NCBI GenBank assembly: GCA_023245335.1
Contig: JAHFKK010000001.1
Location: forward strand, 491,282-555,281
From: Candidatus Gottesmanbacteria bacterium
Lineage (GTDB): Bacteria > Patescibacteriota > Microgenomatia > UBA10105 > UBA927
Length of the DNA stretch: 64,000 nt
Reading direction: 5' to 3'
Notes under the pieces: generated by a model
Told to the model about the DNA's origin: nothing
Databases searched by the model: none
Seen by the model: only the letters and a program-made list of their open reading frames with translations
Position numbers and translations under genes: made by a program
In this document: positions 1-64,000 of the stretch, piece after piece
Layout: each line of letters begins with the position of its first letter
Numbering within the stretch: the stretch's first letter is position 1

Positions 1-390
1 GGAGTAGAGGTGGATACGCTTTTTGTGACGGCGTTTTTGACGACCATGAGCTTTTCGGTGCACGATACGATCGTGGTGTTTGACCGTATACGCGAATATC
101 TCAAGCGCGACCGGTCACGGCCATTTGAGGAACTTTGTGATCTCGCTCTTACTGAAACCATCAACCGGTCCATGACGAATTCATTTACTATTATTTTCAT
201 GCTGACGGCACTCGCCCTTATGGGAGGGGATACCACAAAATGGTTTATCATCGCGCTTCTTATCGGAACGGTTTCCGGTACCTATTCCTCGCCGTTTATA
301 GCAACCCCGGTACTTCTCCTTTGGGACCGCTGGGAACGGTCGCCTCGTCGGCGACCCGCCGAAGTGGCGGGCGGAAAAAGGTCAATTTAA
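1..390 (+). CDS. secF: Protein translocase subunit SecF (C-terminal part; gene starts upstream of the window)
   Basis: Frame open from base 1; SecF motifs FSVHDTIVVFDRIRE, ETINRSMTNS, GTYSSPFIATP. Confidence 0.93.
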   Translation, partial: GVEVDTLFVTAFLTTMSFSVHDTIVVFDRIREYLKRDRSRPFEELCDLALTETINRSMTNSFTIIFMLTALALMGGDTTKWFIIALLIGTVSGTYSSPFIATPVLLLWDRWERSPRRRPAEVAGGKRSI

Positions 391-1743
391 TGTGGGCCGT
401 AATTCTTGTAGTCTTTTCAGTAATGCTTCGCGTTCGTTGGGAATGGCGCCGGCTTCCACTTGGGCAAACAACGCATCTAATACTGTACCGATGATGGGAC
501 CCGGTGCGACGTCGTAGATTTTCATGACATCGTAGCCGTTTACGACAAGGTCAGAAACGGTGAAGGGTTGTTGTTGGACTTCCAGAAGCCGTTTTTTGTA
601 GAGTTCGAGTCTCCAGGATGTCTCGCTTGCGCCTCCGCCGAGACGGTCACCGATCCGAAGCGCCAGGATGTGTTCGAGGTTTTCCTTACCGACCCGTCGT
701 ATGAAGCGTCGGAGTGCCGCATCGGTTTGCCGTTCATCGACGCTGAATTGGTGCCAGCGAACGAGCGTCGTGAGAAGTTCCGTCTGTTTGTTGGAAAGCC
801 GCAGGCGTTTGGCTACATCGCGGGCAATTTTGGTGCTCACGACTTCGTGATTATAAAACGTTATGACCCCGTCCGGGAGTTCGCGGTAGGTCTTGGGTTT
901 TCCCAGATCGTGGACGAGGGTCGCGAGCCTCACGATAGGATCATTTGAAGGACAGTTTTTGAGCGCAAGCACGGAATGCGTTCCGACATCGTAGACGTGA
1001 TGGCGTTTTGGACTTTTTTGCGGCGTGGCAAACGATACTTCGAGTTCCGGCAGGATGAAATGCAGAAGCCCCAGATTTTTAAGAACGAGGATCGCATCGG
1101 CTGCGTGTTCGGCAGATACTATTTTCAGGAATTCGTCCCGTATCCGTTCCGCAGAGATTTCCGTGAGGAGTTTCGCATGAGCGGTAATTGCCAGAGCTGT
1201 TTTTTCTTCGATCGCAAATCCGAATGTTGCTGCAAACCGTACCGCGCGTAGGAGCCGAAGCGCATCCTCCTCAAACCGAAGGGATGAATCTCCCACAGTG
1301 CGGATGAGCTTGGCTTTGAGGTCGTCCTGTCCGTGGTACGGATCGGTAAGCGTCTTACCGTCGAATGCGATCGCGTTTATGGTGAAATCCCGGCGGGACA
1401 GATCTTCCGCGAGCGACTTTCCCCATGCGATGGTATCCGGGTGCCGGTGATCTTTATACCCTTCTTCGCTCCTATATGTGGTAATTTCATAGATATCTTC
1501 TAGTTCCTCTGCGGTTTTGGATTTACGTATTTTTACTCCGACGGTACCGAATTGATTGTCGTAGAAGCTGTCCGGAAAAAGCTTAAGGATTTCTTCCGGC
1601 GTTGCATTTGTGGTGAAGTCCCATCCCTTGGTCTCTTTACCCACGAGGAGATCTCGTACCGACCCGCCGACGGCATAGGCCTCAAACCCTGCTTTTTTGA
1701 GGGTATCGATGATGCGTTGTGCGTTTTTCGGAAGCGTAATCAT
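382..1743 (-). CDS. cca: CCA-adding enzyme / poly(A) polymerase family nucleotidyltransferase with HD domain
   Basis: AVGGSVRD, DLSRRDFTINA, EDALRLLRAVRF, HDLGKP HD motif. Confidence 0.9.
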   Translation of the reverse strand: MITLPKNAQRIIDTLKKAGFEAYAVGGSVRDLLVGKETKGWDFTTNATPEEILKLFPDSFYDNQFGTVGVKIRKSKTAEELEDIYEITTYRSEEGYKDHRHPDTIAWGKSLAEDLSRRDFTINAIAFDGKTLTDPYHGQDDLKAKLIRTVGDSSLRFEEDALRLLRAVRFAATFGFAIEEKTALAITAHAKLLTEISAERIRDEFLKIVSAEHAADAILVLKNLGLLHFILPELEVSFATPQKSPKRHHVYDVGTHSVLALKNCPSNDPIVRLATLVHDLGKPKTYRELPDGVITFYNHEVVSTKIARDVAKRLRLSNKQTELLTTLVRWHQFSVDERQTDAALRRFIRRVGKENLEHILALRIGDRLGGGASETSWRLELYKKRLLEVQQQPFTVSDLVVNGYDVMKIYDVAPGPIIGTVLDALFAQVEAGAIPNEREALLKRLQELRPTLN

Positions 1744-1767
1744 AGCCGTATGATATCATATGAAGCG

Positions 1768-3438
1768 ATGAAGAAATGGCTGATAGCAAACAAAGCCGGT
1801 GATACCGCGGATAAAGATCTGGAAGAGCATCTTCTCGCAGAGCTTCTTAAGGGTAAAGGACTGGACACCAAAAAGGCGGTTGAAGAATTTCTTCATCCGA
1901 TAAAGGCTATGGAGTTGAGTGCGTCTGACGTCGGAATAGACCCCTCGGAGCTTCGTGAAGCTCTTGCACGGATCACAAAAGCTGTTAAAGAGAAAGAATC
2001 TATCGTCGTATATGCCGATTATGACGCTGACGGCATAACCGCAGGGGCAGTGATGTGGGAAACACTTTGGAAGTTGGGGGCGAGAGTGATGCCGTATATC
2101 CCGCATCGGGTAGACGAGGGCTACGGGCTTTCAACGAAAGGAATTGATGCTGTGCGCGAGCAGTATGACCCCACGCTTATCATCACGGTTGATCACGGCA
2201 TCACGGCGCATGAAAAGGTAGCCTATGCCAAAAAGTTGGGGATAGACGTCATCATTACCGACCATCACGTCAAACCGAAGAAGCTGCCTGATTGTACGAT
2301 CGTCCACACGACGAACCTTGCAGGGAGCGGTGTGTCATGGTTTGTCGCCAAAGAATTGGCAAGGGAAAGCACAGAGCATAGAATTGAGGACGGCGTCGAG
2401 GATTTATTGGCGCTTGCGGCTCTCGGTACCATCGCGGATTTAGTTCCGCTTATCGGTCCTAACAGGTCTATTGCCAAGTACGGACTCGAGGTTATGCGCA
2501 GGACCCGTCGCGTGGGTTTAAACGCACTTATGACGGACGCAGGAGTCACCAAAGAGGGCATCGAGACATATATGATATCTCATATGCTGGCCCCGAGGTT
2601 AAACGCCATGGGGCGGCTTGAGCATGCGCTTGATGCGTTACGGCTCCTCTGTACGAGTGACGGCACGAAAGCTACCCTCCTTGCTCAAAAGTTGGGGCTC
2701 ACGAACAAGGAACGGCAGCAGCTGACGGAGGATACCGTGGTGCATGCGCATACGATACTTCCCGATAAATCGAAGAAGCTTATATTTATCGCTCACGAAA
2801 GCTACAACCAGGGAATAATCGGGCTGGTCGCCGGGAAACTTGCAGAAGAATACTATCGTCCCGCGATCGTGGTATCTATAGGAGACGGGTTTTCCAAAGC
2901 TTCGGCGAGATCTATCCCGGGATTTAATATCATTGATGCGATCCGCACATTCAGCGATCTTCTGGTAGATGCGGGCGGGCACCCCATGGCGGCGGGATTT
3001 ACCGTCGAGACCAAGAATCTCGGTAAGCTTCAGAAGAAACTGGAAGCTCTCGCGGAGAAAGAACTGGATGAGGAGAAGCTGACGCGCGTACTGAAAGTCG
3101 ATATGGAAATTCCGCTCACGGCGGTAAAAGAGACATTGTGGAAAAAAATACAGCAATTTGCACCTTTCGGGATGGGTAATTTCGAGCCGGTATTTGCAAG
3201 CCGGGGAGTGACCGTATCGGATGTTCGTCTGATCGGCGCTACCAGAAAACATCTCAAGCTCAAAATTCTCGCGCCTGATTTATCTGCACCGCTGGACGCC
3301 ATAGGATTCAGCATGGCCGGCGTCTACGGCAAACTCAAGCCCGATAAGCCAGTCGATATAGCCTACACGATAGACATGAATGAGTGGAACGGTAGACGAC
3401 AACTGCAGCTCAAGTTAAAAGATATCCTCGTACCATAA
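1768..3438 (+). CDS. recJ: Single-stranded-DNA-specific exonuclease RecJ
   Basis: DYDADG, TVDHG, TDHH, GGHPMAAG, PFGMGN motifs; start placed at ATG 1768 to avoid overlap with cca. Confidence 0.95.
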   Translation: MKKWLIANKAGDTADKDLEEHLLAELLKGKGLDTKKAVEEFLHPIKAMELSASDVGIDPSELREALARITKAVKEKESIVVYADYDADGITAGAVMWETLWKLGARVMPYIPHRVDEGYGLSTKGIDAVREQYDPTLIITVDHGITAHEKVAYAKKLGIDVIITDHHVKPKKLPDCTIVHTTNLAGSGVSWFVAKELARESTEHRIEDGVEDLLALAALGTIADLVPLIGPNRSIAKYGLEVMRRTRRVGLNALMTDAGVTKEGIETYMISHMLAPRLNAMGRLEHALDALRLLCTSDGTKATLLAQKLGLTNKERQQLTEDTVVHAHTILPDKSKKLIFIAHESYNQGIIGLVAGKLAEEYYRPAIVVSIGDGFSKASARSIPGFNIIDAIRTFSDLLVDAGGHPMAAGFTVETKNLGKLQKKLEALAEKELDEEKLTRVLKVDMEIPLTAVKETLWKKIQQFAPFGMGNFEPVFASRGVTVSDVRLIGATRKHLKLKILAPDLSAPLDAIGFSMAGVYGKLKPDKPVDIAYTIDMNEWNGRRQLQLKLKDILVP

Positions 3439-3487
3439 AAATCCCCGCGTTCTTTGCGGCGCATATGCCGGTGAACACGGGGATTTA
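3437..3487 (+). terminator. Hairpin directly after recJ stop (probable intrinsic terminator)
   Basis: aaatccccg-c-gttc ... gaac-a-cggggattt inverted repeat. Confidence 0.6.
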
Positions 3488-3684
3488 TGAATTAATACAC
3501 ATAGAATTCCCTCCATCCACCAAATGCTCACGAATGAAAACTATTCTTCATTCGCAGGAAAAGGGTGGATGGAAAGATTAAAAATCGGAAATAGTAGTAA
3601 TGAATATAAAAGTAACTCGCAAGTGAGTTAATCTAGTTTCCACTAAGCTCTAAGTCGATAAAATGATTCAAGGAAAAGACCTTG

Positions 3685-3730
3685 AAAAAAAGGGGGGACC
3701 CAGCAAGATTGCTGGAGCTGGGTCCTCACC
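3685..3730 (-). terminator. Intrinsic terminator for the 71-aa small ORF
   Basis: Minus strand ggacccagc-loop-gctgggtcc followed by C run and T7. Confidence 0.75.
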
Positions 3731-3746
3731 CTCATGACGTTCCCGC

Positions 3747-3962
3747 CTATCTTTGCTGATTAGTTGTTGTCTGTCTCTCCTGAAGACACCTCCAGCATGT
3801 TTGCCCTTGGCGTAAAGTCACGTCAGGATGCTTTTGGCAATGCTTGCTTAATTGTCCCGTGTGGGTGATAACACGTGCCATTTTTGGTCTTGCGATAATC
3901 GAACGAACATGGTGATGATTGTGAGTCGATTCTTGTCGGTGTTGACTGTTACTTGTACACAT
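3747..3962 (-). CDS. Small His/Cys-rich hypothetical protein (71 aa)
   Basis: GAGGAG RBS 8 nt upstream of ATG; terminator downstream; THNHHH and C-x2-H-x10-C-x2-C motifs. Confidence 0.55.
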   Translation of the reverse strand: MCTSNSQHRQESTHNHHHVRSIIARPKMARVITHTGQLSKHCQKHPDVTLRQGQTCWRCLQERQTTTNQQR

Positions 3963-4080
3963 CAGGTTTGCTCCTCATTTGATTTGTCTTGCTCGGATTT
4001 GGGTTTTACTTCGTACTGCGGTGTTCGTTTGGTTATTGGGTCATAAAGATTGTATCTCCTTCTTAATTTAATTTTTGAAC

Positions 4081-4116
4081 AAAAAGAAAGACAGAAGGAT
4101 AGGAATTTCTGTCTTT
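4081..4116 (-). terminator. Intrinsic terminator downstream of the 88-aa ORF
   Basis: aaagacagaa (4087-4096) / ttctgtcttt (4107-4116) 10-bp stem with minus-strand CTTTTT tail. Confidence 0.6.
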
Positions 4117-4198
4117 ATCCTTGGTCAAAACTCTATTTGTAAAAGAGCAACAACGCCTTCTCACAGCTAGTTCTTAACAGTTCGCTAAAAAACAGCAC

Positions 4199-4465
4199 TT
4201 ATTTTTCGGGATCAGTGTCTGTAATCAGATGTTTCATGGCGTTAAATGTTTCTATTATTCTCTTGCCACGCTTAGCTTGGTTATGTGCCTTCCCTGATTC
4301 AAATGAGTGAGTCAGTCTTAATATGACACTGTCTGCGTCTCTACGAGGAACTCTGGCTGCACGATAACCTCGCCGTAGCCCTTCGAGTGCTAATTCGACA
4401 CCGTCCTTGTCCGCAACATTTCCATATAGCGCGGCTTCCTCAAATATTTTTTCTGCGTTTACCAT
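4199..4465 (-). CDS. Hypothetical protein (88 aa)
   Basis: ATG start, globular helical-looking composition, terminator-like hairpin downstream; no family recognised. Confidence 0.55.
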   Translation of the reverse strand: MVNAEKIFEEAALYGNVADKDGVELALEGLRRGYRAARVPRRDADSVILRLTHSFESGKAHNQAKRGKRIIETFNAMKHLITDTDPEK

Positions 4466-4628
4466 ATGATTTGTTTATAGAGTCAGTTAGTGTGACTGAG
4501 CTCGGAAACAATACCGCGATTTTTTCATTGTTTTTTCCGCGGAATGTCGTTACTTCCCATAAACAGGGAGACTTAGTAAATAATGATTTGGTTTCTACAG
4601 ATTGATTTAGTTCCATACGTATTCCCAT
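4440..4628 (-). CDS. Possible small hypothetical protein (58-62 aa; MGIRMELNQ...)
   Basis: ATG right after the leader terminator; overlaps the next ORF by 26 nt; no clear RBS. Confidence 0.3.
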   Translation of the reverse strand: MGIRMELNQSVETKSLFTKSPCLWEVTTFRGKNNEKIAVLFPSSVTLTDSINKSYGKRRKNI

Positions 4629-4629
4629 T

Positions 4630-4768
4630 AAAAAACCCCGCTTGGTGCGGGGCTCTTTGTTGGTCTTACTGAAAAATTTCTTTATGCAGCAGTCTCCACA
4701 AGAGCCCCTTCCGCCTTTCGGAGGGTAATAAGGGCCATAATGTGGACGTACTGGCTTTGCATAAGAAA
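4630..4768 (-). ncRNA. Unknown structured RNA (sRNA or attenuator/riboswitch-like leader)
   Basis: Starts ~6 nt after a consensus promoter; ~90-nt irregular hairpin capped by a GAAA tetraloop; then CCCCGC/GCGGGG-T6 terminator. Confidence 0.65.
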
Positions 4769-4773
4769 AATAT

Positions 4774-4803
4774 ATTATATGGATCAAACTGGCATATTGT
4801 CAA
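4774..4803 (-). promoter_or_regulatory. Consensus sigma70 promoter
   Basis: Minus strand TTGACA (4803-4798), 18-nt spacer, TATAAT (4779-4774). Confidence 0.85.
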
Positions 4804-4826
4804 GAGTTAAATCGGGAGATATACTT

Positions 4827-4990
4827 GCGGTGACGAAAGAATACAGCGCAGATGGCCTGACAAGCCGGAGCTTCCTGGTGTCGTAACCGGGACGGGAGAG
4901 CCCGTAACCACTCAGAATGAGAAGTAAGTAAGGTGGCACCACCCCCGATCAACATCGTGGGTCCTTATATCAGGGAACGGTGCCTTTTTT
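4827..4990 (+). promoter_or_regulatory. T-box riboswitch (Asp specifier GAC) upstream of aspS
   Basis: GCGGTGA...GGAGC K-turn-like stem I base; GAC at 4859-4861; CCCGTAAC stem IIA/B-like box; TAAGG-TGGCACC T-box pairing with CCTTA (4963-4967); terminator GGCACC/GGTGCC + T6. Confidence 0.88.
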
Positions 4991-5023
4991 GATGGTGAAA
5001 TCATGATAAGATGGAGGTAATCT

Positions 5024-6907
5024 ATGCGAACACTCACAACTGATACGGTTAGTAAGATCGGTGAAGAAGTGACACTCCAGGGCTGGGTGCTGGCACGGCG
5101 CGATCACGGCAAGATCATGTTCCTGGATTTACGTGACCGCAAAGGCATCGTACAGCTGGTCGGCAACAAAGCCCTAGGAGATGCGCGGGCGGAAGATGTC
5201 GTTGAGGTCGCGGGACTCGTCAAAAAGCGGCCGGAGGCAATGGTAAACGAAAAAATCGCAACCGGCACTGTTGAAGTCGAGATACAAAAGCTTACCGTCA
5301 TTTCCAAAGCCCACGACCTCCCGTTTCCTATAGATACCAACGGCTACGAAGTGAACGAGGAGATACGGAGTAAATACCGGTATCTCGACTTACGGCGTCC
5401 CCGCATGGCGAGAAATATCAGATTACGGTCAAAAATGGTCGCATTCATCCGGAATTTTCTTCTTACCCAGGACTTCGTCGAGATAGAAACGCCGATGCTC
5501 ACCAAAACCACTCCGGAGGGAGCGCGGGATTTTTTGGTGCCCTCCCGGCTTCAGCCCGGCAAGTTTTATGCGCTGCCGCAGTCGCCGCAGCAATATAAGC
5601 AGCTTCTTATGGTTGCGGGTATGGAGCGGTATTTCCAGATTGCCCGGTGTTTCCGCGATGAAGATCCGCGACGGGATCGCGCCTACGGTGAGTTTACCCA
5701 GTTGGATTTGGAGATGTCGTTTATCACCCAAAATGATATTTTAGAGCTCATCGAGGGCATGTTTACCCGATTGGTAAAGGAATTGTTCCCCGACAAGCAC
5801 ATTTTGAAATCTCCGTGGCCGAGACTTGCCCACAAAGATGTCATGAAAAAGTACGGTACGGACAAACCGGATCTTCGGGAGCACAAGGATGATCCTGACG
5901 AGCTTGCATTTTCCTGGACCGTCGATTTTCCGCTTTTTACGGAACAATCGGAAGCGGATTTCTTTTACGGATCCGGCAAGGCGAAATTTGCGCCCAGCCA
6001 CCATATGTTTACGGCGCCGCATCCGGATGACATCCCGCTTCTCGATACGGATCCGATGAAGGTGCGCGGGCTTCAGCACGATCTTGTCCTCAACGGATTT
6101 GAAGTAGGAGGGGGGAGTATCCGTATCCATCAACCGGAGGTGCAGACAAAGGTGTTTGACCTCATCGGGTTTACCCAGGAACAAAAGCAGGAGTTCGCGC
6201 ACATGCTGACCGCATTTTCCTACGGCGTGCCGCCCCATGGTGGGATTGCGCCCGGCATAGACCGGTTTCTCATGGCGCTTCTCGGGGAGCCGAGCGTACG
6301 GGAAGTCATGGCGTTTCCGACGTCCGCATCAGGAACCACAAGCGTCATGGATGCACCGAGTACTGCCGCCCCGGAACAGCTTTCCGAACTCGGGATAAGC
6401 GTGAAAGGGCCGATCTTGGGCAAATCAGGCGGGGAAGGTGTATACGCGAGGATTATCGAAGACTTGAAGTCTGCAGGAGTCGCGTACGAGCCATACGAGC
6501 ATGAAGCGGTCCGGACTTCGGAAGAAGCCGCCCGGATACGAAATACGCCCCTCCGCGAAGGCGCGAAAGCGCTGGTTTTATACGCGGATGACAAGCCGGT
6601 CATGGCGGTCGTTCCGGGTGACCGGAAACTGGATACTAAACTGTTTAAAGCGACATACCAGGTGAATGATCTCCGGATGGCGACACCGGAGGAAGTGGAA
6701 AAAGTAACCAATGTGCAAATCGGTGCGGTACCGCCTTTTGGTCACATATTCGGCATACCGATTTATGTGGATGCGGCGATCCGTGAAAATTCCAGCGTTT
6801 CATATAATGCCGGGATGCATACGCGTTCCGTGCGTATGGCGGAAAAGGATTATGAGAAGGTAGCCAAACCCATTGTCGGAGCATTTTCCAAACTTACCAA
6901 TGCCTAA
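5024..6907 (+). CDS. aspS: Aspartate--tRNA ligase lacking the GAD insertion, fused to a C-terminal YbaK/ProX (YeaK-like) domain
   Basis: RRDHG, YRYLDLRR, PEGARDF, LPQSPQ, FRDED, PPHGGIAPGIDR; C-terminal GAKALV...GAVPPFG...YNAG. Confidence 0.95.
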   Translation: MRTLTTDTVSKIGEEVTLQGWVLARRDHGKIMFLDLRDRKGIVQLVGNKALGDARAEDVVEVAGLVKKRPEAMVNEKIATGTVEVEIQKLTVISKAHDLPFPIDTNGYEVNEEIRSKYRYLDLRRPRMARNIRLRSKMVAFIRNFLLTQDFVEIETPMLTKTTPEGARDFLVPSRLQPGKFYALPQSPQQYKQLLMVAGMERYFQIARCFRDEDPRRDRAYGEFTQLDLEMSFITQNDILELIEGMFTRLVKELFPDKHILKSPWPRLAHKDVMKKYGTDKPDLREHKDDPDELAFSWTVDFPLFTEQSEADFFYGSGKAKFAPSHHMFTAPHPDDIPLLDTDPMKVRGLQHDLVLNGFEVGGGSIRIHQPEVQTKVFDLIGFTQEQKQEFAHMLTAFSYGVPPHGGIAPGIDRFLMALLGEPSVREVMAFPTSASGTTSVMDAPSTAAPEQLSELGISVKGPILGKSGGEGVYARIIEDLKSAGVAYEPYEHEAVRTSEEAARIRNTPLREGAKALVLYADDKPVMAVVPGDRKLDTKLFKATYQVNDLRMATPEEVEKVTNVQIGAVPPFGHIFGIPIYVDAAIRENSSVSYNAGMHTRSVRMAEKDYEKVAKPIVGAFSKLTNA

Positions 6908-7880
6908 TTCAGAATCGCCTCATCCAAAGAAGCACGCGATGCTTTCGTTTGTTCTGCGCCAGTGGGACAAACTGCTTTTTTTGGTGCTGCTTGCCCTATT
7001 TTTTGTGCTCATGCCGATTCAATCCGGGCGGGTTTTTCAATTTGCCGTGCCCGGTAAACCGCTTCTGCAGCTTGTACCGTTTACCACGCCGACTCCCGCA
7101 CCATACCCGGTGAACCGGACCAAAGTTTACCCCGGGAGTGAAGTGACGGCAGAGGGAGTCGTCATCTACGATGTGACGAGCGCGACGACTATGTATGCGC
7201 GAAACGGTGAAGAGTCATTGTCACCAGCATCTACGACCAAGATCATGACCGCGCTTGTCGCGCTCGATTCATATAGTCTTGATGATGTCGTTTCTGTAGG
7301 AACCGTCGCAAATGACGGGCAGGTGATGGGACTTATCCCGGGAGAGCAAATGACGGTCGAAAATCTTCTGTACGGAGCATTGGTATTTTCCGGTAATGAT
7401 GCAGCGTGGGCGCTTGCGGAACACTACCCCGGGGGCGTCGACGCCTTTGTACAGGCGATGAATGCGAAAGCCGCGAAATTACATCTTACCCACACGCATT
7501 TTACCAATCCGGTCGGGTATGATGACCGGAATCACAAGATGACGGCCACGGACCTCACGCGTCTTGCGGCATTCGCCCTGACGAATAAAACCATTGCAAA
7601 AATCGTTGCCATCCCGCAAATAACCGTTTCGGATATCACCTATACGCATTTCCATGCGCTCACAAACGTCAATCAGCTTTTGGGTAAAATTCCGGGAGTC
7701 GCCGGCATTAAAACAGGTTGGACCGAAGAAGCAGGGGAAAATCTCGTCACCCTTATAGACCGGAACGGTCACCGGGTCATCATTGTCGTACTCAAAAGTC
7801 AGAACCGGTTTACCGATACACAGATACTCATTAATTGGGTATTTGGAAATTATGATTGGCAGACATTTGGTCCATCCTAA
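6900..7880 (+). CDS. D-alanyl-D-alanine carboxypeptidase (peptidase S11, PBP5-like)
   Basis: N-terminal TM; SxxK (ASTTK), SGN, KTG motifs. Confidence 0.92.
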   Translation: MPNSESPHPKKHAMLSFVLRQWDKLLFLVLLALFFVLMPIQSGRVFQFAVPGKPLLQLVPFTTPTPAPYPVNRTKVYPGSEVTAEGVVIYDVTSATTMYARNGEESLSPASTTKIMTALVALDSYSLDDVVSVGTVANDGQVMGLIPGEQMTVENLLYGALVFSGNDAAWALAEHYPGGVDAFVQAMNAKAAKLHLTHTHFTNPVGYDDRNHKMTATDLTRLAAFALTNKTIAKIVAIPQITVSDITYTHFHALTNVNQLLGKIPGVAGIKTGWTEEAGENLVTLIDRNGHRVIIVVLKSQNRFTDTQILINWVFGNYDWQTFGPS

Positions 7881-8941
7881 TGCGTGGCGTCCACATACGT
7901 AGGATCGACGGCAGGTACATAAGCCGCAAATCCGTCATCTCCCTCGAAGACAAAGACCGGTTGTAAATACGTTTGTGGGTCTAGTGAATCGTAATACGCG
8001 AGGTAAACGTTTCGGACCGTGATGACGTTTCCGGTTGGATATTTCAGTACATAGCCACTGCCGCTTTCGAGTTCCTGCCATGCCTGGTTGCTGGTTTTTA
8101 ACGCGTATGTTGCGCTCGTCTGATAGTCAATCGGCCAGTAGGTATAGCTAAATTGCAGGATGCGTCTTTGCGTGTTTTTGGAGCCTGAAAATATGATGGA
8201 AATCGGTCCGCCGGAAGCCCCTGTGACGATAGGAGTATTGGCAACGAGCGGCCGATAGAAGTCGACTCGTACCGCATCGGCCTGCGACTGACTGGGGACC
8301 GTCACGAGAGTACTTTGACTTACTTTATAAAACGTCACCGTCACGTCTCCGCCGGTATAGTCCTGCGGATACAATCCGTACGTTTGGAGTAAATTACGTG
8401 CTTCGGATTGTGCTTCTTCGGATGTCGGGACGTTGCTATTCAGAAATATGCCCGCATCCTGCTGGAAGTCATACCGGATAATGAAGTTCGTCGATACCAC
8501 GTCATACCATAAATGCCGCAAAGGAGCCGTAGGATCGTCGAACCGGTAGATGTTGTTATTGGTAGGATCGCTTATGGGATTGGTCCCGAACCCTAAGCGT
8601 TTGGCAAAGGTCTGTGCTGTGGAAAGGGCAAGGAGATTTGAGCCGGTTTTTGGCATGAAATAGACATTTGCGGAAACGGATGCATCCGGCACAGATCCCT
8701 GGATGGTTTGGAGCTGAAAAATAAGCTGCCCCGATGGCGACGCTGCATTTATCGGAAACTTGAGTGACGGCAGGGAACCGAATGCGTGATTGGGCGGCGG
8801 TGCTTTCGGCGGAAAAATCATGATGTAGACCGCGATCAAAATACCCCACAAAATTTTAAGTAGTATGTATCCGATGAGGCCGATGATGCTCCAGTTGATC
8901 GCGCGGCGCGTGTAATATGCAGTTTCCGTTAATGAAGCCAT
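7877..8941 (-). CDS. Membrane-anchored extracellular hypothetical protein
   Basis: Long ORF, single N-terminal TM helix, C-terminal YLQPVFVFEG..F.AYVPAV motif. Confidence 0.8.
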   Translation of the reverse strand: MASLTETAYYTRRAINWSIIGLIGYILLKILWGILIAVYIMIFPPKAPPPNHAFGSLPSLKFPINAASPSGQLIFQLQTIQGSVPDASVSANVYFMPKTGSNLLALSTAQTFAKRLGFGTNPISDPTNNNIYRFDDPTAPLRHLWYDVVSTNFIIRYDFQQDAGIFLNSNVPTSEEAQSEARNLLQTYGLYPQDYTGGDVTVTFYKVSQSTLVTVPSQSQADAVRVDFYRPLVANTPIVTGASGGPISIIFSGSKNTQRRILQFSYTYWPIDYQTSATYALKTSNQAWQELESGSGYVLKYPTGNVITVRNVYLAYYDSLDPQTYLQPVFVFEGDDGFAAYVPAVDPTYVDATH

Positions 8942-9007
8942 AGGCAGTACGCACAAGTAATGTGCGCTACTTTGAGTATACGTTGAGCTCATGCTAGAAT
9001 CAATCGT

Positions 9008-10453
9008 ATGACAGTTCGTACGCGCATCGCGCCGTCCCCGACCGGATTTCCTCACATAGGGACGATTTATCAGGTTTTGATCGATTTTGCTTTCGCGCGC
9101 AAAGCAGGAGGGAAGTTTATATTACGCCTGGAGGATACGGACAGGGCGAGGTTTGTCGAAGGCGCGGAGGACGTGATATATAGTTCCCTTGCCTGGTTTA
9201 GTCTCAACCCGGACGAATCCCCGAAGATAGGGGGCCCGTTTGCGCCGTACCGTCAATCAGAACGCCTTCCTATCTACAAGAAATATTCGGACGAACTGAT
9301 CGCGAAAGGACATGCATATTACTGTTTCTGTACCCGTGAACGTCTGGAAGAGATGAGGAAAAATCAGGAGGCTCATCACCTGCCCCCTATGTATGATAAA
9401 ACGTGCCTCAAACTCACGCCCACGGACGTGAAGGCGAAACTAGATGCCGGCGTACCTCATGTGGTGCGTATGAACGTTCCCGTTCACGAGAAAATAGCAT
9501 TCGACGACCTCGTATCAGGACACATTGAATTTGACAGCGACGTCATCGATCATCAGGTGATCATGAAATCCGACGGGTTCCCTACATATCACTTCGGCGT
9601 TGTCGTCGATGATCATCTCATGGAGATCACCCATGTGTTTCGGGGAAAAGAATGGATTTCATCGACCCCGAAACATGTGCTGCTCTATCAATATTTCGGC
9701 TGGAAGATGCCGGTGCACGGACATCTCCCGCTTATCCTCAACGAAGACGGAAAAGGGAAGCTTTCGAAGCGCCACGGTCATGCATCCGTTGACTACTACC
9801 GGAAGTTGGGATACCTCCCGGAAGCGGTGTTGAATTATTTATCCAATATCGTCTGGAATCATCCGGAAGGAAAGGAAATTTATGACCTCGATGAATTCAT
9901 CAAGCGATTTGATGTGGAGAAGATTACCTCCCAGGGACCCAGATTCGATCTCAAAAAATTGGATTGGGTGAACGGTCAGTATATCCGCGCATTGACTGAT
10001 GACGCGCTGCAGACACGAGTCAGCGAATTTGACGAGCGGGTGAGTAGAGCCGATGCTAAGCTTGTCGCAAAGACGATGCCGCTTGTGAAAGAACGGATGC
10101 ACGTATTGAGTGACTATTGGTCGCTTGCATCATTTTTCTTTACCAAACCGGATTCGTTTGAGACGCCATTACGTAAAGACATGCTCTCCGGATTATACGA
10201 GACGCTGACGCCAGTTGACTGGAAGCATGAACCTATGGAGCAGTCGATACGGCAGCTTGCAGAAAAGAACAGTTGGAAACCCAAGGATGTCTTTATGCAG
10301 CTGCGACTCGCCGTCACGGGGAAGACTGTAGGGCCGCCGCTTCTGGAATCACTGGAGATATTGGGGAAAGAAGAAACACTGATCAGATTAAGCGTGGAGT
10401 TAGATAGTCATTATCCTTCCTTTGAAGAGAAAATCGTTGGGAAAAAACCGTAG
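9008..10453 (+). CDS. gltX: Glutamate--tRNA ligase
   Basis: RTRIAPSPTG, HIGT (HIGH-like), KLSKR, PYRQSER. Confidence 0.97.
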   Translation: MTVRTRIAPSPTGFPHIGTIYQVLIDFAFARKAGGKFILRLEDTDRARFVEGAEDVIYSSLAWFSLNPDESPKIGGPFAPYRQSERLPIYKKYSDELIAKGHAYYCFCTRERLEEMRKNQEAHHLPPMYDKTCLKLTPTDVKAKLDAGVPHVVRMNVPVHEKIAFDDLVSGHIEFDSDVIDHQVIMKSDGFPTYHFGVVVDDHLMEITHVFRGKEWISSTPKHVLLYQYFGWKMPVHGHLPLILNEDGKGKLSKRHGHASVDYYRKLGYLPEAVLNYLSNIVWNHPEGKEIYDLDEFIKRFDVEKITSQGPRFDLKKLDWVNGQYIRALTDDALQTRVSEFDERVSRADAKLVAKTMPLVKERMHVLSDYWSLASFFFTKPDSFETPLRKDMLSGLYETLTPVDWKHEPMEQSIRQLAEKNSWKPKDVFMQLRLAVTGKTVGPPLLESLEILGKEETLIRLSVELDSHYPSFEEKIVGKKP

Positions 10454-10487
10454 GTTTTGTCCCAAAGAGGGGGTGGTCCGAATATCG

Positions 10488-11348
10488 TCAGATATAATCC
10501 GCCCAGTGCGCATCAACCTCGACGGTGAGCTCAAGATATACCTTTTTACTGGAGGCGACCTCAAGTTCCTTACGTGCAGTCGCGCCGATTTCTTTGATGG
10601 TTGATGCGTTTTTGCCGATGATCATACCTTTGTACCGGTCGGCGGATGTGAGGATCCGGGCTTTTATGTACATGACGCCGTTTTCGCGTTCCGCGACATC
10701 GTCAACGACGGTCGTAAGCGTATAGGGCACTTCTTTCCGCAGTGTCAGGAATGCTTTTTCCCGGATGATTTCGGCGATAAACATTTTGCTGTCCAGGTTT
10801 ATGCCCGGTTGGGTCATGTTGGCGGTATCCACGATTGCAGGGCCTTCCGGTAAACGCTCAAAGATGGCATTGAGGAGTAACGGCAGATGTTTGCCGGTGA
10901 AGGCGGAAAGCTCGATGACTTCGTCAAATTCTTCTTCCATAAACCGGTATTGGACGATGTGCGTGGGAGCTTTTACATCTACTTTATTGATGACGAGAAT
11001 CTTGGGGATATTCACTTTCCGCACGATGCCCAGCACTTTGTTTTCTTCCTCGGCGCGCTGCCGTGTGTGGTCTACGATGTAGGCGATGAGATCAACTCCC
11101 TGTTCAATCGCTTCTTCGGTCCGCAGGTTGATGCGGGAGGAAACCTGATCTTTGACTTTGGCAAATATTCCGGGTGTATCGACAAAGACGATCTGTCCGC
11201 GCTCATCTTCATAGACCGCCTGGATCGGGAAGCGCGTTGTCTGAGGTTTGGGCGAGGTGATGGATACCTTTTGTCGAAGGATATTATTGAGAAGTGTTGA
11301 TTTGCCCGCGTTGGGACGGCCCACAAGCGCGACTATGCCTGATTTCAT
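10488..11348 (-). CDS. era: GTPase Era
   Basis: GRPNAGKST, PQTTR, DTPG, NKVD and C-terminal KH domain (IIGKN). Confidence 0.97.
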   Translation of the reverse strand: MKSGIVALVGRPNAGKSTLLNNILRQKVSITSPKPQTTRFPIQAVYEDERGQIVFVDTPGIFAKVKDQVSSRINLRTEEAIEQGVDLIAYIVDHTRQRAEEENKVLGIVRKVNIPKILVINKVDVKAPTHIVQYRFMEEEFDEVIELSAFTGKHLPLLLNAIFERLPEGPAIVDTANMTQPGINLDSKMFIAEIIREKAFLTLRKEVPYTLTTVVDDVAERENGVMYIKARILTSADRYKGMIIGKNASTIKEIGATARKELEVASSKKVYLELTVEVDAHWADYI

Positions 11349-11374
11349 TGTCCTATTGTACTATATTTACCTCT

Positions 11375-11407
11375 CATCAGCTTGCTTTCAGTTTAAGTTC
11401 GTACTAT
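11375..11407 (+). promoter_or_regulatory. Direct-repeat box (CATCAG-N5-TTTCAG) plus -10 TACTAT
   Basis: catcag cttgc tttcag, then 10 nt, then TACTAT; same layout at four other promoters. Confidence 0.6.
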
Positions 11408-11431
11408 ACCTTACATATGGAGGTGTATTCT

Positions 11432-11797
11432 ATGCAAGGAATCAAACATCAGCAGGGGTTTGGAGCACTTGTAGTCGTCATAGTAGTTGCGGTACTTGCT
11501 CTGGCAGGCGCCGGAGTATGGTTCAGTATGAGGAAGGCTCCGGAGGCGGCAATAACGCCGACGGATACTTCTATGTCCGCTTCAGGATCAATAGGAGTAA
11601 GTAATACACCGGCTATGTCCGGTTCGTCCGGTACTGCGGGAGCTTCGGGCACGATGAAGGTATCCGCAGATACGTCAGACACCTCTCTGGATCAGAATTC
11701 ACAGGATGTCAGTACAAAGCTCAACGTCCTAAACAGCGATTCGGTGAGCGTGGATCAAGCACTTAATGATAAACAGGGAAACCTGTCTGAACAATAA
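11432..11797 (+). CDS. Membrane-anchored Ser/Thr-rich protein with prepilin-like N-terminus
   Basis: GGAGGTG RBS; QQG/FGALVVVIVV hydrophobic segment. Confidence 0.8.
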   Translation: MQGIKHQQGFGALVVVIVVAVLALAGAGVWFSMRKAPEAAITPTDTSMSASGSIGVSNTPAMSGSSGTAGASGTMKVSADTSDTSLDQNSQDVSTKLNVLNSDSVSVDQALNDKQGNLSEQ

Positions 11798-11812
11798 AAG
11801 GAGGAAATATCT

Positions 11813-12610
11813 ATGACAGAACAAAAACGTATTATTACATCAATTAAATCCGGTATAGTCGCGGGGACGCTTATGATTGCGCTCTCCTTTGGCATGACGC
11901 CCGTCTACGCCCAGACGCCTACCACGGGTACGGTATCGACGACCCCGGGTGCCCGGGCAGCCGCACGGCTGTCAGCAAATGAGACTAGGCTGAAAACCAG
12001 GGGAGACGCCGAAATTACCCGGCGTATCACTGCCCTTAATACTCTTCTCACCAAGCTTGGTGCCATGAAGCGGTTGACGGACAGTCAAAAGGCAACGTTC
12101 ACAAGCGGCGTCCAAGGGGAGATTACGACGCTCACGAATCTTAAGGCAAAAATAGACGCTGACACCGATATCGCGACGCTTCGGACTGACGTACAGTCCA
12201 TCGTGCAGTCGTACCGGGTATTCGCGTTGTATTTGCCGCAAATAAATATCATGGCCAATGCGGATAAGGCACTCGCGATTGTCGATGAAATGAACCAGAT
12301 CTCGACAAAGTTGCAAACGAGGATCGATGCGGCGAAGGGAGCCGGTCATGATACGACGGCGCTCGTCACCCTCATGACGGATCGTGCCGCCAAGTTGACC
12401 GATGCGTCGACACAGGCAAACAATGCGATAAATACGGTGGTACCGCTCACCCCCGCCGGGTATCCGGGAAACCGGCCGACGCTCCTTAGCGCACGGACCA
12501 TGCTGCAGACAGTCCATACGGATTTAACCACAGCGGAGAAAGATGCGACCCAAATAAGGCAAACCCTGAAGGGATGGGGGACGACGGTGAAACCGACGCC
12601 TACGCCATAA
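11813..12610 (+). CDS. Secreted alpha-helical/coiled-coil hypothetical protein
   Basis: AGGAGG RBS; signal peptide ending VYA-Q; amphipathic helices; PTPTP tail. Confidence 0.85.
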   Translation: MTEQKRIITSIKSGIVAGTLMIALSFGMTPVYAQTPTTGTVSTTPGARAAARLSANETRLKTRGDAEITRRITALNTLLTKLGAMKRLTDSQKATFTSGVQGEITTLTNLKAKIDADTDIATLRTDVQSIVQSYRVFALYLPQINIMANADKALAIVDEMNQISTKLQTRIDAAKGAGHDTTALVTLMTDRAAKLTDASTQANNAINTVVPLTPAGYPGNRPTLLSARTMLQTVHTDLTTAEKDATQIRQTLKGWGTTVKPTPTP

Positions 12611-12639
12611 GTTTGTACGTATATAAATGTATAAGTATT

Positions 12640-12659
12640 CCAGCCCCTCCGGGGGCTGG
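12640..12659 (+). terminator. GC-rich hairpin after the secreted-protein pair
   Basis: ccagcccc/ggggctgg 8-bp stem; weak U tail. Confidence 0.45.
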
Positions 12660-12679
12660 GTTGGTATAATACGGCAGAG

Positions 12680-13501
12680 ATGCAACTTACCAAACGAAGG
12701 ATCACATCATTTCAGAACAAATTATTTGTATGGTGGGAGTCTCATAAGCGTGATCTCCCGTGGCGTAGAACGAGGGATCCCTACCGTATTTTAGTTTCGG
12801 AAGTCATGCTCCAGCAAACTCAAGTCTCCCGGGTGCTCCCGAAGTATGAGGAATTTCTCTACTATTTCCCGGATGTGTACGCTTTAGCGCGGGCTTCCTC
12901 TGCCAAAGTGCTTCGGGTATGGAAGGGCATGGGGTATAACCGTCGCGCCCTATACCTCAAGCGGACCGCGGAAGCGGTCGTCAGGGATTTCCACGGTGAC
13001 TTTCCACAAGACGAGACGGAGCTTACTCAATTACCCGGTTTGGGTATATACACTGCTCGAGCACTTTTGGTGTTCGCATATGAGCATGATGTCGCCATGA
13101 TCGACACAAACATCCGCCAGATCATCACGCACTTCTTCTTTCAGGATAAGCCGCAAAAAGAAAAGGTTATTCAGGAACTTGCCGACCAACTGCTTCCGAA
13201 AGGAAAATCCTGGGAATGGCATCAGACCCTCATGGATTTCGGCGCGCTTGAACTCAAGCGGCGGAAGAAAATGAAACGTGATGTCAGGATATATGCACAT
13301 CCGTTTCGTGAATCAAACCGGTTTTATCGGGGTAGGATCGTTGACCATTTACGGGAAAGAAGCAGTGCCGAGACGGTCCTGATGAAAATACTTGAGAAGA
13401 AATACGGAAAGCAGGCGTCGTTTTTCCCGCCGATCATTCGTGGACTCATCAAGGACGGACTGATTGTTCGTTCAGGGGCAAGACTTCATTTACCGGAATG
13501 A
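12680..13501 (+). CDS. mutY: A/G-specific adenine glycosylase (MutY-like HhH-GPD) without the Fe-S Cys motif
   Basis: RDLPWR, VSEVMLQQTQV, WKGMGYNRRA, LPGLGIYTA, DTNIR. Confidence 0.88.
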   Translation: MQLTKRRITSFQNKLFVWWESHKRDLPWRRTRDPYRILVSEVMLQQTQVSRVLPKYEEFLYYFPDVYALARASSAKVLRVWKGMGYNRRALYLKRTAEAVVRDFHGDFPQDETELTQLPGLGIYTARALLVFAYEHDVAMIDTNIRQIITHFFFQDKPQKEKVIQELADQLLPKGKSWEWHQTLMDFGALELKRRKKMKRDVRIYAHPFRESNRFYRGRIVDHLRERSSAETVLMKILEKKYGKQASFFPPIIRGLIKDGLIVRSGARLHLPE

Positions 13502-14517
13502 CGGCCGGTGAACCACTTTTTCTGCCCTTCCTCATACAATCGTATGAGCGCGATACTGCCAAACAAAGACAAAATAAGCTGCCACCAAACAGGAAATGTA
13601 TTCGCGTGTACACGCTCGTATGTTTGGATGATGTCGATGACGATATAGTGGACAAAAAATAATCCGTATGACCGTGAACTTATCCATCGGATGACGGCAC
13701 GTACCGGTTCGGCATGAAATATGCCAAATCGCTCTCTGAGGATAAGGAGGCTCCCCATGCCGATGCCGTAGGAAAGGTAGAATATATCCGGCGGATATTT
13801 ATGAAGCGTGAGTGTCAGGGGAAAATGAAGCGAGCTCAGGAACCAATATCCATAAGCGAAAACTGCAAATGCAGTTCCTGCTATGGCAAGGTACAGTATC
13901 GGCTTCGTTTCACGCTGCGCGTCTACGCGCGCTGCGGCAAATGATACGAGAAGTATCGCACTCCATGGCAGCCACATAGTAAGCCGAAAGTCGACATCCG
14001 GACGGACAAATACGAAAAAGACGGTAGATGCAGCTGCGGCAATCATTACTGCGATCGACAACCCGCGCGATTTCCGGATAGACAGGATAAACGGCGTGAT
14101 GAACATAAGTTCCAGAAATAAAATCGGCAGCCACCCGTAATCAACACCGACAAGAAATATGGAGGAAAGCATGAACTGGGGCGATCTGGATAATCCGAGC
14201 CCTGATACGATCCCGGGTAAAAGGAACCAGAGGAAGTAATGGAGCGTGGTGAATGCGTAGTAAGGCAGGATTAACCGTACGGCTCTCCGTTTATACCAGT
14301 TAGTGAGTGTCGCAGGATTCCAGGTGATTGTTTCATATTGACGGTACATGACGTAGCCGGAGCAAAAGACAAAGAGCGGGACGACAAAGTGAAGATAGTT
14401 CCAGATGATATTTATGACATTGGTCCCGAGATTATACGACAGGACGTGTGTCGCGATCATGCCGACGATCGCAACAGCCCGGAGGAAATCTATGTGCGTA
14501 AAGCGTTTATCGGCCAT
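13486..14517 (-). CDS. Acyltransferase family 3 (membrane O-acyltransferase)
   Basis: IDFLRAVAI..H, VPLFVFCSGY, R.VRLILPY, SYGLFFVH; multiple TM segments. Confidence 0.88.
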   Translation of the reverse strand: MADKRFTHIDFLRAVAIVGMIATHVLSYNLGTNVINIIWNYLHFVVPLFVFCSGYVMYRQYETITWNPATLTNWYKRRAVRLILPYYAFTTLHYFLWFLLPGIVSGLGLSRSPQFMLSSIFLVGVDYGWLPILFLELMFITPFILSIRKSRGLSIAVMIAAAASTVFFVFVRPDVDFRLTMWLPWSAILLVSFAAARVDAQRETKPILYLAIAGTAFAVFAYGYWFLSSLHFPLTLTLHKYPPDIFYLSYGIGMGSLLILRERFGIFHAEPVRAVIRWISSRSYGLFFVHYIVIDIIQTYERVHANTFPVWWQLILSLFGSIALIRLYEEGQKKWFTGRHSGK

Positions 14518-14526
14518 AAGTTCTTT

Positions 14527-15006
14527 TTAGCGTATGGTCCGTATCGTGTACTTTCTCGAGCCCGATGGTGCGTATACAGTAATTTCTTCTCCTACCCGTT
14601 TATTGAGGAGTGCTTTCCCTATAGGCGATATATGCGAGACTGTTTTATTTGTGGGATCCGATTCGTATCCTCCGACCACCTTGTATTCGTATTCGCGTGT
14701 ACCGTCTGCTATAACGACCGTGTTGCCGAACCCCACCTGATCTGTCGCGGCGGATTCCACAACTCTCCCCAGCCGGACCAGGCGCTCGATCCGGCGAAGA
14801 TTTGCGTCTATTCCGCTTAGCCTCGCGCGTGCCGCTTTGTAATATCCGTTTTCGGAAAGGTCGCCCATCTCCCGTGCCTTATGCAGATGTTCTACGGCGT
14901 CCGGACGCTCTGCCAGAAGTTTGGCTTTTTCGTCCAGTACGTTCTGATACCCATCTTTGGTAAACGGAATGCGTTTCGGCGAGGGAGGGGTAAGTTTGAT
15001 AACCAT
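14527..15006 (-). CDS. greA: Transcription elongation factor GreA/GreB family
   Basis: AREMGDLSENGYY, SHISPIGKALL. Confidence 0.9.
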   Translation of the reverse strand: MVIKLTPPSPKRIPFTKDGYQNVLDEKAKLLAERPDAVEHLHKAREMGDLSENGYYKAARARLSGIDANLRRIERLVRLGRVVESAATDQVGFGNTVVIADGTREYEYKVVGGYESDPTNKTVSHISPIGKALLNKRVGEEITVYAPSGSRKYTIRTIR

Positions 15007-15008
15007 AT

Positions 15009-15839
15009 TTACAGGACAAACTGTTTGCGATTTCTGATCTCATCGATTATACGACGAATCATGTTCGTGTAGGTATAGGTCGGTAATCCCAAAGCAGTAA
15101 GTTCGGAGAATGTTTGAGTTATAACGACAGTCGCGTCCTTCTTGTCGACGGGACTCACAGTTATCCCGAATGGAGAGAGTATATCCGAGGCGACATCAAA
15201 ACGCGTTTTCATTTCCGGGACGGCAATCGGGATAACCTGGTTACGGATATTTTTTTCCAGACACGCAATAATGACTTCAGAAATGTGACCCACGTAGGTC
15301 GGATGAAATTTCCAAGACGTATCGTATATTGCCGGCGTCCCCTCATCCAGATTTTTGAGCAGCCGGTTAAACGGCCGGTCATTCGTCGTATTCGGGCTGA
15401 AGCCGAGGATAAATGACGGGCGGAGGATAAGATACCTGTTTTGTACCTTTTTGACGATCTTCTCGGATTCATATTTTGTAAAGCCGTACACATTCGTCGG
15501 TTTGATGGCGGCAAAAGAAGATATGTAGATGACCGAGGCGTTATGCGCGTCAGCCGCTTGGGCTATGTATCGCGTCCCGTGTTCGTTAATTGCTTTGGCC
15601 TCTGTGGGATGCGCCTCACACCACCTTGCATTGGCATTGGATGCCACGTGGACGATCACATTTGGTCTCGTATCATGAATGACTGTATGCACCGCTTCCG
15701 AATCGGTGATATCGAGCGAAACGAATTGTTTGGAAAGCGGAGTGTGCGCGTATGTGCCCGTGACGTCATATAGCTTTTTGATATCGAAGTAGAGTCGGGC
15801 TCCGACGTAACTGTTTGCGCCGATTATGAGGACTTTCAT
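15009..15839 (-). CDS. RmlD-like sugar-nucleotide reductase (extended SDR)
   Basis: IGANSYVG Rossmann motif, YISS, YGFTK (YxxxK). Confidence 0.8.
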   Translation of the reverse strand: MKVLIIGANSYVGARLYFDIKKLYDVTGTYAHTPLSKQFVSLDITDSEAVHTVIHDTRPNVIVHVASNANARWCEAHPTEAKAINEHGTRYIAQAADAHNASVIYISSFAAIKPTNVYGFTKYESEKIVKKVQNRYLILRPSFILGFSPNTTNDRPFNRLLKNLDEGTPAIYDTSWKFHPTYVGHISEVIIACLEKNIRNQVIPIAVPEMKTRFDVASDILSPFGITVSPVDKKDATVVITQTFSELTALGLPTYTYTNMIRRIIDEIRNRKQFVL

Positions 15840-15858
15840 GATTGTTTCTGTGACCTCA

Positions 15859-16689
15859 TTAATTGTTATTTAATATGTAGAGATCCTGTCCGTAGGTGTT
15901 GAGTCCTACGAGCGTCGCATTACCCGCAAGTACTGCTTCGTACGGCCGGCACGCACGACAGCCGTTCTCGTGGCACTTGAAGTGTCCGAGTTTGCGGGCA
16001 AGCGCGACTTTGCGCGCAAGATCGAGTATCTTTTTTTCCGAGGATCCTGCATCAGGAAGGGTCATGTCGACAGGCGCGTCATCGCGGTCGAGGTACCAGT
16101 AGCTTATGCCCGTTACCGCTTTGGTCTGCGTGTGTGTCGCGAGTAAATAATAGATAGGAAGCTGCAGCGAGTCCGGGTCTTCGTCGAACTTGCCGGTTTT
16201 GAAGTCGATGATCCGGACACTGTCGGAGTCTTCTTTGTATTCCAGCCAGTCCACTTTACCGCAGAGGATGATGTTGTCTTCTTCGGACAGCCAATAATAG
16301 GGAAGTTCCTGGCGTATTTTGATGGCTTTCCCCGCGAGTGGACCGGGATGCTTCATAACCCGTTCGATCATCGACACCGCGCGTTCCTTCGATTTCTTTT
16401 CCTGCTCCGGGTCGGTGAATCCTCCCCGCTTGCCGGAAATGTTCGCCCAGGCTTTTTTAAACCTATCCATAAGCGACGTCGCGAAGCGCTCTTCGGCAGG
16501 GAGTGAAGACAGGGATTCTATGGTTTCGTGTACTGCCTGGCCGAGCGCAAGGGGCGGCTCCATGACGGAGATTTTTCTGTTTGTTTTGGGATCTCGGTAG
16601 ACGTTTCGCAGGTAATAAGCTCTCGGACACTTGAGGTAGTCAGAGAGTGATGAGTGGGAAACCCATACTGCTGAGTATTTATCCTTCAT
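15859..16689 (-). CDS. PD-(D/E)XK nuclease, Cas4/AddB-like
   Basis: S.SSL..Y..CPR, GKVD, IIDFKTG, QL.IY, C-terminal C-x4-C-x2-C. Confidence 0.85.
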   Translation of the reverse strand: MKDKYSAVWVSHSSLSDYLKCPRAYYLRNVYRDPKTNRKISVMEPPLALGQAVHETIESLSSLPAEERFATSLMDRFKKAWANISGKRGGFTDPEQEKKSKERAVSMIERVMKHPGPLAGKAIKIRQELPYYWLSEEDNIILCGKVDWLEYKEDSDSVRIIDFKTGKFDEDPDSLQLPIYYLLATHTQTKAVTGISYWYLDRDDAPVDMTLPDAGSSEKKILDLARKVALARKLGHFKCHENGCRACRPYEAVLAGNATLVGLNTYGQDLYILNNN

Positions 16690-16690
16690 A

Positions 16691-17533
16691 TCAGGTAACT
16701 AATAATACACCAATAGTCGTCAGTATTGCTGCGATAATTTTTCTGCCAATATGTTTTTTCTCTTTAAGATAGATAGTAGCAAGAATAACGGTGAGTACAA
16801 TTGACGCGCGGCTAATTGAACTGATTTGCGATACAAGAGCTCCAAGAGAAAGTGATACATAAAATGTAATTGCCTGAATAGAATAAAGAAACGTAAAAAA
16901 AATAAGATTCCTGTCGATATGCCGAATCTCCTGCAATATCACCAGTGTTCGTTTGACGTAAAGAAGATAGATGAGTATTCCCGGTATGAAGCAAATGAGA
17001 GATAAATACGAAACGGCATCATAGTGACGGATGATAAAAGAGTCACTTACTACGGCAAGACCGTATGATCCGGCACCAAGTAATGCAAGTCCGGCTCCGG
17101 TGTTCAATTTAAATTTTTGTCGTGTGATGCTAATGATGACGACAGAAACTAAAATAAGAAAGACGCCGAGAAGCTGTAACAACGTGAGTTTGTCTCTTAA
17201 GAATATAAACGATGCGGCGATAGTGAAAACGACGCCAGCCCCGCCTAATACCGTTGCCTCTGAAGCTTCTATGGATTTATATGCTTTAAAAAAAGAAAGG
17301 GTGCCGGTAGCATAGAGAATTCCGCTTAGCAGAAAAAACGGCAATAGAGAAACAGACGGGGTATGTAATCCATGAATAAACCCGTAAATTAACGTGATAA
17401 ATCCAAGCAAGAACTGGAACACAATCGATGAGGCAACCGGATCGCTTGATTCCTTTTTCATGGAAAGCTTTTGGAAAAGTGACCCCACTGAAATGGAAAC
17501 AACGTTAATAGCGGCCAGTAAATACCACGACAT
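16691..17533 (-). CDS. EamA/DMT family transporter
   Basis: About ten TM helices in two repeats; start at MSWYLLAA. Confidence 0.85.
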   Translation of the reverse strand: MSWYLLAAINVVSISVGSLFQKLSMKKESSDPVASSIVFQFLLGFITLIYGFIHGLHTPSVSLLPFFLLSGILYATGTLSFFKAYKSIEASEATVLGGAGVVFTIAASFIFLRDKLTLLQLLGVFLILVSVVIISITRQKFKLNTGAGLALLGAGSYGLAVVSDSFIIRHYDAVSYLSLICFIPGILIYLLYVKRTLVILQEIRHIDRNLIFFTFLYSIQAITFYVSLSLGALVSQISSISRASIVLTVILATIYLKEKKHIGRKIIAAILTTIGVLLVT

Positions 17534-17660
17534 ATGTTTGTATGTATTATACCAAGGAGTGAAGTTCGTCGGGTTCGTATCTTTTTTTGGGTCCGCACTT
17601 TGAGATTGAGGATGCTTTGTGATATAGTTTCCAGGTGCCCCTGTCCCACAGAAGTTTTCC

Positions 17661-18464
17661 ATGAAAGAAACGGTGCGTTCCAACAACGAAATCAGGGAAA
17701 AACCCCTATATAACAAATTCAGCATCATCGTGCTGGGCGATGCGTGTTCAGGCAAGACCACGCTCCTGGATCATCTGCGCGGCGCGGGATATTCCGTGCG
17801 GCCGGAGCCGGAGAACCCCATGTTTTCACTGTTCCTCAAAAATACCAAGCAATATGCGTATCACAATCAGCTCTATAAAACGGCTCAGCTCATGGAACAG
17901 GAATTGCAGGCCGCGGAATCCACGACGGAGACAGAGACCCGGTTTAATGAATCCGGCGTGATCGCGACAGACATCTATAACCGGTATCTCCGGGATCACG
18001 ATCTCATGACGCCTGATCAATTCGAGCACCTGAACGGCGTGTATACTCACTACCTCGACACCATGCCCAAACCGGATCTTGTCGTATATTTATTTGCCGA
18101 TGACGATACGATACGGCAAAGAGCGATTATGCGTGATGGGTTGGTCGCACACGATCCAAAGCAACTGCAGCCCTATTGGGATCGTCTTCTGAAAGATCTC
18201 GAAAGCCGCGGTATGCCGGTGTATCGTGTCGATACCGGTGCACATCCGGTCGGAGAGACCGCAGGCATGATTCTCCAGCAAGCAGAACGCCTCAAAGATC
18301 CGAAAAAGGTACGGCAAACCGTGCGGGAAACGACTTCACAAAAGCCGCAGGAAAATCAACCGGAAAAGCCGCAGGATAATTCCGAAGATACCGAGTCCGG
18401 GGTCTTAGAGGTGGAAGCCCTCTATATAACCGCAAAACTGCACGCAGATCCTAAAGACCGCTGA
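17661..18464 (+). CDS. Deoxynucleoside kinase family protein
   Basis: P-loop GDACSGKTT, PEPE, PDLVVYL, R..R lid; acidic disordered tail. Confidence 0.75.
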   Translation: MKETVRSNNEIREKPLYNKFSIIVLGDACSGKTTLLDHLRGAGYSVRPEPENPMFSLFLKNTKQYAYHNQLYKTAQLMEQELQAAESTTETETRFNESGVIATDIYNRYLRDHDLMTPDQFEHLNGVYTHYLDTMPKPDLVVYLFADDDTIRQRAIMRDGLVAHDPKQLQPYWDRLLKDLESRGMPVYRVDTGAHPVGETAGMILQQAERLKDPKKVRQTVRETTSQKPQENQPEKPQDNSEDTESGVLEVEALYITAKLHADPKDR

Positions 18465-20049
18465 CGCCGATTTCCTCTAAATCGGGCGGGATCAATTTAC
18501 GTTTCTCACTCCCCACAGCAATCCATTGGATGAGTACCCGTTTCAGGTCAGCGGCGATCTTGGGATACTTCGCGATCACGTTTTTTTGCTCAAGCGGCGT
18601 ATCGGTGAGGTGATACAGTTCGAATTCGGGTATCGGCGTTTTGTCGCCGGACAAGCGTCGCCACCACGAATATTTTTCCTGGGCAGTACGGCTTTCCCGA
18701 TATATGAGTTTCCATTCGGTGGTACGTACCGCGACATCGCGGAAGTGCTGGTTCGCATCAGCCTGCAGGAAATCTATGAGCCACTTTTCCGTCGGGCTTC
18801 CGGAATCGAACATGAGCGTTTCCATAAGCGGCGTACGTTCGATAAATGCATATTTCCTAAACCAATCCGGTATCCCGCTTTTCGTGCCGAGATATGACCA
18901 GAAGCTTTTGCCGTCGAGCTTGCCCTGCGGACGAAGACCCACGGCATCGAGGAGTGTCGGAAGGATATCAACGGTCGAAACTAGTTGCGATACCCGCGAT
19001 AGCGCAACACCCGGGATCTTCATAAGAAGCGGCGTATGAATTTCCGGCTCGAATATATCATAGTGAGCGAGATACCCGTGCTCGCCGAATTCCTCCCCGT
19101 GCTCGGTCGTGAATATGATGATGGTATTTTTATCCAAACCCTTATCCTTGATCGTTTGAAATACTTTACCCAGGAATTGGTCGGTGAGGTATATGCCGTC
19201 GTCATACCGGTCGATCACGAACTGGACGTCCGCGGACGTAAGCGGGACGGGCGATGATCCGTCCAACGGATACATTTCGTTTCTATATACGCGCTTGAAT
19301 TGCGAGGGGAGCTGCCAGTGCAGGGTGTCGTTCCTAAGCATCCCCTGGTAGTTGGTGTCGGCGAAATGAAACGGCTTATTATCGTTGTACGGCCAGTGGA
19401 CCGTGCCGATCGGCACCCACAGGAAAAACTTTTGTTTCGGTGCATCATTCAGCCAGTCGACGACGCCTGCCGGTACGCCGCGTTCCTGCTGGGGCCACCG
19501 GTATGCGCTTATCGCTTGGGCGGAGGGCGCGGTAGGCTTAATCTGGTTTTCGAAATACTCATCGAAAAACTGATCAAATCCGCGCTGAAAATTTTCCCGC
19601 CGTTGCTGCCACCCCGACACTCCGGCTTCATAATATTCGGGAGCGGATCCGTAGGCCGCCGTCGCGTACCCTGCTTTTTTCAGGATCTCCGGCAATGTGG
19701 GGACGTCTTCCGGTAAATGCGAGCTGAAGCTTACGACACCGCTATTAGACGGATACAGTCCTGTCTGGATGCTGGTCTGGGTGACGGGCGTGAGATCTGA
19801 TGTCGTGATGTATTGGTTAAATGCAGTCGCAGTTTTGGCCCAGGCGTCCAGGTTTGGGGAAGTATTCCGTTGGTACCCGTATAACCCCAGGTGCGTCGTG
19901 TCGACACTGTCGACCGTGATGAGGATGATGTTGCAGTCCCGGCAGATTTTGTTCTGGTTGGCCCGCTTTCTGACAAAAAATATACCAGCGCCTATGACGG
20001 CAAGTACACTGATGACGACAAAAATGATAGCGATACGGGATTTAACCAT
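18451..20049 (-). CDS. Membrane-anchored sulfatase-like (alkaline phosphatase superfamily) protein
   Basis: N-terminal TM; NIILITVD, TPVTQTSIQTGLYP, HWPY, EHGEEFGEHG, ELYHL. Confidence 0.85.
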   Translation of the reverse strand: MVKSRIAIIFVVISVLAVIGAGIFFVRKRANQNKICRDCNIILITVDSVDTTHLGLYGYQRNTSPNLDAWAKTATAFNQYITTSDLTPVTQTSIQTGLYPSNSGVVSFSSHLPEDVPTLPEILKKAGYATAAYGSAPEYYEAGVSGWQQRRENFQRGFDQFFDEYFENQIKPTAPSAQAISAYRWPQQERGVPAGVVDWLNDAPKQKFFLWVPIGTVHWPYNDNKPFHFADTNYQGMLRNDTLHWQLPSQFKRVYRNEMYPLDGSSPVPLTSADVQFVIDRYDDGIYLTDQFLGKVFQTIKDKGLDKNTIIIFTTEHGEEFGEHGYLAHYDIFEPEIHTPLLMKIPGVALSRVSQLVSTVDILPTLLDAVGLRPQGKLDGKSFWSYLGTKSGIPDWFRKYAFIERTPLMETLMFDSGSPTEKWLIDFLQADANQHFRDVAVRTTEWKLIYRESRTAQEKYSWWRRLSGDKTPIPEFELYHLTDTPLEQKNVIAKYPKIAADLKRVLIQWIAVGSEKRKLIPPDLEEIGVSGL

Positions 20050-20050
20050 G

Positions 20051-21508
20051 TCACCTCGGACAGTATGGTCCGCACGATGCCGGGATATCTGCGCCGAGTT
20101 TCTGGAAGACCTGGAGCGCGTCCTTGCGGTCGGCGACCGTGAGGTCATACCATTTGTCTATGAGGTTTTGCGTCTCTTCCGGATCCTTGTCCACGCGGTA
20201 GAGTTCGAGCGTCCCGTCTGCATTTTTTATGAGGTGCCAGTGATCGCTTCGTGCCGAATACCACACGTCTTTGGGTTTGTCTCCGACTGCCCGAACCAGG
20301 GGCGGAGGAGCATCCTTCATGGATTCCCATACGCTCGGGGATTTGCCGAGTAACGCTTTCAGCATGCCAGCATTTTGTGCGTCGGTGAATGCATGCATGG
20401 TGAGCGCGACTGTTCCCTTCGCATCCTTCGTCGTGAGAAACGGTACGAGGGAGGCGGCGGTAAATTCGGTATCCGGTTTGAGACCCACGAGATCCCGGAT
20501 GGTCGAGGGGATAGACCGAAGTTCGACGACGGGCGATATCCGTCGCGGCTTCTGGCCCGGTACGTATACGATGAGCGGCACATGGATTTGCTGTTCGTAG
20601 ACGCCGAACCACCCGACGATGCCGTGTTCTCCGAATTGCTCGCTATGATCGCCTTCGAATATGACGATCGTATTTTTCATGAGGCCTTCCTTATCGAGCG
20701 TCGCGATAAAGTTTTTGACGACTTTATCCAGTTCAAGCACTGTGCCGTCATAGTAATCCTTCATGATGTTGGCGTCTTCCTGCGTAATCCCGGTCGTATC
20801 GAGGTGCGGCCCCACGATATCGCGCTCATCCATGATTTTGAGAGGCGGAGTGACACCGAGTTCCTCTAGTACCGCTTCACTTGCCGGCGTGTGCGGTGAA
20901 TGCAGATGATTGGTGTTTATAAAAAGGAAAAACGGCTGTTTTTTATTTGCCTTGATCCAGTCGCTCGCAAGGCCAAAGGTCGTCGCGGCGTCATTATTGG
21001 TTACCGTATCGATAAACCACCGTTCATCAAATCCATCGAATCCCTGGCCCCATCCGTATTGGGGCTGGATAAGGATTGCCGCGGACACCGCATGCGTCAC
21101 GTACCCGCTCGCCTTGAGGGACTCCGCAAGCGTATGGGCTTCCGGCGGCAGTTTATCGGTCGTACCGTACATCCGGTTTTCCGCAGGATACCGACCTGTC
21201 AGGATGGATGTGTGGGATGTCGGGGTAAATGACCCTTGGGCGATTGCCGTATCGAAGACCGTGCTTCTGTCGCGGCCGAAGCTATCGAGGAACGGAGTGG
21301 TAGGACGGTTATATCCATAGAGCCCCATATGCTTGGCGCCCAGGGTATCGAGCGTGACGACGATGATATTGCATTTGGGACAGAGTGCTTTGGAAAAAAG
21401 AACGGTGGGATCAAGCGTATTGGAACGGAGGACAAAAATTAATCCTCCCAATATAAGAAGGCCTACAACAACGAATAATAATTTCAGTCGTCCGAACCCG
21501 CGTGTCAT
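20051..21508 (-). CDS. Membrane-anchored sulfatase-like (alkaline phosphatase superfamily) protein
   Basis: N-terminal TM; NIIVVTLD, TPTSHTSILTGRYP, HSPH, DHSEQFGEHG, DPEETQNL. Confidence 0.85.
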   Translation of the reverse strand: MTRGFGRLKLLFVVVGLLILGGLIFVLRSNTLDPTVLFSKALCPKCNIIVVTLDTLGAKHMGLYGYNRPTTPFLDSFGRDRSTVFDTAIAQGSFTPTSHTSILTGRYPAENRMYGTTDKLPPEAHTLAESLKASGYVTHAVSAAILIQPQYGWGQGFDGFDERWFIDTVTNNDAATTFGLASDWIKANKKQPFFLFINTNHLHSPHTPASEAVLEELGVTPPLKIMDERDIVGPHLDTTGITQEDANIMKDYYDGTVLELDKVVKNFIATLDKEGLMKNTIVIFEGDHSEQFGEHGIVGWFGVYEQQIHVPLIVYVPGQKPRRISPVVELRSIPSTIRDLVGLKPDTEFTAASLVPFLTTKDAKGTVALTMHAFTDAQNAGMLKALLGKSPSVWESMKDAPPPLVRAVGDKPKDVWYSARSDHWHLIKNADGTLELYRVDKDPEETQNLIDKWYDLTVADRKDALQVFQKLGADIPASCGPYCPR

Positions 21509-21542
21509 GCAGAAGACATATTACCACATAAAATATTATTTG

Positions 21543-22784
21543 CTAGTGTTCTATTTTTTCCATTTGCGCCTTGTGATCTCTGATGACCGAGAGGGATATG
21601 AGTAATAATATAAGGGAGGCAGAGACGAGTAGCGCCTCCGACGCATAGGGCAGGCCGCGCCAGTAGCGGTAAATCCACGCGGCGAAAAACGGTCCCACAA
21701 TTCGGGCTATAGACTGCATACCCTGGTTAGCTCCCTGGACCCGTCCCTGCATCTCCCGTCCGGCAGACGTCGAGATGAGGCTTGCCTCCGTGGGCTCAAA
21801 CAATCCGTCACCGATATTGAGGATGATAAGTCCTGTGATTACTAACGCAGGTGAGATGATGATTGCAGCCGTGGCGGCGATCACAAACCCCACGATAGTG
21901 AGGATAAGTCCCATGGTAGCCACTGTCGTATCACCGAATTTCGGCAGTAATTTCCGTATGAGAAATCCCTGACTAAAGACGTCGATGATGCCGATGACAA
22001 AGAGGAATATGCCGATCTGCGTGACTCCCCAGCCATAGACGTCTTTCAGGAATATGGAATTATTGCCATACATGGCATTCATAGCCAGGAAGAAGATAAA
22101 TCCGGCGGTAAAAAGCCGCGCTAGGATTTTCGTCGTGAATATGTGGTGAAACTGCCGAAACGGGTCGAGGTGGGTGAGGTCGAGTTTCGCGGTGCGGTGT
22201 TCGTGTGCCAAGCTTTCCGGCAGGATGAAATATCCAAACAGCATGTCGACAAGCGTGATGCCAGCCGCAATAAATAGCGGGGCCGAAAGGTGTATGGCTC
22301 CCAGAAACCCGCCGATCGCTGGACCAAACATCATGCCGAATCCGGCAGCGGCCCCCAGCATGCCGAAATACTTGCCCCGGTCGCGGGGCTCGGTGATGTC
22401 CGCCATATAGGCATAGATGGTGCTGATGTTGCCGCCGGTGAGCCCGTCAATGATTCTTCCCAGGAATAGTACCCACAGAGCTCCGCCAATGCCCAGGATG
22501 ATGTAACCGACGATCGATCCCAAGAGACTTATAAGTAATATCGGCTTCCTCCCGAACCGGTCGCTAAGCGCCCCCAGCCCCGGAGCGGAGAAAAACTGGC
22601 ACAGTGCGTAGACGGAAAGGAGCGATCCTACGTAGAGCGCGACCTCATTGGGGCTCGTGACATAGCGCTCGACCATAAAGGGGAGGATGGGGAAGAGGAT
22701 GCTGAATCCCAGGAAATTGAGGAACATAGTGACCAGGATGAACACCAGCCGCTCGTTTTCCTTGGTAAAGAATTTTTGTGACAT
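21543..22784 (-). CDS. MFS drug:H+ antiporter, TetA/DHA1-like
   Basis: Motif A GALSDRFGRKP, GRIIDGLTGG, GPAIGG; about 12 TM. Confidence 0.9.
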   Translation of the reverse strand: MSQKFFTKENERLVFILVTMFLNFLGFSILFPILPFMVERYVTSPNEVALYVGSLLSVYALCQFFSAPGLGALSDRFGRKPILLISLLGSIVGYIILGIGGALWVLFLGRIIDGLTGGNISTIYAYMADITEPRDRGKYFGMLGAAAGFGMMFGPAIGGFLGAIHLSAPLFIAAGITLVDMLFGYFILPESLAHEHRTAKLDLTHLDPFRQFHHIFTTKILARLFTAGFIFFLAMNAMYGNNSIFLKDVYGWGVTQIGIFLFVIGIIDVFSQGFLIRKLLPKFGDTTVATMGLILTIVGFVIAATAAIIISPALVITGLIILNIGDGLFEPTEASLISTSAGREMQGRVQGANQGMQSIARIVGPFFAAWIYRYWRGLPYASEALLVSASLILLLISLSVIRDHKAQMEKIEH

Positions 22785-22869
22785 AGATAACATTGTACGG
22801 AAATAGTCAGCTTCGCTCAATGGCTAAACCCAAGCGACTTAGAGTATAATATGAGGGTATTTCCCTAAT

Positions 22870-22940
22870 TGCGGGATCGTATAATGGTAGTACAGCAGAC
22901 TCTGAATCTGCTTATCTTGGTCCGAGTCCAAGTCCCGCAG
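22870..22940 (+). tRNA. tRNA-Gln (anticodon CTG); CCA not encoded
   Basis: Acceptor TGCGGGA/TCCCGCA, anticodon arm GCAGA-CT CTG AA-TCTGC, T arm CTTGG-TCCGAGT-CCAAG. Confidence 0.93.
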
Positions 22941-23034
22941 CAAATAGAGACTATAACCCGAAAGCCAGTATCCAGAGTTAAAACGACGAAACGGGTCTAG
23001 AATGAGATACTAAACAAAGTGATAATTTACCAAA

Positions 23035-23328
23035 ATGAAAATATCTCTTATAAAAAAACCTGGCGCATGGATCCCGATTGTTCTTTCATTTATTATGTTG
23101 ATAGTTTTAGGCATGTACCTCACTGGGGTTCTTCCCCCTGATCCCACGGGCGATGAGGGTTTAGGGGCACATCTTTTTCAGATTTGGCTGGTCCTGGAAG
23201 CACTAATGATTCTGTTTTTTGCAGTGAAATGGTTTTCTAAATCGCCAAAACAAGCGTTTCTTATTCTTATAACCCAAATCGCTCTCGTACTTGCTGTCTG
23301 TGCTCCCGTTTTTTACTTTAACTGGTAA
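23035..23328 (+). CDS. Small membrane protein (three TM helices)
   Basis: 97-aa hydrophobic ORF with DEGLGAHLFQ loop. Confidence 0.75.
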   Translation: MKISLIKKPGAWIPIVLSFIMLIVLGMYLTGVLPPDPTGDEGLGAHLFQIWLVLEALMILFFAVKWFSKSPKQAFLILITQIALVLAVCAPVFYFNW

Positions 23329-23427
23329 TCTACCAACAGTTCAGTTAGAAGGATAATTTAGATCTAGATTGGAATACTCAACACAAAATTTACACCAAAA
23401 ATTAGTCCTGAAATCGGCTATACTTTT

Positions 23428-23784
23428 ATGACCGTAATTGACGATTATCTGAAAAAGATTGACCCGGCAAAACGAAAACAGCTCGAGCGGATTCGAAAAA
23501 TCGCCATGCAAGTTGTTCCGGATGCACAAGAGGTTATTTCTTATGGCATGCCGACGCTACAATATAAAAGGAAATCTTTTTTGGGGTTTAACGCGCATGT
23601 GAATCATATCGGCATCTATCCGTACGGTGGCGAGGAGATAGAAGTATTTAAAGATAGGCTCGTTTCGTATGGCTGTTCTTTGGGAGCAATCCGTGTGCCT
23701 TTCGACAAGCCATTTCCAAAGAGTTTGCTCAAAGAAATCGTTAAACACCGCATAGAACGAGTCGTAGATCTAAAGGCAGGATAA
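23428..23784 (+). CDS. DUF1801/YdhG family protein
   Basis: IDDYL, E.ISYGMPT, HIGIYP motifs. Confidence 0.85.
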   Translation: MTVIDDYLKKIDPAKRKQLERIRKIAMQVVPDAQEVISYGMPTLQYKRKSFLGFNAHVNHIGIYPYGGEEIEVFKDRLVSYGCSLGAIRVPFDKPFPKSLLKEIVKHRIERVVDLKAG

Positions 23785-23785
23785 T

Positions 23786-25747
23786 CTACCCAGTTTCTTC
23801 CGTCATCACGTGTCCCTTGAACTGACTGTTGTAGAGGTCGGCGTAGAAGCCGTTTTGGGCGAGGAGTCCCTTGTGGGTGCCTTTCTCTATGATCGTCCCG
23901 TGATTCATGACGAGGATGAGGTCTGCATCGCGGATCGTAGAGAGACGGTGGGCGATGACGAAGCTTGTCCTGCCTTTCATGAGTTTGCCCATCGCTTCCT
24001 GGATGAGTAGTTCCGTCCTGGTATCGACGCTGCTGGTTGCTTCGTCCAGAATAAGTATTTCCGGGTCAGCGAGAAATGCCCGCGCTATCGTCAGGAGTTG
24101 TTTCTGCCCCTGGGATATGTTGGTCGCATCTTCATTGAGTACCATGTTATATCCATCCGGCATTGTCCGGATGAAGTGGTCGGCATAGGCTTCCTTGGAG
24201 GCCAGCACGAGTTCTTCTTCTGTGGCGTCTTCCCGGCCGTAGGCGATGTTTGCGCGCAGTGTGCCGTGGAAAAGCCAGGTATCCTGCAGTACCATGCCGA
24301 ACATTTTTCGCAGGTCTTTGCGCCTAAGACGGGTGATGTCCACTCCGTCTACGAGGATCGCTCCGCCATTCACTTCGTAGAAGCGCATAAGGAGGTTCAC
24401 GAGCGTCGTCTTGCCGGCGCCGGTTGGGCCTACGATGGCGATCATGTGTCCGGGTTCTACCTTGAAGTTCATGTCCTCCATGAGGATCTTATCTTTGCTG
24501 TAGCCAAACCGGACATGCCGGAATTCTACAGATCCCTTAGGGGTTTTTATAATCGCCGGCTTTGTCGTCTCCGGAACCTGTTCCTCTTCGTCCAAAAGTT
24601 CAAAGATCCGTTCGGCAGAAGCGATAGAGGACTGGATGACGTTTGCGATGTTCGCGAGCTGTGTGATCGGCTGGCTAAATGAGGATGAGTATTGGATGAA
24701 TGCCTGCACGTCGCCTATGGAGATCGAGCCCTTGGTCGCCATGACGCCGCCGACTACGGCTACCAGGACGTACCCGACGTTTCCGACAAACCGCATGAGC
24801 GGCAACAGGATGCCGGAGACAAACTGCGCTTTCCAGCCGGAATCATAGAGGCTATCATTGAGGACATCAAATCGAGCAGTCGCCTCATCTTCGTGTCCGA
24901 ACGCTTTCACGATTTTGTGGCCCGAATACATTTCTTCTACGTGGCCGTTGAGATCTCCCAGAGAGCGCTGCTGACCGCGGAAGAAATCCTGTGACCGTTT
25001 CGCGATGCCGGTCACGATAAATATGCTTAATGGAAGGGTCGCGAGTACGATAAGCGTGAGTACCCAGCTTATCGAAAGCATCATGACAAGGACGCCGATG
25101 AGTGTCACGACAGAGGTGATAAGCTGTGTCACGTTTTGCTGAAGTGTACTTCCGATGTTGTCCATGTCGTTCACGGCGCGGCTAAGTATTTCTCCGTGGG
25201 TACGCCCGTCAAAATATTTAAGCGGCAGGCGCGAAAGTTTATGATCCACATCCTTACGGAGTTTATAGACCGTTCTCTGGGCGACCCCTGCCATGAGATA
25301 TTGCTGGATATATATAAATAATGAACTTAGGACATAGAGCGCGATGAGGATAAGCATGATCCTGCCTATATACCCGAATTCTATGCCGGGGACCGGTGAG
25401 GTAGAGAGGGGGAGTCCGGGATGGAGAGCCAGTTGCTGGAGTATGACGTGATTTTTCACTTGCACGACGAAGCTTGCTATGAGATTGTCAAAAAGTCTGG
25501 TGGTCGCAAGCCCCAGTATTTTCGGCCCGACGATATTAAATATCGATCCTACTACTGCGGCCCCGACGACGACGGAAAGCAGTACCTTTTCCGGTTTGAA
25601 ATAGGATAGAAGCCTTCTTAGCGTGCCGCCGAAGTCTTTTGCCTTCTCGACGGGCATGCCCATAGCACCCCAGCCCCCGCGGTTCATAGGGTTGCCGCCC
25701 ATCCCGACTTGGGTTGTCCGTGATTTGGTGGTAGGTTTGTCGCTCAT
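23786..25747 (-). CDS. Heterodimeric multidrug ABC exporter, consensus-site subunit (TM288-like)
   Basis: TMD+NBD; GPTGAGKTT, ISQGQKQ, ILDEATS, IAHRL. Confidence 0.93.
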   Translation of the reverse strand: MSDKPTTKSRTTQVGMGGNPMNRGGWGAMGMPVEKAKDFGGTLRRLLSYFKPEKVLLSVVVGAAVVGSIFNIVGPKILGLATTRLFDNLIASFVVQVKNHVILQQLALHPGLPLSTSPVPGIEFGYIGRIMLILIALYVLSSLFIYIQQYLMAGVAQRTVYKLRKDVDHKLSRLPLKYFDGRTHGEILSRAVNDMDNIGSTLQQNVTQLITSVVTLIGVLVMMLSISWVLTLIVLATLPLSIFIVTGIAKRSQDFFRGQQRSLGDLNGHVEEMYSGHKIVKAFGHEDEATARFDVLNDSLYDSGWKAQFVSGILLPLMRFVGNVGYVLVAVVGGVMATKGSISIGDVQAFIQYSSSFSQPITQLANIANVIQSSIASAERIFELLDEEEQVPETTKPAIIKTPKGSVEFRHVRFGYSKDKILMEDMNFKVEPGHMIAIVGPTGAGKTTLVNLLMRFYEVNGGAILVDGVDITRLRRKDLRKMFGMVLQDTWLFHGTLRANIAYGREDATEEELVLASKEAYADHFIRTMPDGYNMVLNEDATNISQGQKQLLTIARAFLADPEILILDEATSSVDTRTELLIQEAMGKLMKGRTSFVIAHRLSTIRDADLILVMNHGTIIEKGTHKGLLAQNGFYADLYNSQFKGHVMTEETG

Positions 25748-27480
25748 GTTTCCTCCGCTATTTCCGCCGCCGAGAGCTGTGACGACACGATTCCGCGGTA
25801 GACCTCGCATGTTTTCATAAGTTCTTTGTGTGTGCCTATGCCTGCTATAGCTCCGTCCTCCAGGACGATAATCTGATCAGCTTCCATGACGGTGCTGACC
25901 CTTTGGGCGACGATAAGTACTGTGGCGTCGCGGGTTTCCCCTTTGAGGGCGGCACGCAGTCTCGCATCGGTTTTGAAGTCGAGAGCGGAGAACGTATCAT
26001 CGAACACGTAAATTTCCGGCTTCCTCACCAGGGCGCGGGCTATAGAGAGCCGTTGCATTTGTCCGCCGGAGACGTTCGTGCCGCCCTGGGCTATGGGAGA
26101 GTTAAACTTTTCCGGCATGGCATCGATAAATTCAGTCGCCTGAGCAACGAGTGCCGCGTGACGAATTTCTTTGTCTGTCGCATCCTCTTTGCCGTAGCGA
26201 ATGTTGTCATTAATTGTTCCGGCAAACAGTATCGCTTTTTGCGGCACGAAGCCGATCTTCCCACGTAGCTCACGCTGCGAAATTTCGCGAACGTCTACGC
26301 CGTCCACCAGGACCCGGCCTTTTTTTGTGTCATAGAAGCGGGGGATGAGGTTAACCAGAGTAGACTTTCCCGATCCGGTGCCGCCGATTATAGCTGTTAC
26401 CGCACCCGGATTCGCTTGAAACGAGATGTCCGTGAGTGCCGGCTTTTCCGCACCGTGATAGCTGAAGGTCACGTTCTCAAATTCCACATAGCCTTTTTTG
26501 CCGGTCGCTTTGCGGGCTTTTTTTGGATCGTCTATTTCGGGCTGCATATCCAATACCTGGTTAATCCGTTTGGCAGAGGCTTCCGCACGGGGGATCATGA
26601 CGAAAACGATCGCTACCATGAGAAGCGAAAAAAGTATCTGGAACGCATACTGTAAAAACGCAAACATAGACCCTATATCCAGGTGATGTCCGGTGACGCG
26701 GATGCTGCCGAACCATATGATCGCGACACTGGAGAGGTTTATGAGAAGCATCATCATCGGCATCATGGATGCCATGAGTTGGTTGACTTTGATCGCGACG
26801 CCCGTTACGTCGTGGTTTGCCGTATCGAAGCGTGCTTCTTCATGCTGTATGCGGTTAAACGCCCGTACCACACGGACCCCGGTCAGATTTTCATCGAGGA
26901 TAAGGTTCAGCTTATCCAGTTTCACCTGCATGACGGTAAAAAGAGGCACCGTCCGTATGAGAAGGACAGTGATGAACGTGACCAGTATCGGCATGATCGC
27001 GATGAGTACCCAAGAAAGCCCTACGTCCTGTTGCAGGGCAAGGATGACCCCGACAACCAGCGTAATCGGCGCGGTCAGCAGCATATTGAGTACCATCACC
27101 ATGACCTGCTGGATTTGCGTCGTATCGTTCGTCGTACGAGTGATCAAAGAGGAGGTGCTCACGGTATCAAATTCATGGAGAGAAAACTCCTGGACTTTGT
27201 TAAATATCTCCGCGCGGAGTGTCTTGGTCATGCCTACAGCAACCTGCGACGAAAAATAGATGCCGACGACCGCACACACGGTGCCGCCGATAGCAACCAA
27301 CGCCATAAGGACCCCCGTGGCCCAGATGAAGTTGGTGTCAAACGTCGCGATACCTTTGTTCACGATATCGGCCATGAGCGTGGGCAGGTACAAGTTCGCC
27401 ACGGACTGGCCAACCGCGAGGAGAATGATCGCGACGAGTAAAAGCTGGTAGGGCTTAAGGAGCCGTAATAACCTGATCAT
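25744..27480 (-). CDS. Heterodimeric multidrug ABC exporter, degenerate-site subunit (TM287-like)
   Basis: TMD+NBD; GGTGSGKST, VSGGQ, degenerate Walker B FDD and switch VAQR. Confidence 0.93.
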   Translation of the reverse strand: MIRLLRLLKPYQLLLVAIILLAVGQSVANLYLPTLMADIVNKGIATFDTNFIWATGVLMALVAIGGTVCAVVGIYFSSQVAVGMTKTLRAEIFNKVQEFSLHEFDTVSTSSLITRTTNDTTQIQQVMVMVLNMLLTAPITLVVGVILALQQDVGLSWVLIAIMPILVTFITVLLIRTVPLFTVMQVKLDKLNLILDENLTGVRVVRAFNRIQHEEARFDTANHDVTGVAIKVNQLMASMMPMMMLLINLSSVAIIWFGSIRVTGHHLDIGSMFAFLQYAFQILFSLLMVAIVFVMIPRAEASAKRINQVLDMQPEIDDPKKARKATGKKGYVEFENVTFSYHGAEKPALTDISFQANPGAVTAIIGGTGSGKSTLVNLIPRFYDTKKGRVLVDGVDVREISQRELRGKIGFVPQKAILFAGTINDNIRYGKEDATDKEIRHAALVAQATEFIDAMPEKFNSPIAQGGTNVSGGQMQRLSIARALVRKPEIYVFDDTFSALDFKTDARLRAALKGETRDATVLIVAQRVSTVMEADQIIVLEDGAIAGIGTHKELMKTCEVYRGIVSSQLSAAEIAEET

Positions 27481-27486
27481 ATTTCA

Positions 27487-27541
27487 TTGACAAATACCTA
27501 TCTATATATTATACTATAAAATAGTTTGATAGTCTAACTAT
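27487..27541 (+). promoter_or_regulatory. Sigma70 promoter and probable MarR operator
   Basis: TTGACA-17-TATACT (27487-27515); imperfect palindrome ATAGTTtGA-tag-TCtAACTAT (27521-27541). Confidence 0.65.
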
Positions 27542-27543
27542 AT

Positions 27544-27978
27544 ATGAGCACCATGAATACGGATGAACTGGTAGAGGTCATGTTTACGCTTCTGCGTCTT
27601 ATGAAACATAAGATGTCCTTCACAAGCGACCTTACCCATTTAAGTATATTGCAAATACAGGCGCTCATGTGTCTTAGTCACAGTAACGCCGTCACCATGA
27701 GCGATATCGCAGCGCACTTCCGTATAGAACTCCCATCAGCGACAAGCTTAATAAATAAATTGTGCGATCAGAAGCTTGTCCGCCGGTATGAAGACCCGCA
27801 GGACCGCCGATTAGTAAAAGTTGCACTGACGGCCGAAGGCAAAGCTCTATTGGAGAAAGCGATGAGCCAGCGCAGAAACAAAGTGAAAAAGATGTTATCC
27901 TATTTATCAGCAAAAGAACGAGCAGAATTACTGTCGATTCTCAATACATTAAATACCAAAATGCAGAACATATCATGA
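27544..27978 (+). CDS. MarR family transcriptional regulator
   Basis: wHTH, DPQDRR..VALT.EG motif. Confidence 0.92.
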   Translation: MSTMNTDELVEVMFTLLRLMKHKMSFTSDLTHLSILQIQALMCLSHSNAVTMSDIAAHFRIELPSATSLINKLCDQKLVRRYEDPQDRRLVKVALTAEGKALLEKAMSQRRNKVKKMLSYLSAKERAELLSILNTLNTKMQNIS

Positions 27979-29054
27979 AAACGATACCCAGACTTATACC
28001 GGTGAGTATCGTCGTCCTAGTCCTAGCAGGAGCAATTTTCGTATACGGCAGGGCGAGTACTCACACTCCTCTTGGATCTGCTACGACCACGACATCAGTG
28101 CGATTCGTGAGTTCCACAATCACCGCTGACGGCGCTGTCACTGCTCAAAATCAGGCCAAACTTAATTTCCAGACGCCGGGGAAGCTCGTGTACCTTCCGT
28201 TTAAAGAAGGCGACAAAGTCTCCGTTGGGCAATCAATCGCACAGCTGGATACGTACGCACTCCAGCGTCAGCTTACCGCAGCGTTAAATACATACCGCTC
28301 AACCCGCGATACGTTTGATCAGACACAACAGAACACTCAGGATAACGTGACGAGAAATCAGCAGGCTGCCACGTTCACGAGAGAAAATTCAGATAATAAC
28401 GGCGCGATAAACGACGCGATTAAACGGATAGCCGACCAGAGTCAGGCAAGCCTGGATAATTCAGTGATTACTGTAGAATTGGCAAATTACGCCGTGCAGC
28501 TTTCGACACTTACATCACCTCTCAACGGTATCATTACCCATGAGGATGTCACCGTGCCCGGAGTAAATATAACGACGCTGACTTCTTTCACCGTTGCGGA
28601 CCCGACGTCTATGGTTTTTCGTGCCAACGTGCCCGCGGGGAACATATATTATATTGCCGAAGGCTCGGCCGTCACGATTGCTATAGACGGCGTACAGGAC
28701 AAGGTCCACGGGACGGTCCAGAAAATATATCCGTCAAAGGTTATCTTAGCAAGCGGTGAAGCGGTGTATCAGGTGGATATCGTGAGTGATGAGCTCAAAG
28801 CCCATGCGAAATTAGATCAGGCGGGAGCCGCGATTATAAGCACCAACTCACAAAACGTCGCGCTTGTGCCGGCGTGGACCGTTCTTTCCGGTAAGCACAT
28901 ATGGGTAGAGGAAAACGGTAAGCCGATCCTGAAGACCGTCACCGCCGGAAAAATCCATGATAATGACATAGAGATCACTGCGGGATTGACTCCGGAAGAC
29001 CGGATCATCGTCGATCCGAAACTCATTCCGGCTATGTACTACCAAATGCTATGA
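27975..29054 (+). CDS. Efflux membrane-fusion (HlyD/RND adaptor) protein
   Basis: N-terminal TM, lipoyl half-motifs KEGDKV and LTSPLNG, coiled-coil hairpin. Confidence 0.85.
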   Translation: MKTIPRLIPVSIVVLVLAGAIFVYGRASTHTPLGSATTTTSVRFVSSTITADGAVTAQNQAKLNFQTPGKLVYLPFKEGDKVSVGQSIAQLDTYALQRQLTAALNTYRSTRDTFDQTQQNTQDNVTRNQQAATFTRENSDNNGAINDAIKRIADQSQASLDNSVITVELANYAVQLSTLTSPLNGIITHEDVTVPGVNITTLTSFTVADPTSMVFRANVPAGNIYYIAEGSAVTIAIDGVQDKVHGTVQKIYPSKVILASGEAVYQVDIVSDELKAHAKLDQAGAAIISTNSQNVALVPAWTVLSGKHIWVEENGKPILKTVTAGKIHDNDIEITAGLTPEDRIIVDPKLIPAMYYQML

Positions 29055-29689
29055 AAAAGCTATTCGCACTATTCAAAAATCCTGCAGCGCTGAAAGCCAC
29101 CGGAGTCGTTGTACTCTTCCTGGTTCTTGCGGGTTTGTATGTCTATTTCCAGACGACAACCGGGAGAGTATTTATCGACAACTCCACGATACAGTCTCCG
29201 GTTATCACCGTATCCCCATCGGCGTCCGGCAAGGTACAGGAAATTGACGTCAAGGAAGGACAAATGGTTTCAACCGGCGATACACTCGCCGTCGTCGGCT
29301 CGGAGACCCTTCGTGCTGATACGGACGGCCTGGTCATATCGGCAAGCGATCTTACCGGTTCAACGGTCAATTCTACGACTGCGCTTATTCAGATGATCCG
29401 GCCTGTTAATTTGAGGGTCGAAGGCTCCATCGATGAAGATAAAGGATTGCATGATGTCCGCGTGGGACAGGCAGTCTCGTTTACGGTCGACGCATTGCCG
29501 GGGAAGACCTTTTGGGGATATGTCGATGAAATTTCACCGAGCGCTGTCGCGCCGGCATTCTCATTTTCCACATCTACAGAACGCGCCACACAGCAGTTTA
29601 CGGTATACGCGAGATATAATGCCGCGGCATATCCCGACATCAAAAACGGCATGTCCGCAAAATTGGTCGTGTACACCAAGACCCACTAA
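29051..29689 (+). CDS. Short HlyD/EmrA-like adaptor protein (no hairpin)
   Basis: TM, VKEGQMV..GD.L, VRVGQAV.FTVDALPG, GMSAK. Confidence 0.8.
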   Translation: MKKLFALFKNPAALKATGVVVLFLVLAGLYVYFQTTTGRVFIDNSTIQSPVITVSPSASGKVQEIDVKEGQMVSTGDTLAVVGSETLRADTDGLVISASDLTGSTVNSTTALIQMIRPVNLRVEGSIDEDKGLHDVRVGQAVSFTVDALPGKTFWGYVDEISPSAVAPAFSFSTSTERATQQFTVYARYNAAAYPDIKNGMSAKLVVYTKTH

Positions 29690-29728
29690 ACTTGCATTCC
29701 TGTTTTTAGTGTGATACTTTTTCCTTGC

Positions 29729-30373
29729 ATGAATAAGAAAGTACTTGTTATCGTCGTCGTCCTGTTACTTCTCCTCGGCGGGGGCGCATACGTCATGTCC
29801 CGTACATCATCCGCTCCGGCATCGGGTACCACCATGACCGCAAGTCCGACCGCCGCTCCGACGACTGCACAAACACAGGGGACGCTCAAATCGCTTCTCA
29901 CGGCTGGTAAACCGCAGACCTGTACGTTCACGAGCCAAAACGGAAATACGACCGGAACTTTGTATGTAGCCGATGGCAAGATGGCTGGTGATTTCACGAC
30001 CACGACTCAGGGAAACACCGTGACAGCACATGTCATCGTCGCATCAGGATTTAGCTATGTCTGGACGGGCATGACAAAAATGGGATTTAAAATGGCGCTT
30101 ACGGACTTACAACCAACTCCCGGTCAGAACAGTCAAAGCGTGGGGCTTAACGAAACGGTTTCTTACTCGTGTAAGGACTGGTCGACCGATACGACGAAGT
30201 TTACGCTTCCGACCGATATGACATTCTCGACCATCAAAATTCCGACTACGAGCGTACAGACCGGCGCTACTACATCCGGCGGAACCGGCGCTTCATCCGC
30301 ATGCAGCGCGTGCGACAACATACCCGCAGGAGCGGCGCAGACCGCGTGTAAGACCCAGCTCCATTGCCAATAA
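29729..30373 (+). CDS. Membrane-anchored Thr-rich protein with C-terminal four-Cys motif
   Basis: N-terminal TM; ends CSACDN...C...HCQ. Confidence 0.82.
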   Translation: MNKKVLVIVVVLLLLLGGGAYVMSRTSSAPASGTTMTASPTAAPTTAQTQGTLKSLLTAGKPQTCTFTSQNGNTTGTLYVADGKMAGDFTTTTQGNTVTAHVIVASGFSYVWTGMTKMGFKMALTDLQPTPGQNSQSVGLNETVSYSCKDWSTDTTKFTLPTDMTFSTIKIPTTSVQTGATTSGGTGASSACSACDNIPAGAAQTACKTQLHCQ

Positions 30374-30388
30374 ATCTCCCGGTATTAT

Positions 30389-30424
30389 TTAAGTCTTGAC
30401 TTAATTAAGTAAATAGTTTACATT
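30389..30424 (+). promoter_or_regulatory. Promoter with overlapping palindromes (probable ArsR operator)
   Basis: TTGACT-17-TACATT; TTAAGTC-tt-GACTTAA (30389-30404) and ACTTAATTAAGT (30399-30410). Confidence 0.6.
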
Positions 30425-30430
30425 GTCTTC

Positions 30431-30769
30431 ATGGACATGTTTTCGGCACTCGCTGATCCCACCAGACGAAGTATCGTAGAGCTTCTTGCCGCAAGCGGCC
30501 AATTATCTGCGACAGATATCTCCGACAAATTTGAAATGAGCGCACCCGCCATTTCCCAGCATCTTAAAGTATTGCGCGAGGCGAAACTCGTTGACATGGA
30601 GAAGCATGCGCAACAGCGTATCTACCAGATTAACCCGGATACGCTCGATGAACTGGATGAGTGGGTCACGAAACTTTCGAAACAATGGGATGCCCGCTTT
30701 GACAGATTGGAAAAATTACTTAAAACACAAAAAATTAAACAAAGGAGGCTCTATGCCCGATCAAAATAA
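30431..30769 (+). CDS. ArsR/SmtB family transcriptional regulator
   Basis: FSALADPTRRSI, AISQHLKVLREA. Confidence 0.92.
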   Translation: MDMFSALADPTRRSIVELLAASGQLSATDISDKFEMSAPAISQHLKVLREAKLVDMEKHAQQRIYQINPDTLDELDEWVTKLSKQWDARFDRLEKLLKTQKIKQRRLYARSK

Positions 30770-31235
30770 TAAAGAATTGACACTCGTCCGCGTCTTTGAC
30801 GCGCCGAGAGAGATGGTATGGGAAGCATGGACAGATCCCAAGCTTATCTCCCAATGGTGGGGGCCGCAAAATGTGACCGCACCCTTTGACCAAATGGATG
30901 TGGATGCCCGCGTCGGAGGGAATATAAATATCGTCATGGTTGCCGGTAAAGAGCTGGGGCAGATGGCTGGTATGAAGTGGCCGATGACCGGGAAATTTAC
31001 CGAAGTGACCAAGCCCGAGAAACTCGTATATACCGCGACCGCGATCATGAATGATAAACCAGTTCTTCTCACTCATACGACCGTGACCTTTGAGGAAGAG
31101 GGCGGGAAAACGAAGATGACCGTGCATATCCTCGTTACCAAGACGTTGATCGGTTCAGAGGGCGCACTTGCCGGTATGAAGATGGGTTGGACACAGCAAG
31201 TAGATAAACTCGCCGAATTCTTGGTGACGTCCTGA
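30753..31235 (+). CDS. SRPBCC (AHSA1/START-like) domain protein
   Basis: AAGGAGG RBS; RVFDAPREMVWEAWTDP, QWWGP, GWTQ. Confidence 0.9.
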   Translation: MPDQNNKELTLVRVFDAPREMVWEAWTDPKLISQWWGPQNVTAPFDQMDVDARVGGNINIVMVAGKELGQMAGMKWPMTGKFTEVTKPEKLVYTATAIMNDKPVLLTHTTVTFEEEGGKTKMTVHILVTKTLIGSEGALAGMKMGWTQQVDKLAEFLVTS

Positions 31236-31252
31236 AATTTCCTTTCAGGACG
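31228..31252 (+). terminator. Hairpin at the end of the ArsR-SRPBCC operon
   Basis: cgtcctgaaa/tttcaggacg 10-bp stem. Confidence 0.55.
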
Positions 31253-31322
31253 AGAAATTTATCTCATTGACAGACGTCACTTTGATAATGCTACTATGTG
31301 GAAGAGATAGTAGATTTTTATC

Positions 31323-33473
31323 ATGAAAATCTTCGATAAGATCATAAATTCCGTAATTCTTACCTTATTGTTTCTTTTTTTCTTCTCCTTAGCTCCTCAT
31401 AATCTCGTTTTCGCCCAAGCGTATCATGTCTCTACTCCGAATATAGTTCCTGCTACCTGTACGAATCAGGCCTACGCCGTAGATTGTCAGAAGACAATCG
31501 ATAATGATCTTAACACCTATGGGACAATTGGCGATCCAAACGGCCAGATGTTCTATACCGTTCCTGCCAACGCTATCTCGCTTCCTGCGGACGCGACCAA
31601 CATACAAGCATGCTTCAACTTTGATTTCAGTTACTACGTGAGTACAAAGTATTCGTTGAGTCCCACGTATGACGACAATTTCGGTGGGCCCAACCAGTCT
31701 ATCCAATGGGATTTCCCCAGTAAGCAATTCACCAATTGCCGACCCGTGCTTTCCAGTAAGATCGATACGATTAATACCGGTGACACGACGTACTGGACAT
31801 ATTTTTGGGGTTCTCAATTTCCTACATTCGCCTGGGGAACATTAGGCCTTAATCATCTGAATAACTTCAATTTGTACTACTCCTACGATACGGACACGCA
31901 GCCGGTGAATCCTGTAAACCATATACCGGTATTCGTGCACGGTCTGACTGATCAGACGATAAGCCCCGGCAACACATTTTCTTCCGGTGGGGCGTTTGCA
32001 GATCAGGATTCTACCAGCTGGACAGCAACTGTCGACTATGGAGACGGGTCCGGAACGCAACCATTGGGCTTGTCCGGACAGAGTTTTGGCTTGAATCATA
32101 CCTATCCGAATGAGGGCACCTACACGGTAACTGTTTCCGTGACTGATGACGGGGGCGCAGTCGGGACAAGTGCCGCGGTCGTCACGGTGAAGTTATATGC
32201 GTATCATGTGACGACCCCCGACGTCGCACCTGCCTCCTGTACGAATTTTGCCTCGTCTGCTGACTGTCAAAACACGATGGATAATAATCCCAACACCGTT
32301 GGGAGCATATTCGGCAATAACGGGATATATTATTACACGGTAGGCGCACATACTTTTTTCCTTCCCTCTGACGCCACCAATATCCAGCTTTGCTTTGATA
32401 TAAATTTCGCTGATCATTCCAGTGTGGTATATGCACTCGGCGGTCCGCATCTGGATCCGAATCAGGGTACGCAGTGGCAAATACCGGCAAACCAATTCTC
32501 CCAGTGCCGGTCCGTATCACCCATAGATATTTCCAATATCGACAACACGGATACGCAATACTGGTTTTATATCTGGGCCGGCGGACAAACCGACCACCTC
32601 GCATCGCTCCGATTCCATTATGTATATGACTCTAATTCGCAGTATGACGCAGTACCCGCTATACAGACGGTAACACCCGCGTCAATCAACTTGGGCGACC
32701 ATTACAGTACAGTAGGTACGTTTACCGACCCGGATTCCGTGGGTTGGACGGGAACAGTGGATTACGGAGACGGTACAGGAGTACAACAGCTATCTATTAG
32801 CGGCAACACGTTTTCCCTAAGTCATGATTACGGTGCTATGGGTGACTATACCGTGGCATTAACGGTAACCGACAACCAGGGAGCGATGGGGCTCGCGACT
32901 ACGACCGTTACAGTAAACGCTGCGCCTACTCCGACGCCCACTCCTACACTAGCACCGACCCCGACTCCAACCCCGACTCCGGTACCGCAGTTAACCGCCC
33001 TTGCCCCGGCGAAAGTGTGGGTCGGCCTCAAAAATAGCGATGATGTGGGCATCAAGTTTGATTTGCTCGCCGAAGCGTATGCAAACAGCACGCTCGTGAG
33101 TTCCGGAGAATTAGACAGTGTGACAGGAGGCAGTAGTGGCTTTAACAATGCACATTTGCAAACGGTACCGTTTAATTCTTTCTCTTCGGTTGATTTCCCA
33201 TCCGGAACATCGCTTAGTCTCAAGGTCTATGCCAGAAACGCATGTACCGGGTCAGGACACAACTCCGGGACTGCTCGGCTTTGGTACAATGACAGTCAGG
33301 CAAACTCGCAATTCGGTTCTACCATCAATGGAAGCGCCTACACGGATTATCTTTTGACCGGTTCGGTTCTCGGTATCTCCGCAGGTTCCGGTCCCAAAGC
33401 GACAGTCGATATAGCGGCAGGTGCCAAATGTAGTGCCTTCAAGTCCTTCGGTACCTGGGTGATTACGCCTTAA
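31323..33473 (+). CDS. Secreted multidomain protein with two PKD domains and a Pro/Thr linker
   Basis: Signal peptide; two VDYGDG..H.Y...G.YTV.VTD PKD motifs; (PT)n linker. Confidence 0.85.
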   Translation: MKIFDKIINSVILTLLFLFFFSLAPHNLVFAQAYHVSTPNIVPATCTNQAYAVDCQKTIDNDLNTYGTIGDPNGQMFYTVPANAISLPADATNIQACFNFDFSYYVSTKYSLSPTYDDNFGGPNQSIQWDFPSKQFTNCRPVLSSKIDTINTGDTTYWTYFWGSQFPTFAWGTLGLNHLNNFNLYYSYDTDTQPVNPVNHIPVFVHGLTDQTISPGNTFSSGGAFADQDSTSWTATVDYGDGSGTQPLGLSGQSFGLNHTYPNEGTYTVTVSVTDDGGAVGTSAAVVTVKLYAYHVTTPDVAPASCTNFASSADCQNTMDNNPNTVGSIFGNNGIYYYTVGAHTFFLPSDATNIQLCFDINFADHSSVVYALGGPHLDPNQGTQWQIPANQFSQCRSVSPIDISNIDNTDTQYWFYIWAGGQTDHLASLRFHYVYDSNSQYDAVPAIQTVTPASINLGDHYSTVGTFTDPDSVGWTGTVDYGDGTGVQQLSISGNTFSLSHDYGAMGDYTVALTVTDNQGAMGLATTTVTVNAAPTPTPTPTLAPTPTPTPTPVPQLTALAPAKVWVGLKNSDDVGIKFDLLAEAYANSTLVSSGELDSVTGGSSGFNNAHLQTVPFNSFSSVDFPSGTSLSLKVYARNACTGSGHNSGTARLWYNDSQANSQFGSTINGSAYTDYLLTGSVLGISAGSGPKATVDIAAGAKCSAFKSFGTWVITP

Positions 33474-33554
33474 ATTCCTATTGGCTTACACATTCGGAGA
33501 AATGCAAGACAGGTCACAATCCTTCTGATTTGCAAGGTGCTAAAATACGATAGT

Positions 33555-34244
33555 ATGAAAAGCCTACACCGGAAGGTCGCATTCAGTGCGCTTAGGATTA
33601 TTGGAGTGTGCGCCGGTATCTTATTTTTTTGCCTTCTCATCCTTTTCACAGGATACATATACGCCCTACAGTCAAACCCGATGCTCTACATTCCCGGCGT
33701 TTCCGGACCGGCAAACAGTCTTATCGGTGTCATCTGGAGGCAACCGTTCAGCTATCCGTCGCCAACTCCAAAGCCTACTGTCCTGTATGGCACGATCAAG
33801 CCGGCACCGGAATTTACGGGTATCACGAAGTGGTACAAAGACGAAGCGGTTTCTCTGCGGCAATTCCGTGGTCAAAAAATTGTTGTGCTGGTCTTCGGAC
33901 GGTTGTATTGCTCGTATTGCTTCAACGTCTATACGTATCTTACCGAGTGGCAGCGGAATTACAGTTCAGAAAATGTACAGGTAGTCGCTTTGCAGTCACC
34001 ACATTATGACGGTGAGAAATCCTGGAAGGATATAGAAGCAAAGATAGTTGAGCGGGATGTGAATTTCCCCGTAGGACTGGACGAAAATCGCTCGACTGCA
34101 GCCGCTTATAACTTCGACACGGTTCCAACGGCGTATGTCATAGATAAACAAGGTATGATCCGCTATGAACATACGGGTGAAGGAGGCTTTGGTGAGGTAG
34201 AAAAGGCGATACAGGAAGTGATTTTTCTGGATTTTGATAAGTAG
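33555..34244 (+). CDS. Membrane-anchored thioredoxin-like redoxin (TlpA/DipZ-like)
   Basis: TM, APEFTGI..W, CSYC, PTAYVIDKQG.IRY.H.GEG. Confidence 0.85.
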   Translation: MKSLHRKVAFSALRIIGVCAGILFFCLLILFTGYIYALQSNPMLYIPGVSGPANSLIGVIWRQPFSYPSPTPKPTVLYGTIKPAPEFTGITKWYKDEAVSLRQFRGQKIVVLVFGRLYCSYCFNVYTYLTEWQRNYSSENVQVVALQSPHYDGEKSWKDIEAKIVERDVNFPVGLDENRSTAAAYNFDTVPTAYVIDKQGMIRYEHTGEGGFGEVEKAIQEVIFLDFDK

Positions 34245-34331
34245 AATATGGTGCAATACTTGTCTAGACGATGTAACATATTCGAAAGGATATAAATGGT
34301 CAGTTAATAATTATTTTAGAGCTTTACCTAA

Positions 34332-35186
34332 ATGAAAAAATATATAGTTCTTGACTCGAATATTATCGTAAGCTTTTTTGAAGGAGGATTTTCGCTCGTT
34401 CAGCAGAAAGGAGAGATTTCATCTTCTGAGGAAATAAGTATATTTGAATTTTTATATACTGCTTTAGAGGCGAATCAACTCGATTTAATCCTGCCCGAGG
34501 TTGTAATTTTAGAATGCGAACGTATAAAAGAGGAAATGAAAGAGTCGTTAAGTAAATTATACGATTCAGCATTTAAGTCTGCTAAGGAAGCGAGTATTCC
34601 CCCCAATAAAAAAATATCGTCCTCGTCAATTGATAAGATTAACCGAGTTTATGACTCAACCCGAGATGAGGCAATACAAAACATCGAATATGCTTGGGGG
34701 GTCTTTAATAAAATCTCTGAAAGTAAGAACACTCATATAGTCCCGCTAGATGAAGAGATTTTATTAAATGCATATAGGCGTGGTTTAATGGGAAAAAGGC
34801 CGTTCGTAATGAGGTATTCAAATAGTAAGGATCCAGACCTCAGTAATAAACCTATCCATGATATTCAACCAGATTGTGTTATTGTTGAGAGCGTCAAGTT
34901 CTTCATTAAAGGTGCAGAAAAGGGTGAATTATATTTAGCAACGAATGACAACAATTTTTTTTCTTCGATGGAAAAAACGGCGATACACACCGATATACAA
35001 GCAGAATTGAAAGCAAATAAATTTTATTTGGCTCTTTCTGATTTGTTGCAAGATGTTCTTGGTTTAAAAATACCACCTAAAAAAGAACCTAAAGACGTCA
35101 CCACCTCCGATGCGTACCCTGTTACCATCAAAAGCGTTACAGATGAAGGAAAAGGTGTGGATACCGTTGAAGTTGCAAAAGGCTAA
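34332..35186 (+). CDS. PIN-like domain protein
   Basis: IVLDSNII, PEVVILE, PDCVI, LATND acidic PIN motifs; AT-rich. Confidence 0.75.
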   Translation: MKKYIVLDSNIIVSFFEGGFSLVQQKGEISSSEEISIFEFLYTALEANQLDLILPEVVILECERIKEEMKESLSKLYDSAFKSAKEASIPPNKKISSSSIDKINRVYDSTRDEAIQNIEYAWGVFNKISESKNTHIVPLDEEILLNAYRRGLMGKRPFVMRYSNSKDPDLSNKPIHDIQPDCVIVESVKFFIKGAEKGELYLATNDNNFFSSMEKTAIHTDIQAELKANKFYLALSDLLQDVLGLKIPPKKEPKDVTTSDAYPVTIKSVTDEGKGVDTVEVAKG

Positions 35187-35208
35187 AAACTTGCCTTAAT
35201 ATTATTAT

Positions 35209-35484
35209 ATGAATACCTACTTAGTATCGTTTGAGACACTCCCTCCCTCGCTCCAAATACAGGAGGATATCCTTATTAACGCAATAAAGATGTTTGGACC
35301 ATGGGCTAGACCTAACTCAAAGGTTTGGTTAATTAAAACTTATCTAACTAGGGAACAAGTAATTGAGAGTTTAAGAGCGAGTGCTGGCCCAAACGACAAA
35401 ATACTTGTTATGTCGGTTAATAATGATTGGATAGCGGTTAACCTTCCAAACGATGTCGTAAATTGGATGAAATCTGGTTTGTAA
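35209..35484 (+). CDS. Small Cas2/VapD-like ferredoxin-fold protein
   Basis: YLVSF.. , LINAIK.FG.WA...S.VWLI, ND.ILV pattern; AT-rich. Confidence 0.6.
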   Translation: MNTYLVSFETLPPSLQIQEDILINAIKMFGPWARPNSKVWLIKTYLTREQVIESLRASAGPNDKILVMSVNNDWIAVNLPNDVVNWMKSGL

Positions 35485-35550
35485 TATTTAAGATGTCGCT
35501 CGTTATTCTTCTTTACTAATCCCCATGGCTCATTTATAGTGAAGCTCTGT

Positions 35551-36723
35551 ATGGTGACGCTCTCCAAAGATCAAAAAGCCGCATTATCACACGTTCTTGA
35601 GTGGTACCGAAAAGACCGGGACGAGATGCAGTACGTCACGCTTGGCGGCTATGCGGGGACCGGCAAGACGACGCTTATTGCCGTCATCCGTCAGGAACTC
35701 AATAAGATCGATCCGGGACTCAAAGTCGGTTTCGTGAGTTTCACCGGTAAAGCGGCGCGGGTGCTTCAGACGAAAATCAAAGAAGCGGATATACATTTCC
35801 GTCAGGACAGTGTGGGTACGATTCACGCGCTTATCTATACGCCGGTCCTCAATGACAAAGAACAAATTGTCGGATGGAAGCAAAAAGAAACGATTGACCG
35901 TAATCTTATTATCATCGATGAGGCATCGATGGTCGATTCCGTTATCTGGGAGCACCTCATATCCTACGACGTCCCGATGATCGTTGTCGGCGACCACGGG
36001 CAGTTGCCGCCTATTAAAGGTAACTTTTCTTTGATGCAGCAGCCCCAACTGCGCTTAGAAGAAATCCACCGGCAGGCAAAGCTTGACCCCATCATTTCCC
36101 TATCGATTCAGGCGCGGGAAACGGGCTTCATCATTCCCAAAAGGTATTCCGACCGGGTCATCAAATTCTCTTCGGATGACTCGACGACCGCAGAGACACT
36201 GGAGGAGATGCTCACGAACTACAAAAACGATACCCTTATCCTCTGCGGCTACAACAAAACAAGAAAACGGATAAATAGTTACATCCGCGCGGCACTCGGC
36301 ATAGAATCGCAAACACCGGTCACGGGCGATCGGGTTATTTGTCTCCGCAATAATCACAAAGCAAAGATCTATAACGGGATGCTCGGTACGATTGCCCGGA
36401 TAGAGGAAAAAAGCGATAGCGTTTACGACGTGGATATAGACATAGACGGGGAGCATGATACGTATTCAGGCCGCATCTCGACCGAACAATTTGACGCGGA
36501 TACGACGCTCAACTTCACCGAGAACCGTGCGCTCTATAACGGCATAGACCTTTTTGACTTCGGCTACGCGCTCACCGTGCATAAGGCCCAGGGGAGCCAG
36601 GCCAAACGGGTGATACTTTTCGAGGAGCGGTTTAGCCGCATGACGGATGACGAGTGGCGTCGCTGGCTCTATACTGCAGTGACGAGAGCTGAACGCGAGC
36701 TCTATATCTTTCCGTCGCTCTAG
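35551..36723 (+). CDS. SF1B helicase, RecD/Dda-like (short, standalone)
   Basis: GYAGTGKTT, IIDEASMV, GDHGQLPP, YALTVHKAQGSQ, LYTAVTRA. Confidence 0.9.
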   Translation: MVTLSKDQKAALSHVLEWYRKDRDEMQYVTLGGYAGTGKTTLIAVIRQELNKIDPGLKVGFVSFTGKAARVLQTKIKEADIHFRQDSVGTIHALIYTPVLNDKEQIVGWKQKETIDRNLIIIDEASMVDSVIWEHLISYDVPMIVVGDHGQLPPIKGNFSLMQQPQLRLEEIHRQAKLDPIISLSIQARETGFIIPKRYSDRVIKFSSDDSTTAETLEEMLTNYKNDTLILCGYNKTRKRINSYIRAALGIESQTPVTGDRVICLRNNHKAKIYNGMLGTIARIEEKSDSVYDVDIDIDGEHDTYSGRISTEQFDADTTLNFTENRALYNGIDLFDFGYALTVHKAQGSQAKRVILFEERFSRMTDDEWRRWLYTAVTRAERELYIFPSL

Positions 36724-36738
36724 CAGTACAATTGTCCT

Positions 36739-37314
36739 ATGGCAAACCGTATAGTCACCGCTGTCTACGTCAAGAGCTTGAACGGGACCGATGATCTCCT
36801 CAATGACACCAAGCCCCAAATAGTTTTCATGGGACGCTCCAATGTGGGTAAATCCAGCCTCATCAATTCTCTGGTGGGGAAACCCCTGGCCCGGTCCAGC
36901 AAGCAGCCGGGAAAGACGCATACACTCGACTTTTTTCTCATCAATGACAAAGTTTATTTCGTGGATCTTCCGGGCTACGGGTTTGCTAATAGGTCTAAGG
37001 ATGAGCTTGAACATTTCCGTAAACTCATCGCCTGGTATTTGTTTACCTCCGGGGCGCCGATTAAGCTTGCTGTCCTTATCATTGATGTACATATAGGATT
37101 CACCGATTACGATAGGGAATCCATGGAGTTATTGCACGATCACCAAATTCCTTTTGTCCTCGTCGCCAATAAAGCCGATAAGCTCAAGATGGGCGAACGC
37201 GTCAAGAAACTGAAAGAGTTAAGTGCGAGTTACGCAAACATCCTGGTCATTCCCTACAGTTCCTATACAAGAGAAGGTAAGGATAAACTTCTTGCGATAG
37301 TCAGCCTCAAATAA
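36739..37314 (+). CDS. engB: Ribosome biogenesis GTPase EngB/YihA/YsxC
   Basis: GRSNVGKSSLIN, PGKT, DLPGYG, NKAD. Confidence 0.95.
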   Translation: MANRIVTAVYVKSLNGTDDLLNDTKPQIVFMGRSNVGKSSLINSLVGKPLARSSKQPGKTHTLDFFLINDKVYFVDLPGYGFANRSKDELEHFRKLIAWYLFTSGAPIKLAVLIIDVHIGFTDYDRESMELLHDHQIPFVLVANKADKLKMGERVKKLKELSASYANILVIPYSSYTREGKDKLLAIVSLK

Positions 37315-37417
37315 TCTCGTCTGCGCTTCTGGTATGGTGGTATACTTAATCACTGTCATCAATGATCCGTCGTGACGGCTGATAATACAAAACAAAGGAC
37401 GGCGAAAGGACAAAGGT

Positions 37418-37783
37418 ATGAATAATAAAATTCTTCTTGGTATAGTTGCGGTCGTCGTTCTTATCGGGGCGGGATATTATATGTCCAAGGGCGCATACAA
37501 GCCTGCGGTACAGCCAACTCCCTCTACACAAACGGCGGCGGCACCCAATACGGTGACGGTCAATAATTTTGCGTTTGATCCGCCTGCACTCACGGTGAAG
37601 GTCGGAGATACGGTGACCTGGGTCAACCAGGATTCCGTAGGACACACCATAAAAGGCGATGCATTTAACTCTCCGCTCCTTCAGCAGGGAGAAAAGTTTA
37701 CGTTTACCTTTGCCAGCAAAGGGACGTTTAACTACATTTGCAGCGTCCATCCTTCCATGAAGGGTACTATCACGGTTGAATAA
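37418..37783 (+). CDS. Membrane-anchored cupredoxin (plastocyanin/amicyanin-like)
   Basis: F.P..LTVKVGDTVTW.N.D..GH and YICSVHPSM type-1 copper ligands. Confidence 0.9.
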   Translation: MNNKILLGIVAVVVLIGAGYYMSKGAYKPAVQPTPSTQTAAAPNTVTVNNFAFDPPALTVKVGDTVTWVNQDSVGHTIKGDAFNSPLLQQGEKFTFTFASKGTFNYICSVHPSMKGTITVE

Positions 37784-37819
37784 AAATAAGAGGTGCTTCC
37801 GGTTATATAATACAGTCGT

Positions 37820-38773
37820 ATGGCACATACCCTGAAGGCTTTTGAAGTGGATGTAAACGGAAAGGTCTTAGACTATCGGACAGCTGGCGTCGTGGATTTT
37901 CCGGCGGTTCAGCGCTTTTTTTGGAAAAAATACATCGTCAACAAACTTTGGTCCGGCGGACGGCACGTATTGGGAGAACTAGAGAAGGACGGCAGGAAAT
38001 ACTTCTTGAAACTCGCAACGACCGAGGGAATAAGCGCAGTCCTAAAAAATGAATACCATTGGAATGAAGGGTTCCATAGGGCGGTGCCGCAGGGGACGTC
38101 GGAATTCCGGGTTCCGAAAAACCTCGAGCACGGATTATTTGAGGAGCGGCTATATTTCCTCATTACGGACATGTTCGACGGTACCCTTCTGGTCGGAAAG
38201 CCGGATGCTTCCGTCGATATGTCGGTCTTTACGGATACTATAGAATCCGTCGTGAAGTTCTCGGAATTCATACAGACTTTGCCGTTCCATGATGCTACCG
38301 AGACGGGTGATTACCGTGAGCGGTTCCTCCTAAAAGTCCATGCGTGGTATGACCTAATACCGCAGGATGTGCGCGGGAAGTATGAACTCCCGGCGTTGTT
38401 GCACATTGTAGAAAAGGGTGCTGCAGGATTGAAAAAGAAACCGCGTCATGGTGACTTCACTCCGTGGCACCTCATGATGTTGTCAGACGGTAAGCTGGGT
38501 CTTATAGACGGCGAGCATTATATGGCCGCAGGCGTCGCATACTATGACATCGGGTATTTTATCCAGCGGATATACAGCGTCCTTAGTAAACCCGAAATCG
38601 CGGTCGCTACGTATGCCATGCTTATGGAGTCGGGGTACGACGCGAAGGCGCTACAGGTAATACTGGCAAGTCGAGCAATCGGCGGATTTCTGGATGCGTC
38701 GTTTGCGGAGAAACCCGACTATACGATGCATGATGCGTTCAAAGTATGGGTCGTAAATCCTAAAGTAGGATAA
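37820..38773 (+). CDS. Aminoglycoside phosphotransferase-like kinase
   Basis: YFLK, HGDFTPWH, LIDGE, YDIG. Confidence 0.75.
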   Translation: MAHTLKAFEVDVNGKVLDYRTAGVVDFPAVQRFFWKKYIVNKLWSGGRHVLGELEKDGRKYFLKLATTEGISAVLKNEYHWNEGFHRAVPQGTSEFRVPKNLEHGLFEERLYFLITDMFDGTLLVGKPDASVDMSVFTDTIESVVKFSEFIQTLPFHDATETGDYRERFLLKVHAWYDLIPQDVRGKYELPALLHIVEKGAAGLKKKPRHGDFTPWHLMMLSDGKLGLIDGEHYMAAGVAYYDIGYFIQRIYSVLSKPEIAVATYAMLMESGYDAKALQVILASRAIGGFLDASFAEKPDYTMHDAFKVWVVNPKVG

Positions 38774-38781
38774 TACCAGCC

Positions 38782-39036
38782 ATGTTTACCGTTTATATCC
38801 TCCGCACATCTTCTGACACGCTTTATATCGGGCAGGCGAAGAATTTAGAGAAGCGACTTCTCGAGCACAAAAATAAAACAGCCAAATCTGCGAAATATAT
38901 GCGGTACTTCAGGTCATTTACTCTGGTCTATACGGAAGGCAAGCGCACGAGGAGTGCGGCTCTCAGACGGGAAGCGGAATTGAAACGCTTCACGAGAAGA
39001 CAAAAAGAAGTGTTGATTGCCGGGAAAACCCTCTAG
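38782..39036 (+). CDS. GIY-YIG nuclease (YhbQ-like)
   Basis: VYIL...LYIG, RL.EH, AL.RE..LK. Confidence 0.9.
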   Translation: MFTVYILRTSSDTLYIGQAKNLEKRLLEHKNKTAKSAKYMRYFRSFTLVYTEGKRTRSAALRREAELKRFTRRQKEVLIAGKTL

Positions 39037-39052
39037 ATTTTTTAGGGACGTA

Positions 39053-40009
39053 TCAATAGTCCCATTGCCAGAAAAGCACCCGTATCTGTCGGGTTGTTTC
39101 AGGAATTGGTATCGCTGATGGCGTAGCATTTGCAGGGTTTGTAGTCTGCCAGAGTCCGCGCGGAAGCGGGGTATAGCGTGAGTAATGGGCGACACCGACG
39201 CCATACCGCTCCAGTCTCTGCAGAGAACGGTCCAGTTGAGCAACAGGGCTGGTGGTTGTCGCTGCTCGCGCGACCGTGAAGTCCGTACCGTTTGATGCCA
39301 GAGGAAGCGGCGTTGCGAGTGTCTGGTTTCTCCCATCCGCCATCGTGATCGGAGTAGCACCGCTGTCCGCGACCGTCACTTTTGCTTCATTTTCTATCGC
39401 AGTTGCCCCGGTAAATTGGACGGCGCTGAAGTTATCAAGTGGCACTTCCTGGTTGCCGTTACTTGGTGCTTCCTGTATCCATTCGGCAGAGGAGAGGGAT
39501 GAGGTGTATGAAGCAAGCGTGTTATATGACTCGCCGGTCGTATTATTTTTGAATACTATACGCCAATTTTCCGCTGACTCGAGCATAATCGAAGCGGTGA
39601 CCGAATCGCCGGACGTGACCGTCACCGGTATGGGGACGGAGGTGGCCGGTAACAGTTCCAGGAATGCGCTCGTGTTTACCTTGCCGTCGCTGGTCGCGTA
39701 GTTCAGGGTTCCGCTTTGTATGAGGTCGCTTTTTTTGACGCCACCGATTCCTACCCATGTCGAGTCTGCTGCCGTGTGGCCTGATGGAGTAATATGCGGC
39801 ACGGTCCACGTGCCGGCGACGCCGGTGAATATGCCGGTGGTCGCCGCATATCCCGACCAATTCCTCGACGTACCGACCGTGGTATTTATTCCGCCGGGAT
39901 TTTCCTGAGCATGCGCGGGCGATATGGGGAAGACTAAGAGGAGCCCAAAAAGTATGGCAAATACGATACCTCCTCCTTTTTCTGATATCCCGGAATATTT
40001 CCGTCTCAT
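39053..40009 (-). CDS. Secreted glutamic peptidase, family G1 (eqolisin)
   Basis: Signal peptide AHA-Q; S.NWSGY, WVGIGG, LIQSGT, SAEWIQE. Confidence 0.85.
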   Translation of the reverse strand: MRRKYSGISEKGGGIVFAILFGLLLVFPISPAHAQENPGGINTTVGTSRNWSGYAATTGIFTGVAGTWTVPHITPSGHTAADSTWVGIGGVKKSDLIQSGTLNYATSDGKVNTSAFLELLPATSVPIPVTVTSGDSVTASIMLESAENWRIVFKNNTTGESYNTLASYTSSLSSAEWIQEAPSNGNQEVPLDNFSAVQFTGATAIENEAKVTVADSGATPITMADGRNQTLATPLPLASNGTDFTVARAATTTSPVAQLDRSLQRLERYGVGVAHYSRYTPLPRGLWQTTNPANATPSAIPIPETTRQIRVLFWQWDY

Positions 40010-40076
40010 ACTTCCATGATAGCGTAAACGGGAGGATTTAGGATAACGGCAGTATGACAGGTTGAAGGATAGGTTG

Positions 40077-40895
40077 TTAGTGGGCGCTAGTCGTTCCCGA
40101 CAGTTTGGATTCTTCCTGCACAAAATACGAGAGGATTTTATTTTTCCGCTCGTCTACGGTCAACTTTGACTGTATGCCGGGGCCCATGATGCACCCGCCA
40201 TCGCAGTTTAATATGTCGAGGATCCGCAGCGAAGGGTCGGCATCGAACTCTTTGATCGCGGCGATATTGCGCGCTGGGCCGGAAACAATTTTGACAGCAT
40301 TTTTCCCGAGGGTGTCACTCACCTTGCCGCTTTTCGTGAGACCCCCATCCAACGGGTAGAGTTTGGTGAGCCCGGATATGGAGATATCGAAATGATCCTC
40401 GGGGCGTTTGACGTCGTCGGTGATATTGAAATGCGTAAACACCTGGGTAAGCTCGGTATAGGTGAGGACGAGAATATTGAGTTCCGGGGCTTCTTCACGG
40501 GCTTCATACTTTTTGACGAAGCACGGGCCGATAAATACGGGCCGGTAACCCGGATATTTTTCTTTCACGATTTTGGCGGTCGCTATCATCGGTGAATCCA
40601 CGCCTTGGGTGAGGTAATGGCTATATTGCGGCAGCTGCCGTTTGATGAGGCGGACCAGTGTCGGACAGGGGCTTGTGATGTATCGTTTATCGGGGTGACC
40701 CGAAAGGAGTTTCGTCAGTTGCTCGTTCGTGACCCTGGCGCCAGCTGCGACCTCTGCAGTATAGGTAAAGCCTAAGCTTTTGAGCATGGTGATGATACCG
40801 GGGTACGTAAATACGATAGGAAACGACGGCGCAAGCATAGCGACTAATTTTCCTTTGCGAGTGAGAAGATCGATAAGCGTGTCAATGTCGGTCAT
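40077..40895 (-). CDS. Minimal [FeFe]-hydrogenase H-domain-like protein
   Basis: LAPSF, TSPCP, SPM, GPCFVKKYE, ILNCDGGCIMGPG. Confidence 0.85.
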   Translation of the reverse strand: MTDIDTLIDLLTRKGKLVAMLAPSFPIVFTYPGIITMLKSLGFTYTAEVAAGARVTNEQLTKLLSGHPDKRYITSPCPTLVRLIKRQLPQYSHYLTQGVDSPMIATAKIVKEKYPGYRPVFIGPCFVKKYEAREEAPELNILVLTYTELTQVFTHFNITDDVKRPEDHFDISISGLTKLYPLDGGLTKSGKVSDTLGKNAVKIVSGPARNIAAIKEFDADPSLRILDILNCDGGCIMGPGIQSKLTVDERKNKILSYFVQEESKLSGTTSAH

Positions 40896-41403
40896 AGCGG
40901 GTGGTGATCGTCATAACGGCGTATGAAAGCACTCCTCCGAAAAGCGCGGTCACAAGCTGTACTATCCCCATCGCCGTCAAAAAAATCGGCGGTACCAGTC
41001 GGAATCGGAGGTAGATGAACGCTGCCGTATACAACAGAAGATATTTCGCGATTGCGGCGGCGGAGATTTTCAGCGTAAAATTGTATTTTGAGAAATGAGT
41101 AAACGCCCAAATCAGTATGTAATTGCCGAGCCAGATAAATGGTAGGAAAAAATAGAGGAATATCGTTTGCGGTCCAAAAAGGACGCCGTGAGCGAGAGCC
41201 CCGAGACTCGGCAGGATAATGACCGGTATCTGATCCTTCCGAGTGAGCCGGGTAACCGCGAGGAAGAGAAGGCAGTTTACCAGAGTCCCCGTGACTATCT
41301 GGTTGGCATTAAACGCAAGCGGTATCATAAACGCCGCGATATAGAGGGATAGCCGGAGGCTTGTGGTGAGCGGGTGCGGTATTGACACGGTCTTTGATTC
41401 CAT
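40882..41403 (-). CDS. ECF S-component-like membrane protein
   Basis: Q.VTG.LVN..L, PFIWLGN, QLVTALFGG; about six TM; overlaps the hydrogenase-like start. Confidence 0.7.
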   Translation of the reverse strand: MESKTVSIPHPLTTSLRLSLYIAAFMIPLAFNANQIVTGTLVNCLLFLAVTRLTRKDQIPVIILPSLGALAHGVLFGPQTIFLYFFLPFIWLGNYILIWAFTHFSKYNFTLKISAAAIAKYLLLYTAAFIYLRFRLVPPIFLTAMGIVQLVTALFGGVLSYAVMTITTRYDRH

Positions 41404-41498
41404 ATCTATATTATAAGGAGGATATGCGGTAATATTTACGTAAGAAATCGTACAATTGGGTCCCTTACGTTCATTGTTGGAGCTTGTACCATAGATAT

Positions 41499-42218
41499 AT
41501 GGCCTCTCAAGTGAAGAATCCTAGAAGGAAGTGGCTTCGGATACTGAGCATCTGCCTCGGTGTGGCGGTCGTTGTCGCTATCCTCTATTTCACCGTTTCT
41601 TCCGGCCGTTCGTATTTACGTCGGCGGAATATCCGGTTTATGGCGACTGAAATCAACGGCTACGGTCCGCTTGCCCCTTTTGCCGTATTTTTTCTTATAT
41701 TCATAAGCACGGTTATTCCTCCGATCCCGCTTCCCATACCGCTTATAGAGATCGCCGCCGGGTATATTTTCGGCTTTTGGGAAGGACTTATCATCGTATG
41801 GGTCTCGGAAATAATAAGCTCGCTTGCAGCATTTGCCTCGACGAGATTTTTGGGACGGAGAAAAATATTCCGGAGGATTTTGGGGTCTAAGTTCGTGACT
41901 CCGTACCGGCAGTATATAGACCGAAGCGGTCCGACTGCTATCATCGTGACGCGTGCATTCATGGCGGCGCCTATGAATATCGTGAGTTTCCTTGCCGGAC
42001 TGACGATGATGGGGATATGGACATTTATCTTCGCGACCGCTGTGGGTACAATACCTGAATCGATTCTCTATCCATATGTCGGGATGCTCCTCAAAACTAC
42101 ACGATTCAGCCTGTGGCGGCTTTCCATCATTCTCGTGGTCATAAGCATAGTGGGACCACTTTCTATGTTCATATTGCAACGGATGCAAGGCGTGCGTCGA
42201 AAGCGAAAGACATCATGA
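41499..42218 (+). CDS. VTT/TVP38 (DedA superfamily) membrane protein
   Basis: AGYIFGFWEG, R.F...P.N.VS..AG..., TAVGTIP. Confidence 0.85.
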   Translation: MASQVKNPRRKWLRILSICLGVAVVVAILYFTVSSGRSYLRRRNIRFMATEINGYGPLAPFAVFFLIFISTVIPPIPLPIPLIEIAAGYIFGFWEGLIIVWVSEIISSLAAFASTRFLGRRKIFRRILGSKFVTPYRQYIDRSGPTAIIVTRAFMAAPMNIVSFLAGLTMMGIWTFIFATAVGTIPESILYPYVGMLLKTTRFSLWRLSIILVVISIVGPLSMFILQRMQGVRRKRKTS

Positions 42219-42228
42219 AAGGTGCGTT

Positions 42229-43071
42229 ATGTTAACTACCGCAGTCATAGCATTTCGGGAGTTTTTGGAAGCATTTCTTATCGTTGGGGTATTCCTGGGT
42301 ATATCCAGGAAACTCAAGCTTCGGAAAGGATTGGAAATCGGGTTTGCCGCAGCGGTCGGCGTCCTTCTGTCTCTGCTTCTAGCGATCGGTACGTATGTAT
42401 TTGGTGATCACGCCCGGGTCATACTGACCGAGAAGAATGCCGATGCGCTGGAAAGTTATCTCCTTATTTTTTCCGGTGTGTTTATCTCATACGTTGTGTT
42501 CTCGCTTCATGATCTCCTGCGTAAAAGTCGGGGGGGGAGTGTACTTCTCGCCCACAGGAAACTGCAGCAGCGCGAACTTTTTGATGTGTCGCTCTTTGCC
42601 ACGATAGCATTTCTCGTACTGAGGGAAGGATTTGAAATTGCGCTTTTTACTGCAAGTGTCGCGTTATTTTCCGAATTTACGCAAAACGTGTTGGGGCTGC
42701 TATTGGGATTTGCAGCGGCGGCAGTGCTCGGGCTTTCGACGTTTTTTGCGTATATACGATTGCCTCTGGGTAAGGTCTTCAGAGCGACGGAATACATGAT
42801 CATTCTCCTGGGTGCTTCGCTTACTCAACATGGAGTGACACTTCTTTTGGAGACGAATTTCAGCGTGCGCCTTTCCGACATGTTGTCATTCCATCTGTCG
42901 TTTCTCCCGGGAGAAGATAGCCTTCTCGGTCACCTGTTACAGGGGTTTTTGGGTGTTGATAGGGAGTTTAGCCTGGTGAGGCTTACGATCATGATCCTTT
43001 ACATCGGCATGATATATGCCGTGTTTCTCCGAAAAAAGAAAGTAAGACCGGATCTGCCTATTTCAGCCTGA
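42229..43071 (+). CDS. FTR1 family iron permease
   Basis: Two RExxE motifs (REFLE, REGFE); multi-TM. Confidence 0.88.
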   Translation: MLTTAVIAFREFLEAFLIVGVFLGISRKLKLRKGLEIGFAAAVGVLLSLLLAIGTYVFGDHARVILTEKNADALESYLLIFSGVFISYVVFSLHDLLRKSRGGSVLLAHRKLQQRELFDVSLFATIAFLVLREGFEIALFTASVALFSEFTQNVLGLLLGFAAAAVLGLSTFFAYIRLPLGKVFRATEYMIILLGASLTQHGVTLLLETNFSVRLSDMLSFHLSFLPGEDSLLGHLLQGFLGVDREFSLVRLTIMILYIGMIYAVFLRKKKVRPDLPISA

Positions 43072-44004
43072 GATATTGACGACGACTTTCCCTTTGGGGT
43101 GTCCCGTCACAAAGTAGTTAATGGCGAGAGCAGCCTCATCGATCGGGAATACTTTATCAACCTGTGGTTTGATGCTGCCGCTATTTATGAGTTCGGCCAG
43201 GCGCGCCAGATTTTCTGATGATGTTTTGGTACCCTGCCGTATGGCAGTGACTCCGAGTGCTTGTGCTGTGGCATCATCAGGTATTCCTATCATGGTGACC
43301 AGTATCCCGCCTTTTTTTAGCGCGGTAAGCGAGGCGTTGGTCGTCTCCCCGCCGACCGTGTCAAATACGGCATCATAGTCTTTGATACGATCCTGAAAAC
43401 GTTCCGTCCGGTAATCGATAACTACGTCGGCGCCAAGAGCTTTCGTAAACGGCACACCTTCTCCGCTTGCTGTTGCTGCGACAAACGCGCCGTGACTTTT
43501 GGCGATTTGTATAGCGAGAGATCCTATGCCGCCTGCCCCGCCCTGGATAAGAATCTTCTGATCCTTCGATATCTTTATATGCTCTTCTATAGCCTGCACT
43601 GCGCTTGTTCCTACCAAAGGAAGTGATGCGGCATCGGGGAACGTAAGTAGCTCGGGCTTTTTTGCCGTATTTGCTGCATTTGCCGCTACTTTTTCCGCAA
43701 AAGAACCGGACCCGCCATTTACGACGGCGGCACTGCCGTATACCGCGTCGCCGACCGCGTAACCTGTGACCCCCGGTCCGATTTTTTCGACGACGCCGGA
43801 GAAATCTCCGCCGAACGAGTAAGGGAGCGACAAGGAAATTTTATCTTTCAGAGCGCCTGACAGAAGCGTGATATCAAAAGGATTGATGCTCGCAGCCCGT
43901 GCTGCGATCAACAGCTGTCCGGGTTTGAGTGCGGGTTCCGTACTATCTGTGTGGAGCGATACCGTTTTGGCGTCTCCGTATGCGTCGACTTCGATAGTTT
44001 TCAT
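43063..44004 (-). CDS. NADP-dependent oxidoreductase (MDR/quinone oxidoreductase-like)
   Basis: SINPFD, GGDFSG, GGAGGIG, GKVVV. Confidence 0.9.
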   Translation of the reverse strand: MKTIEVDAYGDAKTVSLHTDSTEPALKPGQLLIAARAASINPFDITLLSGALKDKISLSLPYSFGGDFSGVVEKIGPGVTGYAVGDAVYGSAAVVNGGSGSFAEKVAANAANTAKKPELLTFPDAASLPLVGTSAVQAIEEHIKISKDQKILIQGGAGGIGSLAIQIAKSHGAFVAATASGEGVPFTKALGADVVIDYRTERFQDRIKDYDAVFDTVGGETTNASLTALKKGGILVTMIGIPDDATAQALGVTAIRQGTKTSSENLARLAELINSGSIKPQVDKVFPIDEAALAINYFVTGHPKGKVVVNISG

Positions 44005-44027
44005 GGGCCTCCTTATCTGTGATATAA

Positions 44028-44063
44028 TACTCTATAAAGTAGAGTACTATAGAAACTATAGTA
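44028..44063. promoter_or_regulatory. Two adjacent inverted repeats, probable HxlR operator
   Basis: TACTCTA-taaag-TAGAGTA and TACTATAG-aaa-CTATAGTA between the divergent oxidoreductase and HxlR genes. Confidence 0.6.
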
Positions 44064-44071
44064 ATGCAAGT

Positions 44072-44374
44072 ATGAAACAACAGTCGCGCTGCACAACGGA
44101 TAGCCTAAAAGTTCTCGGGGATTTTTGGACGCTTGCGATCATTCAGGAACTGCAGGTGAGTGAAAAACGGTTCTGTGAACTGGAGCGGTCGCTTAAGGTC
44201 GTCAACCCGACGACGCTTACCAACCGATTAAAGAAGCTGGAAGCACTGCGGATCATCAAGCGGCAGGAAGAGACGGTTGATAAGCTTTCCGTGACGTACG
44301 GGCTCACACCAAAAGGCCGCGCAGCACTTTCCGTCATCCGGGAAATGGCTGATTTTGCCCGCAGATATCCTTAA
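44072..44374 (+). CDS. HxlR family transcriptional regulator
   Basis: N-terminal Cys, LGDFWTL.II, RF.EL, L..RLK.LE, Y.LT.KG. Confidence 0.9.
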   Translation: MKQQSRCTTDSLKVLGDFWTLAIIQELQVSEKRFCELERSLKVVNPTTLTNRLKKLEALRIIKRQEETVDKLSVTYGLTPKGRAALSVIREMADFARRYP

Positions 44375-44404
44375 GCCCCGGCGTCAAATCTATCCTCACG
44401 TAGA

Positions 44405-44437
44405 TTTCAGCTGACTTTCAGGAACAGCGACTAGTCT
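44405..44437 (+). promoter_or_regulatory. Direct-repeat box TTTCAG-N5-TTTCAG plus -10-like TAGTCT
   Basis: tttcag ctgac tttcag, then 10 nt, then TAGTCT. Confidence 0.65.
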
Positions 44438-44477
44438 TAAGGGGGAAGACATGATATAAAATACCCACGCACATTTG

Positions 44478-45953
44478 ATGAATAGAATTTATCGAACCCT
44501 CGATCAGGCTGTCGACCGCGCCACTCCCCGTAAGCTTCTGTGGTTATGTATTGCACTCTTTGTTGTTTATTTTTCCTTCGTCGCTTTCGCACGTCATGAC
44601 AATTTTTATTCCCGGCGCTTGGACCTCGGAAACATGGATCAGACGGTATGGAATGTCCTGCACGGGAACGGGTTCACCCTGACCGATCCCATGGGTACCG
44701 CGCAAGAATCCAGACTCGCGATACACGCAGATTTTCTCATGATTCTTATGGTCCCTTTATACCTCCTATGGTCGAACCCGAAGATGCTCGTTCTCGTGCA
44801 GACGGTCATCGTATGTCTCGGGGCCCTTCCGGTCTACTGGATTGCATCCGACAAGTTGAAATCCAGGAAGCTTTCGCTTCTTTTTGCAGTGGGATATCTT
44901 CTGTACCCGCCGGTTGAACGCATGATGCTTCATGATTTCCACGCGGTAGCGTTATCGATGACGTTTCTTTTGTTTGCGTACTGGTATATGTGCCGGAAGC
45001 GGTACGTATGGTTTACGCTATTTGCTATTCTCGCCGGGCTCGGAAAGGAACAGATATGGTTAACCGTCGGCCTCATGGGTCTATACATCGCCATACGGAA
45101 CAAAAAGATTTGGTTCGGACTCCTCGTTTCGTTCCTTAGCTTTTTCACCTTTTATTATTTGTTTTGGCGCGCGATCCCGGCGGTGACACCTGCAAGACAG
45201 CACTTTGCGTTGGTATACTTATCGGACTTCGGTGACCGGCAAAACGTCATTATCAAAAATCTTTTGGAAAAGCCCTGGATTGTCCTGCGGACAATACTTC
45301 TTCCCGATCGTCTATACTATTATTTTCAGCTCCTCATTCCGCTCGCGTTTCTACCATTATTTGCGCCATGGCTGTTGATTTTTTGCGCTCATAGCGTCCT
45401 TATAAACGCTCTAAGCAATAACGCGCTACTTCGACAGATCGATTATCAGTATACGAGCGATATAACGCCGTTTCTTTTTGTCGCCGCGATAGAGGGATAT
45501 GCAATCGTTTCGGCATTTGTTTCTGGCCGTTTGCAAAGTAAGTACGGAAGACATCTGTTGCGGTTTTTGCCCGGCATCGTTATGACCAGTATAGGGGTGA
45601 CGGCAATTCTGTGGGGCGAGTTGCCGGTCGGAATGCAGTCACGATTTTTATATTTTACGTCCTCCCAACCGGAAAATAGCGTAATGCGGCAGGTGGAAGT
45701 CGTCGTCAAGCCGATGTATACTGTGTCGGCGACCAACAATATCGGGGCACATTTTTCGGAACGTGAGCATCTCTATAATTTCCCGTTGAATGCGCTCTCG
45801 GCAGATTATTCGATCGCGCTTCTGGGTGATCAATATGCCTGGCCGAGCGGAGACGCACAAAAGAGCGCGGTAGATGAACTTTTGAAAAGTCCTGACTATA
45901 CACTCATCATACACGACCATAATTTTTATGCGTTTAAGAAAAAAGGATTATGA
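44478..45953 (+). CDS. DUF2079 family membrane protein (probable GT-C glycosyltransferase)
   Basis: DLG..DQ..W, H, DFH, KE, YQY motifs; many TM. Confidence 0.8.
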   Translation: MNRIYRTLDQAVDRATPRKLLWLCIALFVVYFSFVAFARHDNFYSRRLDLGNMDQTVWNVLHGNGFTLTDPMGTAQESRLAIHADFLMILMVPLYLLWSNPKMLVLVQTVIVCLGALPVYWIASDKLKSRKLSLLFAVGYLLYPPVERMMLHDFHAVALSMTFLLFAYWYMCRKRYVWFTLFAILAGLGKEQIWLTVGLMGLYIAIRNKKIWFGLLVSFLSFFTFYYLFWRAIPAVTPARQHFALVYLSDFGDRQNVIIKNLLEKPWIVLRTILLPDRLYYYFQLLIPLAFLPLFAPWLLIFCAHSVLINALSNNALLRQIDYQYTSDITPFLFVAAIEGYAIVSAFVSGRLQSKYGRHLLRFLPGIVMTSIGVTAILWGELPVGMQSRFLYFTSSQPENSVMRQVEVVVKPMYTVSATNNIGAHFSEREHLYNFPLNALSADYSIALLGDQYAWPSGDAQKSAVDELLKSPDYTLIIHDHNFYAFKKKGL

Positions 45954-46885
45954 AACATAGACTCGTGAGCTTTGTCATCCCGTTATATAACGAACGCCCC
46001 AGTCTTAAGGAATTGGTTGCTGCCATAGGGAAATCTTCCGTGACCAGGGAATGGGCCATAGAGTATGTGTTTATCGATGATGGAAGTACAGATGGGTCAT
46101 TTGAAGAACTTAAGATGCTTAAAAAGGCTTCAAAAGTGCCTATGAAGCTCATCCGTTTCCGGAAAAACAGCGGTAAGTCTATGGCTCTTACCGAAGGGTT
46201 CCAGGGCGTAAGTGGCGATATCGTCGTTACGCTTGATGCAGACCTGCAAGACGATCCGTTTGAGGTTCACAAACTCATCGATAAACTCGACGAGGGATAC
46301 GATCTTGTCGTCGGATGGCGGAATAATCGCCAGGATCATCAAAACAAGCTCCGGTTGTCGCATATTTTTAACGGAGTAGTGGCGAGGCTTGCGCACGTAC
46401 CGCTTCATGACATGAACTGCGGCATGAAAGTTATGCGGAGAACAGTTGCCGAAGAGATAGATGTGTACGGCGAGTTGCATCGCTTCATACCGGTTCTAGC
46501 TGCGGCGCAGGGGTTCAAAGTGACTGAGGTACCCATTATCCATCACCCGCGAAAGTACGGCGTGTCGAAATTCGGAGGAGAGCGGATTTTGCGTGCTCCG
46601 TTTGACCTTACGACCACACTGTTTCTGACATTATTCCGTACGCGTCCGCTTCAGATTTTCGGGCCGATCGGGATAGGGCTTATCGGAGTGGGGATTATTT
46701 TTCTTTTGTACCTTTCTGTTCTTCACTTCATTGGTCAGACAATCGGGGATCGGCCGTTACTCCTCTTAAGTATTTTATTGGTGCTTTCCGGCGTTCAGTT
46801 GTTTTCTACCGGTCTTGTGGGGGAGTTGGTGACGAAGATGAATATCCGGAAAGAAAAGCGGCCCGTCGAAGAAGTCATTGGCTGA
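45950..46885 (+). CDS. GT2 polyprenol-phosphate glycosyltransferase (ArnC/GtrB-like)
   Basis: P.YNE, DDGSTD, DADLQDDP, GELHRFIP, two C-terminal TM. Confidence 0.92.
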   Translation: MKHRLVSFVIPLYNERPSLKELVAAIGKSSVTREWAIEYVFIDDGSTDGSFEELKMLKKASKVPMKLIRFRKNSGKSMALTEGFQGVSGDIVVTLDADLQDDPFEVHKLIDKLDEGYDLVVGWRNNRQDHQNKLRLSHIFNGVVARLAHVPLHDMNCGMKVMRRTVAEEIDVYGELHRFIPVLAAAQGFKVTEVPIIHHPRKYGVSKFGGERILRAPFDLTTTLFLTLFRTRPLQIFGPIGIGLIGVGIIFLLYLSVLHFIGQTIGDRPLLLLSILLVLSGVQLFSTGLVGELVTKMNIRKEKRPVEEVIG

Positions 46886-46910
46886 CGGAGCCTCATTTTG
46901 TTCACCTATT

Positions 46911-46943
46911 TTTCAGGTGATTTTCAGGTTAGTATCCGATACT
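46911..46943 (+). promoter_or_regulatory. Direct-repeat box TTTCAG-N5-TTTCAG plus -10-like GATACT
   Basis: tttcag gtgat tttcag, then 10 nt, then GATACT; a third degenerate unit GTTCAC one helical turn upstream. Confidence 0.7.
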
Positions 46944-46955
46944 AGGTAGAGTATT

Positions 46956-47486
46956 ATGAAAAAGTTTTTCCTGTCCGTATCGGTTGTCGCAGCCTTTGTT
47001 CTCTATTCGTTTATCCGGCAGAATACCGTACCGGCCACGGCCCCGACGAGTCCAATCACAGATGCGGCCCCGACCCCCGAACCGACTTCGCCGCCCATAC
47101 CGTCTCCGACGCAGGGATCAAAAACGACATTACCGGTATTTCCTAACGCGACGGCAATGCCTACCGCTCCGCCGCCCACGCCGACTACGGCTGTGAAGCG
47201 CGGGCAATACCGGGACGGCAGCTATATAGGGGATACGTTTGATGCGTTTTACGGCAACATTCAGGTGCAAGCGGTCGTGAGCGGAGGCAGGCTTACCGAC
47301 GTCAAGATACTTCAGTACCCTAATGACCGCAGGACCTCCGTCGCTATAAACAGCCAGGCGCTCCCCATGCTGCAACAGGAAGCAATACAGGCGCAAAGCG
47401 CAAACGTGGATATTATTTCCGGAGCGTCAGATACGAGTAGTGCGTTCGTTCAGTCACTGGGAACGGCACTTAAAAAAGCAGTATGA
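46956..47486 (+). CDS. Membrane-anchored FMN-binding (flavinylated) protein
   Basis: Signal/TM, Pro/Thr linker, Y.DG.Y.G, flavinylation motif DIISGASDTS. Confidence 0.9.
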   Translation: MKKFFLSVSVVAAFVLYSFIRQNTVPATAPTSPITDAAPTPEPTSPPIPSPTQGSKTTLPVFPNATAMPTAPPPTPTTAVKRGQYRDGSYIGDTFDAFYGNIQVQAVVSGGRLTDVKILQYPNDRRTSVAINSQALPMLQQEAIQAQSANVDIISGASDTSSAFVQSLGTALKKAV

Positions 47487-48226
47487 AACAAACGCGCGTG
47501 ATGTGGGACATGCCGATAACGGTGGAATTGAGGGATGCCGAAAATTCGGAAGGACTTATCGATGCAGTATATTCCTACTTTCAGCATGTAGATGATACGT
47601 TCAGTACGTTCAAACCTACCAGTGAAATCTCCCGGATCAACAGAAAAGAGCTCGTAGAACATGAATGGAGTGCTGACATGCGCGAAGTGGTTGCCCTCTG
47701 TGAACAAACACGGATAGACACCCGTGGATTTTTTTCCTACATACGTGACGGAGAAATTCACCCGTTGGGACTGGTGAAAGGCTGGGCTCTCCACAAAGCG
47801 GCTGACATGTTACGAGGTAAGGGCGTGAAGAATTTTTTCATAGAGGCCGGCGGGGATGTAGAAATAAGCGGCGTAAGTGCGCCGAATGTCCCATGGAGTG
47901 TCGGCATCCGGGATCCTTTTTACCGGAAAGACATCGTCAAAAAATTATTACTCACCGATTGCGGTGTCGCGACGTCCGGCACGTACATCCGGGGATATCA
48001 CATCTATAATCCCTTTGCGCCCGATACGAATGTCGCCGGTGTGACGAGTCTTACCGTAGTGGGACCGAATGCATATGAGGCAGACCGGTTCGTGACTCCG
48101 GCATTCGCCATGGGCATAAAAGGCGTAGAATTTATAGAGACGGTTGGAGGTCTTGAGGGGTACCAGATTGATGCGCGCGGTATGGCTACGTTTACGAGCG
48201 GTTTTGAACGATATGTCGATCATTAG
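47483..48226 (+). CDS. apbE: FAD:protein FMN transferase ApbE
   Basis: SEISRIN, VKGWA, AGGD, VATSG, AD motifs. Confidence 0.9.
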   Translation: MKQTRVMWDMPITVELRDAENSEGLIDAVYSYFQHVDDTFSTFKPTSEISRINRKELVEHEWSADMREVVALCEQTRIDTRGFFSYIRDGEIHPLGLVKGWALHKAADMLRGKGVKNFFIEAGGDVEISGVSAPNVPWSVGIRDPFYRKDIVKKLLLTDCGVATSGTYIRGYHIYNPFAPDTNVAGVTSLTVVGPNAYEADRFVTPAFAMGIKGVEFIETVGGLEGYQIDARGMATFTSGFERYVDH

Positions 48227-49751
48227 GAATCTGTTGGGCTTTGTTGATTCGATACTCGACCGTATCACCATGTATCGGGTGATACTGTATTACCTTATCG
48301 CGATTCTCCTGATCGCGATGGGGTTATCGGCGTTCGGTTTGCTTTCGTATGACCCGGTGAGTATCGGCCTAACCGCGCTGTTTTTTGTCTTCGTCAGCGA
48401 ATGGACGAACGATGTGTTTTCCAAGGTGTTTGCTGTTCCGGTCAATGTCGAGTCCACGACGATTACGGCTCTTATTTTGGCCTGCATCGTGTCGCCGGTT
48501 AAACAGGCGTCGGACTTTATCTCGATCGCCATTATCTCGGTACTTGCCGTATCGTCAAAATATATTCTCGCCATCAACAAAAAGCATTTATTTAATCCGG
48601 CCGCACTCGCTGTCGTTCTCTCCGGTTCGTTTTTTCGAGTTCCGGCGACATGGTGGGTTGGGAACCCGGCACTCGCGTGGTTCGTCGGACTAGGCGGACT
48701 TCTCGTCATGCGGAAGATACGCCGCGAACCGATGATATGGACGTTTTTCGGAACAGTACTTCTGGTGTCTACGATGACGGCTATTTTGAAAGGATCACCC
48801 CTTGTCACGCTCTACTCGCGGCTGTTTCTTCATTCATCGCTGTTATTTTTGGCATTCGCGATGCTTACAGAACCGATGACAAGTCCGCCGGTCAAGGATA
48901 TGCAGATTGTATTTGCGGCAATCGTGGGATTTTTGTTTGTGCCGGACATCCACATCGGTTCAGTATATTCCACTCCCGAGTTGGCATTAGTTGCAGGAAA
49001 TGTATTTTCCTATGTTGTGAGTCCCAAAGAGCGTCTGGTCCTGTATCTTAAAGAAAAAATTCTGCACTCCTCTGACGTCATTGATTTTGTTTTCACCCTT
49101 CCTCAGGGGATCAACCATACGCCGGGACAGTATATGGAATGGACCCTTCCGCACAAAGATCCTGACAGCAGAGGCAACCGCAGATACTTTACCTTGGCCT
49201 CGTCTCCGACGGAGTCGGAATTGCGGTTAGGCGTAAAGTTTTATGAACACTCAAGCAGTTTTAAGAAAGCGCTTTTAGCCCTTGGATCGGGGACACCTAT
49301 AGCCGCCTCACAGCGGGCGGGAGATTTTGTATTACCCAAAGACACCGCGCAAAAGCTTGTCTTCATAGCCGGAGGCATTGGCGTGACTCCATATCGGAGC
49401 ATAATCAAATATTTGGTGGATAAGGGAGAGCGGCGTGACATTGTCCTGATGTATGCCAATAAGATCAAAAATGATATCGTGTACGCGGATATATTTGAAA
49501 AGGCCCGTGTGCTTTTGGGTATGCGCACGATCTATACGTTGACTGATACTGCGGCTATCCCCGCCGATTGGGGCGGAAAACGGGGTCGTATTGATAGTGC
49601 CATGATCGCTTCGGAAATTCCGGATTTTCGCGACAGACATTTTTACCTTTCCGGCCCGTATGCTATGGTAACTTCGTATGAACGGGTGCTTTTGGGTATG
49701 GGAGTTCCGGATGCTCAGATCAAGAAAGATTTCTTCCCAGGTTTTGTCTGA
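48213..49751 (+). CDS. RnfD/NqrB-like membrane domain fused to an FNR-type FAD/NAD(P)-binding domain
   Basis: SKY...KHLFNPAA, M.TEP.TSP; PGQY, RYFTLASSP, IAGGIGVTP, YLSGP. Confidence 0.88.
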   Translation: MSIIRNLLGFVDSILDRITMYRVILYYLIAILLIAMGLSAFGLLSYDPVSIGLTALFFVFVSEWTNDVFSKVFAVPVNVESTTITALILACIVSPVKQASDFISIAIISVLAVSSKYILAINKKHLFNPAALAVVLSGSFFRVPATWWVGNPALAWFVGLGGLLVMRKIRREPMIWTFFGTVLLVSTMTAILKGSPLVTLYSRLFLHSSLLFLAFAMLTEPMTSPPVKDMQIVFAAIVGFLFVPDIHIGSVYSTPELALVAGNVFSYVVSPKERLVLYLKEKILHSSDVIDFVFTLPQGINHTPGQYMEWTLPHKDPDSRGNRRYFTLASSPTESELRLGVKFYEHSSSFKKALLALGSGTPIAASQRAGDFVLPKDTAQKLVFIAGGIGVTPYRSIIKYLVDKGERRDIVLMYANKIKNDIVYADIFEKARVLLGMRTIYTLTDTAAIPADWGGKRGRIDSAMIASEIPDFRDRHFYLSGPYAMVTSYERVLLGMGVPDAQIKKDFFPGFV

Positions 49752-49833
49752 TTCTCATTGTGCTTTGTATTACACATCAAACAGAACGATCTCACTATAA
49801 TAAAAGGTGATTGAATACATAAAGGAGGCTCAT

Positions 49834-50211
49834 ATGCAGGGATATGTTACCAATATAGAAGAAAAGACGGCAGGGAACGAATATTTCCGGCAGGTGCTTT
49901 ATACTGCTCCCCATAGTCAGTTGGTCGTGATGGCGCTGCAGCCTGGGGAGGATATCGGGATGGAAGTCCACCCCGAGCACGATCAGTTCATACGCGTGGA
50001 GACAGGGAATGGGAAAGCTATACTAAACGGGGAAGAGTCAGTGCTTTCGGAAGGCTCTGCCGTCGTGATACCGGCAGGAACCGAGCATAACATAATAAAT
50101 TCCGGAACTACGGTCATGAAGTTGTATACCGTGTATACCCCGCCGGAACATGAGGACGGGACGGTGCACAAAACAAAGGCTGAAGCGCTCGCCGCCCATC
50201 ATGAAGGCTGA
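49834..50211 (+). CDS. Cupin domain protein
   Basis: AAGGAGG RBS; IG.EVH...DQF, IPAGTEHN. Confidence 0.9.
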   Translation: MQGYVTNIEEKTAGNEYFRQVLYTAPHSQLVVMALQPGEDIGMEVHPEHDQFIRVETGNGKAILNGEESVLSEGSAVVIPAGTEHNIINSGTTVMKLYTVYTPPEHEDGTVHKTKAEALAAHHEG

Positions 50212-50978
50212 TCAGGCTTGAGCTTCATCGCTTTTATAGCAAGAAACAGCGGAATTTCTTTCCGGGTTCTGTTTTCCATTTTGCCGGTACTGCCCTTGCT
50301 GTGTTTATCGGATGCCCATTCTTCGAGTGTATCTATGACAAAGCCGTTTGTCTTGAGCATGGATGTGTAGTCTCCTAACGGGTGATGATAACTCCAGGTG
50401 ACGGTAGAATTGCTTTTTCCGGGGTGCATCGTGATGGGAATCTCAAGCGATGAAAGATATCGGTTGATGCGGCGATACTGCAATTTGTTCGTTTCATCGA
50501 TTCCCCACGATGATTGGCGCGGAATCCGGAAGCACGGATGGTTCAGGATGATGACGAGGATTCCGTTTTTGGTCAGGTGCTGGGCAGTATTTCTGATGAC
50601 ATCAAAGGGGTCTTTCATGTTCTGGAGTGACAGGATGAGTGCGGCATGAGTGAAATCCGTCCCGATTGCCAGCGGTTTTGCGACATCGGCACATACATAC
50701 GTGTGGAGAGATGAATGATCCTGATCTTTAGCTGCGGTTATAAGGCTGGGGGAGACATCTATTCCCGTATATCGGATGTCTTTTGCGATCGCACGTCCTA
50801 ATACACCGCTTCCGCATCCCAAATCCAGGATGGAAGAGGTTTTATCAAGAGCCAGAAGTTTTTGCGCGCCTGGGATGACCACGTGTTCGTGGAAATAGTT
50901 GCCCGCACCTGCGGTCGATTCTTTATACCATCTGCTGTCGTGCTCCCATGAGGTTTTGGCGTGTGGACGTCGGTACAT
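50199..50978 (-). CDS. Class I SAM-dependent methyltransferase
   Basis: ILDLGCGSG, GID.S, NHPCF. Confidence 0.88.
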   Translation of the reverse strand: MYRRPHAKTSWEHDSRWYKESTAGAGNYFHEHVVIPGAQKLLALDKTSSILDLGCGSGVLGRAIAKDIRYTGIDVSPSLITAAKDQDHSSLHTYVCADVAKPLAIGTDFTHAALILSLQNMKDPFDVIRNTAQHLTKNGILVIILNHPCFRIPRQSSWGIDETNKLQYRRINRYLSSLEIPITMHPGKSNSTVTWSYHHPLGDYTSMLKTNGFVIDTLEEWASDKHSKGSTGKMENRTRKEIPLFLAIKAMKLKPDQPS

Positions 50979-51010
50979 TGAAGCTATTGTATCAGATTTA
51001 CCGTAAGCTA

Positions 51011-51037
51011 TCCCCGTCCCGACGATCGGGACGGGGA
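51011..51037. terminator. 12-bp perfect hairpin downstream of the MacAB-like operon
   Basis: tccccgtcccga / tcgggacgggga. Confidence 0.6.
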
Positions 51038-51059
51038 ATAGAAAGGTAAAAAGGTTGCG

Positions 51060-51497
51060 TTACGGTGTTGGACTTTGTGTCGGAGTCGGTCCCCCGCGGT
51101 CCATGCGTGGATTCAACTGTACGGATTGTGCAGTCACGGATCCGTCTGAATTGGTTGTACCAAAAACGGAAACCGGTGCGCCTGCTTTCAGGTCGGAAAC
51201 GGTCGCTGCCGTGGCCTGATCAATTTGTGTTTTACTCGTAAGAAGGGCGATTTTCGTACTGCCGTCTGATAATTTGACGGTAACAGACTGCGCGTCTGCC
51301 GATACGATCTGACCGGCAATCGGTCGGAAGCCCTGACGGCCGGCGCCTCCCTGGCCCCGGGCTCCGCCCTGGGCGTTACCCAATCCGAATTGTCGTTGCG
51401 GTGATTGTGATTGCTGGTATTTCATACCGCCGAAAAATCCGGCTCCGCCTACGACAACCGCAACCACGAGAAGCAAACCTATATTATTTTGTTTCAT
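51060..51497 (-). CDS. Membrane-anchored hypothetical protein (DUF5666-like small beta domain)
   Basis: GGAGG RBS; TM, GFFGGMKY, Gly-rich linker, DLK.G..V.V.G....DGSVTA. Confidence 0.8.
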   Translation of the reverse strand: MKQNNIGLLLVVAVVVGGAGFFGGMKYQQSQSPQRQFGLGNAQGGARGQGGAGRQGFRPIAGQIVSADAQSVTVKLSDGSTKIALLTSKTQIDQATAATVSDLKAGAPVSVFGTTNSDGSVTAQSVQLNPRMDRGGPTPTQSPTP

Positions 51498-52554
51498 TAT
51501 TTTTTTCACCTCCCTTCAAATACATATCAAAAAAATCTACGGAACGCTGTAATGCAAGCGAAAGATGCCCGGATATATTGTGATCGTCACCGGGATACGT
51601 AAACAGCTCGACGCTTTTTCCTGCGGCTTTGAGTTCACTCTCGAGCGTTTCGGAAAAGACGACCGGCACTTCTTCGTCGGTGATACTGTGATCAAGCTGT
51701 ATGGGAGCCGTGATGTCGGCAAGGTGCCCGTTTGCGGAAATAGAATTCCAGAAGACAGGATTTTTGTCCGGACTCCCATATCGGGCAACCAGCGCGTTTC
51801 GCCATCCGGGAGGATTCCCGCTGCCTCCGGTCCTGAACTCGGGTCTCGGTGTGGTTTGAGGATGCCATTTGGTAAAAAGGTCGGCGTATGATGCGACGAC
51901 ACCTCCCCATATGACTGCCGCTTTGATGTCGTGGGACACAACAAGCGCGCGGAGCGTGATAAACCCTCCCATGGAGTGTCCCCACATGCCGATCTTACTT
52001 GGGTTGGCAGTACTATATTTTTTAATAGAGGCAACGGCGTTTAAGACGTCGATCGTATAGGCATTGGATCCGTATGCTCCGACGGCTTGTCCTTCGGAGT
52101 TGCCGTTTCCGCGGTAGTCGGGACGAAAGACGATATAGCCGTTCCGCGAAAATGCGTCGGTATAGGCGATATATCGCTCCGTGGGGCTATAGGTTTTGGG
52201 AGGTATATACCCGTGATTAAAGACGATGACAGGCCATCCGTTCGTCGGAGCAGTTCCATCCGGGACGGTGAGGAGCGCATAAATTTTCAACCCCTCGGAT
52301 TTATACGAGGCAAGGTACCGCTGATAATTTGATCCCGGTGCGAGCGTTTGTTCTATAGTGATGCTACTTCCGGGAAACGACGTTTGTTTCAGTGCGTCTA
52401 TCGAAAGCGGATTGTTTGCGTTGGGTGCGGGTGTCGTATTCGCATTTAGAATATTCTGGGTGTCGCGAAATTTCGGAACCTTGGAATATAGAAGTCCCGC
52501 GATGATGCCAAGTACCAGGATGGACCCGAGGACGATCACATGTGACTTATTCAT
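51484..52554 (-). CDS. Membrane-anchored alpha/beta hydrolase (S9 peptidase-like)
   Basis: HGY, DYRG.G.S, GHSMGG, D..VP, H catalytic motifs. Confidence 0.88.
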   Translation of the reverse strand: MNKSHVIVLGSILVLGIIAGLLYSKVPKFRDTQNILNANTTPAPNANNPLSIDALKQTSFPGSSITIEQTLAPGSNYQRYLASYKSEGLKIYALLTVPDGTAPTNGWPVIVFNHGYIPPKTYSPTERYIAYTDAFSRNGYIVFRPDYRGNGNSEGQAVGAYGSNAYTIDVLNAVASIKKYSTANPSKIGMWGHSMGGFITLRALVVSHDIKAAVIWGGVVASYADLFTKWHPQTTPRPEFRTGGSGNPPGWRNALVARYGSPDKNPVFWNSISANGHLADITAPIQLDHSITDEEVPVVFSETLESELKAAGKSVELFTYPGDDHNISGHLSLALQRSVDFFDMYLKGGEKNNETK

Positions 52555-53770
52555 ACCGCAATGCTTCGATCGGCTGTAAATCAGACGCTTTTTTGGCAGG
52601 ATACCATCCGAAGAGGATGCCTATGCCCGCTGATACGGCGAATGCAAGAAGTATCGAGGTCGGAGAAATGATAAAGAGAGAACCGGTAACGCGCGAGATG
52701 ATGAAGGATGTCAATATTCCGACGACAATGCCTATGGCGCCTCCCGTGAACGTCAGCATGATGGACTCGGCCAAAAACTGTGTCGTAATGGTTTTCTTTT
52801 TGGCGCCTAAGGCTTTACGAAGTCCGATCTCGCGTGTCCGTTCGGTGACGGTCACGAGCATAATGTTCATAATGCCGATGCCTCCTACCAGAAGCGATAT
52901 TGCGGCAATCCCGGATAATAGCGACGTAAATATCCCGGTCGTTGCCGTAGCGGTATTTAATATATCCTGCTGGGAAAAAATACGGAAATCCGCTTGCGTG
53001 GGATCATTGAATTTGTGCCGCAGGAGAAGGAGATATCCTACTTCGTTTTCCGCTTGCGTCATGACGTCGGCGCTTTTGGCTTCCAGTGCGATGCTATTGA
53101 GGTAGTCCACACCCATGAGTTGTTTTTGCGCGGTTGGGAGGGGGACGATTATGATGTCATCCTGGTTTTGGAATCCCGATCCGCCTTTAGATTTGGTAAT
53201 ACCGATAACCGTAAATGTCTGGCCGCTTATGCGGAGTTTCTGCCCTATGGGAGTTGTCCCGTCACCAAAGAGATCGCTTACGACCTGTGGTCCGATGACG
53301 GCCACCTTGGTCACGCCGTCGATATCCCGCTGCGTGATAAAGTTGCCGTTTGCTATCACGACTTTATGGACGTCCGCATACACGGGGGTTGCGCCGATGA
53401 CTTGTGTATTCGTATTATTGGCGCCGGTCGTTACCTGTATGCGGCGCTGTACTTCCGGAGAGACGGTTTTGACGGTGGTGATCTGCGTGGACGTCTGTAT
53501 GGCCTTTGCGTCATCCAGAGTAAGTGATGTTCCGCCGCCTATGGCCCCGCGTACCGCACCATTTTGTTGGGCAGAGGGGGACACTGTGAGAAGGTTAGCC
53601 CCGAGTGATTGAATCTGATCCTGTATGGATTGCTGTGTGGCCTGTCCCAAAGAGACAAGTGCGATGACGCTGCCGATACCGATGACGATGCCAAGGACAG
53701 CAAGTCCCGTCCGCAACTTGTTTATGGTAAGCGTATTTATGCTTTCGAGTAAGAGTTCAATCGGTTCCAT
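52547..53770 (-). CDS. MacB/YknZ-like ABC permease
   Basis: GIVIGIGSVI, GGIGIMNIMLVTVTERTREIG, P.EALRYE. Confidence 0.93.
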   Translation of the reverse strand: MEPIELLLESINTLTINKLRTGLAVLGIVIGIGSVIALVSLGQATQQSIQDQIQSLGANLLTVSPSAQQNGAVRGAIGGGTSLTLDDAKAIQTSTQITTVKTVSPEVQRRIQVTTGANNTNTQVIGATPVYADVHKVVIANGNFITQRDIDGVTKVAVIGPQVVSDLFGDGTTPIGQKLRISGQTFTVIGITKSKGGSGFQNQDDIIIVPLPTAQKQLMGVDYLNSIALEAKSADVMTQAENEVGYLLLLRHKFNDPTQADFRIFSQQDILNTATATTGIFTSLLSGIAAISLLVGGIGIMNIMLVTVTERTREIGLRKALGAKKKTITTQFLAESIMLTFTGGAIGIVVGILTSFIISRVTGSLFIISPTSILLAFAVSAGIGILFGWYPAKKASDLQPIEALRYE

Positions 53771-54488
53771 GGTGTAGCGTTGCCTTCCGCTGTTTGTGTC
53801 CGTCACCATCCTCAACGATGTTGCCGTCCCGGACATGAATGATACGTTTGGCATGTTCCGCTATATCCGGTTCGTGTGTAATCATGACGATGGTATGCCC
53901 CTGGTCATTGAGCCTTTGGAATATAGCCATGACCTCTTCTGCCTGAACGCTTGCTATGTTGCCGGTTGGTTCATCGGCAAGGATAAGCGCGGGGTTTAGA
54001 ACAAGAGCCCTGGCTATCGCGACGCGCTGCTGTTGCCCGCCGGATATTTGGTTGGATGTATGGTAAATCCGGTTGCCTAGTCCAACCATCTCGAGAAACT
54101 TTTTGGCCGTAGCTTCCCGTTCGGCTTTCGGAATCCCTGCGTACATCATGGGTAGCGTCACATTTTTGAGCGCAGTAGTTCTCGGAAGGAGATTGAATGC
54201 CTGAAAGACAAAGCCAATTTTACGGTTCCGTATGTCGGCAAGCTCGTCATCAGTGAGGTTTTCTACGTTTTCTCCGTCGAGGACATACGTACCGCTCGTC
54301 GGTAAGTCCAACGCGCCCAAAATGTGCATGAGCGTTGATTTGCCGCTTCCCGAGGGGCCCATGATAGCGACGAACTCGCCTTTATCAATGGTAAATGACA
54401 CGTCGTCAAGCGCGACCGTCTCGATCGCGTCTGTTTTATACACCTTTCTAAGGTGAGACACCTGGATAATGGACTTGGGGCCTGACAT
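53757..54488 (-). CDS. ABC transporter ATP-binding protein (MacB/YknY-like)
   Basis: [23 protein letters not shown]. Confidence 0.95.
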
Positions 54489-54493
54489 AGAGT

Positions 54494-55831
54494 TTAGTTT
54501 CCCCGTATGACACGGGTCGTGCCGCCGCCGCCTCCGCCGAAGCCGCGGTTACCGCCGCCAAGCGCGCTGAATGGGGACGTGACACTTGAGCTTGTCGTCG
54601 ATGTCGTCGGAGCAGTCGAACCCGTTACGACCGTATCGCCTTCGGCAATACCGGAAACGATTTCGGTTTGTGTATCATTGGATAGCCCCACCGTGACGTC
54701 AACTGACGTCGCAGTGCCGTTTTTGAGGGTTCGTACTGTCGATTGTCCGCCGGTTGTCTGTACGGCCGCGTTGGGAACCAAAACGACACTATCTTTGACT
54801 GCAGTAATTATGTTGGCATCAACCGCCATGTTGGGGTAAATGCCGTCTACTGCAGAATCATACGTGATATATGCAGGATATGTGGTCACCCCGGAAGACA
54901 CGGTACCAGTCGTGTCTATGCTGACGACTTTGCCGGTAAATGACTGGTTCGGGAATGCATCCATCGTTATCGTTGCCTTATCTCCGATTTTTACTTTGGG
55001 GACGTCAACCTCATTCAGGTTGACGACAGCCGTCGGAGTCGCGGTTGTTTTGATGTTCCCGATCCTTTGAGCTGTGGAGTTGCCGGTTGAACTTGTTTGT
55101 GCTGTGAGTACGGATCCGGCCTGCAGCGATATGCCGCTTATAGTACCGGAAATCGGCGCGTAGATAGTAGGTGACGATTGTTGGTATGACGCCCAAGCGC
55201 TGTTGACGGATGTTTGAGCCGCCGCAACGACGTTTTGTTGGTTGGCGTACTGTGCTTCAGCCGCGAGCCAATCATCCTGGACCGTCGTAAATTGTGTCAG
55301 GACGCGGTTGGTAGTATTCGGACTGCTGTCCGAGTTTTGATACGTGGAATTTTCTGCGAGGTCGGTGTAGGTTTTCCATTTCGAAAACATAGCTGACTGC
55401 AGTGAGTACATACCCGCTTGGGCGCTCGCGAGTTGGTTTTTGGCGCTTTGATATGAGGCGAACGCCTGAGCAGACCGTTGGTTGCCTTCCATATCCAGGT
55501 CAACAAGCGCTATGGGGTCACCCGATTTGACGGCGTCACCGTTTTTGACGTAGATTTTGGAAACGACTCCTGACGTCTGTGTTGAAACTGACGCGCTATT
55601 GGCGCTTGATACCTGGCCGGATGTCGCAAGTGTCACGACGAGTGTGTCGCGGACTGCCTTTTCTGACTGATACTGTGTTTTGGTTCCTCCTGATCCGCTG
55701 ATCTTTGTGTATCCGAACCATGCGACGGCGAAAATAAGAACCAGCGATCCAAGCTTCAGAAGAAGCGGTAAGGCAAGGAACCTTTGTACAATGGATTTTC
55801 TTTCTGGTGTCGCGGTTTCGGATGATTTCAT
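54494..55831 (-). CDS. MacA/YknX-like membrane-fusion adaptor
   Basis: TM, VKNGDAVKSGD, APISG, VPNAAV, G..EGD.VV; Gly-rich tail. Confidence 0.88.
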   Translation of the reverse strand: MKSSETATPERKSIVQRFLALPLLLKLGSLVLIFAVAWFGYTKISGSGGTKTQYQSEKAVRDTLVVTLATSGQVSSANSASVSTQTSGVVSKIYVKNGDAVKSGDPIALVDLDMEGNQRSAQAFASYQSAKNQLASAQAGMYSLQSAMFSKWKTYTDLAENSTYQNSDSSPNTTNRVLTQFTTVQDDWLAAEAQYANQQNVVAAAQTSVNSAWASYQQSSPTIYAPISGTISGISLQAGSVLTAQTSSTGNSTAQRIGNIKTTATPTAVVNLNEVDVPKVKIGDKATITMDAFPNQSFTGKVVSIDTTGTVSSGVTTYPAYITYDSAVDGIYPNMAVDANIITAVKDSVVLVPNAAVQTTGGQSTVRTLKNGTATSVDVTVGLSNDTQTEIVSGIAEGDTVVTGSTAPTTSTTSSSVTSPFSALGGGNRGFGGGGGGTTRVIRGN

Positions 55832-55847
55832 AGTGACAATTAATTTT

Positions 55848-55880
55848 ACTATAGTATCTTGAGCTGAAAGCAAGCTGAAA
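55848..55880 (-). promoter_or_regulatory. Direct-repeat box TTTCAG-N5-TTTCAG plus -10 TATAGT
   Basis: Minus strand tttcag cttgc tttcag, then 10 nt, then TATAGT. Confidence 0.72.
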
Positions 55881-55885
55881 TATAA

Positions 55886-56935
55886 TTACGACATGTTTTT
55901 GTTTTGTTTGACGGGTAAACGGACAGTAAACGTGGTTCCTTTTTTCAGTATACTGACAACCTGTATGGATCCCTGATGCGACTGTACGATTTTTTTGGCG
56001 ATGGAAAGCCCAAGGCCGTACCCGTCTGCATGGACCTTGCTTCGTGCAGTGTCCGCGCGATAAAACCGGTCAAATATTTTTGGCAGATCGGTTTCGTTTA
56101 TCCCTTGTCCGTGGTCAACGACGGATAGAAGTATCGATCCGTCGGTGCGCTTTGAACGCACGGTAATCGTGGATTCTTTGGGGCTATACTTAATTGCGTT
56201 GTCCAAAAGGATAACAAATAGATCCGTCAGGCTGAATTTGTCTCCCTCGATAATAGTAGGTTGCGTCAGATTTTCTATGGAGATCTTTTTTTGTTTTGCG
56301 AGGCTTGAGACTTTTCGGATTGCCGCTTCCGCAATATCGGTGACTTGTGTTTTGGCAAACGCATTGACGATTGAAGGCTTTTCGTATTGTGCAAGCTGGA
56401 GGAGCGCATCCGAAAGCGATTGGAGCTTGTTTACGTCGGTAATACTTTCCTTCATAAGTGTCTTCGCGCCGGCAAGCGTCAGGTCCGGATCCCGGAGATT
56501 TACTTCCATGGAGCTTTTGAGCGCAGTAAGCGGCGTACGCAGTTCATGAGACGCGTCGGAAATGAACCGATGCTGCTCATCAACCATTTCGGCGATGGGC
56601 TTTAGGGTCCGGCCGGCCAAGAAATACCCGAGCCCGCCGGATAGAACTAAAACGCCAACATTGACGATGGTAAGAAACCCGATTACCCGCTGCTGTACTT
56701 CGCTCACCAATGCGTCATCAAACACGACGGGGAGTGGGGCGATTTGTCCATCATCGGGGGGCAAAGGCGCCATATTTGAGTTCAGTCCATGTTCTATGCG
56801 AACCCGCTGTACGCGCGCGAAACGCTCGACCTCGGCGGAAAACATGCGGTAAATGACCGTACTGAAGGAGAGACTTATCACCATGATGATAAGGAGATAC
56901 CATGCGGTCAGTTTGAGTCGTGCAGAATGAAACAT
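55886..56935 (-). CDS. Sensor histidine kinase (HisKA + HATPase, two TM)
   Basis: ASHELRTPL, DNAIKY, D.G.GI, GLGLSI. Confidence 0.95.
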   Translation of the reverse strand: MFHSARLKLTAWYLLIIMVISLSFSTVIYRMFSAEVERFARVQRVRIEHGLNSNMAPLPPDDGQIAPLPVVFDDALVSEVQQRVIGFLTIVNVGVLVLSGGLGYFLAGRTLKPIAEMVDEQHRFISDASHELRTPLTALKSSMEVNLRDPDLTLAGAKTLMKESITDVNKLQSLSDALLQLAQYEKPSIVNAFAKTQVTDIAEAAIRKVSSLAKQKKISIENLTQPTIIEGDKFSLTDLFVILLDNAIKYSPKESTITVRSKRTDGSILLSVVDHGQGINETDLPKIFDRFYRADTARSKVHADGYGLGLSIAKKIVQSHQGSIQVVSILKKGTTFTVRLPVKQNKNMS

Positions 56936-56939
56936 AGGC

Positions 56940-57611
56940 TTATCCCAGTTTATACCCAAAACCTCTCACCGTCTGTATGAGAGGCTTTCCTGATGTAAAC
57001 GGGTGGTCGATTTTATTCCGGAGGTTTCTGATATAGACCTCGACCGTGTTGGGGAGGATGTCTGCTTCGTAGTCCCACACGTGACTGATGATTTGTTCTT
57101 TGGTTATGACGGTTTTGGCATGCCGAAGGAGAAATTCAAGTAATGCAAATTCCTTATTGGACAGATTGATTTGCCGTTTGCCCCTTGTTACTTCATAGGT
57201 GACGGTATTGAGCGTCAAATCCGCGACTCGGAGCGTTTCCGAGAGTGTGGTCTTCGGCCGTCGTATGAGTGCTCGTACTCTCGCAAGAAGTTCTTCAAAG
57301 GAAAACGGCTTCGTCAGATAATCGTCAGCTCCCGAATCCAAGCCTTCTACCTTATCACGAATCTGTCCTTTGGCGGTAAGCATGAGGATCGGCGTGTGTA
57401 TTTGTTTCGCGCGAAGCTCCTTACACACCGTGATGCCGTCCATGCCGGGTAAAAGAAGGTCTAGGAGGATGAGATCATACTCTTCTGACGAGGCAAGATC
57501 AAACCCGTCGGAGCCGGTATAGGCTACGTCAACCGCGTATTTTTCCTGTTCTAGTCCTTTTTTGATGGAATTCGCGATCCTATGTTCGTCTTCCACCACA
57601 AGAATTCTCAT
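56940..57611 (-). CDS. OmpR/PhoB family response regulator
   Basis: VEDE, D..LPG.DG, GADDYLTKPF, wHTH ending TVRGFGY. Confidence 0.96.
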   Translation of the reverse strand: MRILVVEDEHRIANSIKKGLEQEKYAVDVAYTGSDGFDLASSEEYDLILLDLLLPGMDGITVCKELRAKQIHTPILMLTAKGQIRDKVEGLDSGADDYLTKPFSFEELLARVRALIRRPKTTLSETLRVADLTLNTVTYEVTRGKRQINLSNKEFALLEFLLRHAKTVITKEQIISHVWDYEADILPNTVEVYIRNLRNKIDHPFTSGKPLIQTVRGFGYKLG

Positions 57612-57618
57612 GCCTTCT

Positions 57619-57650
57619 ATTATACTCCCGAGGCTGAAAACGAGCTGAAG
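57619..57650 (-). promoter_or_regulatory. Direct-repeat box (CTTCAG-N5-TTTCAG) plus TATAAT; probable autoregulatory site
   Basis: Minus strand cttcag ctcgt tttcag, then 9 nt, then TATAAT, then 7 nt to ATG. Confidence 0.72.
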
Positions 57651-57652
57651 AA

Positions 57653-58030
57653 TTACTGTTGTCCGAAGAATTGGATAAGGTTGCCTTCCGGATCCGCGAT
57701 TGTCATGCACCAGAAGCCTCCGGGCGGGCCGGCGAACGGTTTGGCGATGATCGTGACTTTTTTGGCTTTGAGTTCTTTATATACCTCGGTTACACTTTTG
57801 ACGTTGAATCCGATCATGATGCGGTAGGGATCTTTGTTTTTGCCTTTTACCTTGTTGTGCTTACCGACATAGAAGTATGTCGGAGCAAAGTCAAAATCCA
57901 CCCCGGTATCGTCCGGAAGGGTGAGTCGGCGCTGTACTTTGAAGCCGAGTATACTCTCATACCATGCGGCGAGCTTTTCGTAATCCGGCGACCAAAGGCA
58001 CACGGAAATGTCTTTGTTTATGAGTTTCAT
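57653..58030 (-). CDS. VOC/glyoxalase family protein
   Basis: WY..ILG, F.V..V..VY..L, DPEGN.IQF. Confidence 0.88.
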   Translation of the reverse strand: MKLINKDISVCLWSPDYEKLAAWYESILGFKVQRRLTLPDDTGVDFDFAPTYFYVGKHNKVKGKNKDPYRIMIGFNVKSVTEVYKELKAKKVTIIAKPFAGPPGGFWCMTIADPEGNLIQFFGQQ

Positions 58031-58113
58031 AATACCGCTCTATGATAGTGCTTGTCAGAAAGAAGTCAATCGCCGTCATGGTATGATAGAGAGAAGAAGG
58101 GAGTAAGGGATAT

Positions 58114-58320
58114 ATGAAGATGAAAATGAATGAATTGGATTGGGCGACGTGGGTATTTGTGGTCATCGGCGCTCTAAACTGGGGTCTGGTCGGTGCCTTC
58201 AAGTTTGATGTCATCATGTTAGTCTTGGGTACGAGTCCCGCACTCGTCGAACTTGTTTATATACTCGTCGGATTATCAGGCCTGTATTGGCTTTATAAGA
58301 TGATCACGATGAAGAAATGA
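58114..58320 (+). CDS. DUF378 small membrane protein
   Basis: IGALNWGLVG, VYILVG.SG. Confidence 0.9.
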   Translation: MKMKMNELDWATWVFVVIGALNWGLVGAFKFDVIMLVLGTSPALVELVYILVGLSGLYWLYKMITMKK

Positions 58321-58344
58321 GAAGTGTATGATACTATACGCTTC

Positions 58345-59085
58345 ATGAAGAAACTCCTGGGTATATTCGCTCATCCTGACGACGAATCCATCGCTTCAGG
58401 TGGAACGATCGCCAAATACGCAAAGGCAGGTTGGCAAGTCGACCTTGTTACCGCGACGAGGGGGGAATCGGGGGGAAGCGGAGAGGTCAGAGCCAAAGAG
58501 CTCGCGGAAGCAGCAGAACACCTTGGTATCCGGTCCGTCACGTTTTTGGATTATAAGGATGGCCAGCTTGCAGGGAAAGTTGCCGGAGAAATCGAAGATA
58601 CGATCGTACGGCTTTTGGAAGACATGAAACCTGATGTCATCCTGACGCATGAGCCGGCGGGGATAACGCATCATCCTGACCACATCAAGCTGTCGCTTGC
58701 TGCGACCTTCGCATTCCAAAAATACGCCTGGACCAGGCATGAAGCGAATCCGGACGACGATAATCCGCCCAAATTGTATTATGCGTGTTTCCCGGAGACG
58801 ATCATTTCGTACGTCGTGAAGCATAAATATTTTCCGGCAGAGTTATTCGGCAAACCGTGTATGGGCGTTGACGATAAGCGGGTTACGACGGTCATTAACA
58901 TCAAGAAGTTCAGTGCCGCAAAACAAAAAGCTCTGGAGTCGCATGCGACCCAGCGATCATTGTTGTCAAAATATTTGGATATTCCGCGTAATCCGTTTAT
59001 GAATCAGGAATATTTCATACTTCGGATGGTCGGGCTCGTCGAAGTATTCATGGGGAAAAACGACCGCATATCGGATCGTCTATGA
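58345..59085 (+). CDS. PIG-L/LmbE family deacetylase
   Basis: AHPDDE, T.GE.G, HPDH, H.TQ. Confidence 0.9.
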   Translation: MKKLLGIFAHPDDESIASGGTIAKYAKAGWQVDLVTATRGESGGSGEVRAKELAEAAEHLGIRSVTFLDYKDGQLAGKVAGEIEDTIVRLLEDMKPDVILTHEPAGITHHPDHIKLSLAATFAFQKYAWTRHEANPDDDNPPKLYYACFPETIISYVVKHKYFPAELFGKPCMGVDDKRVTTVINIKKFSAAKQKALESHATQRSLLSKYLDIPRNPFMNQEYFILRMVGLVEVFMGKNDRISDRL

Positions 59086-59915
59086 AACAAAAGTCTTCTA
59101 AAATGTCAACGCTTGTTATATCGCATCTGGTTGCGTCCATAGAGGAGAAAGAAATACTGCATGGCGTATCTCTTACGGTTCGTGGAGGAGAGGTGCATGC
59201 CATCATGGGTCCCAACGGCAGCGGCAAATCGACACTCGCATCCGTGTTGTTAGGACATCCGGCGTACGCAGTAAACAGGAACCAGAAAGCAGGAAACACA
59301 AAGATAATCCTTGACGGAAAGAATTTATTTTCATTGCCGACAGAGAAACGGGCCCTGGCTGGTTTATTTTTGGCCTTCCAGTCACCGATCGCTATACAGG
59401 GAGTGACCGTTATGAATTTACTCAGGACATCGTATCAGGCACGTTTTCATGGGGATGGTTCGCAGGCGCCATCAGTGCAAAATCCGGTACTCGCCCGACG
59501 TACGCTTGTCGGCGGTTTGCCTATCGCTGATTTCATGGCGCTCGTCGGAGATTATGCGCGCCGCCTGAATCTCGATGAGTCCCTGTTGAGGCGGGGAATC
59601 CATGACGGTTTCTCCGGAGGGGAAAAGAAAAAAATAGAAATGCTGCAAGCTCTCGTCCTCCGCCCGAAATTTGCGGTCTTTGATGAAATCGATACGGGAT
59701 TGGATGTTGATGCGCTGAAAGCGGTATCCATGGGGATTTCGCTTCTTAGGAAATCAGGTGTCGGTATCATCATCATCACCCACTATCAGCGGATACTCAA
59801 ATACGTTAAACCTGATTACGTCCATATACTTGTTTCCGGTAACGTCGTCAAAACCGGAAGCGCCGCACTTGCCAAAAAAATAGAAGATTCCGGATATAAG
59901 GAATTTACCGGCTAA
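59082..59915 (+). CDS. sufC: Fe-S cluster assembly ATPase SufC
   Basis: MGPNGSGKSTL, FLAFQ.P, FSGGEKK, DEIDTGLDVDA, ITHYQR. Confidence 0.95.
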   Translation: MKQKSSKMSTLVISHLVASIEEKEILHGVSLTVRGGEVHAIMGPNGSGKSTLASVLLGHPAYAVNRNQKAGNTKIILDGKNLFSLPTEKRALAGLFLAFQSPIAIQGVTVMNLLRTSYQARFHGDGSQAPSVQNPVLARRTLVGGLPIADFMALVGDYARRLNLDESLLRRGIHDGFSGGEKKKIEMLQALVLRPKFAVFDEIDTGLDVDALKAVSMGISLLRKSGVGIIIITHYQRILKYVKPDYVHILVSGNVVKTGSAALAKKIEDSGYKEFTG

Positions 59916-59947
59916 ACGATGGTGTCTAGTCCGCCGTCATACTTCAT

Positions 59948-61342
59948 ATGAACACACAGCCGCCAGTGGGGAATTATAAGTACGGGTTTCACAAACCCGA
60001 GCACTACGTGTTTAAATCCGAGCGCGGATTGACGGAAGACGTCGTCCGGCAGGTGAGCGCACATAAGGGTGAACCGGATTGGATGCGCGATCGGCGATTG
60101 ACCGCGCTGTCCGTTTACGGGAAAAAGCCGTTGCCTTTGTGGGGAGCGGATCTTACGGCTATTAAGTTTGACGACATTTACTACTACATAAAGCCGACGA
60201 AAGACAAAGTGTCAGACTGGAAAGATCTGCCGCCTGAGATACGGGATACGTATGACCGGATCGGGATTCCGGAAGCAGAAAAAAAGTTTCTTGCCGGGGT
60301 GTCGGCCCAATACGAATCCGAGGTCGTCTATAAGAGTATCCAGGATACTCTCTCGAAAAAAGGCGTCGTGTTTTTGGATATGGATTCCGGGCTGAAGGAA
60401 TATCCGGATATCGTGCGGCAGTATTTTGGCACCATCATACCCACAGGGGACAATAAATTCGCGGCGCTTAATACTAGTGTCTGGTCCGGCGGGTCGTTTG
60501 TGTATGTCCCCAAAGGCGTGCATGTTGATTTACCGCTTCAGGCATATTTCCGTATTAATGCGGCGAATATGGGACAGTTTGAGCGGACGCTCATCGTTGC
60601 CGAAGAAGGAAGTTTTGTGCATTACGTCGAAGGATGTACGGCTCCCATTTACACAACCGATTCGCTGCACTCGGCGGTTGTCGAAATTATCGTGAAGAAA
60701 GGGGCGCGCGTGCGATATACCACGATCCAGAATTGGAGTACGAATGTCTATAACCTCGTCACCAAGCGGGCCCGGGTCGAAGAGGAAGGGACGATGGAAT
60801 GGGTGGACGGAAATTTAGGCAGCAAAGTAACGATGAAATATCCGAGCGTATATCTTATGGGAAGAAAAGCCCGCGGAGAAGTGCTTTCCATAGCATACGC
60901 GGGAGCACATCAGCATCAGGACGCAGGAGGGAAGGCAATCCATTTTGCACCAGAGACGACGTCGCAGATTATTTCCAAATCCATAAGTAGCGGCGGCGGA
61001 CGCACGTCGTATCGAGGGTTGGTGCACGTGTACCCCGGTGCAAAAAATGCGAAGTCCAAGGTCGTCTGCGACGCACTTATTTTGGATGAACGGTCCCGTT
61101 CGGATACGTATCCGACGATGAAAATAGATGAACAAAACGTTCAGATAGAACATGAGGCGACGGTGTCGAAAATCGGGGATGAGCAGTTATTTTATCTCAC
61201 GAGCCGCGGCGTCACCAAAGAGCAGGCGCAATCAATGATCGTCAACGGGTTTATAGAGCCGATCGTCAAAGAGTTGCCGCTTGAATATGCGGTCGAGATG
61301 AACCGGCTCATAGAACTTCAGATGGAAGGGTCGGTGGGATAA
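59948..61342 (+). CDS. sufB: Fe-S cluster assembly protein SufB
   Basis: [41 protein letters not shown]. Confidence 0.97.
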
Positions 61343-61346
61343 AGGC

Positions 61347-61976
61347 ATGAAGCGCATACACAATAATCAGGTTATTGTTGAACGGGTGGGTGGAGAAGGA
61401 TTGCAGCAAGAATATATAGTGGGGAAGGACGCATCTCTCACGCTCATCCTTATGGTCCGGGTGAGCGGCGTAGTTTCCCTTACTCCCTCTGTGACATTAA
61501 AGGGTCCCGGATCCAGTGCAACTATCCTCGGCGTCATATACGGCACAGGCAAAGGGGTAGTCAACATTACGACATTACAGCACCACGAGGCTCCCAATAC
61601 CACCAGTAACCTTCTTATAAAAAGCGTTATGACGGAGGAAAGCATGTGTCGCTACGAGGGGAGCATTCTGGTAGATAAGCGGGCGCAAAAAACAAACGCC
61701 TATCAACGGAACGAAAATTTACTTTTAGGGGATCATGCGCATGCCACGAGTAAGCCGGCGCTTGAGATACTCGCAAACGATGTCCGGTGTACGCATGGCG
61801 CCCTTGTGAAGACACTTGATGCGGACGAGTTGTGGTATGCCGCGACCCGCGGTATAGGAGGTACGGCTGCGAGGTACATGATTCTGAACGGATTCCTTTT
61901 AAGTACGTTCGACGGAATTGCTGATACAATAGTTCGGGAAGAAGCATACAGAGAAACTCTGTCACTTGTGGCATAA
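61347..61976 (+). CDS. sufD: SufD-like protein (short, 209 aa)
   Basis: AQKTNAYQ..NLLL, P.LEI.A.DV.C.HGA. Confidence 0.88.
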   Translation: MKRIHNNQVIVERVGGEGLQQEYIVGKDASLTLILMVRVSGVVSLTPSVTLKGPGSSATILGVIYGTGKGVVNITTLQHHEAPNTTSNLLIKSVMTEESMCRYEGSILVDKRAQKTNAYQRNENLLLGDHAHATSKPALEILANDVRCTHGALVKTLDADELWYAATRGIGGTAARYMILNGFLLSTFDGIADTIVREEAYRETLSLVA

Positions 61977-61982
61977 AAGAAT

Positions 61983-62303
61983 ATGACTATGGATACCTTC
62001 GTTTTCGTAGCGAATGTAAGTGATCTCACACCCGGATCAATGAAAACTGTGATAATATCTGGAGGAAAATCGTTGGCACTGGCAAACGTCGACGGTGAGT
62101 TTTTCGCGATAGATGACACCTGTACTCACGAGCAGTGTTCGTTGGGCACGGAAGGAGCACTGGACGGTTCCGTCGTCATCTGCGGGTGTCACGGAGCAAA
62201 TTTTGATGTGACGACCGGTAAAGTTCTGGCTTTGCCCGCGCCGACTGATGTCGCTAGCTACGAAGTGAAGATAGAAAACGGTCAGGTGTTTGTGAAACTA
62301 TGA
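61983..62303 (+). CDS. Rieske [2Fe-2S] ferredoxin
   Basis: CTH and CGCHG ligands. Confidence 0.92.
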   Translation: MTMDTFVFVANVSDLTPGSMKTVIISGGKSLALANVDGEFFAIDDTCTHEQCSLGTEGALDGSVVICGCHGANFDVTTGKVLALPAPTDVASYEVKIENGQVFVKL

Positions 62304-63535
62304 GTATGTTTGACGCAAAAACCATTCAGAAGGATTTTCCTCAATTACAAAGGAAAATTCACGGTAAACGAATCGTCTATCTTGATTCGACCGCAACATC
62401 GTTAAAGCCCCAATCCGTCATTGATAAAGAAGACGAATATTATACCCTTTATACCGCTAATGTTTTTCGCGGTATCTATACAACGAGCGAAGAGGCAACT
62501 GCCGCATACGAACATGCGAGAGACGTAGCGGCGACCCTTATTCATGCCAAGATGAGCGAAGAGATAGTATTTACCCGGAACACGAGCGAATCCATCAACC
62601 TTGTCGCATATAGTTTGTTGCTTCATGACATATCACCGGGTGAGCGGATCGTGACCACAATCATGGAGCATCACTCCAACTTCGTGCCGTGGCAACAGCT
62701 GGGAAAAGAGAGGGGAGTTGCGGTCGATATTTGGAACCTGACGCCGGAGGGGGAACTTGACTTGGGAGACTTGGAAAAGCTTGTTACCCGGAAAACCCGA
62801 ATAGTCGCAGTAACTGCCGCGTCCAATGTGCTCGGAACCATAAATCCGATATCAAAAATTGTTCGAACAGTGAAACGACTCAATTCGAAGTGTTTAGTGC
62901 TTGTGGATGCGGCGCAAGCAGTCCCTCATATGCCTGTTGATGTCCAGGAGTGGGGAGCGGATTTCGTAGCGTTTTCCAGTCACAAGATGTTGGGGCCAAC
63001 CGGCATTGGAGTACTATGGGCAAACCGTGAACAATTGGATGCTATGCACCCGTTTAACTACGGAGGTGAGATGATATCCGAAGTCCATGTGGATCGGACA
63101 GTCTTTAAGCCCGCTCCGCATAAATTTGAAGCAGGTACGCCGCATATTGCAGGTGTCATCGGATTCGGAGCCGCAGTAGAGTATCTTATGAAGCTCGGTT
63201 TGGATAATGTCCGGGCTCACGAAGAGGCGTTAGTGGCCTATGCCATCGAGCAATTCAGCCGCATGTCGGAGGTAAAGTATCTGGGCCCCCAGGACGCAAA
63301 AAAGCGAGGAGGCGTTTTTGCGATGACGATGAAGGGTGCGCATCCCCATGATATAGCGCAGATTCTCAATGAAGATAACGTCTTTGTGCGGGCCGGCAAT
63401 CACTGTGCTATGCCGCTCCATGAAAATTTGGGTGTCGCCTCAACCGTACGTGCGTCATTTTATGTTTATACGGCAAAAGAAGATATAGACGTGTTGATGG
63501 AATCCCTCGGAAAAGTGAAAAAAATATTCGGCTGA
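62300..63535 (+). CDS. sufS: Cysteine desulfurase SufS
   Basis: YLDSTAT, EHHSN, DAAQ, SSHKMLGPTG, RAGNHCA. Confidence 0.96.
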   Translation: MSMFDAKTIQKDFPQLQRKIHGKRIVYLDSTATSLKPQSVIDKEDEYYTLYTANVFRGIYTTSEEATAAYEHARDVAATLIHAKMSEEIVFTRNTSESINLVAYSLLLHDISPGERIVTTIMEHHSNFVPWQQLGKERGVAVDIWNLTPEGELDLGDLEKLVTRKTRIVAVTAASNVLGTINPISKIVRTVKRLNSKCLVLVDAAQAVPHMPVDVQEWGADFVAFSSHKMLGPTGIGVLWANREQLDAMHPFNYGGEMISEVHVDRTVFKPAPHKFEAGTPHIAGVIGFGAAVEYLMKLGLDNVRAHEEALVAYAIEQFSRMSEVKYLGPQDAKKRGGVFAMTMKGAHPHDIAQILNEDNVFVRAGNHCAMPLHENLGVASTVRASFYVYTAKEDIDVLMESLGKVKKIFG

Positions 63536-63557
63536 ATGAGCCGCCACAGGAGAATGC

Positions 63558-63935
63558 ATGGATTTGTATCGCGAAACCATCCTTGACCATTATAAAAACC
63601 CGCGGAATTTCGGGCATCTTTCGGGTGCAAACGTCACGAGTGAAGAAATAAACGTGAGCTGCGGAGATCGTATCGCCATAGAAATGCGCATTGAGTCTAG
63701 AGGGAAGGCGAGGATCGTTTCTGATATCCGATTTTTCGGAGAGGGGTGCGCTATAAACCAGGCCAGCGCTTCCATGCTCACGGAAAAAGTAAAAGGCTTG
63801 GATACGCGCCGCGTCATGAGGATATCGCTTGATGATATCCAAACAATGCTCGGTACGACGCTCACTCCCTCGCGGGTCAAATGCGCAATCCTTCCATTAG
63901 AAGCGATCCAAAAAGCTATACGATCCTTGAGCTGA
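63558..63935 (+). CDS. sufU: SufU (NifU-like) sulfur transfer/scaffold protein
   Basis: LYRETILDHY.NPRN, SCGD, GCAI, RVKCA. Confidence 0.93.
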   Translation: MDLYRETILDHYKNPRNFGHLSGANVTSEEINVSCGDRIAIEMRIESRGKARIVSDIRFFGEGCAINQASASMLTEKVKGLDTRRVMRISLDDIQTMLGTTLTPSRVKCAILPLEAIQKAIRSLS

Positions 63936-64000
63936 CGGCTGTTTTTAGGATCATAATTTTGATATAGTCGTACGTAGTATATGGATAATAATGATCCGAA

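Follow-up and report, generated by a model that had tools for sequence, protein, structure and literature searches.

A probable leader-peptide transcription attenuator with putative isoleucine and leucine control codons precedes an orphan gene next to aspS in Candidatus Gottesmanbacteria

A short minus-strand region next to the aspS gene of a Candidatus Gottesmanbacteria genome of 1.55 Mb, located in the 64,000-nucleotide stretch of DNA that we analysed (the window), very probably encodes a ribosome-mediated leader-peptide transcription attenuator (Table 1). We also favour, with less assurance, the view that this attenuator is specific for isoleucine and leucine. A promoter, a short upstream open reading frame (uORF) and three mutually exclusive helices (protector hairpin, antiterminator and intrinsic terminator) are evident from the sequence and conserved. 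As modelled by folding, a leader carrying no ribosome, or a ribosome at the stop codon, would form the terminator and release an RNA of ~140 nt, and a ribosome stopped at Arg15 or at any earlier codon would leave segment 2 free to pair with segment 3, leading to read-through. The stall would come from slow decoding of Ile (ATT) and Leu (CTT/CTC) codons when branched-chain amino acids are short; read-through would then extend into the 58-aa orphan ORF1 and perhaps also into the two small ORFs behind it. The switch could thereby serve as a starvation response in an organism apparently unable to make branched-chain amino acids. The first-pass annotation of this DNA had proposed a riboswitch/attenuator or a small RNA. 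The terminator/antiterminator attenuator proved to be real and conserved, and the idea of a riboswitch or small RNA with an unspecified ligand gave way before the uORF and the unconserved core: a reading frame with coding bias, an aptamer core that is not conserved and the cognate codons of sister leaders together point to the translating ribosome, and not a ligand, as the most likely sensor.

Table 1. Features of the attenuator locus and of related loci (positions are those of the window unless another sequence is named)
Feature	Position	Strand	Basis or remark
Sigma-70-type promoter, TTGACA-N18-TATAAT	4774..4803	-	12/12 consensus
Divergent promoter-like site towards aspS	4797-4825	+	-35 overlaps the -35 of the leader promoter (4803-4774)
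Leader uORF, 26 codons (MQSQYVHIMALITLRKAEGALVETAA)	4682..4762 (ATG 4762, TAA 4682)	-	Start 11 nt past the -10 box
Predicted stall window, codons 8-14 (IMALITL)	4721..4741	-	Sister calibration
Protector/pause hairpin (segments 1:2; irregular hairpin of the first-pass annotation)	about 4768-4677	-	Folding, covariation
Antiterminator 5' strand (segment 2)	4696..4708, core 4708-4700	-	Duplex energy, compensatory change
Antiterminator 3' strand (segment 3)	4649..4663	-	Overlaps the 5' arm of the terminator
Intrinsic terminator (segments 3:4) and U tract	4630..4657	-	Folding, covariation
ORF1, first controlled gene, 58-aa orphan	4440..4616	-	W...F-P motif, predicted beta-hairpin
ORF2, 88 aa	4199..4465	-	Overlaps the end of ORF1; may be co-transcribed
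ORF3, 71 aa	3747..3962	-	Cys/His (zinc-ribbon-like) motif; possibly end of the same transcript
aspS	5024-6907	+	Pfam tRNA-synt_2 fused to a C-terminal tRNA_edit (YbaK/ProX-type) domain
Proteins of 720-750 aa near the old rel slot	L138:3812-6037, L131:3764-5932, L133:7072-9333		Degenerate HD_4 (one with ACT)
L052, Phe-rich attenuator	G000:C12:881091-881177	+	Between an rplT-like gene and a small ORF with an AlaX-like gene
L056, His-containing leader and terminator	G000:C12:948467-948531	+	Before an aminotransferase gene and hisS; weak antiterminator duplex (-7.3)
Met leader, 15 codons (two Met), and terminator	G000:C12 about 346900-347030	-	Upstream of a 93-aa ORF and a metG-like gene
L051, 19-codon Arg-rich uORF and terminator	G000:C12:122776-122890	-

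The leader promoter, described as perfect in the first-pass annotation, is indeed so: TTGACA (4803-4798) and TATAAT (4779-4774) are separated on the minus strand by an 18-nt spacer. Only six perfect pairs of these boxes with spacers of 16-19 nt occur in the whole genome, and in each of the 18 genomes of the genus the promoter matches the consensus at 11-12 of 12 positions. Its -35 region overlaps that of a promoter-like site directed towards aspS, and the two may therefore compete. The leader lies back to back with aspS and, on its other side, is followed by small ORFs that converge on recJ. An aspS T-box had been placed in this arrangement; the divergent aspS is present, but Rfam gave no T-box match in the window, and only a T-box-like motif (about 4850-4990, plus strand), judged against the T-box consensus, precedes the gene. 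Similar motifs precede ileS- and valS-type genes (G000:C12:725570-725673 and about 175140). The distance from the leader to aspS is just 66-110 nt in several relatives, which makes the leader independent of the aspS T-box.

A DNA search of 41 genomes gave matches in 19. A covariance model built from 13 sequences (the source and twelve relatives) matched, at E<=0.01, 61 of the 81 genomes of the family, including all 17 other genomes of the genus; of 151 genomes sampled from the class, 31 had a match (a tally that includes the unpublished G144). We examined 70 of the 95 family matches and 22 further class matches. Forty-seven loci are syntenic with aspS and/or recJ as judged by tblastn context, corresponding to 45 family genomes plus G108 and G151, which belong to two other families; L111 was dropped from this set as not divergent, and L048 and L060 were added on the basis of recJ.

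The ~90-nt irregular hairpin reported earlier is present as far as its body is concerned, but its apical CCUCC/GGCGG stem is imperfect and the GAAA loop is not conserved; an SRP-like GNRA hairpin was dropped as a candidate because of this loop. The terminator was found as announced, with a CCCCGC/GCGGGG stem at 4652-4636 followed by U6 to 4630 on the minus strand. The 9-nt alternative pairing was also recovered: GGGGCUCUU (4708-4700) is complementary to AAGAGCCCC (4657-4649), which covers four of the six bases of the terminator 5' arm, and the pairing runs to about 13 nt with bulges. The 146-nt leader folds with a z score of -5.31, equalled by none of 200 shuffles. The antiterminator duplex reaches -21.3 kcal/mol, versus -11.1 +/- 2.5 kcal/mol in shuffles (none of 100 as good), and it is better than all 100 shuffles in 42 of the 47 loci (median z -4.95). 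Of the antiterminator cells in the alignment of 13 sequences, 93% are paired, with two compensatory changes, one of them in the source genome. For the protector and terminator, 88% of cells are paired among 46 aligned matches and 20 of 24 pairs have changed on both sides, a count that comes from an alignment fitted to the covariance model; the terminator helix (helix 5) is paired in 100% of cells, with compensatory changes in seven of its eight pairs. The collection of homologues and the examination of covariation, proposed at the outset, indicate a switch conserved with compensatory changes.

The very strong promoter and the terminator would together yield an abundant RNA of ~140 nt, and the downstream genes differ between genera, as would be expected of a stand-alone small RNA, a small-peptide gene or a type I antitoxin in which the alternative pairing is non-regulatory; rnTrpL/peTrpL, an attenuator RNA and peptide that reportedly act in trans, would be a parallel. 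This explanation is nonetheless very unlikely, given that the antiterminator is conserved with compensatory change, that the C-terminal frame of the peptide is not conserved and that ORF1 lies right behind the terminator, starting 14 nt past the U tract with no promoter-like site called in between, and is found at no other place in the 81 family genomes.

The uORF, which had been missed in the first-pass annotation, spans the hairpin, with its start and stop codons in the two outer arms. No Shine-Dalgarno sequence is visible and the 5' leader consists of a few bases only; translation of the 26 codons is what we infer. In all 47 loci, the first ATG or GTG located 5-34 nt past the -10 box (a range chosen after the data were seen) opens a frame that stops between the start of the antiterminator and the terminator, versus 6.3 expected from dinucleotide shuffles; these counts overstate significance, since the covariance model behind the loci was trained on sequences containing the uORF ATG and stop, and since the loci are kin and not independent. 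Among the 18 genomes of the genus, pairwise single-base codon differences in the uORF core are 155 synonymous and 199 non-synonymous in frame, versus 80/379 and 19/401 out of frame. Eight of the 47 loci, without anchor, were left out of the coding-bias counts, and of the two possible frames in G060 the incorrect one was probably chosen. G004 has ATA in place of the first ATG and retains an ATG in the same frame two codons further on. In the twelve relatives, promoter and leader are present together with an ORF that has a common H-x-x-x-L-I-x-L-R core, past which the frame shifts between genomes and the stop moves, as expected if constraint on peptide or codons is confined to the stall region and the remainder is constrained as RNA. 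These loci share a conserved uORF that overlaps the leader and stops close to the antiterminator.

No Rfam family matched the leader at gathering score, and a search relaxed to E<=10 (best E 1.5) yielded no family assignment, which agrees with the earlier failure to assign it to a known RNA family; the SRP, 6S, T-box and Phe/Thr/Leu leader models gave no gathering-score match to it either. The best scores near the element are 15-17 bits, against cut-offs of 50-70, and are driven by the terminator; the only Rfam match in the whole window is a tRNA. A default-off terminator with a competing helix, a covarying hairpin and a nearly invariant AUU in the internal loop of the protector could also be read as a metabolite-binding riboswitch or a protein-binding leader, the hairpin being the aptamer and the ORF incidental. 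We consider this highly improbable, not only on account of the Rfam result. The relatives' alignment reveals no conserved aptamer core: neither the sequence nor the length of the apical loop is constant, most of the hairpin's 5' strand is free to vary, and conservation tracks codons and switch helices. The frame is present in 47 of 47 loci with coding bias and, in sister leaders, the content of the hairpin loop changes with the cognate amino acid.

The effect of ribosome position was modelled with ViennaRNA by masking a ribosome with an assumed footprint of 13 nt. In the source genome, the terminator has a predicted probability of 1.0 both in the naked RNA and with a ribosome at the stop codon; with a stall at Ile12, the antiterminator reaches 0.66 at equilibrium and 1.0 before the 3' arm of the terminator is made. 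For 46 loci (the 47 syntenic loci minus G051), full-length equilibrium folding predicts the terminator in 38 naked, 15 stalled and 46 stop-codon leaders. In the co-transcriptional snapshot, a check suggested with the original annotation, sequestration of the terminator 5' arm is predicted for 31 naked leaders, for all 46 with the ribosome stalled at Ile and for one with the ribosome at the stop codon. Fifteen stalled leaders would thus still terminate at equilibrium and 31 naked snapshots are already sequestered, which indicates that timing matters. The modelled switch flips between A-site offsets -12 and -9; in silico, and with the footprint assumed, where the ribosome stands determines which helix forms.

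Other leaders that share this RNA layout (sister leaders) carry cognate codons before pheS, cysS, hisS, metG, lysS, tyrS, DAHP synthase and ilvA genes. The Phe-rich ones lie between rplT-like genes and pheS or AlaX-pheS fusions; Cys-rich sisters precede cysS and Phe/Tyr-rich ones DAHP synthase; Tyr/Phe-rich sisters lie upstream of a racemase and/or a Tyr/Trp synthetase, a His-rich one upstream of an aminotransferase and hisS; the Lys sister precedes class I lysS and the Met sister metG-type genes. In G118, an Ile/Leu/Val-rich leader of this layout precedes a small ORF and a full ilvA. The source genome itself (G000) has at least four attenuators of one layout (aspS-linked, Phe, His and Met) and T-box-like leaders, and thus appears to monitor tRNA charging gene by gene. 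The G022 counterpart of the AlaX-like gene behind its Phe-rich leader L052 is an AlaX-domain/PheS fusion. The Arg-rich L051 lies directly upstream of tRNA-Ala(TGC) and an apparent 23S rRNA and may be an attenuator before stable-RNA genes. ARAGORN called a tRNA-Ile with anticodon TAT (G000:C12:323858-323930) and no tmRNA in the assembly.

In 18 sisters retained for calibration (four others were dropped, no terminator or uORF having been found by the script, and the ilvA leader was excluded), 68 of 74 cognate codons are located at -33 to -13 nt from the antiterminator. The corresponding stall window, seven codons long, of the aspS-linked leaders contains Ile in 44 of 47 cases and Leu in 42, versus 2 of 18 sisters for each; outside the genus of the source genome, these figures are 26 and 25 of 29. 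At least two Ile, Leu or Val codons are present in 46 of the 47 leaders and in 2 of the 18 sisters. Of the 64 leader Ile codons, 54 are ATT, versus 287 of 1278 in the long ORFs of the window, where ATC is commoner; the ATT at 4729-4727 is identical in all 18 genomes of the genus and sits in an unpaired loop of the protector hairpin. This enrichment, the ATT bias and the unpaired position of the ATT codon lead us to infer that the control codons in the stall window are those of an Ile/Leu sensor. The U-rich codons may in part be selected to pair with the G-rich strand. Thr was rejected as the main signal, since its codons are present in the window of 31 of the 47 leaders but also of 10 of the 18 sisters and probably belong to the shared hairpin. 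Arg (CGA) is a possible signal in the genus, yet it is found in the window in only 8 of 47 leaders. G051, one of the three leaders without Ile, has two Phe codons and a prephenate dehydratase gene downstream. Changes to candidate regulatory codons of Streptomyces coelicolor ilvB had no effect (PMC1262725), so that a leader rich in branched-chain codons need not be a codon sensor.

The stall window codes for several amino acids (I, L, T, F, N, M, V), unlike the one-amino-acid runs of the Phe, Cys and His sisters, much of the family retains the spaced L-I-x-L-R pattern, the targets are orphan and variable instead of cognate, and in the folding model the switch can be opened by a stall at any of codons 1 to 15. 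These features would suit a general sensor of ribosome slowing, responding to any of several amino acids, to translation inhibitors or to nascent-peptide arrest on the hydrophobic L-I-x-L-R motif, a reading that we regard as possible, albeit rather unlikely. It fits poorly with a codon bias towards ATT/CTT/CTC in place of free synonymous use, with the variable distance from start to motif and with the amino-acid specificity of sister leaders of the same layout; moreover, the scan of downstream genes revealed no transporter, ABCF, regulator or other family of the resistance type. Specificity for isoleucine and leucine remains the reading that we prefer.

The gene that this putative Ile/Leu attenuator would control, ORF1, belongs to a family present as a single copy in 21 of the 81 family genomes, among them every one of the 18 in the genus, and always located behind the leader. 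Two large protein searches returned 24 and 32 relatives, labelled 'Patescibacteria group bacterium'; no Pfam/NCBIfam family, no relative in viral contigs and no Atlas match was found. Its predicted structure (mean pLDDT 70) would be a beta-hairpin, with no fold match at E<=0.001. No ORF2 homologue was seen among the downstream ORFs of other loci; ORF3 is related to ORFs at six other loci, and its Atlas matches were all under 0.9. A hairpin (4070-4128, minus strand, -19.8 kcal/mol), apparently also present in G002, lies between ORF2 and ORF3. A strong terminator-like hairpin with a U tract (3685-3730, minus strand), which is probably the end of the read-through transcript, follows ORF3, with a second hairpin at 3667-3686. 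In other genera, unrelated small ORFs, often Cys/His-rich, occur behind the leader. A small orphan ORF often precedes the cognate gene in sister attenuators too, suggesting that such leaders attract small orphan ORFs. No gene for making, importing or charging Ile or Leu is present downstream in the syntenic loci examined, where orphan small ORFs are followed by convergent recJ, and a hidden cognate gene further downstream was sought in vain in 17 wider regions. The ileS gene has a T-box-like leader of its own. In the source genome, ilvD gave no match (14 of 14 controls positive) and KARI_N only a weak partial one, so that there is seemingly no ilv operon to control.

Classical amino-acid leader-peptide attenuators are those of E. 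coli trpL, hisL, pheL, pheM-pheST, thrL, leuL and ilvL. The leader described here resembles them in its uORF over segments 1-2, its alternative 1:2, 2:3 and 3:4 helices, its U-tract terminator and its control codons just upstream of segment 2, and the position of a Phe-rich sister between rplT and pheS recalls E. coli pheST. It differs from them in having no Rfam leader-family match, almost no 5' leader, no Shine-Dalgarno sequence and a mixed Ile/Leu window, and in targeting an orphan small ORF instead of a biosynthetic or synthetase gene. In Staphylococcus aureus, a Leu-rich attenuator is said to control ilv-leu biosynthesis. In Listeria (Rli60, PMC5864092) and in Corynebacterium (ilvB-II, PMC10272879), uORFs rich in branched-chain codons likewise act on a terminator/antiterminator pair to control ilv-leu biosynthesis. 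Unlike these three systems, the present leader has no ilv gene behind it. It works like an ilv attenuator and stands outside the ilv, leu and thr leader families because it lacks a cognate gene. Ribosome-stalling attenuators reportedly also govern stress and resistance genes, such as bmrCD and vmlR of B. subtilis and mycobacterial whiB7. Our leader shares with these uORF-controlled premature termination before a non-biosynthetic gene, but no transporter, ABCF or regulator lies downstream and its codon bias points to specific amino acids. In the open literature searched, no description of leader-peptide attenuators in Patescibacteria was found. The mechanism is a textbook one; what is added here is the sister calibration, the assignment to Ile and Leu, the family of ORF1 and the genomic relation to rel.

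Many members of the class have rel immediately upstream of aspS, in the same orientation. With 11 of 14 controls positive, a RelA/SpoT synthetase domain was detected in 59 of the 151 class genomes and in none of the 81 genomes of the family; HD_4 was not found in the source genome. HD_4-only remnants occur near the rel slot in G041, G054 and G055, and the three 720-750 aa proteins of L138, L131 and L133, without RelA_SpoT synthetase match, may be Rel proteins that have decayed or strongly diverged. The small ORF of the attenuator faces a convergent, intact rel in G108 and G151. The idea that the attenuator replaces Rel is weakened by its adjoining an intact rel in G108, G151, G102 and G222, and by the Rel-less family genomes G046 and G057, which have no attenuator at aspS. 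In 60 aspS upstream regions, chosen non-randomly from 139 matches, a divergent leader of the same layout with varied codons was present in 7 of the 58 from outside the family (six by the model at E<=1, one by eye among 19 inspected); the two family genomes of this set have none. Divergent leaders with varied codons and orphan ORFs at aspS make this slot a hot spot for attenuator-led orphan genes, and a link between the attenuator and the loss of Rel is suggestive at best. It is conceivable, though in our estimation unlikely, that the strong promoter and the Ile/Leu attenuator form a ppGpp-independent starvation switch for lineage-specific small proteins, which would be dormancy, ribosome or host-attachment factors in a family without detectable ppGpp synthetase, the attenuator occupying the slot held by rel in other class members, where read-through transcription would enter rel in antisense orientation.

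Little regulation is usually attributed to Patescibacteria, whose cells are uncultured or dependent on a host. It is unusual for an amino-acid-type sensor to control a small orphan protein in a family in which no RelA/SpoT synthetase domain was detected; the switch offers a testable handle on starvation sensing in Patescibacteria, and the unannotated 58-aa ORF1 protein is a candidate starvation-response factor.

Some aspS-recJ intervals contain a second, tandem leader-peptide attenuator (L004:748-874, minus strand, in G009, where it is rich in Ile/Val/Leu; L137/L093 in G021). In addition, an element of ~50-150 nt that starts like TGGTT..TTAG..AGTGAATT directly follows many attenuator terminators (L039, L040, L043, L046, L047, L060, L061, L065, L071, L075, L082 and L086) and also precedes the Met leader of the source genome (G000:C12, about 347100); it is perhaps a small mobile repeat.
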